Positions 1 to 64,000 of a DNA stretch of 64,000 nucleotides are shown one piece after another. The stretch lies in the NCBI GenBank assembly GCA_964187785.1, contig OZ076416.1, forward strand, positions 62,868,001-62,932,000, given 5' to 3'. The number at the start of each line of letters is the position of its first letter. Positions within the stretch are counted from its first letter, which is position 1. A program made the position numbers and the translations under genes. This DNA comes from Amphiscolops sp. MND2022. Taxonomy: Eukaryota. Under the pieces are notes generated by a model, which saw nothing but the letters and a program-made list of their open reading frames with translations, made no database searches and was not told the origin of the DNA.

Positions 1-3000
1 GTGACATACAAAGTACAAATACTTAGAAAATGTGATGACTACATTCCGGAAGCACCTGATTTACACAATCATATGAACATCAAAGTGCCGCTGAAATGTG
101 ATCAGGAGAGTCACGCGGCCATTCAAAGTCTTGTTTTGACAACGCTAGTAAACATTTGAAAGGCGCGCAGTGCATCAAATATCATCAAATAAATATTCAA
201 GCAGCTAATATTCTGGGAATGCTAACAATCCTGTGTCGGCACGTGCCCCGTTAGCAGACAGAATTAACTAGTAAGCAACAGTATTACATGTTTTTGCACA
301 TGTTAATCTTCATCTAATATGGCTATAGATTGTACATGTTAACTGGTGAGCACAGCCGGATAGGTCTTCCAGACTGGTGTCTGTAGCAACATCATAGTCT
401 AATATTGATTGCACTAGTCAATTTAGGGAGTTACATGAGTGTTTACATCATAATCACAACCATACATGACTTTTAGAGTACGCGAATTGGTTAGATATAG
501 CAACCGAATAATTGGTTTGAAATGAAGCCTTAACCGGCCACTGTCCGATTGGCTCTAACAACAAGAGATGGTAATCAGGCAAATGGCCTTATCCGGCCAA
601 GTATTAGAACAAAGCGCTAAATTACTAAAATGAGCGTTTAACCAGTATAAAAGCACAACTGTACAACCATTAACAAAGCACAAAGATATTAAGCTATACA
701 TCTCCCTATTATTGCTTTGCGGCCAGAACCGGCCGTTTAACCGAAGCACCGAGTAATACAAGCAATGTTCCGTCATGCGGCCTTAACCGGCCAACTAATA
801 AACACAGCAATAGCACTGCAGGAATGAATGAATGTGATTGGCTAGCGAGATGAGCTCAAGTGACGTCCCCGGAATTGGAGTTTCGTTCACTTGAACTCGT
901 TTCCTTTACGCTATCTAGCCGTGCTTTTAATTGCTTCAATTACCTTATTGTATTGCACTTCTGAATCTCGCAAATATCAACGCACCATCTGAGCCTTTTG
1001 ATTGTTGGCGTTAACAGACTAATACTAGCAAAAGTACATATTAAATGAGAAACTAGCAACGTTAACAAATTCAACTTATAAAACTAACAGAATAATGTAA
1101 AAGTCTGAGTTTCGAATGTTTACCTCTCTAATAGATTGGTAGGGTGACGGTCGCTATTTCCTGCCCTTCTGCCGTCGTTGTGATTTTAGTACCGTCGCAG
1201 GCGGCCGCCTGCGACACCATGGAAGGTCCTTGGGCCTTGGAGTCACTGAATGCAAAAATGTCATTCACCACTTCAATGGTTCAGACAGTCTTTAACTTAA
1301 CGCCTTGGACTATAGGAGCTTTTATCTTTTTCGGTGATATTCAGAAGCAACGCCTTCTCAAAATTGAACCACAGCAATTTTCTCTTTCATACTATTTTTT
1401 CTTTAAACTCAACACTTGCACTATGGTAGTTTCGCCTGGCATACAAACTTTCAACTAGTATTACAAGCAACCCTGAAGAAGGTATTTGCTTGGACAAGTT
1501 CTAGTATATTATCGAGAAGAAAATTGGTTCCTAATAGTTAACGAGATTGAATTTACGTACGTTGATAAAGAAGATAAACTCATCTACAAAACACATACTC
1601 AACATTTATGATGCTTGTATTAAAAGCAACCAAAAGAACAGCCTATTTCTCAAGTACATTCTTTTTTTGGCTGAATGTCTGAAATTATTGAGATATTGGC
1701 CTTTTTCAAGCAATTCCACTCTCCACGTGAAACCCCGTTTTGTGACTAACCGAAAATCCCGAACTCTTTCCTCTTTTGTTTGAAATCGTTTCGAAATCTT
1801 TCACAGACGCAAAACATTTTGCAATGAACCCAGACATTTGTATTTTACTCAATGTCGTAACCTCTTCATAACTTGTATAGAAGATACCATGCCTACCGGT
1901 CAAAGTATTCATTTTTTTACCCACAAAAGATGAACAATATCATCGTCTTCCTACCCAACCTATTAGAGGAAAAATCATTCAAATAAATGAAAATCAGATC
2001 TTTTTCTTGCCTTAAATTCCGCCAATAATTTCAACACCATTGACTAAGAAGCTAATCTGAGTACCAAATTTGATCAGTCAAAAATCATACATTGAAAACT
2101 TGTTATACATACATTACAGGATTAAGATTTTGCTGAACAAAACGCCCTCCACGCCATCTGTGAACTAAAAAGAACTCGGATATTAAACATCCATGTTAAT
2201 TCTGTTGCAAACCCACTACTTTCTGGTTTCCTTTTTTACTCAAAAACTTTTTATGCTGAAGGTTCCACTGTCTGGCTTCGTGACTTCCATCATGCCCTTT
2301 ACATAATTATTGCTGTACTTTGTTCTCACAAAATCCCTATTGATTGTGTATGATGTCTTCGTTTTTGCCTTTGACATGGGTTTTATCGCACTATTACTCA
2401 AGCTATGCTTAACACCGTTGACCCTGATTCTGCCAAGGATTCAGGCGCTCCAAATATCCCTCAGTCTAAAACTGACAAAACGTCCATTATGCTACCAAAG
2501 TAATTTTTAAAATTGAGAAATAGAATTACAATGCATTACCTTTAACGTCAACTTCTAATAACGACTTTTCTCTGCATTATCTACCAAGAGTTCCAATGTT
2601 TTACTCATTAAAAACAATATGACACTGTGCTAATCTCTCCTCTAAAGAGTTAGAACAAGCTCTCTTCGAAAAACTGTCCTAAATTACCTTCGTTAAAATT
2701 GCAGAAACTTTTCAATCATCAAACTCGTTTCAAGACACTCAGTTCGAAACGTCTTCCAATGATTCTCCAGGTTAACTGATCTAAACGCTAATCTAATCCA
2801 ACCTGCTGATACTCCACAAATTTTGATACTCCTCAAAAGATTCAATGATCAATTTCCGCTGTTCGTCTACTAGTCACTTATTCTCTTCAAGCTTAAATCT
2901 GCACTTAATTGAAACGATTCATCCTTCAACTTCAAACAAAACACAAAAAAATCTCTGTCAAAACAAAAAAGAATGTCTTATTCTTTTCTCAAATTTGCTT

Positions 3001-3266
3001 CCCTTTCTCCTAAAACTCTCCTCGTCCAACTGTAGCTCAATGCACCATAAACTCCAAATTCCGAATGATAATACACACCCTTTCTATTAAAAGTTTTCTA
3101 TTAAAAGCTGGAATTAGGCTGTTTTTATATTTCCAAAGGTATAAAAGGCATTTGTAATCTAAAAAATGTCTATCAGCAAGAATTTAGGAAGAAAACCTCT
3201 AATTTTTAATTTCATCAAGTCATTCACACCTCTTCAGTCTTCTTCAATTTCAAACCTAACTCTCTC

Positions 3267-3270
<4 letters not shown>

Positions 3271-3320
<50 letters not shown>
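3271..3320. repeat. (TC)25 microsatellite
   Basis: Uninterrupted TC dinucleotide run read directly from the sequence. Confidence 0.98.
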
Positions 3321-3322
<2 letters not shown>

Positions 3323-4760
3323 ATAAAAAAGATGGTCGCTCTTTAAAAGTAACTTCTTATATCTATACCTTTACCCACCCAACTTCCATCGAAACTTGAG
3401 AGGAGTATCGGCTTTCACTCTGTCGCCTCTGTGTTTTTTTTATCTCTGCCGGCCGCCATCACTCCTCCTTTTTCACTCCTCGATGACGTGTTTGATGAAC
3501 AACTCTTTTGAATGAGTATTCATTCGGCCGCTTCCGCATTTCCGAACCCAATACTCACCAACATGTTCAACATCGTGGTTGATCAAGTTGATTTTCACAC
3601 CTCAACAATCTTCGTTCCTTCCATTTCCTCAGTTCCGCCGCCATCACTCCCTCAAATGGCAGCTCCACAGCATCCCTTCAGTTGGACACATCACACGACA
3701 TCTTATACAACGAAAGCCCCGTCATCCACGATGGGGACATTTGCCCCTGGAGAAGCTGGTTCCGTCGCGAAAACAACAGCCAACACAGTGGTTTGCAGAC
3801 TTTCCCGAATTCAATGACGCGCAAAAACACACTTTTGCACTACTAATATTATTGTCTGAATTCTTCCGTCAAATTGGCGGCACTTTGAAGTTCACTTTTT
3901 CCTCATTTCTAGAAAACACATTTTGGTAGTCGCAAAAGCCAATTTTCCTCAATTCTTGAAAAACACAAAGTTCCCTGTTTGGCGTCGTAATGTAGGAATT
4001 GTATTCAGACATTTACTAGCACAATGATAGAAAATTTTGAATGCTGTCGCTAGATCCAATTAAATTCTTTGTTTTAAGTTCATCCACTCGTGTCACAGGT
4101 GCTACGCAAATGTGGGCAAAAAACAATTCCTACTCGTGTATCTGTAGTTAGAACTTGAGTAATTGAAATTCCCCCTTCCAAACATCCTATGACTGATTGC
4201 CTTCTGTTCTTCCCCCAAAAAAACTGCAATCTCCAAATGCCATACTTTTAAATCTCAAGATACATGTTACAAATGACCCTTTCCTTTCTCTCTCCGTATC
4301 GTTGACATAGCTCGAAGACGTTGTCCGACAAATACTCTCCATATTACTTTCATATGTAATGTTATGTACCTTTTCATTGGTGAAAAACAAACATACTTCT
4401 CTGAAAACTGGTAACCTACTCAATTTGAAACTTGAAAACTTTGCACATTAAGTCTTCTTAACACTTAGCTCTAACTCTTTGCACAGGAAAGATTTCAACC
4501 AGAACAACTAAAGCACGGAAAATACTCAAACTCTATATGCAAAACTACGAGCTCCTAATTAAAGTCCGAACCTCACATTGTAAAACAGAATTTTCAGTAG
4601 ATTCTAGGACTTTACAATTCTCAAATAACTATTAGTAAACTCAACACCTTAAATGGTTCATGCCACTTTCAAATTCCGTCAAACTTACGAAATTGATACA
4701 AACCCAAACAACACCCACTGTGACAAACCCACATTACAGTGCATAGGCAAGCTATTTTGC

Positions 4761-4833
4761 TGCTTGTCGTGGAATCCGGGACACGAAAATTACTGTGCTT
4801 GTCCGTGGAATGCTTGTCCGTGGAATCCGGGAC
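4761..4833 (+). repeat. Short tandem motif TGCTTGTC(C)GTGGAA(TCCGGGAC) x3
   Basis: Three copies at 4761, 4796 and 4811, just upstream of the Gypsy gag remnant. Confidence 0.85.
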
Positions 4834-5049
4834 TTATGACGTAATTCGCCAATTTTGCACGGTTAAAGGTATGGTTGTGGAATCCGAGGTATTGAAAGTA
4901 CAAAATTGTGCTTTGAGCAAATTTAGCTTGCCTATGCACTCTAATGCAAAGCAGTGCTTCACTCGATGCTAGTTCACCCGAACCTAAACTTTTTCAAAAG
5001 CTGCTAGTGTGATATGACTCTAATTTTATTTCATCTGTCTTTTTTATTG

Positions 5050-6290
5050 TAGTTTTGACCGAGAAATGGAAATTGTGGACGAAGTGTTTCGAGAACGATT
5101 TACGTATCATTGACAGAACCGAAAAGCTGACAAATTAGTTTTTGTTCGTAAATTTGCCGGCTCCGACTACTGCACACTCCTCGAAAGTTGTGAAACATTT
5201 GCGGACGCTCTGAGAACGTTGGGCAGGTAGTTCCTGAAACCCACGAGAGTGCCCTTTGCCCGTCATCAAATGCTCCGTGTCGGTCAAAAGGACGACGAAT
5301 CCTTCGTATAGTTTTCTGAAAGGCCGCCTTGCACCATTCGCACTTTTCATCGGATGATGGGCTCGAGACTACCGCTATTTTGTGCATTACTTCCACCTGC
5401 CATCCTGGATGTCAGTCTCAATTTCGCCGGAAGAAATGAAAAGTTCAAGCATTGATTGATACCGGGTCCACAGGATCTTTTATCAGCGCCTCAACAGCTG
5501 CCAAAGATAGTCAAGAGGTCTGCGCGAAACGCAACGTTACTGCTTTGGCAATTGGCGACACCTTGGTTACGACAGGTACCGCTCAACCTAAAATTGAGGT
5601 AAAGCAAAAGACCTACAAAGTTACTTTAACCATCGCAAAACACCTTGTTGCAAATGATATTCTCGGGCTTGATTTTCTCCAACAACATCACTCTGTCAGA
5701 CTGGAGTTAGGTGGTGAATCAACCAGAGACCATTATATGTGCTGGGCTCAATTAATTGACGTTCCCTGTAATACAAATCTCCCATCCGACCATACTCTCA
5801 AGTGTATGGTGCAAAATCGATCGCTACGAAATCGCGCCGTCACCAATATTATCCCGTCACTTCCGGAATATGCAAGATCTGCTTGATTAGGCATCTGAAG
5901 ACACTATTTTCCCAAAAATCGATTCCAAATCTGCGTATCATCAATTCCCACTCCAGCAAAAGGACATGCCAGTCACTGCGTTCGAAGTAAACAGACAGAT
6001 TTTGGAGTTCAGTAGGATTCCCGAGCAATAAAACGAACGAAAAGTGTGAGCCTTTGAGTACCAGCTCAACCGGAAGCGCAGGCAAGCAAATGTAACTTAA
6101 TGATGTGATCATCGAATGAAGGTTCGTGGAGGAACACCAAAAAATCTGAGGAACTTCCTTAAAGCAGCCGAGATTCAGCGTCTGAAGTTATACAAAAGCA
6201 AGCGGGTTTTTGGCGGTAAGACAGTGCCAAAGCTCGCTCATATTGTGAGAGCTTGATCTAAACGCCCCAATTCGAGCCTAATAAGACTCT
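5050..6290 (+). mobile_element. Decayed Ty3/Gypsy retrotransposon fragment (gag, aspartic protease, start of RT)
   Basis: Manual translation gives gag-like FLKPTRVPFARHQMLRVGQKDDESF (~5230-5310), protease IDTGSTGSFIS (ORF 5452-5886) and RT motif FPKIDSKSAYHQFPLQQKDMPVTAFEV...EFSRIP (~5920-6030). Stops and frameshifts present; RT truncated. Confidence 0.85.
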
Positions 6291-6367
6291 AATGGATTTA
6301 ACTATCACCGAAACTCGTCCTTCAAGTGGGAGCTGCGTGGCATCAGCTTCAGTTAGAAAGGGATAGT

Positions 6368-6460
6368 TTAACAACAGCGTTGTTAGTGATAAGTCGAATG
6401 ATTGTAGAGATTAACCAAGCCATTTGTTCTAAAGGTTAAGGCGTTTGACTGCTAGCTAGA
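6368..6460 (+). repeat. Truncated third copy of the Copia leader / tRNA-Ser(GCT)-like sequence
   Basis: TAACAACAGCGTTGTTAGTGATAAGTCGAA...GGTTAAGGCGTTTGACTGCTAGCTAGA aligns by eye with 16533-16625 and 11092-11184. Confidence 0.75.
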
Positions 6461-6470
6461 TCGGGAACAA

Positions 6471-6525
6471 GACGTTTCGGCGACAGAAATTTCGGCGACA
6501 GGCGTTTCGGTGACAGACGTTTCGG
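6471..6525 (+). repeat. 15-bp tandem repeat GACGTTTCGGCGACA x3.7
   Basis: Units at 6471, 6486, 6501 and 6516; resembles subterminal repeats of DNA transposons or MITEs. Confidence 0.9.
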
Positions 6526-6799
6526 TTTGACTTTTGCTTTAGATTGGTTGAGAAAAACAATCAATAATCTTGCTGTCTTGTCGGCGAAGGTACTGTTTAA
6601 TTTCCATTTCCTGAACTTGTAGGAAGGTTTTTCAGGTTTTATGGAAGGCCCCGAAAAATAAATTGTTTATAGTCATTATTTCCATTATGATATATTTTTG
6701 CGGTACCCCTGGTGTCATCACCACCCCCGACCTTCTTGGGTTCTTGGGGCTAGATTATTGACGGCGATCTGTCATCTGGCAAAAACATTTTTGGTGGTG

Positions 6800-9700
6800 A
6801 AACTAGTGTTTCGGGGCTTGTCTATAGGCTACGGTTTTCTTATGGTAGCCAGTAATCAAAAGATGTTTTCAGCTCCTGGCATGAAAACATTCTCGGTACC
6901 AATACGTCACTCAGAAAACTCTCAACCCCTGAGCAGCCTAATAGATCCAGAAGAAACCATCATTGACAACCTTGCTCAGGAACTTTCCAACGTTGAAGCC
7001 ACTCGTTTTGTCAAGCGAGATAGGAGGGTCTTGGGACGGTTATAATAAAAAATTTTTTCAGCAGAAGATGCAGGAAAACCGATCTTTGTACTTCATACAA
7101 CAAGGAGTTAAGATCATTAGATGTTATAACTGCCAGAAATTTGGACACGCAAAGTGCAAATTTGAAAAACATTGCAGTCACTGAAGCCAGAAACATAACT
7201 TCACGGATTGCCCGAAAAAACATCTTGGCCACACGTTTGCAAACTGCAGTAATAATCATCAGACTGACTCATTTGATTGTCAATTGTACCTGAACCAAAT
7301 TTAAAAAGTCTACAACGCAAGGAATATTCCTCTCCCCAAATCTGCCATGAAAGCTTTACAAAACAACAATGGAAAATAAAACGGCTCTCTCTGTACAAAA
7401 TAACATCTGTGGTATAAGTGAACTTGGTGAAAATTTTCCAGATGAGAAACGTCCCTTCTTCGTTTGTCTCAACGAAACGAAAAAATTTTCGAATTTTGAT
7501 TTCTTCAATAACTTCCACACGGAAGCTTCCCAGACTGGAAGTTCTGGTGGAGTCGCGTTTTCACTTAACCAAGAGATCTTCTATACAGGATTCAACCACC
7601 TCGAATGCCCAGATTTAGACAGCGTGTGGATTTGGGCGTTCTCGGAGACCTCAAACTATTGATAGCTACTGTTTACATCAGACCATAAAACATTGACTAC
7701 CTTAAGTCATTCCTTAAACATCTGGAAGCAGTCCAACATTTCATTAAAACTAACCAACTTGTCGTTTTAATTTTTTGGGTGACCTTATCGCTAGGCATGA
7801 ATACTGGGGTGACTCTACTAGCAATCTTCATCGCCTAGAACTTTACAACCACTTACCATATGAACTCTCCATTATTAACTACGGTGACCGTACTTGTCTC
7901 TCATTTAACGTGAACAGCTTCAATAGTTTAATCATAGGCAGTGGAAAATTGGAGGTCACGTGCCTGTTCTACTTGACATCTCTCCCTTGGAGTACTCCAA
8001 ATTAGTTAATGACCGAGTGTGGTTAGAAAAAGCTGATTGCGCCAGTTGGACAAATTCACTAGAAAAATTAGCGAAAATATAATGGAAATCGATGTTTGTA
8101 ATGAAGTTTGGTCAAGGATCAGGCAGTCAATAAGCGAAGGTTCGGTTAAAATCATTCCAACTAAAAAATCAAGCCACCGCAGTAAGCCCTTCTGGAACGC
8201 TAACCTATCTGCGGCTTGTAATGAGGTACAAAAATGTCGTAAACAGTTCAGCTTAAAATCAAACTACTCTAATGGTCTAGCACTGGACACAGCTGAAGAA
8301 CACTTCAAAACTTCGCTTGCCCTGGAAGCTTCAACTTGGATACAAAGAATATTGCGAGAATTTGGCTACAAAGGGGTAAAGACTTCTGGAAGACCTACCA
8401 CAGGCTATTTAAGAAGAACACAGTTAATATTGACCCCATCCACACTTCCTCGCAACAACTTGCATGCAAGAACTCAGAGATTGCCGACGAATTCCGAAAA
8501 GTTTTTTTTGAAGGTAAACATCTTTTCACTCGAAACGTTGACGAAGACAATCATGAATATGGGAAAAGTCAAATTCAGTCAATTCGAATTATAATGAACA
8601 TAAAGATGACCTTTATAAAGATGAAATATTCATATCTGAACTAGAACAAGCTCTCAGAGTACTTCCACCTACTGGGTCCTTCGACATTGACAACTTACAT
8701 ATATTGATACTGAAACATTTGGGCTCCCGAGCCAAGCTAGCCGTCCTTCATCTATTCAAAAAATGCTGGGCCGAGAGCATCTGGCCTTGGAACATATCAA
8801 AAAAAATCTTCATCAGAAAACCAATCATAAAATTCTACTCTGAATGTTCTAGTTTTCGACCACTGACAATTTCTGTTCGAATGGGAAAAGTAAAGGAAAT
8901 GGTTATAACCAAAAGATTGACCCTGCACTATGAACGAAACAACTTGATACAGCAACAGCAAGAAGGTTTCCGAGCTAAGCGCAGCACTACCCGGTCCGTT
9001 TATTGACTACACCTTGAAATGGAGTCAATCAAGCCTTTCAAAAAACCCTCAGTTTTACTTAACGTTGACTTAGAGAAAACGTTCGACACTGTATTGGATT
9101 GACGTACTTTACAACAAGATTTAGCTTGTCGCCGATAGTAAGTCCAATAGGTTTTGTGCTCGACACGAGTGCTTATGTATCAGGGTTTATCGTAGGCAAG
9201 TTGATTGCAGACACCTGTCAATTTAGCGGCATCAATTCGGTTTTGAATCCGTTGTCCACTCCTCTCCATTTTCGACACCATGATTCTATTTTTCTAAAGG
9301 CCGAGTTCAACCGAATTTGCACGTCTTCGGGGTTTTTGCTCGTAACTAGTACAGATGTAACGTCAGCAAATTTGAAACTGTTCGTATGTGTTGCCAAAAA
9401 ATCATTGATGTAGATAATGAATGGAAGAAGCGAAATTACACTGTCTTGGGGGAGCCCTGTATTCGTTACAGAGCACTCCGATTTGAAGTTGCTAATTTGT
9501 ATAAACAATTTTCTGTTTCAGGAGAAAATGTTGATGATGTGTATCCTTCTCCAAGACGACTTAACTAGGAAAAGGCTACACATCATCAACATTTTCTCCT
9601 GAAACAGAAAATTGTTTATACAAATTAGCAACTTCAACTCGGAATACTCTGTAACGAAGACAGGGCTCCCCCAAGACAGTGTAATTTCGCTTCTTCCATT

Positions 9701-10630
9701 CATTATCTACATCAATGATTTTTTGGCAACACCTACGAACAGTTTCAAATTTGCTGACGTTACATCTGTACTAGTTACGAGCAAAAACCCCGAAGACGTG
9801 CAAATTCGGTTGAACTCGGCTTTTAGAAAAATAGAATCATGGTGTCGAAAATGGAGAGAGGTGGACAACGGATCCAAAACCGAATTGATGCTGCTAAATT
9901 GCCAGGTGTCTGCAATCAACCTGCCTACGAAAAACCCTGATACATAAGCACTCGTATCGAGCACAAATCCTATTGGACTTACTATAGACGACAAGCTAAA
10001 TTACCATGAACACTTGAAAACGGTCACGGTCGAAGCAGCGAGAAACTGGGGGTCCAGCATTCCCACTCTGATCCTACGTTCAAAGCAGTAATTCTGCCAC
10101 AGATAAAGTTCGCCGCACTAATTTGGAGACATAAAAATATCTCCGATCTCATGTAAGTTTCGGAACAACATAATTCGATCAATATTTAGAAATTGTATAC
10201 CACCTCCTATTGCTGCTAGGAAGCTCCTGTTAGTAATTTTTCCTCTGGACTTGTACGGCGATTCGCTCGACATCAAATTTCTAATCAAAGTTACCTTACA
10301 ATCTGACCTTGTCTCAACTGCTCATGCTGAACCTCTCCGAGTTAAAAGCACAGCGCATAACCTTCATTGCTAACTGAATAGATGTCCTAAATGCTTTAAC
10401 ATTAGTAATGATGCAATTCTCCAAGATATAATAAAAGTTCGTGGAGAATGTATAAACCTGCATCACCCATGTGCTCCTGATGATTCTCTGAAGGAAATAC
10501 TTACCACTTTTCCTTCAATTGTCACCCTGAATGACAACTACAGACCCCATAGCCTCCAAACTCTTAACCACCATATGATGCGTGAAGAATGCACTTCCTT
10601 CAAACTTTTTTTCTAAAAATCAAGAAAATG
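6800..10630 (+). mobile_element. Decayed non-LTR retrotransposon (I/Jockey-like LINE): ORF1 zinc knuckle, AP endonuclease, RT
   Basis: ORF1 knuckle IIRCYNCQKFGHAKC (~7110-7170); endonuclease-like CLNETK and GDLIARHEYWGD; linker KPFWN; RT motifs SFRPLT, QQEGFRAKRSTT, NVDLEKTFDTV, GLPQDSVISLLPFIIYIND, FADV. Many stops and frameshifts; cut at the right by a Copia LTR. Confidence 0.88.
9120..10001. repeat. Long inverted repeat (fold-back duplication) inside the LINE RT, ~430-bp arms and ~20-bp spacer
   Basis: 9120-~9549 is the reverse complement of ~9570-10001. ORFs 9218-9508(-) and 9612-9947(+) encode near-identical RT peptides. Confidence 0.95.
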
Positions 10631-11097
10631 TGTTAGAGACCGATGAAGGCCAAAGGACTTTTGAAAATTAGGCAACTCAGACCATACCAGAATGAATTAA
10701 TTTAGTTTATTAATGTTGTTTGTAATCATGTACCTGTTTCTTTTATCTTCACTTGACTGAATCACTTTCTCAACACGTATCTCAAAAAGAATTGACAATA
10801 TTCAATCTTCAATATTGCGCAGTCTCTTTCTATATTACACAGCGCTCTCTGAAAACTGTTGGTTCTATTTATATAACCTTCACTGTTGTTTCTTTTTATA
10901 CAGAAACGTGAAATCAATTATTCATTCATCTTGAATAATTCGACATCCCAGCCAAGATCAGAAGGACTTTAGACACAAAGAAACTGCAATAAACCACACT
11001 TCCGGCTGCCGAACTATAAATACTAAATTTACTCTGGTTACAAACTGATTCACTCAACTTTCGCCCGCAAATAGGATCTCAATTTAGACGTGTAACA
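10631..11097 (+). mobile_element. Copia LTR (copy 1, 467 bp)
   Basis: TGTTA...TAACA termini; aligns over its length with 16069-16538, with scattered substitutions. Confidence 0.9.
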
Positions 11098-11142
11098 ACG
11101 GCCTTGTAAGTGATAAGTCGAAAGATTGGTGAGATTGAACAA

Positions 11143-11217
11143 GCCCTTTGGTCTAGGGGATAAGGCGCTTGACTGCCAGTTAGACCTCTTGAAATGCAGG
11201 TTCGAGTCCTGTAATGG
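11143..11217 (+). pseudogene. tRNA-Ser(GCT)-like sequence directly after LTR copy 1
   Basis: A-box-like TGGTCTAGGGG, B-box GGTTCGAGTCC and extended variable region; anticodon region is CTGCCAG here and CTGCTAG in the sister copy. Confidence 0.65.
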
Positions 11218-11689
11218 ATATTTTCTCAAAATCATGTCGAGTTTTGGTTGTTATAGGTACAATTCACCGAAAGACATTTTGCTGAAACCCAATTTGCCGA
11301 ACATGAAGGACAATTTGCCAATTTTTTTTCGGCAAAAAGTCCTTTTGAATTTGTTGAATCTTGTAGGGACAATTTGCCGATTACCTAGCGTTTTTTAGAA
11401 GGAGATGAGGCCCTAACAATGTATGGACACAGTAGTTTGGTGAGTTTTTTCAAACTTTTTTCTGCTTACTCTCACTGTGCTTGTCTGATCTTTTTTTCTC
11501 GTTCTCAATTTTTGCCTTTTGCGTCTCGGATATCCACAATGTTGCTTCTTATGCCGTCCGTTACGGCCGTTCTGCTTCTGCCAACTTACGTGTAGATTAT
11601 TTTTGAGGGAATTCCTGTTTTGCTGCCCCATTTTTGTTGCAATTACTTCTTTCTGCCTGTTCCAGGATATTGTTTGGAGTTTGTGAGGT

Positions 11690-14600
11690 GTGGATCGACC
11701 TTTGCAGTATCTCCAGTTCTCTGGCAAGGAAGAAGTCTTCGCTGTGTGGCAGGACCAATTCGAGGGTTCCTGAACGGAACAGATGCTGGTACGAATGAGA
11801 AGAAGAACGAAATTTAGGCGTACTTGTTTCAGTTTCTCGACATTCGCAGTATCCTGATGCTGACGAACGACTGCAAGGGTGATGGTCCGAAGGCATGGTA
11901 ACTACTTCGGGACCACTTCAACCGCACCGAAACACCGAGGTTGATGAACTTATTAGAGAAGTTCACAACCCTGCAATTGGAGCCCACGGAGAGCATGGTT
12001 GACTACCAGACACGGGCGGAGTAAGTGAGTGAGCAGTTGGAGCTCGCTGGTGAGAACGTTTCTGAGAACATGTTAACTTCGATAGTTCTAAAGAGTTTGC
12101 CTTCCGAATATGACTATTTCAAAACTCTGCACGATTTTTAGAAAGATAAGGCGTCTTTTACGGACGTAAAGAAGGCATTAAAAAAATTCGAATGTTCTCG
12201 AACAGCTACGACAGCCAGCAATGAAACGTTCACTGGGAAGTGTAGGCGTTGCGGTAAATGTGGACATGTACCAGCCACTTCTAGAGTATCCCAGTGCAAC
12301 TTTCGAAGGCGTTTTGGCCATGAAAAGAAAAAATGTTTCAAAAAACACTCTTTTGTACCCTAGGTCAAGTGCTGAGACAGGTGAGGACCTACTTTTCGTT
12401 TGCAATGGTAGTGAGACTGCACTCACTAGCCAAAAATGCGAGGTGAAGCAGCGCATTTTGGTCAACGACTCTGGTGCTTCCTCGCATATGTTTTTTGACC
12501 GTTCTCTGTTCTTCGACTTCAGCGAAGAAACACAAGACAAACTAAAAAGTGCGAATGGGACTTTTTCCCAAGTTGAGGGTGTTGGAAAAGTTTTCTTTTT
12601 ACTTTTGGACAAAGATGGAATCAAGCGTTGTGTCTTTTTTCGACTGTCTTTTTCTTCCTGATCGTTCTCATAACTTGATCAGCGTTTGCACGTTGAGACA
12701 AAACGGGGCTCAAGTGAACTTTGAACAACCTCAATGAGCATTTTTGTCAATGGAAAAGCTAGTATTTCTTTTAAAGAGGACGCTAATCTTTAGGTTTTGA
12801 AAGAAAAGGGATATGATCTTTGTTGTTTTCCGGCGAGAACGAAGAAGCGGTGCTTTGCCATCATCGTTTTGGTAACTACTGTTTCAAAAATATGAAAAGT
12901 TTGGCTCATCATGTATCGGGAATGAGCTTGAAAAACAGTGCTTTTGATAAACTTTGTTATTGTGAAGTTTGCAAAACTTCAAAGTCACGACGGCAAGCAG
13001 TATCGCAAAAACTGGAGAACAGAAAATGTTCGAAACTTGATCTTGTTTTCACTGATATGTTGGGACCGATGCCAACTACTTCGCTTGGTGGCAATCGATA
13101 GGTTATTTCTCTAACGGATAGCTACAGCAGGTACTCAGCGGTAACAATCCTTTGAGCGCCTCATCAAAATGGTGTGAGTGAACGTCGCTGGCGAACAACA
13201 GTTGAAATGCTTGCTTCATGCTACAAATAGCCAAACTCGGCAATGAATTTTAGGTTCGGGCCTCACGCACTGCTTTTCACATCTCTACCCGTTGCCTCAC
13301 AGTTAGTTTCCCACAAGGTAAAACGCCCTTCAAAATGTACTTTGGTGGTGAAATCCCAGATCTTCCCAATTGAAAGTTTTTGGATGTACGGCTTCCAAAC
13401 ACATAGAAACGCATCAAGGCAAACCTTCGGAGAAAGCCACCAAATAAATTTTTGTTGGTTATTCTGAGGCTTCCGAAGCATACTTTTTGTACAATCCTTA
13501 ATCTAAAAAGACTTCGTTTTCTCGCAACGTCTCCTTTGATGAAGCGTCTTTTGACTTTTTTGCTGCGCACTCAAGTCAAAACATCCGAGACATTCTTATC
13601 ATTAAAAAAAGCCGGCACTGAAACACGTTTTGTCTGAAACACTGATACTTTTTTGCGAAAAGTCTTCAGTTCCTGTTTTACCGTCAGAAACATCAAATGA
13701 TTTAGAAATTGAAACAACCGTTTCCCCCGTTGATGTTGTTTCATCTGAAACGATTGATGTCATCGAAAGTAGTGTTTTTCCGCGGTCTCGAACAGTTATC
13801 AATCCTTTTGCGTATCTCGACGGCTACGTTTTTTTAACGAATGACAGCGGTGAGAATCTAACTTATCGTGAAGCAATGAAGTTATCGCCTAAAAGCGAAT
13901 GGATCGAAGCTACTTGAAACGAGTACAATGCGCTGATTGAGAACAAGTCTTGAGTGCATTTCCTACTTCCTCCGGGCCGAAAAGCAAATGGAAGCCGGTG
14001 GTTTCCAAAATGAAGCGACAAGACGACCGAACTATTGACAAATTCAAGGGTCGTTCCGTAGCCCAAGGGATTTCGCAAGTTTTTGAGAGCGATTACGATG
14101 AAACCTTTGCCAAACGTTGTACATTGAGGATTTGTTTTGCGCTCGCTGCTGCTTGGTCGACCTATGTTTTTCATTTAGACGTCTGTTCAGTCTCCCTCAA
14201 AGCCAACTTAAGTAATGAAATTTTCACAGAATAACCTGAAGGCTTCGCGCAAGTGGGGGCTAATGGTGAAGCACTTTATTTCAAGCTTCAAAAATGCCTT
14301 TATGGTTTAAAGCAAGCAGGGAGGGAAGGAAACAAAACTTTAACCCAGTGGTTTTTGAAGGAACATCAAGTTTGATGTTTCTGACGGTTTGTACAGTCTG
14401 CCGAGGATCATTGTCTTTTCCGTTGCGATCGTACCAATGGTTCCCAGTTTTTTGCAGTAGATTGGGTAGACGAGAGTTTGTACGTTTCAAATAACTACGA
14501 AATGCTGCATGATTTCAAGGCGAAAATCAGCGATGCATCAACATCGATGATCGAGGGAAAATGACTTGGTTTTTAGGGTGCCATGCTGAACAGTCACACG

Positions 14601-15870
14601 GTCGCATTTCTCTTAGCCAGCGGTCATATACGAAGGACTTTTGCGCAAAAGCCAAATGTCTGATTGTAAACCAGTCAGTACGCCAGCAATACCCCATACA
14701 GAACAGTCTAAATCGCACTGCCCCTTGTAGTGAAAGTTCACTTCAGTTTTACGAACAGAAACAATATCGTAGCTTAGTTGATAACCAAAAGTACTTGTCC
14801 GTTGTTAGTCGCCCCGATATTTGCTTTGCTATCTATAATGTAGCGCAATTCGTGTCAAATCCCGGTAAAGCCCATTAGTGTGGATTGAAACCCCGTCTCC
14901 GTTTTCCAAGGGCACCGAGTCTAAATCTCTTGTGTGAAATCGCTCTGAAAATTTTGAACTTTTCAGTTTCTGGATTTCAATTGGGTCACCGACAAGGATG
15001 ATCGCAAGACAACTTCGTGTTTTTGCTTCAAACTAAGTCTTTTTGGCAGTGTTGTTTCTTGGGCGTCCGAAAAGCAAGGGTGTGTGGCACTTAGGCCCTG
15101 CAAAGCCGAGTATGTTTCGTTAGCTTTGGCTGCACAGGAAGCAGTCTATTTGCAAGGCTTCCTCACTTTCTTCTACTTGATGACGGTGGACACGCCTGTT
15201 CTGTTGTTTGGTGACAATCAAGGGGCACTCGCACTGGCCAGCAACCCTGTCGCCCACAAACGAGCTGCTGGAGTATTTTCGGATCGAATTTTTGTGAGAG
15301 TGAAAAGCGAGATCCAAAATGGATCGAAAGTTTTGAGATCGAAAATGGATGTTTCGTTTTTGCTAGTTTTTTTGCACTTGCAAAGCATTTGAAAGATTTT
15401 AGGTACTTCTCCCCACCTAACATGGTATCATATACGATGTATGCACGCTCTCCCTCACCGTCGCAAAGACCAGCTCCCACTACGATGGCTTCGCGATCTC
15501 CTTTCCGTTAGGTCTTTGCTCCTGTTTGACCTCGCTTAACAAGATGGGAACATAAGCGGCCCCAAGGCAACCAGAGGAAATGGGGGTATATCCGACGGCC
15601 ATAAACAACGTTATTGGAAAACGCTAAGCGTTTGAAAACCTTGATTCGATGTAATTTTCTTTGACCATTTTACTTCGAGCTCAATGACAGATTGCATATT
15701 CGCGCAAATTCGTTCGGTCCAAAGGCCCACCGCTAAACGAGCTAAACACATAGAAAACCGACACCACTTCATCCGTCAACTGGTTGAGCAAAAACAATTT
15801 GGCTGATATCTTCATCAAGAACCTATCCAAGCCTGCCTTCAATGAGCTCTCGCCCATCCAGCTCAATCAT
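11690..15870 (+). pseudogene. Ty1/Copia gag-pol pseudogene (gag, PR, IN, RT, RNase H order)
   Basis: gag LQFSGKEEVFAVWQDQFEG and knuckle CRRCGKCGH; protease DSGASSHM; pre-integrase HHRFG...CEVCKTSK; integrase LVFTDMLGPM and HQNGVSER; RT KFKGRSVAQG; RNase H CKAEYVSL, GDNQGALAL and HKR/AKHIENRHHFIR. Many stops and an integrase-core deletion. Confidence 0.93.
15267..15734. mobile_element. 468-bp MULE-like MITE inserted in the Copia RNase H
   Basis: Perfect 9-bp TSD AAACGAGCT (15258-15266 and 15735-15743). Removing the insert restores HKRAKHIENRHHFIR. Long imperfect terminal inverted repeats. Confidence 0.85.
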
Positions 15871-16068
15871 GAACCTAACCCTTGCCTACCCCCACAACTC
15901 AATTATTTTAATTTACCCATTATTATGTTTATACTATACCAAGGACTATGACAACTTGCAGCTTCTCTTCAACTGATGGATAGAGCCACCTCAACCGCTG
16001 CCTTGACAAGACAGATGGTTGCCACCATCGACCAGCAACAACCCTCGGAGACGCTCATCGAACGGGGG

Positions 16069-16538
16069 TGTTAGAGACCGATGAAGGTCAAAGGACCATT
16101 GAAGGTCAACCAACTCTGACTATACCAGACCGAACTAATTCAGTTCATTATTGTTGCTTGTAATCATGTACCTGTTTCTTTGATCTTCACTTGACTGAAT
16201 CACTTTCTCAACACGTATCTCAAAAAGAATTGACAATATTCAATCTTCAATAATGCGCAGTCTCTTTCTATATTACACAGCGCTCTCTGAAAACTGCTGG
16301 TTCTTTTTATTCAACCTTCACTGTTGTTTCCTTTTATATAGAAACGTGAGCTCAATTATTCATTCATCTTCAATAATCCGCCAACCCAGCCGACATCAGA
16401 AGGATTTGAGACACTAAGAAACTGCAATAAACCACAAAGCTTCCGGCTGCCGATCTATAAATACTAAGTTTACTCAGGTTACAAACTGGTCGACTCAATT
16501 TTTGCCCGCAAATAGGGTCTCAATTTAGACGTGTAACA
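16069..16538 (+). mobile_element. Copia LTR (copy 2, 470 bp), shared between tandem units
   Basis: Preceded by purine tract GAACGGGGG; TGTTA...TAACA termini; homologous to 10631-11097. Confidence 0.9.
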
Positions 16539-18078
16539 ACGGTGTTGTTAGTGATAAGTCGAAAGATTGGTGAGATTGAACAAGCCATTTGGTCTAGGGG
16601 ATAAGGCGCTTGACTGCTAGCTAGACTTCTTGAGATGCATGTTCGATTCCTGTAATGGATATTTTCTCAGAATCATGTGGAGCTTAGGTTGTTATAGTGG
16701 GGTTGGGTACAATTTACCGAAAGACATTTTGCTGAAACCCAATTTGCCGAACGTCAAGGACAATTTGCCGAATTTTTTTCGGCAAACTGTCCTTTTGAAT
16801 TTGCCGAATTTTGTAGGGACAATTTGCCGATTACCTAGCGTTTTTTTAGGAAGAGATGAGGCCCTAATGTGTATGGACACAGTAGTTTGGGGAGGTTTTT
16901 TAAACTTTTTTCTGTTTACTCTCACTGTGCTTGTCTGATCTTTTTTTCTCGTTCTCAAATTGATTATTTTCGTGGGAATTCCTGTTTTGCTGCCCCATTT
17001 TTGTTGCAATTAGTTCCTTCTGCCTGTTTCAGGCTTTTGTTTGTAGTTTGTGAGGGGTGAATCGACCTTTGCAGTATCTCCAGTTCTCTGGCAAGGAAGA
17101 AGTCTTCGCTGTGTGGCAGGACCAATTCGAGGGGTTCTGAACGGAGCAGATGCTAGTACGAATGAGAAGGAGAACGAAATTTAGGCGTACTTGTTTCAGT
17201 TTCTCGACATTCGCAGTATCCTGATGCTGACGAACGACTGCAAGGGTGATGGTCCGAAGGCATGGTAACTACTTCGGGACCACTTCAACCGCACCGAAAC
17301 ACCGAGGTTGATGAACTTATTAGAGAAGTTCACAACCCTGCAATTGGAGCCCACGGAGAGCATGGTTGACTACCAGACACGAGCGGAGTATGTGAGTGAG
17401 CAGTTGGAGCTTGCAGGTGAGAAAGTTTCTGAGAACATGGTAACTTCGATAGTTCTAAAGAGTTTCTTTTCCGAATATGACTATTTCAAAACTCTGCACG
17501 ATTTTTAGAAAGATAGGGCGTCTTTTACGGACGTAAAGAAGACATTAAAAAATTTCGAATGTTCTCGAACAGCTACGACAGCCATCAATGAAAAGTTCAT
17601 CGGGAAGTGTAGGCGTTGCGGTAAAAGTGGACATATACAAGCCACTTGTAGAGTATCCCAGTGCAACTTTCGCAGGCGTTTTGGCCATGAAAAGAATAAA
17701 TGTTTCAAAAAACACTCTTTTGAACCCTAGGTCAGGTGCTGAGACAGGTGAGTACTTACTTTTCTTTTGCGATGGTAGTGAGACTGCACTCACTAGCCAA
17801 AAATGCGAGGTGAAGCAGCACTTTTTGGTCAACAACTCTGGTGCTTCCTCGCAATGTTGGAAAAATTTTCCTTTTACTTCTGGACAAAGATGGAATCAAG
17901 CGTTGTGTCTTTTTCCGACTGTCTTTTTCTCCCTGATCATTCTCATAACTTGATCAGCCTTTGCAAGTTGAGACAAAACGGGCCTCATGTGAACTTTGGA
18001 CAATCTCTGAGCATTTTTGTGAATGGAAAAGCAAGTATTTCTTTTGAAGAGCACGCTAATCTTTACGTTTTGAAAGGA
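16539..18078 (+). mobile_element. Second, truncated Copia internal region (leader, gag, protease start)
   Basis: Collinear with 11098-~12800 (same leader, MMNLLEKFTTLQLEPTESMVDYQTRAE, GASS). Internal deletion at ~17855; homology ends at ~18078. Confidence 0.92.
16584..16659 (+). pseudogene. tRNA-Ser(GCT)-like sequence directly after LTR copy 2
   Basis: TGGTCTAGGGGATAAGGCGCTTGACTGCTAGCTAGA...TGTTCGATTCCTGTAATGG. Acceptor-like pairing CCATT/AATGG is retained; GCT sits in the loop; long variable region. Confidence 0.65.
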
Positions 18079-18272
18079 CGGTTCAACAGACGGTTCGTAT
18101 CCACAGCGTCGAAAATGAATAGTTGTTCCCACAAAGTCGAAAATACTATTTATTTTATTTCGTCAGTTTATTTGTCATTTACACAAACAAAGTTTTGGGC
18201 ATAATCTTTGTATAATTTATGCATTTCCTCCAAGCGACTTTGAAAGCAAATATGTTGCATTTATACGAATTT

Positions 18273-19251
18273 TTTTACGAACATATTTCTTGGAAACGAA
18301 ATTTTCGAAAATCGGCTTTTATTCGAGTTTTTGGAAACTATGTTCAAATTTTACAAAATAACCAACATTTCGCCATAAGTTTCTCAAAATTCAGTTTATT
18401 GCTGTTTTTCTGATATAATATCGCAATTCCTTGTGTTTTATGGGTTGTTTGCCATCTGATGTAATGTTGATGATTGCCTTTATTGCAACTTTAGACAAAA
18501 CTCTTTACGATCAGCCAATAAAATTGCAGTACGTCACTTGTGTGCCCAAATTTCCCACGTCAACAGTATCTTGTTCTTTATTATTTAGTAGCCTTACCAC
18601 AAAGATAACCCTATTTCTTCCATATCGGAAATTCTTGAGAAAATTTTTCTTTCTTTAATTAAACCTTCCCCTAGTTTCTGGATTGCCAGAGCATTGAAAA
18701 TTGAGAAACAAGCGCTTCGTTCAAAATAGCAGACATTCAGTTTGAGATGCTAAAATCAATTTGTATTTGCCCATTCAACTTTATTGTGTGAGGGGTCTGA
18801 GAAGAACAGAAAGCAAACTTTTTCACGAAGAGACACAACTCAACTGCCTCGAAACAGATAAGACGTTCCAATGTTGGTTGCGATATCCTCCTAGAGCTTG
18901 GAAGCGGGCTTAGTGGAGAGTGAATTAGTTGACGGATTTCTCGATTTTTTTGTTCATTTCAATCACGACATCATCAGCTTGTATAAAGACGATGTACAGG
19001 CGATAATCTGTCTGGTCCTCGTGGTAATCATCGGGAAGCTCTGGGTCAAAATCATCCTCGTGGTACTCATCCTGTGATTAGAAACGAGAACCATAACCGT
19101 CTTCGTCGTGAAGTCATTCTGAAGTCACTCTCGTTAGCGCTCGAAATACGTATGGGCGTAAAATCGCTGAATTCTCTGGAATGCCAGAGTGGTCCGCCAA
19201 TTTTCTTCAGTTAATTGTTGATCAAAGTGTCAAAGAGCTTCGGCGAGAACA
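18273..19251 (+). repeat. BEL-1 5' LTR
   Basis: Aligns with 25605-26585; ends GAGAACA, followed by TTTTTTGGT; its 5' TG is decayed. Confidence 0.88.
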
Positions 19252-19256
19252 TTTTT

Positions 19257-19273
19257 TGGTCCGCCGAGTCGGA
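19257..19273 (+). promoter_or_regulatory. Putative primer-binding site (tRNA-Tyr type)
   Basis: TGGTCCGCCGAGTCGGA lies just after the LTR and resembles the recalled tRNA-Tyr complement TGGTCCTTCGAGCCGGA. Confidence 0.65.
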
Positions 19274-19276
19274 CAA

Positions 19277-19435
19277 TCTCACATTGTTGTAGTTCGGACG
19301 TTTGCGTCTGCCACATTTTACAGTCAAAGGACCTCAAATTTTGGTAGTTTTGACGTTTGCGTCTGCCACATTTTACAGTCAAAGTATCTCAAATTGTGGT
19401 AGTTTGGACGTTTGCGTCTACCACATATTCAATTT
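19277..19435 (+). repeat. 55-bp tandem repeat x~3 in the BEL-1 leader
   Basis: Core GACGTTTGCGTCT(G/A)CCACAT at 19297, 19352 and 19407 (period 55). Confidence 0.92.
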
Positions 19436-19975
19436 TTGGATGGTTTATGTCATTGGAGCAAGCTCCTTGAGAATAGTCATCGACAAAGCTCAACGTCAAT
19501 CCGCAAAAGCATTCAAGGTAAAGTTTTTGCAGTGCCCGGGTTACGTTTTCACCCTACACCTAAAAATCCTTACAAGCAACTTCAACATTTACTGAGAAAA
19601 GGTCTAAAAAGTTGCAAAAAGATCGTTATTTGGCACGTTCTTGTGAACAATTCTCTATCCTCGCATAGGAGTAACAGCAACCAGAATTGCCCACCTGACG
19701 TGTTCCTCAAACTTTTGGAGCCTTTTCGTCATCAGATCAGTGTCATTATCTACAATCAAAGAATTGGAACCCCGAACATCCACAAAAAACTAGTTGAAGC
19801 CTCGTACCTTACAATCAGTCCAAAACAACACTTGCTATCCAATCGAAAGAAGAGATCAGCGGAATTCAGTCAAGAATTGCGGAAATTGCATCCACTGGAA
19901 CGCAGTGAACTCCACATCCTGCAAATCATTTTGCATAGTCAAAACAATCTTCCAAGGCTCCTGAGAAGAAATTGA
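19412..19975 (+). CDS. Extra leader ORF upstream of gag; tentatively SGNH/GDSL-hydrolase-like fold; start uncertain
   Basis: 187 open codons inside an otherwise stop-riddled element. Motif order FLDGL, FAVPGLRF, IVIWHVLVNNSL, LRKLHP resembles SGNH blocks I, II, III and V. The ORF starts at TTG within the third tandem unit. Confidence 0.45.
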   Translation: MRLPHIQFLDGLCHWSKLLENSHRQSSTSIRKSIQGKVFAVPGLRFHPTPKNPYKQLQHLLRKGLKSCKKIVIWHVLVNNSLSSHRSNSNQNCPPDVFLKLLEPFRHQISVIIYNQRIGTPNIHKKLVEASYLTISPKQHLLSNRKKRSAEFSQELRKLHPLERSELHILQIILHSQNNLPRLLRRN

Positions 19976-20338
19976 CCACATCTAAGAAGAATCTGGCACA
20001 AAAGCGACGGAAACGGCTCGCAAAGAAAAAATAGCGTTAGTTTTTCGTCGTTCAGCCAAAAACGCTTGTGAGATTGCACTTGGTGACTTCCTGGTTGTTT
20101 TCTCACCCGATTGTTCTCAAGCGGGATCTCAGTTTGTTCGATGAGGCCAACGTGCGTTTTGAGTTCTTTTACTTTCTTGGTGACTTCTTGAGTGTCTATT
20201 CACGCGAATGTCGTCAAGTTAGAGCTGAAAACGGCGTTTTTGTCTCACTTACTCATCGGTACTTTTTCTTACGGAAAATCACGATTTCCCATTGTCATAG
20301 TTTATTTTTGGAAACAGGTTAAATAACAGTTGATAACA

Positions 20339-23300
20339 ATGGCAGAAAACGAAACAAGTAGTTCTAACAACGAATCCAAAAATGATGTTAAGAACTAATT
20401 GACATTAGTGGCGGGCAAAAAGGTGCCTTCACTAAATCGGAGTCCAGAATTGATCTTTTGTTGTCGCAATTATTAAAAAACGAGGAACAACTCTGTGAAG
20501 CAGAAGCTCTTTTAGCCAATTTAAAAAATTGATGTAACATAGTACGTCGTTATGATGCCGAAATTGAACGTTTGATAGATTATGAGGACGAATTGAGTTC
20601 TGAAATTCATTCAAGTGTTCTTTTTGACGAAAAAGCCAGTATTGCCATTGTTCGTTTAGAGTCACTCAATAAAAATACAAACAAAAGGCTTTGTCACGTA
20701 AAACTTCGTCCTCTGACGTCACTTCAGGTACCGCCACTAGTAAAATGAAACTGCCAATTTAGAACTTCCAAGTTTTACATGCTCTTACACGGAATGGACT
20801 TCATTTATAGACCTTTTTAGAGCCTCCGTAGATAAAATATGCAATTAAAAAATCAGAAAAATTGAACTACCAACTACCTCCGAGCGTGTCTCAAGGAAGA
20901 CGCTGCAAAACTGATAAGCTCCTTTATGATTACGGATGCTAATTATCAAATTGCTTTAACGCTCCTGCGAGATAGGTACGAAAACAAGCGTTGCATTATG
21001 CAGGCGCATTTGAAAGTAATATGGTCTCAACCTAGCATGAAGTGTGAATCTGGTCTAGGCTTGTGAAAAATTTTAAAGACAACAATTGAACACTTGAGAG
21101 CTTTAGAAGAACTAGGCGAACCAACACATGCGTGGAAATCATTGTTGATGTTTTGGATTACAGAAAGGTTAGAAAAAGAATCGAAAAAACAATGGCAATT
21201 GGCCCATCCAGGCACGGATCGTCTACAGTGGCAAGACCTCGTGAAATTTTTAGATTCAAGAAGTCGATCTCTCGAACTTGGTAATGTTAAGGAACATTCC
21301 CAAGCCCAAACGAGCAACACTAATAACCCAAAGCAGACCGTAGGATCCAATCTTATTCAACAGTGAGTTTTTCGCACTTCAGAACATGTCAGTTTCCAAT
21401 AGGACCAATTTCGTTAGATCAAATCAATTTTGTTTCAATTGTTTGCAATCTGGTCATGGCGTGGGCGCCTGTACCTCTAAGTTTACCTGCAGAGAGTGTA
21501 AAATGAAGCACCACACTCTTTTGCATCGCGACAAGAGTTTAAAGGCAAACTCTTCGACTTAAAAAACGATTCATTCCAATGCAGCTAGCAATTAAACAGA
21601 AAAGAAAAACCACGAAACTGTTGTAAATAGTCACTGCAACGCATCAGCAGAATCTAAACAGCTATCTTATACCTCAAATTCTTCGCCTTTCATCAATGTA
21701 CTGTTGTCAGCAGCCTACTTTTCTCTTCGTGATAAGGCAGGCAATGAAATTTCAATGCGTGCACTACTTGGTTAACGCTCACAGGATAGTTTCATAACAG
21801 AGGCTAAGGCGAAGGCCCTTATGCTTCCAATTGAAAAAGTACAAACACAAATCGCTGCTATCGGAGCTGCAAAGACGCAGAAAACCTTGGCCTTGATTGC
21901 AATGAAACTCAACAAGGTTGTTGAGATCAATCTCTATGTAATTCCAAAATTTACGAACGCAATCCCAACAAAATCACTTGATGTTTCACTGTTGCGTCAT
22001 GTCAACCATCTACAGTTGGCAGATCGCAAGTTCAACGTGCCAGGTAAAATAGACATTCTTCTAGGCGCTGATCTGCTTGAAGAAGTTTTGTTAGATAATC
22101 GAATCAAAGATAATGGTGTCGTCATACGTGAATCTCTCTTTGGATGGGTTGTTTCTGGACCTGTCCAAAAATCAGAATAGGAAAATACTTTTCCAATTTT
22201 AGCCAAAACAACACGGATTGCACCATTAAGCTGCACTCAAGACCTAATTTCGAAATTTTGAGAAATTAGAAAGCGTTCTCGACAAAAAACATCTCTCAAA
22301 CGAAGAGAAGGAATAAGAAATTCATTTTGATTAAACCACAAAGCGCAGAGATGATGTCCGATTCATTGTTGAATTGCCTTTCAACGAGAAAATTGAATAA
22401 TTAGCACTTAGTAAAGCAGTTGCAATGAAACGTTTCCTGAGCGTAGAGAAAAACTCTTGAGCAACAAAAAGTTACACGAAGAGTACAGTAAGTTCGTGAG
22501 AGAATTCTTTGACTCAGGTCAATTGGAAAAAGTGCCTGAAAAAGAGTTAGAGACAAAAAGTTGCTATTACTTACCACATCGCTGTATTCTGAATTCAGAC
22601 CGCACCACCACAAAGTTGAGGGTAGTTTTTGACGCGAGTGCGAAGACCACTTCAGGAATATCCTTGAATGAGTGTCTCATGGTAGGTCGTAAACTCCAGC
22701 ATGACATTTTTGATATTCTGATTCGATTTAGCTTCTCCAAAATCGGAATGAGTGCAGACGTAGATAAAATGCATCGACAAGTCGAGCTCAATGAAAGACA
22801 TCGCGATTACCATAGACTGCTATGGCGGTTTAGAACAAGGATAACGTATGGCGTAGCAAGCTCTTCCTATCATTCAATCCGTTCACTATCAGAATGTGCA
22901 AAGGCTCAAACGTCCAAGGCAATCCTACGGGATTTTTATGTCGATGACATTTTACAGGAGCACCTAGTGAACAGGAAGCTAAACAACTCCAGACAAGCCT
23001 GATTAGCACTTTGAAAAAGGGACAATTCGACTTGAGGAAGTGAACATGTAGCGAACCGCAAGTCACTTTGTCTTTACCTCCGGAATATCGAGAAGCCAAT
23101 GAAAACCTCGAATTCCTCCAGGACACACACACCATCAAACTTTTGGGAATCGTGTGGAATCGGAAGTTTGACGTATTTCATTTCAAAATGAAACAAATAA
23201 ACAAAACAATTTCAACAAAAGCACTTACAAAACGGCAAGTTTTGTGTGACATAGCAAAGATCTTTGATCCATTGGGCTGGCTGTCACCAATAAGCATCAC

Positions 23301-25560
23301 GTTGAAAAGCTTGATGCAAGAATTCTGGACTGCCAAGTTGGGCTGGATTGACAATCTTCCCAACGATTTAGCAAAAAATTACTCGGAATGGAGGTCAAAA
23401 CTGATTGATCTGAGAGAAATATATCTTAGCAGGTTCGATCTCAAGGAGATTGGGTTGCAATGCATGTCTTCTGTGACGCGTCCGAGATTGGTGATTGCGC
23501 ATGTATCTATGTAGTAGCTCAAGATGAAAATGGCGGGCGGAGAGCAACTCTGCTATCTGCTAATTCGAAAATTGCCCCCTTAAAGGCACAGTCAATTCCT
23601 CGTTTGAAAACTTTGTGCAGCACTACTAGGTTCTAAACTGATGAACGCAGTCTCAGAAAGTCCTAGCTAACTGAGTATACCCATTGAGCAGTTTTACGCT
23701 TGGACGGACGCAACAATAGTGTTAAGCTGGCTGGCGGCTGAAGCCAACTGCTGGTCAACGATTGTAGCCAGCCGAGTTGCGAAAATCCAAGAAATCGACT
23801 TCCTGAAATGGAGTCACGTAGGAACGCATGACAACTCAGCTGACATTGGGTCAAGAGGTCAAGAAGTATTGATCCCTCGAAGTTGAAAAAATGTTCCTTG
23901 TGGTGGTCACGCCCTCAGTGGTTGATTACAGAAAACTTTCCCGAACCGTTTCAGCCGCAAGGCACAAGTGAAGAAAAGAAACAATGCGCTAGGGCAATTC
24001 GAACGCTTGCAACGCAATTTCAAGAACCAAACAATCACAACCAAGTATTCAAAGAAAATCAACATACGTGAACAAAACTTTTTCCGAAAAACGCATCGGA
24101 AAGTAGTCTAAATCGGGCGATTCATTCATAAGTGTAAACGCAAGAAAACAAATTGTAGCACCTTTCCATCGCGAACAAAAATGCAAGAAGCTTTAGAAAC
24201 TTTACTACGCCAGGGGCAGTAAAAATTTGTCTCTACTGAAATTAAAACACTTGAGACAAAGACACAAGTAAAGCCACAGAGGAAACTGAAGAAACTTTAT
24301 CCGTTCCTGCATTAAGGTTTTCTATGTGTGGGTGGCCAGCTACCGCAAGCTGATATTCCAGACGAAACTAAGTATGCAAGACTGATTCCTGAGAATAGCG
24401 AATTAGCAAGAGTGGTCATTTTAGCCGCTCATCACTCCACTTTACACGGAGGAGCCACGCAAACAATTGCGCAAACAAGATCTCGTTACTGCATACCAGG
24501 TTGCAGAAATCAAGTGCGCAAATTGATTCTAAACTGCGTGACATAATCGCGGTTTATTGGTAACAAGGAAGAACCGCTAATGGGTGACCTACCAAAAGAA
24601 CAAAAAAGTGTACCGTCTAGAGCGTTTAAGGACGTAGGATTAGATTTTGGTGGTCCTTTTTGTCTAAAAGTACCGGAATCTGAAAGCAAAAAGGCCTATT
24701 CAGCGCTATAGGTTGTTTCACAAGCAAGGCTATACACTTGAAGCTTGTATCAGACCTAACAACAAATGCTTGTATTGCTGCACTACGACGCTTCACGTCA
24801 GGACGCGGTTGCCCGAGAAAAATTTTCTCAGATAATGCCACAAACTTTACAGGTTCACAATCAGAACTTGAAAAATTGCCGAAAATCTTTAGTGCGAAAT
24901 ACCAAGACTCTTTGCAGGCAGCAGCGGCTGGCCTTTTAATTGAGTGGAACTTTTTTCTCCTAATGCTCCTCAATTTGTGGTTTATGAAGGGCTGGTAAAA
25001 AAAGCGCGAAACATCATTTAAGACGGACAATGGGAAATCACGTCCTAACTTTTGAAGAGATGGCAATTTTGTTTTGTCAAGTTGAGAGTATTTTGAACTC
25101 GCGTCCGATCGGTGTTATATCTGAAGATCCAAATGACGGTGAAATCTTAACGCCTGCGCATTTAATAGGCGGAACGAAGCTCGAAACTTTCCCGACAGTA
25201 GAAATGCCGAAGAAAAAAAATTTTGCCAAGTGCACTTCAGCAGCTAGATGGGCGCACATTCAAAACTTGCTCCTGTATTTCTGGAAGCGCTGGCATAAGG
25301 AATACGTGACATCTTTCCAGGAATGAAAAAAGTGGTGCAAGGAAGTTAACAATTTGAAAGTTGACGATGTTGTCTTCATCACTGATGATAATGTGGCGCC
25401 ATTGCAATGGCCGTTGTGGCGCTTTTCATACGTGTATAGTGGTCCTGACAATTTTGTGCGAGTTGTCAAAGTTCGAACGCAGTCTGGAATCTACAACAGA
25501 GCTGTATACAAACTCGAAAAATGCCTTTACCTTCTGACTGAAAACTCTCATCTCTTGACA
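20339..25560 (+). pseudogene. BEL/Pao gag-pol pseudogene (BEL-1)
   Basis: gag LLRDRYENKRCIMQAHL; KIDILLGADL; RT YYLPHRC, TTKLRVVFDASAK, DVDKMHRQV, TYGVASS, DFYVDDI; DPLGWLSP; integrase HHSTLHGG, FSDNATNF, LNSRPI, FWKRWHKEY. Numerous stops and frameshifts. Confidence 0.93.
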
Positions 25561-25604
25561 TCACAAACTCATTTTGATTCGAATGAATCAAGGCGGGCGG
25601 TGTA

Positions 25605-26585
25605 TGTAACGAACATATTTATTGGATACGAAATTTTCGAACTTCAGGTTTTATTCCAAATTTTTGGAAATTTTGTTCAAATATTATAAAATACCTAATA
25701 TCTTGCCAAAGGTGTCTCAAAATTCTGTTTATTGCTGTTTTTCTGATATAATATCCCAATTCCTTTTGTTTTATGGGTTGTTTGCCATCTGATATAATGT
25801 TGATGATTGCCCTTATTGCAAATTTAAGGAAAATTCTTTACGATTAGCCAATAAAATTGCAGTACGTCACATATGTGCCCAAATTTTCCACGTCAACAGT
25901 ATCTTGTTTTTCATTGGTAAGTAGCCTTACCACCAAGAAAACCCTATTTCTTCCATATAGGAAATTCTTGAGAAATTTTTTCTTTCTTTTATTAAGCCTT
26001 CCCCTAATTTCTGGAATGCCAGAGCATTGAAAATTGAGAAACAAGCGCTTCGTTCAAAATAGCAGACATTCAGTTTGAGATGTCAAAATCAATTTGTGTT
26101 TGCCCATTCAACTTTACTGTGTTAGGGGTCTGAGAAGAACAGAAAGCAAACTTTTTCACGCAGAGACACAACTCAACTGCCTCGAAACAGATAAGACATT
26201 CAATGTTGGTTGCGACATACTCCTAGAGCTTGGAAGAGGGCTTAGTGGAGAGTGAATTTGTTGACGGTATTTCTCAAGTTCTTGTTCATTTCAATCACGA
26301 CCTCATCAGCTTGTATACAGACGATGTACAGGCGATAATCTGTCTGGTCCTCGTGGTAATCATCGGGAAGCTCTGGGTCAAAATCATCCTCGTGGTACTC
26401 ATCCTGTGATTAGAAACGAGAACCATAACCGTCTTCGTCGTGAAGTCACTCTGAAGTCACTCTCGTTAGCGCTCGAAATACGTATGGGCTTTTAAAATCG
26501 CTGAATTCTCTGGAATGCCAGAGTGGTCCGCCAATTTATTTTAGTTAATTGATGATCAGAGGGTCAAAGAGCTTCAGCGAGAACT
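25605..26585 (+). repeat. BEL-1 3' LTR
   Basis: Starts TGTAACGAAC after the PPT-like AAGGCGGGCGGTGTA (25590-25604); homologous to the 5' LTR. Confidence 0.88.
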
Positions 26586-29500
26586 AATTTTTTGCAAATT
26601 GCTACCATAATATGGATTCAGGTAAGTGTTTAATTTTTTAGGAAAGTACTGGAAGTCGAAAAAACATTCATAGCTATTATCGCGCTTAATACTACTATCT
26701 AACCTGAGGAAGATATAAAGTATCGAAAATAGGCTTGTACTAAATAAAGTGAAGGTGAGCATCGTTAGGTCTCGTGATGCATAGGGCTAGCTGCTGGGGT
26801 TGTTAGCGCTGCGATAAGGCCTTGTCGCGGTACGTCCCCCAATTAGTACTTGACCGAGTCTCTGAACGCGAGAGGCATTTTGCTTTTTTAATTTTTTTTC
26901 AAAAATTACTAAAAAGTGCCTAAAATGCCAAATGTTACTACTAAACACCCTACCCCCTAACCAACCGATCAATCAAACAGACGTTTCGAAGTCAATTTTA
27001 TTCAAATGTATCAAAATTAAAGATTTGACATTGTCAACCTATAGTTTGGTAAGTTTCTGTTTCCCGTTGTAAAGGATCTCTTTAGCGTTTCAACTCTCTC
27101 GTTGAACAATCTCCGTTTTCTTTGCTGTTTGACAGGTCGTCTACCCTTTCTTGCCAGTGCAATTTAATTTTTTGTCTCGCCTGCCAAAAAGGATGGCTCG
27201 GTTTCCACATTTTTAGACTGTGTCTGTGTTTCTGAGGGGTGCCTTTTCTCCTCAAGCATTTATCACAGCTTTGAACCCAACTGTTCACGTCACGTTTCAT
27301 CACAGGCCAAAAGAACCGTTCTTGAGCTCTCTGATATGTTTATTCGATTCCGAAATAGCCTGTGCACGGAGACTCGTGCAGCAATGGTAGTATGTTGGAA
27401 ATTTGATTCTCCGCAACAATAAGCTGATGTACCCAACGATCTCCGTCTTCTAATTTTTTCCTTCTGAAGAGAAGTTCTTGTATCAACCGGAGGTTCTTAA
27501 AGTCCAACCAAAATTTCCATAGTTCTTCAGAAGCTCCGTTCATGTTTTTTCGATCAGGTCTCTGCTTTTTTCAATCCGTTTCAGGACTTTCTTTATGTTG
27601 TTATCTTCATGCTGTTTCATTTGCATACTATTACGATCTGTATTCTGGAGTAACATCCATGGGTTCGCAGGATGTTCCATCGTCGTGTTTTCTGTCAGTG
27701 CTGCCACATAGACAGTTTTCGGATCTTCCTCCTCCGGCAGTACTCACGATAAACAATCTGCATGAGGGATGCCTCTACCCGCTTTATGTTTAATTTCGAA
27801 GTCAAATTGTCCAAGTTTTTCCAACCAACGTGCAACTATCCCTTCAGGATCTTTGAAACTGTAGAGCCATACCAAGGCTCTGTGATCAGTAACTATTGAA
27901 AATTTTCTACCCAAGAGATAGGTTTTGAAATGATTTGTAAAATGGACAACGGCAAATAGTTCCCTTTTAGTTGCTGAATAGTTTTTTTGGCTTTTGTTCA
28001 GAGTTTTGCTGGCGTAAAAAAAACTCGATCAATTTCTTCTTGTTGCTGTGTTAGAACTGCCCAATTCCCGTTAGTGAAGCATCCGTAGTTAGAGTGTACT
28101 AATCTCGATTGTTCGGATACCCCAAATAGGTGCCGACAATAATTTTCCTTTCAGCTCTTGCAAGGCCTGTTCGCATTCTTTCGTCCACGCGAATTTGTTT
28201 TCTTTCTTCAGAAGATTGTACAGAGGTTCTGAAGTCTTTCCGAAACCCGGAATGAATTTTCTATAGAAACCCACCAACCCAAGGACTGCTCTAACTTCTT
28301 TCAGACAAGTTGGTGATTTCATTTTCTCAACTGCCTTCACTTTTTCTTCATCCACCTCAACCCCATTTTCAGAGATGACATGTCCTAGGAAATGTATTCT
28401 TTTCTGGAGGAGTTTACAATTTGATCCTTTGGTTTTTAGTCCACTTTTCTGAAGTCTGCAAAATACCAGTTCTAAACTTCCCATATGTTCTTCGAAGTTT
28501 CTACCAAAAACGTCATCTAGATATACCAGGGCAACGTCCTAGGATAGACCGCTGAACACCATGTTCCATGACGTTCTGAAAAGCCCCTGGAGCTAATGCT
28601 AGGCCCATTGGTAGTCGTTTTCATTTGTATAGACCCATAGGCGTAATGAAAGCAGTGAGGTTTTAACTATCGTCTTTTAATGCCATTTGGAAATACCCGG
28701 ATGTTGAATCAATGCTCGAAAAGAACATGTTTCCTTCTAAAGAGTCTGATACATCGCTTACTCGAGGTAACGGCCAACACGTTTTTTCGATCTGTTTGTT
28801 TAAACCCCGGTAGTCAACATCCAATCTGAAAGACCTGTCCTTTCTTGGGACCAATATGCTGGGAGCCGCCCAATCGGAATGATTTGGTGCAATTAGATCG
28901 GCTTCGGCTAATCCTTCAACGATTTTTTTCATTGCTTTCCGTTTATCAAAACTCATGTTTCCGTAGGTTCTCCTAAAAGGTTGAGCGTCAGGTTTCAGTT
29001 TGATTTGGTGCTCAATCTGATTGTTGAAAGCCAAATCATTTGAGTGTCTCGAGAAAATTGTCTAGTACTTATTGCATAATGTTCTTACTTGGTGCAGCTG
29101 GTCCTTTGACAGATTTTTATTTTCTATATTAACATGTCTCTCGAAGCTGAAATCCTCGCGCTTCGTTTTCTCTTCTGTTTGTCGTTGTAATTTTGAAGAA
29201 TGTTCATCCAACTCCAATGTTTCTAGTGTACCTACCCTAGTATCCCGATAAGTAACAATATCTTCATTGTGTATGTTCAATAGTCTTACCCAACACGTTC
29301 TGTTGTCATTGTTCACTAAGGCATGAGCAACCCATAATCCTGTCGTTTTCTTGGAAGGTTTCGAGGGGGTTTACTATACCTTCTAACTTGTTAGCCTTCG
29401 AACCATCCTCGTATCTCAACTCACACTGCACTAGTGTCTCAGTTCGTGCAGGAATTGCTTGGTTCGACCTGGCTACCAAAAATGTTGAGCCCTCTTTACT

Positions 29501-30282
29501 AGCATTTGACTTTAGTTCCATTATTCGGTTCATTTTTCCACAGAATAGTTTCTGTTGTTTCGCGTACAGTACACAATCGTTTTGTACCATGAAATCTAAT
29601 CCCACGGGAAAAAATCCAATGCCGAAAATGAAAATGTGGCCCGAAACTCGGGTGTAAACTTTTGGAGCTGAACGATAAGTTCAAGTTTACCCTTTATCAG
29701 TAGAGGCGAATTGTTTGCCGTGAGTATCTCTCGTTTTACTCTTCCGTTTTACCACTGAACGTTAATGTTTGCAAATTTCACCAGCTTATCAGTGAGATGC
29801 TACTACCACTGTCAACTGAAGCAGTTGTAAGTTTTCCTTGCAGCAAAAACGTTGTGTATAAAGCGTGTGTATTAGTTTGACTCCATTCAGTCATTCCCAT
29901 AATGGCCAAAGTCGATCGAGGCAAATGTGTGGCCATTTCCACATCGGTCTGTTTTAGTTTAAAAAGGACAGTCTTTTTTGAAATGCTGTGAGCTTCCGCA
30001 GTTATAGCAATTCATACACTCTCTCGCCCAGTGACCACCATGACCGCATCTATGACAACTATCCCCGCGAATCCCGCTCGATCCGATTCTGAAACCCTCT
30101 CTCGAGACTGGGATCTGCTTTGTCCTCTTTCCGACCTACCGGGCGTTTGTTGTCTGCCTTTATGTCCTCCGCGTCCTCTGCTTCGTCCCCCTCGACTTCG
30201 ATCTCCCCCGTTTCCGTTTCTATCACTATCTCTTGAACTACTTCTTTGGTATTGTTTCCTTTCCGGAAAACTGTTGCGGTTG

Positions 30283-30963
30283 TCATTTCGCGAATCTCGA
30301 GAGAGAGAGTTTTTCTATCATCTGATTCACCGAATTAATCAATCTCTCAATGTTGTCGGGTTGAAGCACACCGACTCTGTGATCTCTTTCTTCTTCCTCA
30401 CTTCTAGTGACGGCTTCAAGGTGCAGAGCAATTTCTAGTATGCGCTCTATGTTCATTTCAGCGTCTCCAAATGTCTTTCTGAGATCTAGTCTCACTTGAC
30501 TATTACGGAATCCCTCAAGGAATCCCCTAACTACCAAGTGATCTCTTATCTCTTTTGATTCACCCGGGTAGGCCTTCATCGCTAAGCCCTGTAAGTCGCC
30601 TAGAAAACCGGTTAATTTCTCCCCCGGACTTTGCGTCCTCCTCGCAAGCCGTCCCCGGAATACCACTAGTTTCTCAGTGTACTGAGTTCTGAAAGCTTTC
30701 TTCAGTTCGTCATAACTCGCCCTTTGAGTGTCAGATAAAGTTCGATAGTAATCAATCGCGGATTTTTGGAGACGTAATGCAAAATAATGCGGCCGATCAT
30801 CAATTTGTACGTCATTTCCTTCACGAGTTTTTGTTCTAACACAGTTCCGGAGGTTAGCTAACAGTTCGAAATGAGGTATGAAACTTTCGATGTCATTGGA
30901 GCCCGTGAACGGTTCCGGTAATAACATCTTGGAAGTACCCGTAGCCATCGTAGCTATCAACAC
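30283..30963 (-). CDS. Gypsy gag (capsid-like) open segment
   Basis: LPEPFTGSNDIESFIPHFE...LQKSAIDYY...RTQSPGEKLTGFLGDLQGLAMKAYP...RGFLEG, a typical retrotransposon gag pattern; probable Met at MATGTSK. Confidence 0.8.
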   Translation of the reverse strand: MLIATMATGTSKMLLPEPFTGSNDIESFIPHFELLANLRNCVRTKTREGNDVQIDDRPHYFALRLQKSAIDYYRTLSDTQRASYDELKKAFRTQYTEKLVVFRGRLARRTQSPGEKLTGFLGDLQGLAMKAYPGESKEIRDHLVVRGFLEGFRNSQVRLDLRKTFGDAEMNIERILEIALHLEAVTRSEEEERDHRVGVLQPDNIERLINSVNQMIEKLSLSRFAK

Positions 30964-31530
30964 GACCTTGCTCTTCTTTCTTTTATTTGTACTGAATCTA
31001 CTTAAGGAAAAGTTACGCTAGACAACTTTTAGGATTTTATTTTTAAGCACTAGCTCTTTGATAGTGATCCACTAGCAAAAGCTTGTTGAATTTCAAAATC
31101 AGTGAAAGCCACTGATTTGTTTTAAAGACTATTTATTTCTTATTTTCTTTTGTTTTCAATTATTGATCTATTCTACGCCTTTTTTGTTTCAGTTTCTTTT
31201 TCCTTTAGGATTTTCCGTTTAAAATGGTTTCTACGTTGTTTCGATGTTATTTCTTACCCGTCTTCAAAACAACCTCGAAATAAAATTGTTCTACCAAAAA
31301 ATTACTCTCGTACAGTGGAAGTTGGTTTTACATTTGTGTGTTTTGCGAGGATTCCGATTTTAGTATCGATTCAATTTAATTTTGAAAAAATTTTTTTACT
31401 CGAGTTTATAGTGCATCTCGATTTTTTTTGAATAAAATGTTCAACTAACTTTTTTCTTCGTCGTTGATTGCGGGTCTGATACTATTTGGAGTATCTAAGT
31501 CGATGAGTCGTTTTCTTTTTCCCTTGTCAC

Positions 31531-31872
31531 GGGTGGCTGTAAATAGGTCGAATTTTTCTGGTCGAAAGGACAGGTCGAACCCCTTGATCGAATTGCAGGG
31601 ATCGAATGGAATGCGGTCGAATTTTATCGTAATTGTTGCATGGCTTGGTCGCTTCGCTCCCTTCGCCAAGAAGCAATATTGAGGCATGGCCATATGGCAC
31701 GTCGCTCCGCTTCGCTCCTGCATTCAGGGCACCAGGGGTATGTGAACATATCTGACTACGTTATAAAAATTTCGATCCGAGTTGTTTCGATCCTATTCAA
31801 AAATTTATTATGTCGACCTTACAACTAACTCTAATTTTCGAGCCCGTTCCTTCGACCTATTTCCGCCCACCC
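31531..31872. mobile_element. 342-bp MULE-like MITE inserted in the Gypsy PBS
   Basis: TIRs GGGTGGCTGTAAATAGGTCGAA and TTCGACCTATTTCCGCCCACCC; 9-bp TSD CCTTGTCAC (31522-31530) vs CCTTGTCAT (31873-31881). Confidence 0.8.
31635..31765 (-). repeat. Dispersed repeat (TTATAACGTAGTCAG...GCGAAGCGACC) nested in the MITE
   Basis: Its reverse complement matches 37678-37790. Confidence 0.8.
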
Positions 31873-31884
31873 CCTTGTCATCAC

Positions 31885-32305
31885 TGTAACGTTCCGAGAT
31901 GAACGTTTGTTGAATTTGAAGAATTTTCGGGACGAGTTGAGTTGACTGGAATGCTTTTTGAAGAAGGTTTTATATTGAATGTTAAATTAGAAGATATGTT
32001 GAGGTTGAAATTGATAGATAGAAAAAATTGTATTTAGCGCGAAAGATGGTTGAAAGAAAGTTGGAAGGTTCGACGCAGGAAGGCTCATAAGCAAAATGTC
32101 TTACTTCTCACACTTCCTTAAATACCCCTTATCAGACAATATTCTGGTGAGTCCCACCATTATCGGAGTTATTTTTTTACATTATATACAGACCTGTCGA
32201 GACCCGTCGGCCTGTGGTTACGTTATCAACGTTCACTGTCGAACCCCGACAGTACATTGTGACTAAGTTGTCGAGCCCGTCAACTTCAATTTACGATGTG
32301 TGACA
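31885..32305 (-). repeat. Probable 5' LTR of the minus-strand Gypsy
   Basis: TG...CA ends. With the MITE removed, it is followed on the minus strand by G-TGGTGACAAGG, which equals the tRNA-Ser-type PBS TGGCGACGAGG after two CpG transitions. No partner LTR is present to confirm it. Confidence 0.6.
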
Positions 32306-32354
32306 AAAATATTATTTTATTGCCAGCCATTTTTTAGGCTATAGAATCTCTCCA

Positions 32355-32890
32355 TTTTTTTAGTCGGCGCTTTTCGAAGAAAAACGCAGACTATAGTAGT
32401 GACTTCTTTTTTTTAAGACCAACGAACTGACAGATTTTATAAATTTTATAAGTTGGTACTAAAACGACACTAACACTAAACTGTGTCACGCTACTTCACT
32501 GCCACCTGTCCACTACGGCTTTTTCGAGGTCTGACAAGCAGAATGACATGGGTTCGAGTCCCGCCATGACCAAAATTTTTTGTGCAAATTTTTTTCGGCT
32601 TTGTGAGACTTTTTTCGCAAATATCTCCAAAGGGTCCACCCTTCATTTTTTTGTCTATTTTGCAAAAGAATGGATGTTAAAAAACTTGCAAAGGGCCCCA
32701 TTTTACATGTTTCGGCACTATGCGACTTACGGGAGACCAAAATTTTTTTTAAAATTTCAAAAAAAATCGGATTTTTTTTCAATTTTTCCTCAAACGGGTA
32801 CTGTAGAAGAGAATACTTGACACTTTGAAGTCCTTTTGTTATTTTTGAGCCTTAGATATGGCGCCGACTTGGGCCGTTCCCGGCTTGTTT
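32355..32890 (+). mobile_element. Helentron/DINE-like non-autonomous element
   Basis: Sub-terminal inverted repeats AGTCGGCGC (32362) and GCGCCGACT (32861), 3' hairpin GCCG-TTCC-CGGC and T-rich ends. Contains an internal B-box-like GGTTCGAGTCCC. Confidence 0.7.
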
Positions 32891-32959
32891 CCTTTAATTC
32901 TTAATTTTGATTTTCAAAAATATATAGGTTTCCTATAGAGATTTCAGCTTTCTTGTAAA

Positions 32960-33670
32960 AACGGCTCTTACGTAATTGTCGTTAGTCTTCTTGTAAAAAC
33001 GTCGGAGATGAAAAACTTCTGATTTTGATAGGTGGTTTTACCCGACAGCGAATACGAGGGGCAAAAATCAATCTTCTCAAACAGCCCCAATGACATACAG
33101 CTGGAAAGAAGGCGGGGGGGGGACGCACTTGAAAGTTCCATTGCAAAGTACGTCGCTCTCTGACAGGATTTGTAGACTTTCATCGGTAACAAAAATTGTA
33201 ACGCTCGTATCGGGAGTATGGTACCGAAGAAATTGCGCGCATATCCAGATAATGTTCTCTTCTAGCGACCATGAAATTGAACTTCCTCAATACTTTTTGG
33301 GGGGACTTTTTTTGTACGTGTATACAGCTCCGTATAGAACGGCAGTCGGGAGCGACGGTTCTGGGGTTCTGTTGAAGAACAGTGGAGTAACAGTTCTTCA
33401 TTACTGATGTAGGATCGTTTTCTATCTTTCGCAAACTCTTTTGGCGCATTGCTTCATATTCGATTTGTTATTCACATTCCCCTTGATTGTGGTTACCTGG
33501 TTGTTTTATTATCTCAGTTATGTCTGAATTAGTTATCATTGTTGCGCCGCAGCTGCGGATACATTTCAAATAATATTTCGAGTCAGTTTTTTTATTAATA
33601 TTGTATCGGTAGTTTTCGTAGAGAATATTTATGCCACGCATTGATTTGGCAACTTTTAGTTGGTTCAATT
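32960..33670 (-). pseudogene. MULE transposase remnant with a FLYWCH-like zinc finger
   Basis: ORF 33468-33668 RGINILYENYRY...YYLKCIRSCGATMIT...GNHN is FLYWCH-like; downstream LCNGTFKCVPPP...QLYVIG...LPLVFA..GK matches the MULE DDE region. Confidence 0.75.
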
Positions 33671-34249
33671 TAGAAGCTTGTGGTATTTTGTATCTTTAGT
33701 ATATTATCTCGGTTCTCCTGCGAAATTTTGCCATTGCCCCTCTCAATTTTTCATAGTTTGTGGTAACAATTTTCTCGAAGTTCATATGGACATCATTAAT
33801 TTTTATTTGCATTCTGTCATAAATTCAAGTTTTGCATCAATTAATTCAGTTGTTTTGTTGATTTTGAGCCACGCTTGTTAGCCAGTTTTCTTGCGAATTG
33901 ATTTTGGCTCATTTCAGTTAGCACTAATTTCAGCCTATAAAATTGTTTCTGATTGATTATTCAGCCAATAAAATTGCTTTCGACCTTATGGGACGAAATA
34001 TTCATTTTCGACGTTGTGGTCTTTCGACGCTGTGTGACATTCCCTTAACAGACATTCCCTTAACATACCAATTTCATGTTGAAGAGAAGACGGGAATGTG
34101 CGATTCGACTCCGCGCAATCAGTAATTTCAACCATTATATTTCAACTATATATAATCGCATTTTTTCGATAGATTATCCGTTCTTTAAAATTTATTCGAT
34201 TGATTAATCTTTTGCGATTAATCGCGAATAACCATTGAACACCCCTGGT

Positions 34250-35090
34250 CAAGGGTTCACCGCCAACCATGTCGAACGCGAAAGCTGGCATATCGCGCGA
34301 AAACTCACCACAGGCGAGTCTCGCCAGTCGACTCGTGTCGTGTCAACAACCGAAGATATCATTGTTAATTCGACATCTGCTCTGAATCTGTTTTTCGGAG
34401 ATTTTCAACGTTCGTTGATCCGGTCTCGACCCGATGGTTCTTCGTAGTTTTCTCTCTGCCCAGAGATCCACCTTGCCGCTTTTTTCTGCACGCTTTCAAT
34501 TTGTCTGGGGTCTGTCTTTGAAGCTTTCCAGAGAACGGCTCCGTAGGATACAATAGGAACAATGTAGCTTGTGTACAAATCTTTGAAATTTCAGAAGTTG
34601 TCCGCGAGACATTTCGCTTGAGCATGAAAAGTTACTTCACTGCTTTTTCACACTGTCTTTCAGCTTGTGCTTATCAGGTTAGGGTTTTGGAAATCATATT
34701 TCCTAGGTCTTTTTCAACTTCTGCTTGCTGGATGGCGAGTCTATTCATTTTGACAACAGCTGACCCTTTGCAATTGACGATTTTACACTTTTTTAAAGTT
34801 AGACTCATTTTTTGGCACCATTTCGATATTCGATGGACGTCAATTTGAAGGATAACTGGATTGGTAGTGGCTAATGTGTAATTGTCTGCATAACCAAAAC
34901 ACTTGGACATAATCTGTTGCGGGAGATCGTTTATGAAGATGATGAAAAACATAGGTCCAACTATCGAACCCCGCGGGACAACTGATGAAATTTTGAACAT
35001 TTGATAAAACACCATTTACGACTTCGTTGTTTTCGATTGCAGAGATGGCTTTCAATGAGGCACACCGCATTTCCTCCTATTCCAAGTGCT
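34250..35090 (-). pseudogene. 3' fragment of a CR1/L2-like LINE reverse transcriptase
   Basis: VPRGSIVGPMFFIIFINDLP...YADN...LQIDVHRISKWC...KKCKIV...EKDLG. Confidence 0.85.
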
Positions 35091-35095
35091 CTCAC

Positions 35096-35769
35096 TTTTT
35101 AGTCGGCGCTTCATGAAGTGAAACGCGACTATTATAGTGACTCTTTTTTTTCTATCCACACGAACTGACCAAAATAGTTCTTGAAAGTTCTACAAAATAT
35201 TATTGCACCAAATTGCACTATTTGGCCCAGCGAACTGAACCAAAATGGTTTTACCTGTTTTTCCGCGTAACACCAAACCGGGCGAGACCAAAGAGTCCCC
35301 CCTTTCATTTTTTTTTCGGCACTGCGAGACATTTTTTTCGGAATTTGTTTTTCGGAAATTTTTCCCCAAAGGGTCCCGCCTGCATTTTTTTGATGTTTTG
35401 CGACACAATGGATGTTGGAAAATCCCAAAGGGTTCCCCCTTTCAGTTTTTTTCGGCATTGTGAGATTTTTTCCCGAAAAAAAAATGTTCTTCAACTTTTT
35501 TCATGTTTTACGACAGAATGGATGTTGAAAAACCTCAAAGGGTCCCCCCTTTCAGTTTTTCGGCATTGTGAGACTTTAGCGCGCCAGGGGCTCGCGCTAG
35601 CGGGCCCCGGCGCGCCACTTGGTCCATTTTTTTAGTATGTAATTTTAAATTTTTTTTTCGAAAATTTTTCGATTTTCGAGTACTGTAAAAGAATACTTGA
35701 CACTTGGAAGTCTTTTTGCTATTTTTGAGCCTTGGATATGGCGCCGACTTGGGCCGGTCCCGGCTTGTT
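35096..35769 (+). mobile_element. Helentron/DINE-like non-autonomous element (second copy)
   Basis: Same AGTCGGCGC/GCGCCGACT sub-TIRs and GGGCCGGTCCCGGCTTGTT end as 32355-32890; internal short direct repeats. Confidence 0.7.
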
Positions 35770-36619
35770 CTAAAACATTATGATGTTTTCATAGCCCCTG
35801 CATAGCTTCCCTTCATGGCTGATCAAACCCATTCTTTTTTCATTCGAAAATTCACAATATCAGCAAAAAGTTTTCAAGTCACGTGAGAATATTCACTTGA
35901 GTATTTGCTTGCCACAAACTACGTTGGTAGTAGGCGAAGCTTTTAGTTATAGGAACGAAGGCTGCCCCAATTGACTCGACCCCGTGGTTTTCAGGAATTG
36001 ACTTAGGTATTTCTCACGTCAGCGGCTGAACTGTTTCAGGAAAATAGAAATAGGATTTATGAAAAAATATAAAAATAAAATCTTCCAGACACTACTCATT
36101 TTCTATTTGATCGTTTTGAGGCTTCCATTGAACGTGCTCTTGCCTTGCCTCTGGAAGTCTCTTCTGCTGAATTTGTTTTTTGCAAGTTGTTGGTCGTTTT
36201 GTTTGTATCCATTCAACAGATAAATTCAATTATTATTATTGCTTTATATTTACAAACATACATGCATGTGAGACGCCATTACCTGAGTGGCTGCTGGTTG
36301 TGACGAAGGCAGGCCCATCTGGAGCGTCGCGAATAACGAAGGCCGAGTCGTGCAACAAATTTTGGACGTCATTTTTTTAGGATACTTCCGTCCAGTGTAT
36401 TTCACCTGTTTCAGTGTTTGCATTTCAATCTTTGCCAAGATGCTAATCACTCATTGAATTCCCCCATTAAGTTTTGAGCCCCTGGTTATATTCAATTTCA
36501 TTTCATCTTACTCGAAAATAACTATTTTACGTGTACTATGATTGTGAATAGAAATACTTCGAGGAAATGTTGATTGAGGTTAGATAAGATGTGGCTAAAC
36601 GTTTCAAATCAACGGCCAG

Positions 36620-37560
36620 TGGTTACCATGATAATTACACTTGCGATGAGCGAGTTTTATGGGAAAGTGCCGGTGCTTTTTTCCGGGCGACAACTCTCTC
36701 GTTTCATCCCGCAAGTCGCATGGTTCAGGCGTTCGCGGTCTAGTGGTAAGATGCTTGCTTTTCAACCCAGAGGGTTCGTGTTCGAACCCCTGCGTATGCG
36801 CTAATTTTTTACAAGTCTTCCGAAGCAGAAGGTTTTCACTTTTTTTCAGCACTGTAAGACTCCCCCTTGTCGGCTTTGAGACTTTTCGAAAAATTTCAAT
36901 TTTCTTATCAGTTTGTTTGATATTTTGCAACATAACGAATGTTAAAAAATCCCAAAGGGTCCTTTTTTCAGATTTTTCGGCACTATAAGACTGTTAAAAC
37001 GTGTTTTTTTTGTTTTTTTTTTCGAATGTTTTTAAAGACTCCAAAGGGTCCCCCTTCGATTTTTTGAAAATTTGCAACAGAATGATTTCGGCACTTTTAC
37101 AGTTTTCGGCATTGTGAGATTTTTCAAAAGGAATAATTTTCGTCTTCAAATTAGGTTTTCTTAGGCCCAGCACACTATATCCTTGTTTTTTTTTAAAGAC
37201 CGGTGTTTTTTCTATGCGGCTTTTTTAAAATTGTTTTAATCGAAGCCCCCCCTTAAATTTTACTAGAAACGAAACGTTTTGCGAACATAAAGGACTTTTC
37301 AGGGTTTCGGGACTTTGTGGACTTACCAGAGACCTTCATAAAAAATTTTTCGAAAAATATCCTCATTTTTTTAAAGGTTTTGGTTGGGAATATGGGTTTT
37401 TTGCTGTTTCCAGCTGGGGAAAAATTATTCGAGCCTTATGCGTATCCCTTCGAGTATTTTTTGGCGCTGTGAAATTGATGAAATTTTAACAATATTGTTC
37501 TTTCACCCTTGGTTGTCCGTATGATATTGCTTATTTGGTTTTCTCCAAATAAACGGCGTC
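36620..37560 (+). repeat. Dispersed repeat family copy containing a tRNA-Glu-like segment
   Basis: Collinear by eye with 60920-61700 (TTACACTTGCGAT..., AAATTAGGTTTTCT.AGGCCCAGCAC..., CGTATGATATTGCTTATTTGG). Confidence 0.8.
36729..36800 (+). pseudogene. tRNA-Glu(TTC)-derived sequence
   Basis: CGGTCTAGTGGTAAGATGCTTGCTTTTCAACCCAGAGGGTTCGTGTTCGAACCC resembles the recalled tRNA-Glu-TTC, with A and B boxes; stems are imperfect. Confidence 0.6.
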
Positions 37561-37677
37561 GCCTCTGTGTGAAAGAAATGCAACTCTTATAACTTTTTTT
37601 GGATCTTTACACTGACAAGCAAAACTATCTGTATTCCTTACTAAGTGTGGTCCCTGCATATTTTGTCGGAATAATTA

Positions 37678-37790
37678 TTATAACGTAGTCAGCTATATTC
37701 ACATACCCCTAGTGCCCTAAATGTAGAAGCGAAGCATGCCTCAATGTTGCTACTTGGCGAAGGGAGCGAAGCGACCGAGCCATACAATAA
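37678..37790 (+). repeat. Dispersed repeat, inverted partner of 31635-31765
   Basis: Direct sequence comparison. Confidence 0.8.
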
Positions 37791-37924
37791 ATATGCTAAC
37801 CTCTTCAAATCAAGTTCCATACATATTGGCTGTAATAACACTAAAAGCTAGTAAATTGAATTGTGCTGTTTTGAATTACATGTAATGTTTGTTTTACGTT
37901 GGCTATTCTAAATTTGCTAGGGAC

Positions 37925-40274
37925 CAGTGTATTGTCGTGTAGAAAAATTATCCGGTATTCGATATCGTGTATTATCAAAAAAATTGCTCGTGTGCGGTAT
38001 CGTGTGTCAGAGGGCCCTTACGTGTAGCTTACGGTACTATCGTGTATTTTAGCCAAAACTGAGAAATCGAAAATTAAATTCAAAACTCAACCGGAAAATG
38101 ATATTTTAACATGTTTTTCAAGAGTATCGGGTTTAGTTTTGTTACGCCTGTTGCTTGTGCGCAGGCCACAAGTGTTGAATAATCGTTCCACTGAGGCTCC
38201 AGAAGCAGGACACGACAATGTCAAGCACATGTTTAAAACCTCTGTACTCGGTAAAAGTAGAGTTTTCACTCCAGAATTTTATTGGGTCAACACTTTGAGG
38301 TATTTCTGGCGTGTCAAGATAGCACTCAAACAATTTTTTCCAAGAATCCTTGTTGTTAGTTACTTCTATTGTTGTCTTTCTCAATGAAAAATCAGATAAC
38401 TTCAGAATTTTTGGTGAACTAGGACCAGGCGAGTCATGGCATTCAATGTTCATAACGTCACATTCTTTCACCTTCGCAATGAAATAAGATATAACCATTT
38501 GTCTACTCTTCGAATAATCAAATGTAAAATGTCTTGATGTATCGGTAATTGAATGCTCGGCAAAAGATAATTTAGTACTTGGATCCAAAATAGTTGCAAC
38601 GACATGTAAAGAAGTGATTTTCAGATAATCAAACCGTTTTCGAAGAGAGTTTAGTCTGATTCGAAATGCATTGATGGAAGCTATTGATGGGGATGATTGC
38701 AGCAAAGCATTTTGGAGCTGTTGAACAATTGGAACCATGTGAGGTAAAGTTGGCTTTTTGCTTGCTTGTAATATATCTGTAGCTTCTTGAAAAAGTCTCA
38801 GAAATAACAGAAGACCATTCAAAATGTTCAAGTCAGAGCATGTTGTGAGGTCGATGGCAATGATTGATTTACTACTTCGAAGTTTTTGACAACAGCTTCG
38901 ATCAAACGCATGTTGGAATTCCAGCGTGTAGTACTAGCTTGTGGAATGAAACAGGGCGTACTATAACGAAAACTACTAGATTTTTTGTGCAGCTGTGCAA
39001 TCGATGAGCATTTTGTAATTGCATTGCTTGCATTTGTGTAGCCACGCAGTTCCTTTAAACCATCTTTCACTACAAGTTGTAAGGTGTGGGCAGCACATCC
39101 AAGCCATTCATTTCCGTATTCAGAAAAGCCAGGAAGATCAATATATGAGTTCTCGACTATGAATTGGCATTCATCTAACGTCATTTCTTCTTCATCCGAT
39201 TCGCAATTCGAGGTTGAGGCGTAAAGTTCTTCCGAAAATGCAGCTTTCATATTCGCGGCATTATCTGTTATAACACGAAAAGGTTTAACATTGTATTTTT
39301 CAATTTGTTCAAGAAAACGTGCTCTAATAAGATTGGCTGTATGTGGTGGACGCAGTTCAACAAGAAAAAGAACCATGCATGAAAGTTCATTCCTTTCAAT
39401 AGAATGACAAGTGCTGCCCAAATAACTATTTCCATTTTGTGCTGTCCAGCCGTCTAATGTTACAGTAGGACGCGTATTGGTCTCTGAAAATAACCGTTTC
39501 AGTTTAGAGTCAACATCATTTGCGAATTTCGAAATGTGCTTCATTACAGTGCGGTAGGTTATTTGTGTGAATCGCGGCTGGGTTTCATTCATAAATTGCC
39601 GGAAAAAAGGTCGCTCAGTAATTGTGAGTGGCAAACCCCCTATCGCACAAAGATTTCTTGCAATTGATTCTTCAATAGATTTTTGCTTTTCAAATGGTTC
39701 CACTTCACATGAGAGTCCACCTTTTGGTGAGAATCGGATGATGGGATGACCCGCTAAAGTAGCTCTCATTCATGGACTCATATCTTCTTTCTTCTTCCAT
39801 GAGCTGTTTTTCGTGCTTCGCCTGATAATGTTTTCTTAAATTACCTTTGGAATCAGCGCTGTATAGAATTTCCTCTTGACAAATTCTACAAAGTGCACCT
39901 TTTCCTTTACAATAATTAATTGGAACACTAAACAGTTTTGTATAATCAACTTTCTTTAATGGCGGCATAGTAAAAATAACAATCAAGTCTTGTGTGTAAA
40001 TTCCGTGTTGTAATGTGAAATAGTAATGTGTGCAACGTTAGCAATAGTTAATAAATAAATGCAATAATAAAATACACTCGGACAATGTTAGTGAAAATGA
40101 ACTGAATTAAGTTATCCAAAACACATGTATTTGTCTTATTGAAATTTGATTGGTTCTCATTTGTCGTGTATCAATCGTATATTTAGAGCCGTGTATTCGT
40201 TCTTCGTGTAGCGGTATTTATCAAGTTTAATTCGTGTAGCGATAGCTACATCGTGTATCGTGTACAATACACTG
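37925..40274 (-). mobile_element. Full-length hAT DNA transposon (2350 bp)
   Basis: 11-bp TIR CAGTGTATTGT/ACAATACACTG; perfect 8-bp TSD CTAGGGAC (37917-37924 and 40275-40282); subterminal ATCGTGT repeats at both ends. Confidence 0.96.
38087..39968 (-). pseudogene. hAT transposase (BED finger, DDE core, dimerisation domain) split by about three frameshifts
   Basis: BED-like CRICQEE...GNLRKHYQAKH; TLDGWT; ITDNAANMKAA; GCAAHTLQL; TRWNS; ATILDP; DPIKFW; ASGASVERLFN across ORFs 39705-39986, 38828-39769, 38142-38831 and 38087-38269. Confidence 0.92.
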
Positions 40275-41194
40275 CTAGGGACCTTAGCAACACAACTGAA
40301 AACACTTAGTCAGGAGTTTTCAGGCCGGCTGCATACATTTTGTAGGGACCACACTTAATGAGGAGTAGCAAAGGATCTTTTGTTGTGGAAATTTGCAACA
40401 TGCATCAACAAGAAACTTTTACTTGAACTCCGAACCTTCTTGGCTGGTTTTCGATATTTCCTTGTTGATAATCCTTGTCCGGAACTCAATCTCACACTAT
40501 CCTATCGTAGTCATTATCTTTCATGTTTTAGATATGTTTAGCGACAGCGTTTGTGTTCTGTTGCAAATTAAGCATCAAATTGAAGAAGATATCACTGAAG
40601 AAAAGCGAATCATGAAATTTTACGTATTTATAAGCAACGTCGATGACAAAATCTTTCTACAGTCTAGTTTGGTACGGCGCTTACGAACACGCGCACAGAC
40701 TACAAAATCACAAATTCTGAGAAATGTGATTTTTTGAAATTGGACAGTTTGAAATGATGTTTTATGCGCCGGTCTCTTTTTTCAACATGAACTAATGCTC
40801 CCAGAAAAGTTCTTCATATAGAAACAACGGTTCTTGGAAAATGAGACTCTCATTATTCGCTTCATCTGACAAATGTCACAATTTGAATCTCAATCGGCTC
40901 TTCTCAATTGCATTTTCGAGAGTGCCTTTTTCAGTTACAGCGTCTTGTAAGTGCCTATATTGCAGTCTCTCTATTTACCATTCAGTATCATTGCAGTTCA
41001 TTTAAAATGGGAGTCCTCATTCTTGAGTATTTTTGCCAAGATATTTGTTACAATGTCAACAGACGACGATTTTGCCCAGAGCTGCTTTTCAAAAGGTATT
41101 CACACTCAGGGGTGGGGAAAATTGATTGTTCAGCAAAAATAAATTGTTATGCAAAAAATAATTAATTGCTATTGCAAAATAAAGCAATAAATTA

Positions 41195-41378
41195 CAGTGG
41201 ATCCCGATTATAGTGAACCTCTGGGAACCGCTCACCGCTGTTCACTATATCCGGGATTCACTATAAACGGGCTAAGCTCAATCCGGGCTACTAGTAAGCA
41301 AATAATCCGGACCGCGCTATGCGTTCACTATAACCAGGATTCTACTATAACCGAGTTCACTATAACCGGGATCCACTG
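41195..41378. mobile_element. 184-bp Tc1/mariner-pogo-like MITE
   Basis: TIRs CAGTGGATCCCGATTATAGTGAAC and GTTCACTATAACCGGGATCCACTG; left flank TA, right flank TT; internal TTCACTATA repeats. Confidence 0.85.
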
Positions 41379-41553
41379 TTTTGACATTTTTTTTACAATA
41401 ATTGCAACTAATTGCAATAATCAGTTTTCGTCCGAAGCGACTTGGCTCACTTGTTTTTTTTTTCAAAAAAAGCTGCATTCCAAATTAGGAGGTAAAAGTT
41501 TCTGGCTATAGTCGTCATTGAAAGCCTGCAGGCCTGCTTGGCTGAAAATCGCC

Positions 41554-44500
41554 GCTCGATGAGGTTTGAAGGTGGGGGGATGAGATAGAAATCAATGAGT
41601 GTCGCTGTCGCAATACGCACTTTGAAAAGCGTTGGTTGGTTTGTCGAGTTTCCTTCCGCCGCTCCTCAGCTGAGGAGGAGGAGCTGAAAATGGCTCGATG
41701 AGGTTTGAAGGTGGGGGGATGAGATAGAAATCAATGAGTGTCGCTGTCGCAATACGCACTTTGAAAAGCAGCGTTGGTTGGTTTGTCGAGTTTCCTTCCG
41801 CCGCTCCTCAGCTGAGGAGGAGGAGCTGAAAATGGCTCGATGAGGTTTGAAGGTGGGGGGATGAGATAGAAATCAATGAGTGTCGCTGTCGCAATACGCA
41901 CTTTGAAAAGCAGCGTTGGTTGGTTTGTCGAGTTTCCTTCCGCCGCTCCTCAGCTGAGGAGGAGGAGCTGAAAATGGCTCGATGAGGTTTGAAGGTGGGG
42001 GGATGAGATAGAAATCAATGAGTGTCGCTGTCGCAATACGCACTTTGAAAAGCAGCGTTGGTTGGTTTGTCGAGTTTCCTTCCGCTCAGCTGAGGAGGAG
42101 GAGCTGAAAATGGCTCGATGAGGTTTGAAGGTGGGGGGATGAGATAGAAATCAATGAGTGTCGCTGTCGCAATACGCACTTTGAAAAGCAGCGTTGGTTG
42201 GTTTGTCGAGTTTCCTTCCGCCGCTCCTCAGCTGAGGAGGAGGAGCTGAAAATGGCTCGATGAGGTTTGAAGGTGGGGGGATGAGATAGAAATCAATGAG
42301 TGTCGCTGTCGCAATACGCACTTTGAAAAGCAGCGTTGGTTGGTTTGTCGAGTTTCCTTCCGCCGCTCCTCAGCTGAGGAGGAGGAGCTGAAAATGGCTC
42401 GATGATGTTTGAAGGTGGGGGGATGAGATAGAAATCAATGAGTGTCGCTGTCGCAATACGCACTTTGAAAAGCAGCGTTGGTTGGTTTGTCGAGTTTCCT
42501 TCCGCCGCTCCTCAGCTGAGGAGGAGGAGCTGAAAATGGCTCGATGAGGTTTGAAGGTGGGGGGATGAGATAGAAATCAATGAGTGTCGCTGTCGCAATA
42601 CGCACTTTGAAAAGCAGCGTTGGTTGGTTTGTCGAGTTTCCTTCCGCCGCTCCTCAGCTGAGGAGGAGGAGCTGAAAATGGCTCGATGAGGTTTGAAGGT
42701 GGGGGGATGAGATAGAAATCAATGAGTGTCGCTGTCGCAATACGCACTTTGAAAAGCAGCGTTGGTTGGTTTGTCGAGTTTCCTTCCGCCGCTCCTCAGC
42801 TGAGGAGGAGGAGCTGAAAATGGCTCGATGATGTTTGAAGGTGGGGGGATGAGATAGAAATCAATGAGTGTCGCTGTCGCAATACGCACTTTGAAAAGCA
42901 GCGTTGGTTGGTTTGTCGAGTTTCCTTCCGCCGCTCCTCAGCTGAGGAGGAGGAGCTGAAAATGGCTCGATGAGGTTTGAAGGTGGGGGGATGAGATAGA
43001 AATCAATGAGTGTCGCTGTCGCAATACGCACTTTGAAAAGCAGCGTTGGTTGGTTTGTCGAGTTTCCTTCCGCCGCTCCTCAGCTGAGGAGGAGGAGCTG
43101 AAAATGGCTCGATGAGGTTTGAAGGTGGGGGGATGAGATAGAAATCAATGAGTGTCGCTGTCGCAATACGCACTTTGAAAAGCAGCGTTGGTTGGTTTGT
43201 CGAGTTTCCTTCCGCCGCTCCTCAGCTGAGGAGGAGGAGCTGAAAATGGCTCGATGAGGTTTGAAGGTGGGGGGATGAGATAGAAATCAATGAGTGTCGC
43301 TGTCGCAATACGCACTTTGAAAAGCAGCGTTGGTTGGTTTGTCGAGTTTCCTTCCGCTCAGCTGAGGAGGAGGAGGAGCTGAAAATGGCTCGATGAGGTT
43401 TGAAGGTGGGGGGATGAGATAGAAATCAATGAGTGTCGCTGTCGCAATACGCACTTTGAAAAGCAGCGTTGGTTGGTTTGTCGAGTTTCCTTCCGCCGCT
43501 CCTCAGCTGAGGAGGAGGAGCTGAAAATGGCTCGATGAGGTTTGAAGGTGGGGGGATGAGATAGAAATCAATGAGTGTCGCTGTCGCAATACGCACTTTG
43601 AAAAGCAGCGTTGGTTGGTTTGTCGAGTTTCCTTCCGCCGCTCCTCAGCTGAGGAGGAGGAGCTGAAAATGGCTCGATGATGTTTGAAGGTGGGGGGATG
43701 AGATAGAAATCAATGAGTGTCGCTGTCGCAATACGCACTTTGAAAAGCAGCGTTGGTTGGTTTGTCGAGTTTCCTTCCGCCGCTCCTCAGCTGAGGAGGA
43801 GGAGCTGAAAATGGCTCGATGAGGTTTGAAGGTGGGGGGATGAGATAGAAATCAATGAGTGTCGCTGTTGCAATACGCACTTTGAAAAGCAGCGTTGGTT
43901 GGTTTGTCGAGTTTCCTTCCGCCGCTCCTCAGCTGAGGAGGAGGAGGAGCTGAAAATGGCTCGATGAGGTTTGAAGGTGGGGGGATGAGATAGAAATCAA
44001 TGAGTGTCGCTGTCGCAATACGCACTTTGAAAAGCAGCGTTGGTTGGTTTGTCGAGTTTCCTTCCGCCGCTCCTCAGCTGAGGAGGAGGAGCTGAAAATG
44101 GCTCGATGATGTTTGAAGGTGGGGGGATGAGATAGAAATCAATGAGTGTCGCTGTCGCAATACGCACTTTGAAAAGCAGCGTTGGTTGGTTTGTCGAGTT
44201 TCCTTCCGCCGCTCCTCAGCTGAGGAGGAGGAGCTGAAAATGGCTCGATGAGGTTTGAAGGTGGGGGGATGAGATAGAAATCAATGAGTGTCGCTGTCGC
44301 AATACGCACTTTGAAAAGCAGCGTTGGTTGGTTTGTCGAGTTTCCTTCCGCCGCTCCTCAGCTGAGGAGGAGGAGCTGAAAATGGCTCGATGAGGTTTGA
44401 AGGTGGGGGGATGAGATAGAAATCAATGAGTGTCGCTGTCGCAATACGCACTTTGAAAAGCAGCGTTGGTTGGTTTGTCGAGTTTCCTTCCGCCGCTCCT

Positions 44501-45056
44501 CAGCTGAGGAGGAGGAGCTGAAAATGGCTCGATGAGGTTTGAAGGTGGGGGGATGAGATAGAAATCAATGAGTGTCGCTGTCGCAATACGCACTTTGAAA
44601 AGCAGCGTTGGTTTGTCGAGTTTCCTTCCGCTCAGCTGAGGAGGAGGAGCTGAAAATGGCTCGATGAGGTTTGAAGGTGGGGGGATGAGATAGAAATCAA
44701 TGAGTGTCGCTGTCGCAATACGCACTTTGAAAAGCAGCGTTGGTTTGTCGAGTTTCCTTCCGCTCAGCTGAGGAGGAGGAGCTGAAAATGGCTCGATGAG
44801 GTTTGAAGGTGGGGGGATGAGATAGAAATCAATGAGTGTCGCTGTCGCAATACGCACTTTGAAAAGCAGCGTTGGTTTGTCGAGTTTCCTTCCGCTCAGC
44901 TGAGGAGGAGGAGCTGAAAATGGCTCGATGAGGTTTGAAGGTGGGGGGATGAGATAGAAGTCAATGAGTGTCGCTGTCGCAATACGCACTTTGAAAAGCA
45001 GCGTTGGTTGGTTTGTCGTCGAGTTTCCTTCCGCCGCTCCTCAGCTGAGGAGGAGG
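41554..45056 (+). repeat. Minisatellite array, 25 units, consensus 142 bp (variants 132-145 bp)
   Basis: GCTCGATG unit starts counted from 41554 to 44923. Full-length units contain the perfect palindrome CTCCTCAGCTGAGGAG; variant units keep a shortened core. Confidence 0.98.
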
Positions 45057-45080
45057 AGGAGGAGGAGGAGGAGGAGGAGG
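45047..45080 (+). repeat. (GAG)11 expansion terminating the array
   Basis: Read directly; it expands the GAG run present in each unit. Confidence 0.95.
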
Positions 45081-47684
45081 TTTAGCCGTCTCAAACAATT
45101 GCTGCAATTAATTGCTTCCCGCCGGAAAATATAATATTAAATTGCTCTGCTCTTAAGCCCAATCAATTAATTGGTTAAAATTTACAATATTAATTTGCAT
45201 ACAATTAATTTTCCCCACCTTTGTTTACGCTTTCACAAACAAGTATAGATCTTTTCTGTTGACAACCCCCCCCCCACAGTAAGCGCGGAAACTTTAATTC
45301 TCTACCAGTGGTAGACTACCACTAACAGCGATGAATTTCTGTTGCAGTTAGAATTATAAAATACTGTGATTTGATTGATTGTTACTGTTACTTCAATGAT
45401 GATTTCACTTAACCGCTTAACTGGGGGATTAAATCGGTGGGGGGGGGGGATGACCGAAAGGATCCACAAGTAGCAACCAAGCAATTATTTGAATGGCCCT
45501 CACATCTGAACAAGCAAGTGATTGGCCAATCGCTTGGGGGGGGGGGGGTCATCTTCCGTTTCTCGGATATGGTCTTCTGAACTTCATCAACCATGGCTAC
45601 TTTCCTGAAGACTACGATGGCTCGTTTCATCAAGAGATGGTAATTTATCAGGGGCTTTAAAAATTGATTGGGAAACGATTAATTGCAATTATCTCGGCTT
45701 TTTGGGCTTCAATTATTTTGATAATTGCGAATAATTTTTCTGAGAAATGAAAGTGGATTTTCACTTTCCTGAGAAATGTTGCATTTAATATTTCTGAGAA
45801 ATGAGATGTTAGATATCGCTTGTTATCTTATTTCTCAGAAATATCAAATCTCGATCGCTTTCTAGCTTTCAAGTTCGAATTGCCATGACACCTGATAAAA
45901 ACAAAGCTTTATGCGCAATATAGTCCAAACAAGGCCAGAAAATGGCATTGTGTCAAGGAGTTGCACACTGAGGAACTAATAGGAACTGTTTTCAGCTAAT
46001 TTCGATATTCAGTTTTATTTTCTATTTTTCTGTTTTTTCTATGTCAGTTTTATTTCGAAATTCGAGCCAATCCGTAACGCAGAAATCGCGAAACTGTTTC
46101 GATTGGTTCGACTGAGTATGTTCGGATCTACCTCCCTTCAGTTTTTGCTTTTTTCGTCCTCTGGTCAAACATCATTCAATCGCCTGAAATCGGTTCATGT
46201 CATCTATCAACCCCCCCCCCCCCCCCAGCAGCCACAGGGAGAAATAAGACACAAAGTTCAAATACCATTATGTCGTTATCGTTTGCGTTGAAATTTTGGT
46301 CCACTAAAATAATTTGATGTCGACATAATCCTATCAATTACATTGACTGTCAGTTAAAAGTTGCTCATTCGATTTTATAGCGGACAAAATTTGCGCTGAA
46401 ATAGGGGCCTTTTTATACGATTTTAGTTTGTTCCAAACGTGATTTTCTGCTATTTTGGACAATAAAGTCAAAAAACTATGGTCTGTTCTTCCTAAGTGTC
46501 CAAAAAGTTGTAGAGACAATCGTCCAAGTATATACATTCATACATATAATATTCTCTTGTTAGTGAAATCTTTTTATTCAGGAACAAAATGTGCTTTCGT
46601 GTTGGGGGGGGGAATTCCCAACAAGGTGTACCTGGGGGAGAATACACGCAATTTTTTTATAAGAACAGTGGCTAGAGATCGAGACTCAACTGTTCTTAAA
46701 TTTTTGACAATTTGAGCCTCAAATGTTTAAAATGTTGTTGTTTTGAGTTCATTGCCTGTATAACGGCAAGTGAGGAGAATACATGTTTTACACGTGGGTA
46801 AAATTGCTTACTTCTCCGGGTTGACCCTCCATGGATATCTTAGTAAGATCTTGCCAAGATATTGGCAAGAATTGCAAGATGTCATGGTAAGATCTTATCA
46901 AGAGAGCCATGTTTCCAAGAAAACTTGTTGGTTGTAAAATCCTATTTGGAAAGAAAAAATCTGAAAGGAAGTCAACAAAAATCAACATTTCTGCAGATTT
47001 ATATTGTTAGACATTAAATTTTCTGTTAGCAATGTATAAAATTTGGTTGAAGAGATATTTATTTAGGAAGGCTGGTTAAATCGTTCTTTCAATTGCAAAA
47101 CTGTCGCCAACAACGGCGTCAGAAAAGTCTTGAGCTGAATCATTGCCCAAATTAGTGCAATGACCGCCGTGTCTAGCAGTAATAAGTTAGCATCTTAGTT
47201 AGATTCGCATGTATCTCAGAGCCCCTTTTGGGGAAGACATTAGTAATATAATCCGGTTAATTTGTATTTCTCCTCATTCGTACTATTTTATTGGGTCCCT
47301 GGCGATACGAATTAGGCGGCTTCAAAGATAATGCAAATCAAATGCCACCCCCCGTGTTAAATTTAGCAAAGAAATCGGCGGTCCACTTAAGCCTCGGAAT
47401 ATGAAGGTGAAAACATTAATAACGGGAGGAACCCACTACCATGTGTATAAGAGGCTACTTCACCTTGTGAATATAATTGTAGGATGTCGCGTTCGTGCTC
47501 TGATGACTACTAGATAACTTGTGCTGCAACTACAGTACTGTGATTAATAGGGCAACCAATTTTTTGCCCTTAAAAACGCAATATTCGCCATTCATTTTTT
47601 AACCCCAAAAGTCCAACTTTTGACCTTTATTTGCCCCTAAAAATTTCTCGCTAAAAACATTTCTCGATAAATTTCGTTTATTTC

Positions 47685-48715
47685 TCAAATCGATAAGTTG
47701 CAAAATAAGCATATGTAATATTCAATGTTTTCTGGACAAAAGTCTCGATCTTTTCGAAGAAGTTTATTTAGTTTACTGAAACTGCGTTCAATGTCAGCCG
47801 AGGTTCCGATGGAACTTCGTAATTTCGAAACCTCGCTTGGCGTCAAAACTGGATTTATGTCTTCCAAAATGCTTTGCAAATCGTAACTTCGCGCCAAGCG
47901 GTTCTTCGTGTTTTGGCGAATAGGGTCATCCTCGTCCAACTCGAATGCAAATTGGTTTACAATATTGTAGCATTGTTCAAGAGTTGCGGATTCATTTTCC
48001 AATATATTTTTAATTTTCTCAGGCAGGGTAAAATATCTGTTTATTTCAATGAGTTCCTGGTGCAAATCCACGTTGAGAATAGCAATTTTTGCGTTTTGCA
48101 CCAACTGGCCGCAATTGTTCCTCTAAAAACTGATTTCACCGAGCCCTGTTCTTTACGGTGGCCCCCTTCACGGCTGCGATTAGTTCATCGACAGCCGCGT
48201 ATTTGGCACGAATGCAGGTGTGCCAAGCATGTCGTGTGCTGCACTTTAGGGTGAAAAATTTCAAGTCCTCTCCTGCTTTTTTGCACATGACGAAGTCAAT
48301 GTGCATTGCAGTCCAGCTAAGTAAGTTTTTTTCCACTATAGTCAACTTCATAATGAGCGTCTTTTAGAAAAAAGCCAAAACCCCAGAGAGATTCGAACCT
48401 GCAGCCTCCCGATTGCAGGGCATAAGTGTTGCCCACTGTGCCATAGGGACGTTATTGAACAAAGTTGAACTGTTGAATATATACGCATGCGATTAAAATA
48501 ATATATATACGCATATTAAAATAATCGATGTCTTCGTCATGTGTTGCGAAGCACCGCTTCGCCTCTGTGTTCATGTAGGGTGCCGCGTCTGTCATAAAAT
48601 GTAAAAAATAGCCCCGTTCAATCCCCCGTTGTTTCAGAGACTCGTAGAATAAAACTTGTAGCATAAAACTTTCCAAAAAACTGGAAAAACGGAAAAACGT
48701 CCCAAATTTGCTCAA
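47685..48715 (-). pseudogene. hAT-like transposase remnant
   Basis: FMTDAAPYM; HTCIRAKYAAVDELIAAVKG..VKNR; C-terminal TSADIERSFSKLNKLLRKDRDF..ENI. Confidence 0.7.
48381..48450 (-). pseudogene. tRNA-derived (SINE-head-like) sequence interrupting the transposase remnant
   Basis: Minus strand GTCCCTATGGCACAGTGGGCAAC...CTGCAAT...GCAGGTTCGAATCTC with A and B boxes; stems decayed. Confidence 0.6.
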
Positions 48716-49167
48716 AATCAGCTATATGTAACTTTCTCAATTTTTGTCCCAGAAAAATTTATAAAACACTTATATAAATTAGATGAAAATCTAAAACTTT
48801 TATTTCTGATGTTTTTCAGAATTCGCAACATGTTTTGAGAAAATCGAGCCTAAAATCGTCCCGGGACGTTTTCTTATTCCCAGTACTGTATTTCGGCCAC
48901 TTTCTCTCGTGAATAAAAAACGACGTACAACCAACCTTGATGATGATGGCGCCGAATTAATATTGCTAACCTCGACTCGACTCGACTCTTGGGTTGAACT
49001 CAACTGTTTTTTCGACCGTGTTGACATGTGTTTGCTGATTTTCAGATGGAAATGTGGAATAACGGCTGTGAGTAACCACTACTACACTACTGCTAGTACG
49101 CCGTGTGAGGTAACTTGTGCGTTGTCCAGACCCTTTTTGCTAGAGCAACCATAAAGGGCTAACATAA

Positions 49168-49473
49168 GTGAACGGGGGGAATATTATGAACAAAAAATGG
49201 CATACATCAATCTTGACTGTATATATTCTATTCCCGCTATTTGTAGATGTAATACGAGTAGCCAAATTGCAAAACGCAGTCTGCTCGAACGCCGCTGTTG
49301 AGAGATCATTTTCGAAACTCATCAAAATTCTTCTAAAAGACCGTAATTTTGGTGCAAATAATGGTGATGAAAACATTTGTGCTTTTTCAACACTAATTAT
49401 CAATTTTGTGGCTGCTTTTCATCAAAAGTATGATTTTTTAAGAGAACAAAAATGGAAATATTTTGAAAAATAA
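49168..49473 (+). pseudogene. Second hAT-like C-terminal fragment (opposite orientation)
   Basis: CSNAAVERSFSKLIKILLKDRNF...ENI matches the motif at 47685-47800. Confidence 0.65.
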
Positions 49474-50530
49474 AGCCATATTTCTTGGGAATATTTTTTA
49501 CCAAAGTAAAGGAATATTTGTGGTTGCTCTACTTAAGACTCTTAAGACAATGGGTGCTGGTGTTTTGTGACTGATCGCAGCTTCCTTGCACACCCACGCT
49601 CCCCTCTTGTTCTCTTCAACAAGCTACAAAGATGGCGGCGTCATCTTCCTCCTCCAAAGCAGAAGAACACTCCAAAATTCTCAGACGCGTGAGTTTCTCA
49701 GTCCTAATCACCGTTTCTTTCGCTCTGTGCAGGCACGGAAAACAGAAAAGGCGTGGTTACAACAACAAGACCAACGTTTCGAGTCGGCGCCTCAAAAAGT
49801 TGTTTTCGGCACTCTGAGACTTCGGCCGAACATTCTGAGCCGACTCTTTGAAAAATTTTACCACGGGTCCTGTCCCCCGATTTGTTTTCCCCGTTTCAAT
49901 TTCGAAAAAGATGTTTTTCGAGCTTGAAGGGTCCCCAGAGCAATTTTTCGGCAATGTTCTTCGGTGGCTGTTTTCGGGAAATGTTTTTCGAAAAAAGTTT
50001 TATCAAATTGTTTTCATTCGGTGTTTCCAAAGAAAGGTTTCTGAGGTCACATGGCAGCTCTTTGAATTTTTTGGATCTCTGAAATTCATGACATTTTGTA
50101 GATGGGTTGCCACTCTGGGTGTATTTATAAACTTGGAAGTGTTCTTTTGTGACAGTATACAAAAATATTGCGTTGTCACTGGCCTTGTGTTCATTTATTT
50201 CCATTGGTTCGTTCAACTCGTCCTATTTGATTGGGCGAAACTCAATTTTGTAGTTGAAATGATTTCATTTCTTCAGCCACTCAATTCTAATCAAAATGGT
50301 CATCAACTGGCGTCTGAATGATCGCTAAACCCACAGTTTTGACATCGCTTATGTTTCACTGCATCGCTGATTTCAAAATCGTTTTTTAAAAAAATTTTTG
50401 CTCAAAACTAAAACTTTCTCAGAAATTTTTTCCCTTTTAGCGTGATTGGACACTGCCGAGTTTTTGTATTTTGTGTCATATTTTCAATACACTTGCGATA
50501 ATAAGGGGGAAAATGCGGTCGCACAGATCA

Positions 50531-50580
50531 GGCGGTCATGGTCTAGTGGTAAGATGCTTGCTTTTCAACCCAGGGGTTTT
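50531..50580 (+). pseudogene. Truncated tRNA-Glu-like repeat
   Basis: GGTCTAGTGGTAAGATGCTTGCTTTTCAACCCAG is identical to the segment at 36737-36770; the B box is lost. Confidence 0.7.
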
Positions 50581-51699
50581 GTGTTTTTTACAAGCCGTGC
50601 TGCTTGCAGGCAGTCTATATTAGCCGCGGCTTCTAGTGAATGATATCGAATGCGTTTTATGAGTTTTTCACTTGAGTATGCGGTCCATTTTCTGAATTAG
50701 TCTTTTGATCTGAAAAGCAGCTTTGATGACAACAAGCAATTCGTATTTCGGGACCCGAATTGTCGTTTTTGTGCTGTTTTTTTTTTAAATTGATCAATTA
50801 GTATATCAACCCTTTGTACTCCGTATGATTCGCAACATTCGTTCAAAATTAGGATTCGAACATTCGTCGAACGTTGGGTAAAAAATTGAAAAGATAAGTA
50901 ATGAAACATTTATTAGCATAAAATGTTCCAGTTTTCATGCAAAAATATTTGCAAATTGACATGTTGTGATGGAAGAAAAGAAATACACACCTAAGCAGAG
51001 ATATAGACAGTGAAATTGCTAGGCAGGTGTTATTATTTCAAAAACAATATGTAAAACTGCTGCTGCTTTATGAGTTTTAATCAATCAGAGAGCTCCATTT
51101 CATACAAGTTATCTATATTTTATTCAACCGCTAGGGGCGCTATCAATTCCTTCGCACGAATGTCAGCGGAAATCATTTGCACCACTACTGTTCATGGTCG
51201 ATTTTTTAACCAACTTGACTCCATTTTGTACACACTGTCTAAACGTTTTGTAGGTCGTGTCCATCATTTTGTTCCTCAATTCGAATGTCACATTTTGCTT
51301 TGTTTCTCGCAAACATTGGCGCTGTTCGTCCAAATTATTGAGATTATTTTTCAATTCCGTGTTTAGGGATCTGCCAGAGGTTGTCAATTTCGGTGCACAC
51401 ATTTTTGTACATTAGCTAGATATGTTAGTGGAATCCAAAACAGGCAACAGCGGAATCCAATGAAAATCAGTGAAATACATGTTTAAAAGTATGTCAGTGG
51501 ATTTCGGTGACTTAATAGCACAAAAGTGTGTTAACCCACTTTTGGCACAGTAATGATAGGTCTGGGGAATTTGGCGGTGACTGCAGAAACTGTACTCCAT
51601 AGTAATTCAAAAAATATTTGTCGAAACTGCCGCATCTTGTTCCGGGATCCCAAGTTGCGGATAGAGCCTATTTGCACATGGAATGAAGTTAGGGAATGC

Positions 51700-51885
51700 T
51701 AGGAAGCCCCCTTTTAGGGCTTGTGTCCTTTCTCGCTGGGCTCTTTCTTCGGTGCTGTCTCTCGTGTCTAGCTAGTTTGGAGCTGGTGATCCAGGTTCCA
51801 GAGAAGGTACACTGTTTCCTGTCTTCTCTCTCTTCCAGTGATCTTTGTATGTTTCTCTTTCGTCACCATTCTCATACATAGCTAC
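51700..51885 (-). pseudogene. Downstream part of the LINE RT interrupted by BEL-2
   Basis: Joins 60519-60910 across the GCTAC TSD; the reading continues ...FNIYHNVAM. Confidence 0.6.
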
Positions 51886-52214
51886 TGTTGAAGTACAACT
51901 AAATCAAGCAGATGAAATCAAAAAGTGAAAATCTCTAAACATTCAAATCTCAAGCTATTCATGCTAATTAACACTCACATGCAAATTTGTATACGTCATT
52001 GTTAACTTAATTTGTTCATACTTTGTTCTCATTTCCCACAGTTTCTGTCATTTTTAGTAAAAATCAGTCGAGTTAAAACTTTAACTTGCTCTCCCACTTT
52101 TCATTCAACAAATTAGATTGATTCTAATTTAAAACATTCACCAAATTAGATTGATTCTAATTTACAACTCGCAACAAATTAGATTGATTCTAATTTACAA
52201 CTCACGGAACAACA
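51886..52214 (+). repeat. BEL-2 5' LTR
   Basis: TGTTGAAGTAC...GGAACAACA; matches 60190-60518 with no difference found. Confidence 0.97.
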
Positions 52215-52217
52215 TTT

Positions 52218-52237
52218 TGGTACCGTATCGACCCGGG
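52218..52237 (+). promoter_or_regulatory. Putative primer-binding site
   Basis: TGGTACCGTATCGACCCGGG starts 3 nt after the LTR; the cognate tRNA is uncertain (partly like the recalled tRNA-His complement TGGTGCCGTG). Confidence 0.6.
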
Positions 52238-52260
52238 AAAAACCAGAATTGTTTCTCAGA

Positions 52261-52908
52261 ATGTCTGCAAAGTACGCCGACAAAACACTTGACCAATTGA
52301 AGCGGTCAAGATCTGCAATGCTTGGTGTGATCACCAAAATCAGCAACGAAGCACAAGCTCTTTTGAAAAAGGAGAAAGGTAATCTGCTGGACGAAGACAT
52401 TGACTTGCTGAATTACTGGAAGAAAAAGCTTGAAACCAAGGTTGAAGAAATTGCTCATCTAAATGCTGCTCTTGTCGAAGTTACACCAGACAATGATGCC
52501 GACATGGAAAGGGAGCTTGAAGATGCAGAAAATGCTGAACGAAAAAGTGGTACCCTTCTTGAAGCAGTCAGTCGCATTCTGGAACAATTTGAAGAAACTG
52601 ATGTATCACTGGCACCAATTCAAGAACCAACAAATGCCACATCCAATAGTCACAGCAGCCATATCAAGATGCCCAAATTTGACCTGCCGAAATTCAATGG
52701 TGAATACAAGAAGTGGGTTCCGTTCTATGAACAGTTTATGGCCTCAGTTGATAATAACCCCAGTATTCCAGCAATTCAAAAATTCAATTATCTGAAAGCC
52801 TCACTTACCGACGAAGCTCTTCAATTAGTTGCTCACTTGCCATTGTCAAGCTCGAATTATCCAATTGCTTTGAAGTCGCTTGTTGACCGCTATAACATCC
52901 TAGATTGA
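52261..52908 (+). CDS. BEL gag N-terminal part (coiled coil plus DUF1759-like region), ending at a 1-nt frameshift
   Basis: MSAKYADK...IKMPKFDLPKFNGEYKKWVPFYEQFMASVDNN...QKFNYLKASL...ALKSLVDRY; ATG at 52261. Confidence 0.88.
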   Translation: MSAKYADKTLDQLKRSRSAMLGVITKISNEAQALLKKEKGNLLDEDIDLLNYWKKKLETKVEEIAHLNAALVEVTPDNDADMERELEDAENAERKSGTLLEAVSRILEQFEETDVSLAPIQEPTNATSNSHSSHIKMPKFDLPKFNGEYKKWVPFYEQFMASVDNNPSIPAIQKFNYLKASLTDEALQLVAHLPLSSSNYPIALKSLVDRYNILD

Positions 52909-55900
52909 TTCTCAACAGTCATTTAGATGTTATCTTCGATTTGAAGTCAATGAAGGGCGATTCGGCATCTGAGTTACGCAAATTGTTCGTCACTTTTGAA
53001 GAAAATTTGATGGCGATCAAGGCTCTAGAACTCGGAGACAATTTAGAAGACTTCATTTGGGTACGAATGATTGCAGAAAGGTTGGATCAAGCTTCGAGAG
53101 CTCTTTGGGAAAACGACTACCCTGGTACCAAACCACAAACCCTGACGCAGTTACGAGAGTTTATTGGCAGAAGAGCTCAAGCTCTTGAATCAGCCACGAA
53201 ATCAACTACCAAGGCTTCAGAATGTCCACATCTTAAAGGTAATTCTCAAAAGAAATCTCAACCTACTCAAAACTACAAGGCTAGTGTTGAAAAGTGTCCT
53301 TGTTGTTCAGAAAGTCATAGAATTTATTCTTGCAAGAAATTCACTAACATGAGTCCTAAGGACCGCAAAAATCTCGTTTGGACGTCGAAATTATGCTTTA
53401 ATTGTCTGAACTCCGGTCACAGCACTAAGGAATGCAAGTCAAAGCACACTTGCAAAACATGCCATTCAAAACACAACACGTTGTTACACTTACCTGATGC
53501 ACCAAAAGGAGCTGTTTCTGGCTCACTTACCACAAACCAGGCGACTGCTAGAATTGCCTCTGGCATCGTTCCTACCGCAATGGTTCCCGTTGAAGATGAT
53601 TCTTCAAAAATCACCATGTGTCGAGCCATGATCGACACCGGATCACAGATCAGTTTGATCTCAGAGTCCGCTGTGCAGCGGATGAATTTGAAACGTCATA
53701 AACAGACACTTACCATTAATGGAATTGGAAATGTTTCCAAAACTTACCGTTCCGGCAGTGTTAGCCTGCGATTGAAACCAAGTTCTGGTCATAGTGTCAT
53801 CACAGTTAATGCATATGTCTTACCCAGCCTTACCCAAGTTCTACCTGAACGCGAATTCAGCATCGCCAAATGTTTCCATTTGAGGTCAGTGGATTTAGCA
53901 GACCCTGAATTCAATAAACCCAGAAAAGTGGAAATGATCTTGGGCTCTGATGTTGCAGAGCAAATTTTCCTTGACGGAAAATTTCAAGAAGACAATGGTC
54001 TTCACTTCAGAAACACCATATTTGGCTGGACTGCATCTGGTGTTACAAGAGACCATCAATGGAATGTCGTCACCACCTCACTCTGCATCACCAACTCCTT
54101 CAACCTGAAACAATTTTGGGAGCTTGAAGTCCCTGAGGCAAAAAGGTACAGTGATGAAGAAATTGCTTGTGAGAAGCATTTCAAGGAAACTACCTACATC
54201 GAAGATAACAGATTTCATGTTGGTATGCCTTTCAAACCTGACAGCTCTCCATTGGGAGATACTTTCACTCAAGCGAAGCGTCGTTTTCTAAATCTTGAAA
54301 AACGTCTAGATTCAAATCCTAATCTTAAAAAAGGATACACAGAATTCATTCACGAATTCATCGATCTCAATCATCTGGAACCTGTACCTGACAATGAAAT
54401 TGCAAAACCTGATCATCAATTGAACTTCTTGCCGCATCATTGTGTTCACAAGGAGGATTCAACTACCACGAAGTTGCGTGTGGTATTCGACGGATCTGCC
54501 AAATCCAGTAATGGCAATTCATTCAATGGTTCTCTCATGGTAGGGCCAACAGTACAGCAAGATTTGTTTTCAATTCTTATTCGTTTTCGGTTGCATAAAG
54601 TTGCTCTATCGGGAGATATCGCAAAAATGTACCGACAAATTGCATTAGATCCAGCTGCAAAAGATTTTCACAGACTTTTATGGAGAGATTCAAACACAGA
54701 CTTCATCAAGCAGTTTCGAATGACTCGTGTTACCTACGGAATTGCTTCCTCGGCATTTCATTCAACTCGAAGTGTGGTAGAAGTCGCCAATCTGTGTAAA
54801 GACCAAGTTCTCGCTCAATCAATAAAAAACGATTTCTATGTTGATGACTATTTATCTGGTGCCGAATCAACTGAAGATGCAAAAACGAAAGTAGATGAAA
54901 TTTGCGCAGTTCTGAACAATTATGGATTTGAGCTACGGAAATGGGCTTCTAGTCATCATGAAATCACCTTGTCTTTGCCAGAAAATCTACGAGAAAGCAC
55001 CAACCAAGAAAAATTCATGGATAACAATTACAAAATAAAAACGCTGGGTGTGTCATGGAAACCCAACTCAGATCACTTCGGTTTCTACTCAAATTTGACA
55101 ATTCAAGGGAATGTGACTAAACGACAGTTACTCTCAGAGACAGCGAAGTTGTTCGACCCAGTTGGGTGGCTTTCTCCCATTGTCATCAGATTTAAGGTTT
55201 TACTTCAAAAACTCTGGGTACAAGGTATTGAATGGGACCAACTTGTATCTAAAGAAATTCAGAATGAATGGGAACAAATAAAAGATGACTTGCCCAATTT
55301 GGCAGAACTCAAGCTACAGCGATGTATCTCTCCTCAAGGGAAAATCGCGAATGTTCAACTTCATTTGTTTACAGATGCCTCTGAAATGGCATATGCCGCT
55401 GTCATCTACGCACGGATAACAGATATTGACGGGCATATTGTCTCGAAACTCGTCGCAAGCAAGACACGGGTTGCACCCATCAAAACAGTCTCTTTGCCTC
55501 GATTGGAACTTTGTGCTGCCCATCTTGGAATCAAGCTACTTGTCAAAATCAAGGAAATCTTTGCACTCACAAATCTACCAAGCCCAACTATCTATGGATG
55601 GACTGATTCCACGATAGTTCTCCAATGGCTTTCGCAGCTACCACGAACATGGACCTGTTTCGTCGCCAATAGAGTGTCCGAAATTCAGCAAACTCTTCCT
55701 CGAGAAAATTGGTATCACGTCAAGTCCAATTTGAACCCGGCAGACTGTGCATCAAGAGGGATGATGGTCCAAGACTTACTCAAGCATGACCTCTGGTGGT
55801 TCGGTCCTAATTGGCTATTGCATCCAGAGGATACTTGGCCTCAATTATCTTCAAAAATCGATGATGAAATGCGAAAAATTGTTCAAACAGAACAAAAGCA

Positions 55901-57467
55901 TAAATTCAACACTACTACAGTCACTGCCTCTCAAGTCACGGAACCTCTATTTGACATTAAACGATACAGCACTCTCAGCAAAGTCTTTCGTGTAGCAGCA
56001 AACGTGCATTTAGCTATTGACTTACTTCAAAGGGTCAATAACCATCTGAGTCTTACTCCCTCAAGACTCGCAAAAGCGAAGTATCTCATCATTTCACTTC
56101 ACCAACAAGAGTTCTTCACAGAAGATTTCTTTCGTTTGAAAGCTGGGCAGGAAGTAAGCAGAAAAAGCAAGCTTCTCAACTTATGTCCTTTCTATGATGG
56201 AGATACTGGCACAATCCGCGTTGGTGGTAGATTATCACAAAGTTCACTCGCCGAGTATCAAAAATTTCCTCATCTCATCCACCCTGATTCTCATCTGGCA
56301 GTACTGATTTTACGGCATTTTCATGAAGCTACCCTTCATGGCGGGGGGCAGCTAACGCTCAACTCCAGCAGATCAGAATACTGGATAGTTCGAGGTAAAA
56401 CTCTTGCTAACAAATTTATCCGGAAATGTGTCAAATGCAGTCGATTCTCTAGTGAAATTCCAGCTCAACTTATGGCTGACTTACCTTCCGAAAGAGTTAC
56501 GCCTACCAAACCTTTCGTTAATGTTGGTATTGATTTGGCAGGACCTATTATCATCAAGCCAGACAACAAGACATGGATTGCAGTTTTCGTTTGCTTTTCC
56601 ACAAAGGCTGTTCACATCGAATTAGTCACTGATTTGACAAAAGATTCTTGCATCGCAGCTTTGAAACGATTCGTTGCAAGGCGTGGACTACCAGAAAAGA
56701 TTTTCAGTGACAATGGTACCAATTTCATTGGAGCCAGAAATGATATTGCGAAAGTTCAAAGTCTTTTCAGTAAAGACACAAATGAAAATTCAATCAAAAA
56801 TTACATCAATAGTCGTGGAATTGAATGGATTACTATTCCACCTAGAGCTCCACACTTCGGTGGACTCTGGGAAGCAGCTATTAAGTCAATGAAACGACAC
56901 TTGAGGCGTTGTGTGGGTACGCAAATCTTGACTCATGATGAATTGAACACTTTCGTTATTCAAATTGAAGGAATTCTAAATTCTAGACCTCTCACTCCAA
57001 TGTCTGCTGACCCCAATGATTTACAGCCGCTCACTCCAGCTCACTTCATACTGGGACGAGGGATGAACGATTTACTTTCGCTGACTGCAAGTGAAAGTGA
57101 TGAAAACTTACATCTCAATGTCAGATTGAAGCTTCTGGAAAAATTGAAATCTTCATTTTGGAAGTCTTGGCATCGAGATTACTTGGCTACGCTACAAATA
57201 CGAAAACGATGGCTCACAAGCGGTCCAGAATTCGCAAAAGGTGATTTAGTTTTGATTGCTGAGGACAATCAACCTCCTTTGCACTGGAAAATGGCTCGAG
57301 TAATAGATCTTTATTCTGGTAATGATGAGATAAATCGTGTTGCAAAGGTCAGAACAACCAGTGGAACCCTAATGAGGGCAATAGTCAAGCTCAGAAAGCT
57401 TCCCATAGATCCTCCACAAGCTATATCAGGTCCTGACTTGGGCGGAAATGCAACAGCTCTAACTTAG
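52905..57467 (+). CDS. BEL gag C-terminus plus pol polyprotein (zinc knuckles, protease, RT, RNase H, integrase), 1520 aa open
   Basis: CPCCSESH and CFNCLNSGH...CKTCHSKH knuckles; MIDTGSQ protease; FLPHHCV, KLRVVFDGS, GDIAKMYRQ, FYVDDYLSG RT; LFTDASEMAYAA RNase H; HEATLHGG..CVKC, GIDLAGP, FSDNGTNF, GGLWEAAIKSMK integrase. Confidence 0.97.
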   Translation: MILNSHLDVIFDLKSMKGDSASELRKLFVTFEENLMAIKALELGDNLEDFIWVRMIAERLDQASRALWENDYPGTKPQTLTQLREFIGRRAQALESATKSTTKASECPHLKGNSQKKSQPTQNYKASVEKCPCCSESHRIYSCKKFTNMSPKDRKNLVWTSKLCFNCLNSGHSTKECKSKHTCKTCHSKHNTLLHLPDAPKGAVSGSLTTNQATARIASGIVPTAMVPVEDDSSKITMCRAMIDTGSQISLISESAVQRMNLKRHKQTLTINGIGNVSKTYRSGSVSLRLKPSSGHSVITVNAYVLPSLTQVLPEREFSIAKCFHLRSVDLADPEFNKPRKVEMILGSDVAEQIFLDGKFQEDNGLHFRNTIFGWTASGVTRDHQWNVVTTSLCITNSFNLKQFWELEVPEAKRYSDEEIACEKHFKETTYIEDNRFHVGMPFKPDSSPLGDTFTQAKRRFLNLEKRLDSNPNLKKGYTEFIHEFIDLNHLEPVPDNEIAKPDHQLNFLPHHCVHKEDSTTTKLRVVFDGSAKSSNGNSFNGSLMVGPTVQQDLFSILIRFRLHKVALSGDIAKMYRQIALDPAAKDFHRLLWRDSNTDFIKQFRMTRVTYGIASSAFHSTRSVVEVANLCKDQVLAQSIKNDFYVDDYLSGAESTEDAKTKVDEICAVLNNYGFELRKWASSHHEITLSLPENLRESTNQEKFMDNNYKIKTLGVSWKPNSDHFGFYSNLTIQGNVTKRQLLSETAKLFDPVGWLSPIVIRFKVLLQKLWVQGIEWDQLVSKEIQNEWEQIKDDLPNLAELKLQRCISPQGKIANVQLHLFTDASEMAYAAVIYARITDIDGHIVSKLVASKTRVAPIKTVSLPRLELCAAHLGIKLLVKIKEIFALTNLPSPTIYGWTDSTIVLQWLSQLPRTWTCFVANRVSEIQQTLPRENWYHVKSNLNPADCASRGMMVQDLLKHDLWWFGPNWLLHPEDTWPQLSSKIDDEMRKIVQTEQKHKFNTTTVTASQVTEPLFDIKRYSTLSKVFRVAANVHLAIDLLQRVNNHLSLTPSRLAKAKYLIISLHQQEFFTEDFFRLKAGQEVSRKSKLLNLCPFYDGDTGTIRVGGRLSQSSLAEYQKFPHLIHPDSHLAVLILRHFHEATLHGGGQLTLNSSRSEYWIVRGKTLANKFIRKCVKCSRFSSEIPAQLMADLPSERVTPTKPFVNVGIDLAGPIIIKPDNKTWIAVFVCFSTKAVHIELVTDLTKDSCIAALKRFVARRGLPEKIFSDNGTNFIGARNDIAKVQSLFSKDTNENSIKNYINSRGIEWITIPPRAPHFGGLWEAAIKSMKRHLRRCVGTQILTHDELNTFVIQIEGILNSRPLTPMSADPNDLQPLTPAHFILGRGMNDLLSLTASESDENLHLNVRLKLLEKLKSSFWKSWHRDYLATLQIRKRWLTSGPEFAKGDLVLIAEDNQPPLHWKMARVIDLYSGNDEINRVAKVRTTSGTLMRAIVKLRKLPIDPPQAISGPDLGGNATALT

Positions 57468-57499
57468 AAAAATCCAAGTACATCAGCGCAAAATTGAGG

Positions 57500-58260
57500 C
57501 TGTCATTCAGATGTTTTTTCGGCCCCGAATTTTGTTGGTACAACTTACGGATATTTGAACCTCTCTAAATGATGCCCTAGCATCCCTGTGAAAGGGTCTA
57601 GGAAGCCGAATTTTCAATTTCGACTTATATCTGACGTTATGGCCGTTTGACTTCAGTTTCGTCCCAACACTTTTACTCCAGAATTTGACAATTGTTCATT
57701 TTATTTCGTTTCAGCTGTTTACGTTTAGTCTTTTCTGGCCCTTCCTTATTCCTATTGTTACCAGCTGCTTTATGGGTTGAAATCAACAGCCACCTACCCA
57801 TTAGACTCAAGAAATTCAATTTTAACCAGACAAATTTCGCACTTTCAGCGAAATACAGCATAACTTACCGGATGTTTTTTCGGCCCCGAATGAAGACTAT
57901 TCACTTCCAGATGCTGGTACTACGCTCAAAAGCTTCCTGGAAGCCTCCTGCAGAATGTCTAGGAAGCGGAATTTTGAATTTCTGACTATAACTAAAGTTA
58001 TTGCAATTTTATGTGTATTGCACCTCTTTTGGACTATGGAGTACCGGATGTTTTTTCGGCCCCGAATGAAGACTATTCACTTCCAGACGCTGATACTACG
58101 CTCAAAAGCTTCCTGAAAGCCTCCTGCAGAAAGTCTAGGAAGCCGAATTTTGAATTTTTGATTATAATTAAAGTAATCTCCATTTTACCTGTACTACACC
58201 TGTTTTGGGACTCTGAAATAGTCAATGTTTTTTCGGCCCCGAATGACATTGAAAAAATTT
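57500..58260 (+). repeat. Decayed ~177-bp tandem units in the BEL-2 3' region
   Basis: ATGTTTTTTCGGCCCCGAAT at 57511, 57872, 58048 and 58225; TCTAGGAAGC(C/G)GAATTTT at ~57597, 57958 and 58134. Confidence 0.88.
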
Positions 58261-58838
58261 CCAGCCGTATAGGTGGTCGTAATCGACGCCCACGATTGTT
58301 GGCTACAACTTCCTCGAGCGGGATTTTTCAATTTCGAATTATATTACAAGAAAATCTCATATACAGTTATCAAATTACCATTTGGAATCAGTCAACAGAA
58401 AAATAAACTCGAAGAACAGAATAACTTCAACTCACCTTGATTTATGGGATTTTGCTGCTTCAAGGGCTTCGGCGGGGCTTCGGCAGATCAAGCTCAGAAG
58501 TACCGACCAATGGAATTTATTTATCATCAAATGGAATATTGAATATTCTACTTATCAAACCTACCGAAATGTGGATGTTCGCTTTTATATTTATCAGAAG
58601 CAGACAATCTCTATTGGTCATTCATCAATCTCGAAATTATAATTATTTCAATTCTTTCACTCATCATATTCTAGCAAACGTGGCTTGCGGTTCAAATGGT
58701 TTATTATCAATTCATCATTACGAAATTTCATCTTACTCCTTGAAAAAATTCATGCATGCGCTCGTGACTCATTCAAATAATAATAGATCAATTGACTCAT
58801 TCATTCATTTATTTTGTTCAGATGGAAGCAACAAATTT

Positions 58839-60137
58839 TCAAAGTTCGTCACGAGGCATGCACTCAACGACTGCAGCAACAGGAAGATCTAATTCTTCAT
58901 CAGACGTCAACCCCAGAAGAGCTGGCGCTTCAGAAGAAGTTAGATCCCCCTTTTTAAAGTTGGCCAGCGAGCGATTTTTCTTTCTTCGGGACTTCGCTAA
59001 CGGCTTCATTTCGGGAACGTGAAGGTGCGCTTCCAAATTGAAACCATAGTTAACGAAGGCCTCAAAGTGTTCCAGTACATCACTCCGAGAGAGGAAAGAT
59101 CTAACAGTCGTCTCAGCACGGGAAAGAGAAATTGCTGGATTCAGACTGACTTGAACTTGAAACTTACGCCAGGCTGCCAGTGCAAGCTTCCAGTCCCTGA
59201 CAGTCAGAAGCGACAACAACTTATCCTTTCCGTACCTCTTCAACCACTGTGAGATGTAGCCTCTTCCGCAACCCGTACTGAAATTGTTAAAAACAACAGT
59301 GGCTCGCCTAGTGTCGCGCAAATCCAGACCTTCCCAACCATGCACAAGTGCCCATCGAGTAGAGCCATCAGCAGCAAAAGCTCGACCCGTTAGAACACAA
59401 TGCGCATAACAAGCAGGCTGAATTAGCACGTCACCTTCTTCAGCTAAGTGAAACCGCAAACCACGAATGTTTCTCTTGTCCTGCTTATGCGTTTTCGAAC
59501 GTTTTGACTTTGCACCCATCAAGAGCTGATAAAAATGATCAAAGCTTTGAATGGACATAAGGAACTTAGAAGAGCTAATATTGGTAGCTATGATCCACAG
59601 CTTGCGGCCGGATGATAGCTTAGCAATACTTTCTCCTCCAGCAGGTTCGATGTGTCCACATGTCATCCAAGGCCCCTTCGCTGCTAAAAGAGCCTTGGAG
59701 CCAACTTTGATATAACCCGGAGCAAGACAATTAACAGCCGAGTCAGGCAACACAAAGGAGCACGTTCTGCTGCCTTCAAAACCCCGGTTGTCCCTTCCCT
59801 TGCTACGACTTGTAACAGTGGCTCCTGTTGACTGCAAAAAGTCCGAGAACGCACAAGCACCCTTATTCCAAAGTGATTTGACTCTGGGAGCCAAATCACA
59901 GAGACTGTCTGCTGCAACGCCCCGAACTACCGTGGTGACAGTTGGAAATTTAATCCCCCAGCTGAAAATGGAGACCACCAACAGCGGAAGAATTCCCCTC
60001 TGTCTCCACGCCAGTCCTCCACGCTGCTCCACTTCAGCAAACACCTTCTCAACGCGACTTTCGTCTGGGACTGTTGGAGGCACTTCCTCGCCGTCACTAA
60101 CCTCCGCACCCGCGTCCACCATCTCTTCTAGATTCAT
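58839..60137 (-). CDS. JmjC-domain Fe(II)/2OG dioxygenase-like protein (432 aa), antisense cargo of BEL-2
   Basis: Motif T159-x2-H162-x-E164...G-x-K179-x-W...G-D-V-L-I-Q-P-x3-H246-x-V-L; acidic N-terminus; basic KSRRKKNR near the C-terminus; ATG 52 bp from the 3' LTR; AATAAA on the minus strand at 58808-58813. Confidence 0.82.
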   Translation of the reverse strand: MNLEEMVDAGAEVSDGEEVPPTVPDESRVEKVFAEVEQRGGLAWRQRGILPLLVVSIFSWGIKFPTVTTVVRGVAADSLCDLAPRVKSLWNKGACAFSDFLQSTGATVTSRSKGRDNRGFEGSRTCSFVLPDSAVNCLAPGYIKVGSKALLAAKGPWMTCGHIEPAGGESIAKLSSGRKLWIIATNISSSKFLMSIQSFDHFYQLLMGAKSKRSKTHKQDKRNIRGLRFHLAEEGDVLIQPACYAHCVLTGRAFAADGSTRWALVHGWEGLDLRDTRRATVVFNNFSTGCGRGYISQWLKRYGKDKLLSLLTVRDWKLALAAWRKFQVQVSLNPAISLSRAETTVRSFLSRSDVLEHFEAFVNYGFNLEAHLHVPEMKPLAKSRRKKNRSLANFKKGDLTSSEAPALLGLTSDEELDLPVAAVVECMPRDEL

Positions 60138-60176
60138 TGCAAAATCTGAAATTATTAAAGAATCTACCGATCCTTC

Positions 60177-60189
60177 AAGGCGGGCGGTA
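60177..60189 (+). promoter_or_regulatory. Polypurine-tract-like motif of BEL-2
   Basis: AAGGCGGGCGGTA abuts the 3' LTR; nearly the same motif precedes the BEL-1 3' LTR. Confidence 0.8.
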
Positions 60190-60518
60190 TGTTGAAGTAC
60201 AACTAAATCAAGCAGATGAAATCAAAAAGTGAAAATCTCTAAACATTCAAATCTCAAGCTATTCATGCTAATTAACACTCACATGCAAATTTGTATACGT
60301 CATTGTTAACTTAATTTGTTCATACTTTGTTCTCATTTCCCACAGTTTCTGTCATTTTTAGTAAAAATCAGTCGAGTTAAAACTTTAACTTGCTCTCCCA
60401 CTTTTCATTCAACAAATTAGATTGATTCTAATTTAAAACATTCACCAAATTAGATTGATTCTAATTTACAACTCGCAACAAATTAGATTGATTCTAATTT
60501 ACAACTCACGGAACAACA
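60190..60518 (+). repeat. BEL-2 3' LTR
   Basis: Copy of 51886-52214, followed by TSD GCTAC. Confidence 0.97.
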
Positions 60519-60910
60519 GCTACGTTGTGGTATATATTGAATAGAATCGGGCTAGTTGCACATCCCTCCCTGAGGCCTCGTTTGGATGTCCAGGGTGCGC
60601 TCACTTGCTTTTTGCCTCTCACTCTGTGAAAGGTGGTTTCATGGAGACCTCGTAGTATTCTCAAACTTCTCTCCGAAACCGAGCCTCTCCAGGATGTACC
60701 ATATTAGTGGGCGGTTTTCACGTGGGTAAGCCTTCACAGTAAGGTGGCTGTTGGGTGATTGGGGGAGCATTCTTCTGGTTACACTCGCCCAAGTCTTATC
60801 AGCCCCTCGTTGATTCTTATGACGATCTGTGTTGCATCAGCTGTAGATCTTCCTCGCCTGAATCCACACTGAGAGTCGTCGATTATGTTCTCTGTCTCGG
60901 TCCACTTCCG
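60519..60910 (-). pseudogene. LINE reverse transcriptase remnant (target of the BEL-2 insertion)
   Basis: Minus-strand translation: IIDDSQCGFRRGRSTADA...KAYPR...RGLREGCATSPILFNIYHNVA, with frameshifts. Confidence 0.82.
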
Positions 60911-60919
60911 GATTCTTGT

Positions 60920-61700
60920 TGTCATTACACTTGCGATAAACAAGTGTTATGGGAAAGTGCGGGTTTTTTCCGCGCGACAACTCTCTCGTTTCAGACCGCA
61001 AGTCACATAGTTTGAATTTGTGGCCGTGCAAGTCGCAACTTCTACTGGCACTTGGCATAGAGGTTAATTAGGATTTTTTTCATGTCACCAAAGACTCCTC
61101 CCTTCATTTTTCTGATATTTTGCAACAGAACGTATGTTAAAAAAATCTCAAAGTGCCCCTTTTACAGTTTTCGGCATTGTGAGATTTTTCAAATCGAATA
61201 ATTTTTGTCTTAAAATTAGGTTTTCTCAGGCCCAGCACGCTATATCCGATTTTTGGTTTTTTAGAGACCGGTGTTTTTTTCTATCCGACTTTTTTTTCTA
61301 ATTTGTTTTCATCGAAGCCCCAATTTTTACTAGAAACGAAACGTTTTGCGAGCATAAAGCACTGCTCAAGGTTTTCGGCACTTTGCGACTTGCCGGAGAC
61401 CTTCATCAAAAATTTTTTTTTCAAAAAATTCCGAAAATTTTTTTCCTCAATTTTCTGTTTTTTTAAAGGTTTACGGTTGAGAAAGATGGGTTTTCTGTTG
61501 TTTCCACTTGGAGAATTATTGTTTTCGAGATTTATGGGTATCCCTTCGGGATTTTTTGGCGCTGTAAAATTGATGAAATTTTAACAATAATGTCCTTTTA
61601 CCCTTGGCTCTCCGTATGATATTGCTTATTTGGGTTTCTTCAAAAGTTCGCAACTTTCTTCGCAAGCGTTTGCGAAGCACGGCTTCGCCTCTGTGTTACT
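60920..61700 (+). repeat. Dispersed repeat family copy related to 36620-37560
   Basis: Direct comparison of shared blocks; this copy lacks the tRNA-Glu-like segment. Confidence 0.8.
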
Positions 61701-62387
61701 CTGGCGAGGATTCTGGTGATTGCAGACAGCATTCATACTCCTCGGTAATTGTTCAAGTTTTTTCCTGTGTCCCTTCTTGAAAATTGGAAGCACAAAGCCG
61801 CTCTTCGCCAATTCGTCCAAGCTGTCGGTACTTGTTTCTGACATCTTATTATATACAAATTAATAAAGAACAAAGTTAAAAATTGTAGCCTAATTGCAGT
61901 TTCAATTGTGGACAGAAATATTAAAGCACAATTGTGTTTACAGATCAAACAAACTCATCGGGCCTCAGAACTTCTTTCTTCAAAACGTTCTGGCCTCAAA
62001 TTACTCTCGCTTCGGGCATCAATTACTACCCTTTCCATGATATGCTTTGGGGTTTGTGCGGAAGAAAATTAACAAAATAATTGAAAATTCCGGTCTTGGA
62101 TTGAAACGCGACTATACGTGTACCTTCTGAGTCAAGATATGAGAAAGTTGTGTAAGCTGAATACTGTCTTCTGAATGTTAGTAAGTTTATACGTATAGTG
62201 AATAGGTGAGCAATGAAATACAAAGGATCAACTGTTGACAGGTACTAAAGTGTCATCACAGCTATTTTCAGAACGAGAGAGTGTGTGATTGAATGATTGA
62301 CATCATATCACAATACTAGTGACCTTTTCAATCCACACACATGTAGGGGGTGAGGGTTGTGTTGTTCAGTGGTTGTGTCGGTTGCAG

Positions 62388-62502
62388 GTGCAGCTCGATG
62401 ACAAGGAGGTGATGGGCATGAGCACGGAGCAGCTGACGCACTCGTGGCACTCGCAGATGCAGTACGTAGACCTGCTCGAGAAGGTGGCTGCCTGCTCTTC
62501 CA
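62388..62502 (+). CDS. WTAP: Coding exon of a WTAP/fl(2)d-like gene (m6A writer complex subunit), N-terminal region
   Basis: TTGCAG| acceptor and |GTGAGT donor; 115 nt encoding VQLDDKEVMGMSTEQLTHSWHSQMQYVDLLEKVAACSS. This aligns without gaps to recalled human WTAP VRLSETDFKVMARDELILRWKQYEAYVQALEGK (V, L, M, L, W, YV and LE conserved). Confidence 0.72.
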
Positions 62503-62709
62503 GTGAGTACCACTACCACTACTGCTAGCCTTCCCTTTTCTCTACTCTCACCACCACATTACCACTTATGTACATTGTATATACCTTTACCACGTATAAG
62601 GGGGAGGAAAATCATAATCTGTGTTGCGTTTTTTCCAAATTCTGCCAAATCTCCACGATCTCCATCCACTACTTTGACTTTTTTTATAGTTACTAGTAGC
62701 TAAAGTAGG

Positions 62710-62794
62710 CAAGTAGTTTTGGCAGTAGTAACTAAAATAATCAAGTAGTTTTGGCAGTAGTAACTAAAATAATCAAGTAGTTTTGGCAGCAGTA
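62710..62794 (+). repeat. 32-bp tandem repeat x2.6 flanked by a ~37-bp direct repeat (62643 and 62800)
   Basis: CAAGTAGTTTTGGCAG at 62710, 62742 and 62774; TGCCAAATCTCCACGATCTCCATC on both sides. Confidence 0.9.
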
Positions 62795-63407
62795 AATTGT
62801 GCCAAATCTCCACGATCTCCATCTACTACTTGACTGTTTTAGTTACTTGACTATTTCAGTTACTATCAATAAGTAGGTTGTGGGTTCGAATCTCACCTCC
62901 GCCTGATTTTTTTGACAAGGCGGAAAATTCCCGGTGTTTAGCGGGCGTCTTGTATTGTACACCTGTCATCAAGTCACCATTCTCTATTCTAATCCAAATT
63001 CCATGCTAAGCGTCTGAAACATCAGCGAATACTACCCGAGTTGCAACTACATAATTGAGGCATTTATTGGGAGAACAAGATTAAAGAAAAAGACTGATCG
63101 CAAAATGTGTATTTCATCATAACCAGTTTTGGAGAATCAACATGCTTTTCAAGACTTTGGACTTTGTTTTTTTTTGTGAAACAACTTTTGAAGTTCATTT
63201 TTCGTTCCAGTCTTTTTGCTTCCAAATCTGTTATCAAGATTTTTTAAATAATTTTCCACAGAATTTCGTTTTGACGCTATACCCACCAAGCGTTACCGAC
63301 CTAGTGAACGTCCTCAGTGCTTTTCAAACTCACTATTGTGAATGTTCTGCCGCGACCGGCGACTGGTTGTTTGCGAATAGCGATTGTTTGTTGTTTGATT
63401 GTTCCAG

Positions 63408-63466
63408 ATGACGAAGAAGTTCAGACGCATCTGCAGTCAGTTGATAAAGAGATCCAACAATTGAAG
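63408..63466 (+). CDS. WTAP: Probable next coding exon of the WTAP-like gene
   Basis: TTCCAG| acceptor and |GTTAAG donor; 59 nt; phase 1 matches the previous exon, giving (N)DEEVQTHLQSVDKEIQQLK, a coiled-coil-like stretch as expected at this position in WTAP. Confidence 0.55.
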
Positions 63467-64000
63467 GTTAAGAACCAAACTTATATTTTTGTATCAGCAT
63501 AAGCAGTGCGCTTGGGGGTTGATTAATAGCAGCCAGTAATGATGGCTTAATCTTCATCTTACTACCGTAGTCTAGTACCAAAAAGTACCTAACCCTAACC
63601 CAAGTTTCCATGTACAGTTTTGAGCTTTTACGTTCAAGATTCGTTGCCAAAATGAATTCTTTACCACAATACAATGACAACGTCGAAACTTTGTTCAATC
63701 AAAAGTTATTCCTTTTTGTTGACTTCGAGTCTGCTAATACAAGGCAATGTTTTAAGGCAGTCAAAAGATCAAACATTCAATAATTAATGTATTAAGATTA
63801 GGGATCCAAAAGTGGTTCTACAGTAGTACCGAAGCTTCGATGATGATTGCATGTATTAAGATCAGGTATCCAAAAGTGGCTCTAAACCCCCCTTCTCTTA
63901 CGACTATTGGTCAATTTTGTTCAGTGTCTATTGCCACAGTAGTTAATCTTTTCTGAAGGCTTCCGTCAGTGATGACCATTTGTTTGGACAATTTATAAAA

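What the first reader, a model, noticed from the sequence alone, without database searches (positions are those of the whole stretch)
58839..60137. BEL/Pao retrotransposon carrying an intact antisense JmjC dioxygenase gene next to its 3' LTR
Seen in sequence: a 432-codon uninterrupted ORF on the strand opposite gag-pol, lying inside the LTR pair. Its ATG is 52 bp from the 3' LTR, and an AATAAA lies ~25 nt after its stop. The protein contains MTCGHIEPAGGESIAKLSSGRKLWII and EEGDVLIQPACYAHCVLT. Established knowledge (motifs recalled): JmjC enzymes use an H-x-D/E...H iron triad with 2OG-binding T and K. JMJD6 reads [24 protein letters not shown], with T at H-3 and K at H+17, which is exactly the spacing here (T159, H162, E164, K179, H246). 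The C-terminal KSRRKKNR looks like an NLS. Inference: the element encodes its own histone-demethylase or hydroxylase-like enzyme, transcribed from an antisense promoter in the 3' LTR (as HTLV-1 HBZ is). It may act as an anti-silencing factor, analogous in purpose to the VANC proteins of plant VANDAL transposons or transposon-linked TET/JBP genes in fungi. I do not know of a described JmjC cargo in BEL/Pao elements, but I could not check the literature.
Basis: partly seen in the sequence, partly recalled or inferred. Interest (0 to 1): 0.93.

Follow-up and report, generated by a model that had tools for sequence, protein, structure and literature searches.

The report
Retrotransposon-encoded antisense JmjC oxygenase gene
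A young, intact BEL/Pao retrotransposon carries, on the strand opposite gag-pol, a conserved gene for a JmjC-type iron/2-oxoglutarate oxygenase of a previously unnamed family that also rides in Gypsy-type elements; it may be a mobile-element enzyme that rewrites chromatin marks, but its activity and expression are still untested.

Summary
The window holds a complete BEL/Pao element (51886-60518): identical 329-bp LTRs, a 5-bp target-site duplication, and intact gag and pol. It also has an uninterrupted 432-codon antisense ORF whose ATG lies 52 nt inside the 3' LTR.

The ORF is a real gene, not a captured fragment:
- The genome gives at least 103 matches (100% to 36% identity), 14 of them full-length and uninterrupted.
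- 18 of 20 loci examined show it antisense beside BEL gag-pol.
- Its tree mirrors the pol tree.
- dN/dS is about 0.2, the same as pol.

Homologues also sit antisense inside Ty3/Gypsy-type elements. No source names the family, and no paper found describes it. Two earlier first-reader notes flag the same ORF type on other DNA of this genome.

Enzyme activity, substrate, transcription from the LTR and the anti-silencing role remain inference. No RNA data could be obtained.

The parts
51881..51885 (.). Target-site duplication GCTAC (left copy)
   Evidence: Same 5 nt flank both LTRs
51886..52214 (+). 5' LTR, 329 bp, TG...CA, contains a 33-bp x3 tandem repeat (52102-52201)
   Evidence: 100% identical to the 3' LTR
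52215..52237 (+). Primer-binding-site region (TGG... just after the LTR)
   Evidence: Read directly from the sequence; the tRNA partner was not identified
52249..52908 (+). gag (DUF1759)
   Evidence: Pfam E=5.2e-19
52905..57467 (+). pol: protease, RT, Pao peptidase_A17 region, integrase, DUF5641. It overlaps gag in the -1 frame.
   Evidence: Pfam hits; uninterrupted 1520-aa frame
57866..58208 (.). 176-bp tandem repeat (2 copies) in the non-coding spacer between the pol stop and the cargo stop
   Evidence: 3 copies of a 177-bp unit at the same place in L019
58808..58813 (-). AATAAA, candidate poly(A) signal 26 nt after the cargo stop codon
   Evidence: conserved in the two closest subfamilies only
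58839..60137 (-). Antisense cargo gene, 432 aa, JmjC-fold 2OG/Fe(II) oxygenase of an unnamed family
59022..60065 (-). Folded region (residues 25-372): JmjC double-stranded beta-helix plus C-terminal helical domain
   Evidence: pLDDT mostly above 90; aligned to PHF2/PHF8/KDM7/KDM2A over residues 25 to about 407
59400..59663 (-). Active-site codons: T159 (59663-59661), H162 (59654-59652), E164 (59648-59646), K179 (59603-59601), H246 (59402-59400)
   Evidence: 93-98% conserved in 58 homologues; aligned on the PHF8 motifs
58950..58997 (-). Conserved basic motif (residues 381-396: KSRRKKNR, then LAN), NLS-like
   Evidence: N388, L391, A392 and N393 invariant or nearly so; function not tested
60146..60162 (-). 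Pyrimidine-rich run ending in CAG, 8 nt upstream of the ATG: splice-acceptor-like
   Evidence: A Y-tract plus YAG is present 0-8 nt before the ATG in all BEL lineages compared. It may instead mirror purine-rich sense-strand sequence next to the PPT.
60173..60189 (+). Polypurine tract abutting the 3' LTR
   Evidence: conserved between lineages
60190..60518 (+). 3' LTR; presumed site of the antisense promoter for the cargo
   Evidence: Diverse flanks start at 60518-60520 in DNA runs. Promoter activity is inferred, not shown.
60519..60523 (.). Target-site duplication GCTAC (right copy)

Best explanation
The ORF is a retrotransposon accessory gene. It encodes an active JmjC-class Fe(II)/2-oxoglutarate oxygenase that the element keeps for its own propagation. 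Shown: it is an integral, selected part of a BEL/Pao lineage, it has the JmjC fold, and its metal and 2OG site is conserved. Inferred: it is transcribed on the minus strand from a promoter in the 3' LTR, possibly with a short spliced leader, and polyadenylated just after the stop. Also inferred: the protein enters the nucleus through its conserved basic C-terminal motif and removes repressive lysine methylation from histones (KDM2/KDM7/PHF8-like chemistry). That would weaken heterochromatin-based silencing of the element family.
Confidence: 0.5

Rival explanations
1. It is an active JmjC oxygenase, but a protein or RNA hydroxylase (JMJD6, FIH, JMJD5, JMJD4 or TYW5-like) rather than a histone demethylase. 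It would modify a host factor or an element protein (for example a splicing, translation or nuclear-import factor, Gag or integrase) to aid the element's replication.
Against: The only profile-to-sequence hits at E<0.1 are PHF8 and ceKDM7A, sharing the H-x-V-L-T motif. The alignments that extend through the C-terminal helical domain are to the KDM2/7 group. The best Atlas shape matches include KDM2-type clusters.
Confidence: 0.3
2. The gene restrains rather than promotes the element. It would be a copy-number-control or host-friendly factor, or its antisense RNA would be the functional product (dsRNA or small-RNA feedback), with the protein secondary.
For: Antisense transcripts of LTR elements can feed silencing, and the roles of plant antisense aORFs are unknown (PMC7264820). 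The gene lies convergent to pol.
Against: Purifying selection acts on the amino-acid sequence and on the catalytic residues over deep divergence. An RNA-only role would not need that. Several lineages carrying the gene have identical or near-identical LTRs, so they were recently active.
Confidence: 0.08
3. It is a catalytically silent JmjC-fold scaffold, a pseudo-enzyme that binds chromatin or a host factor without turnover.
For: Some JmjC proteins have little or no activity on their own (own knowledge). No Pfam threshold hit.
Against: All five metal and 2OG ligands are kept in 93-98% of 58 relatives down to 18% identity. A scaffold would not need that.
Confidence: 0.07
4. It is a passively captured host-gene fragment, or a chance ORF with no function.
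For: None beyond its unusual position.
Against: It is multi-copy across diverged lineages, the trees are congruent, dN/dS is about 0.2, and the catalytic residues are conserved. It also occurs in other assemblies and in another LTR superfamily. No close cellular homologue appeared.
Confidence: 0.02

Closest known systems
KDM2/KDM7 (JHDM1, PHF8, PHF2, KIAA1718, ceKDM7A) JmjC histone lysine demethylases
   Different: Identity is 16% or less. There are no PHD, CXXC or F-box modules. The metal carboxylate is Glu, not Asp. It is encoded by a retrotransposon, not a host gene. Substrate unknown.
JmjC hydroxylases JMJD6, JMJD5, FIH, TYW5, JMJD4
   Same: Same fold with nearly equal scores. Small, single-domain architecture.
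   Different: No profile-to-sequence hits to them. Their alignments stop before the C-terminal helical domain.
Antisense additional ORFs between pol and the 3' LTR (aORF-3R) of plant and fungal LTR retrotransposons (Grande gene23, RIRE2, Retand, PvRetro13, Boty)
   Same: Same position and orientation. Present in most copies, with conservation like the other element genes. Some of those proteins are nuclear (PMC7264820).
   Different: Those proteins have no recognisable similarity to anything and are in Ty3/Gypsy elements of plants and fungi. This one is in metazoan-type BEL/Pao and Gypsy-type elements and has an identifiable enzyme fold. Homology to the plant ORFs was not tested.
HTLV-1 HBZ (antisense gene driven from the 3' LTR, with a spliced form whose first exon lies in the LTR)
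   Same: Antisense gene abutting the 3' LTR. There is no room for a promoter between the LTR and the ATG, and an acceptor-like motif sits just before the ATG. HTLV's antisense promoter in the 3' LTR is cited in PMC7264820.
   Different: HBZ is a bZIP regulator, not an enzyme. Transcription and splicing here are unverified.
Transposon-borne epigenetic counter-measures: VANC of VANDAL MULEs; TET/JBP dioxygenases linked to KDZ DNA transposons in fungi (own knowledge)
   Same: A mobile element carrying a factor that could undo host silencing marks. TET/JBP are also Fe/2OG dioxygenases.
   Different: Different element classes (DNA transposons), different protein folds or families, and different marks (DNA methylation). 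Any anti-silencing effect here is hypothetical.
ORF3 diversity of bdelloid rotifer LTR retrotransposons, shared between unrelated retroelement types (PMC5408684)
   Same: Accessory ORFs shared across very different retroelements, as this cargo is shared by BEL/Pao and Gypsy-type elements.
   Different: The rotifer ORF3 types (env, DEDDy, GDSL, CC, TM) include no JmjC or oxygenase.

Membership tests
JmjC-domain 2OG/Fe(II) oxygenases | Double-stranded beta-helix (cupin) fold of the JmjC type | tested here: met
JmjC-domain 2OG/Fe(II) oxygenases | H-x-D/E...H iron-binding triad | tested here: met
   H162, E164 and H246 are conserved in 54/56, 54/56 and 57/58 relatives. They align on the H-I-D and H-A-V-L-T motifs of PHF8. 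Spatial clustering could not be measured.
JmjC-domain 2OG/Fe(II) oxygenases | 2OG-binding Thr/Ser and Lys | tested here: met
   T/S159 55/56 and K179 56/58, aligned on the T and K of PHF8.
JmjC-domain 2OG/Fe(II) oxygenases | Significant match to Pfam JmjC, Cupin_8 or JmjC_2 | tested here: not met
   No hit for the window protein. 7 of 58 relatives hit JmjC below threshold, best E=2.8e-4. So it is a divergent new family within the superfamily, recognised by structure.
JmjC-domain 2OG/Fe(II) oxygenases | 2OG-dependent oxidation activity | not testable with these tools
   Needs a biochemical assay.
KDM2/KDM7 histone demethylase subfamily | Sequence signature and C-terminal helical domain | tested here: inconclusive
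KDM2/KDM7 histone demethylase subfamily | Accompanying reader or targeting domains (PHD, CXXC, F-box) | tested here: not met
   No such Pfam domains. The protein is a single folded unit with disordered ends.
KDM2/KDM7 histone demethylase subfamily | Demethylation of H3K36, H3K9, H3K27 or H4K20 methyl marks | not testable with these tools
   Needs peptide or nucleosome assays.
BEL/Pao LTR retrotransposons (the carrier) | LTRs, TSD, DUF1759-type gag, pol with the Pao peptidase_A17 region and integrase | tested here: met
Antisense accessory ORFs of LTR retrotransposons (aORF-3R) | Between pol and the 3' LTR, antisense, present and conserved in most copies of the family | tested here: met
   definition from PMC7264820.
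HBZ-like LTR-driven antisense genes | Transcript initiating in the 3' LTR on the minus strand | not testable with these tools
   No RNA run was listed. Anatomy is compatible.
Transposon-encoded anti-silencing factors (VANC-like in purpose) | Loss of repressive marks and reactivation of the element family when the factor is expressed | not tested
   Requires experiments in the host or a heterologous system.

The most novel reading that the evidence does not exclude
A previously unrecognised class of retroelement-borne JmjC demethylases acts as an epigenetic counter-defence. On this reading, the enzymes move as a module between BEL/Pao subfamilies and between the BEL/Pao and Ty3/Gypsy superfamilies of animals. 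They are expressed from the antisense face of the LTR, possibly with a spliced leader. They erase repressive histone methylation laid down by small-RNA-guided silencing, which lets the carrier families stay active.
Probability: 0.35. Interest if true: 0.92.

Novelty: new variant of a known kind. Interest (0 to 1): 0.82.

Why it matters
Hosts silence retrotransposons largely through histone methylation. Very few element-encoded counter-measures are known, and none found here is a histone-modifying enzyme carried by a retrotransposon.

This gives the long-unexplained "antisense extra ORF" of LTR elements a recognisable enzyme identity with a clear, testable active site. It also shows the gene behaving as a mobile module: it recombines between BEL subfamilies and is shared with Gypsy-type elements.

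If it proves to be a demethylase, it would be a new weapon in the arms race between transposons and hosts, and a new compact JmjC enzyme family. If it proves to be a hydroxylase, it would point to an unknown host dependency of retroelements.

Tried and rejected
- **Single-sequence searches found nothing.** Pfam, PDB phmmer and the 13-sequence profile against PDB gave no relevant hits. JmjC was reached only through a deeper profile and structure.
- **The first AF2 model was unusable.** It was built on 13 close copies and reached pLDDT 51. It was replaced by the 58-sequence model.
- **No RNA evidence.** No RNA run was listed. The four runs laid are short, deep unitigs with many different flanks, which is genomic DNA. 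They show nothing about transcripts.
- **One own-genome DNA search did not complete.** The look-up with L034's cargo failed because the machine was busy and was not repeated.
- **L018's 401-aa neighbour ORF is not a second JmjC** (hhalign probability 0.6%).
- **L017 and L038 are unexplained contexts.** L017 has only an RVT_1 fragment 5.6 kb away. L038 is a 9.5-kb tandem structure with PIF1 fragments.
- **AATAAA is not a conserved feature.** It holds only between the two closest subfamilies.
- **The bacterial promoter scanner was not used**, because it does not apply to a eukaryote.
- **Other blanks.** Rfam found nothing in the window. Model coordinates are not exposed, so ligand distances were not measured.
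- **Consensus lines ignored.** The alignment tools print consensus lines by default. I did not use or copy them.

Full report
**1. The observation**

The 432-codon ORF at 58839-60137 on the minus strand is real and uninterrupted, and it contains the quoted peptides. It lies inside a complete BEL/Pao element:
- The two LTRs (51886-52214 and 60190-60518) are 329 bp, 100% identical and end TG...CA. They are flanked by a 5-bp duplication, GCTAC.
- A TGG-type primer-binding site follows the 5' LTR, and a polypurine tract abuts the 3' LTR.
- gag carries DUF1759. pol carries Peptidase_A17 (E=1.7e-50), RVT_1, rve and DUF5641.
- The ATG is 52 nt from the LTR, and AATAAA lies 26 nt after the stop.

**2. 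A gene of the element, not a passenger**

The genome is about 1.07 Gb, with 13 chromosome-scale contigs. It gives at least 103 six-frame matches to the protein, from 100% down to 36% identity. Fourteen of them are full-length without stops.

I fetched 20 loci spanning that range. In 18 of them the ORF lies antisense, just downstream of a BEL/Pao gag-pol, even where pol is only 55-65% identical and the cargo 38-53% identical to the window's.

Query-anchored trees of cargo and pol recover the same three deep groups. The gene has therefore co-diverged with these BEL lineages since their common ancestor.

Selection on the cargo matches selection on pol:

| Comparison | dS | dN/dS |
|---|---|---|
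| Cargo, window subfamily vs 92%-identical sister | 0.19 | 0.17-0.23 |
| pol, same elements | 0.045 | 0.22-0.25 |
| Cargo, among near-identical copies | very low | about 1 |

A ratio near 1 among near-identical copies is what neutral decay after insertion predicts.

The four-fold higher dS of the cargo against pol points to recombination. So does L022, which pairs a window-type gag-pol (99.9-100% identical) with the sister subfamily's cargo (89.8%). The cargo region is evidently exchanged between co-existing subfamilies.

Several lineages have identical or 96-100% identical LTR pairs, so they were active recently.

**3. What the protein is**

No single-sequence method recognises it.

A profile search of 1.84 billion representatives found 161 relatives. 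None carries a name in any source, and none reaches a Pfam threshold. JmjC and JmjC_2 are the only meaningful Pfam families hit more than once: 7 and 3 of 58 members, best E=2.8e-4. A protein-language-model search pointed to JmjC/Cupin_8 clusters.

With a 58-sequence alignment, AlphaFold2 gives a confident model (pLDDT 89.2, pTM 0.88). The shallow 13-sequence alignment had failed.

Structure searches then agree:
- Foldseek finds 401 PDB chains at E<=1e-3, and all 50 listed are JmjC enzymes (TYW5, FIH, PHF2/8, KDM7, KDM5, JMJ13/14).
- JmjC-class entries likewise dominate Swiss-Prot models, AFDB clusters and the ESM Atlas.

Across relatives down to 18% identity, the columns that stay nearly invariant are the expected ligands:

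| Residue | Conserved in |
|---|---|
| T/S159 | 55/56 |
| H162 | 54/56 |
| E/D164 | 54/56 |
| K179 | 56/58 |
| H246 | 57/58 |

The broad profile's only PDB sequence hits at E<0.1 are PHF8 and ceKDM7A (E about 0.012-0.02). They align these residues on T-x-x-H-I-D, G-E-K and H-A-V-L-T.

I conclude that this is a new, divergent family of the JmjC superfamily with an intact Fe(II)/2OG site.

**4. Which kind of JmjC**

Three things lean towards the KDM2/KDM7/PHF8 demethylase group:
- It supplies the only profile-to-sequence hits at E<0.1.
- An H3K36-demethylase cluster is the best Atlas shape match.

Two things count against a firm assignment. JMJD5, TYW5, JMJD6 and FIH are within about 1.5 Z. The protein also has no reader or targeting modules. 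The substrate class is therefore open: I favour demethylase over hydroxylase by roughly 5 to 3.

**5. Expression anatomy**

In every BEL lineage checked, the ATG is 42-54 nt inside the inner edge of the 3' LTR. Read on the gene's own strand, the layout is conserved:
- the LTR end;
- the complement of the PPT;
- a pyrimidine-rich run ending in YAG;
- the ATG, 0-8 nt further on.

There is no room for an internal promoter, so transcription must begin in the LTR or beyond it.

The Y-tract plus YAG resembles a splice acceptor, as in spliced HBZ. It may instead be only the mirror of purine-rich sense-strand sequence next to the PPT.

No RNA run could be found, and the runs that were laid behave like genomic DNA. 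All of this section is therefore inference.

**6. Beyond BEL/Pao**

A 44-46% identical homologue lies antisense beside a BEL/Pao pol, inside an identical LTR pair, in another assembly.

More distant homologues sit in elements whose pol has RVT_1, RT_RNaseH, RT_RNaseH_2 and rve but no Peptidase_A17. That is the Ty3/Gypsy type.
- P0014 (30% identical) lies antisense, 1 kb from such a pol, in L035.
- P0052 and P0088 (20% identical) lie antisense between pol and a sense-strand ORF3, in L040 and L042.
- In L040 the whole arrangement lies inside an identical LTR pair.

L035's gene has no DNA match in this genome, so it comes from another organism. L040's gene has partial matches at 90-92% DNA identity here. 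This genome's L018 pairs a Gypsy-type integrase with a 42%-identical homologue of P0014.

The cargo is thus shared by two LTR superfamilies.

**7. Comparison with what is known**

Antisense ORFs between pol and the 3' LTR are a known feature of plant and fungal LTR elements. The review PMC7264820 states that none of them resembles any known protein and that their function is unknown.

Rotifer LTR elements share ORF3 types across retroelement classes, but none of those types is an oxygenase.

No paper in the searchable library combines "BEL Pao" with "JmjC", and none found reports a JmjC in a retroelement. That library is open-access only, so this is not proof of absence.

Two earlier first-reader notes of this scan flag the same ORF type on other DNA of this genome. 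They are unchecked notes, consistent with what I found.

**8. Verdict**

- The JmjC identity and the "element's own gene" claim are strongly supported (about 0.9).
- Catalytic competence is likely (about 0.8).
- The histone-demethylase, anti-silencing mechanism is the best-supported reading but unproven (about 0.5).
- I class it as a new variant of a known kind: an LTR-element antisense accessory ORF, now with an enzyme identity and a cross-superfamily distribution.

Noticed in passing
window 41554-45058: A 142-bp satellite array, about 25 copies, 97% matches. It is GC-rich (about 0.51) with a strong positive GC skew, unlike the rest of the window.
   Followed up: partly
window 38142-39769 (-): Two adjoining ORFs (229 and 313 aa). 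The first has a weak, sub-threshold hAT-like RNase-H hit (E=0.0075), so this may be a decayed hAT transposase.
   Followed up: partly
L022 (G000:C3:27008200-27017700): A recombinant BEL copy. gag and pol are 99.9-100% identical to the window's, but the cargo is only 89.8% identical and groups with the sister subfamily.
   Followed up: yes
L040:5986-8091 (-) and L042:6772-8517 (-): In the Gypsy-type carriers, a 701-aa and a 581-aa sense-strand ORF3 with no Pfam hit follow the antisense JmjC gene. They may be env-like, as an earlier scan note suggests.
   Followed up: partly
L038 (ERZ25074608 contig, 19 kb): A JmjC-family member (P0015) sits between two copies of a 9.5-kb direct repeat that holds PIF1-helicase fragments. 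This is not an LTR-element context and is unexplained.
   Followed up: partly
L019-L022, upstream of the cargo ATG: In the sister subfamily the open frame extends 31 codons upstream to an ATG that lies inside the LTR, giving a 462-463 aa product. Such products are called as genes in public assemblies.
   Followed up: no
window 57866-58208; L019:5870-6400: A 176-177-bp tandem repeat (2-3 copies) is conserved in the non-coding spacer between the pol stop and the cargo stop. Its role is unknown.
   Followed up: no
L016 (G000:C6:45169700-45179100): The cargo frame is uninterrupted but has replacements at otherwise invariant sites (for example H162 to Y), and pol is decayed. An open frame alone does not mean a working copy.
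   Followed up: partly
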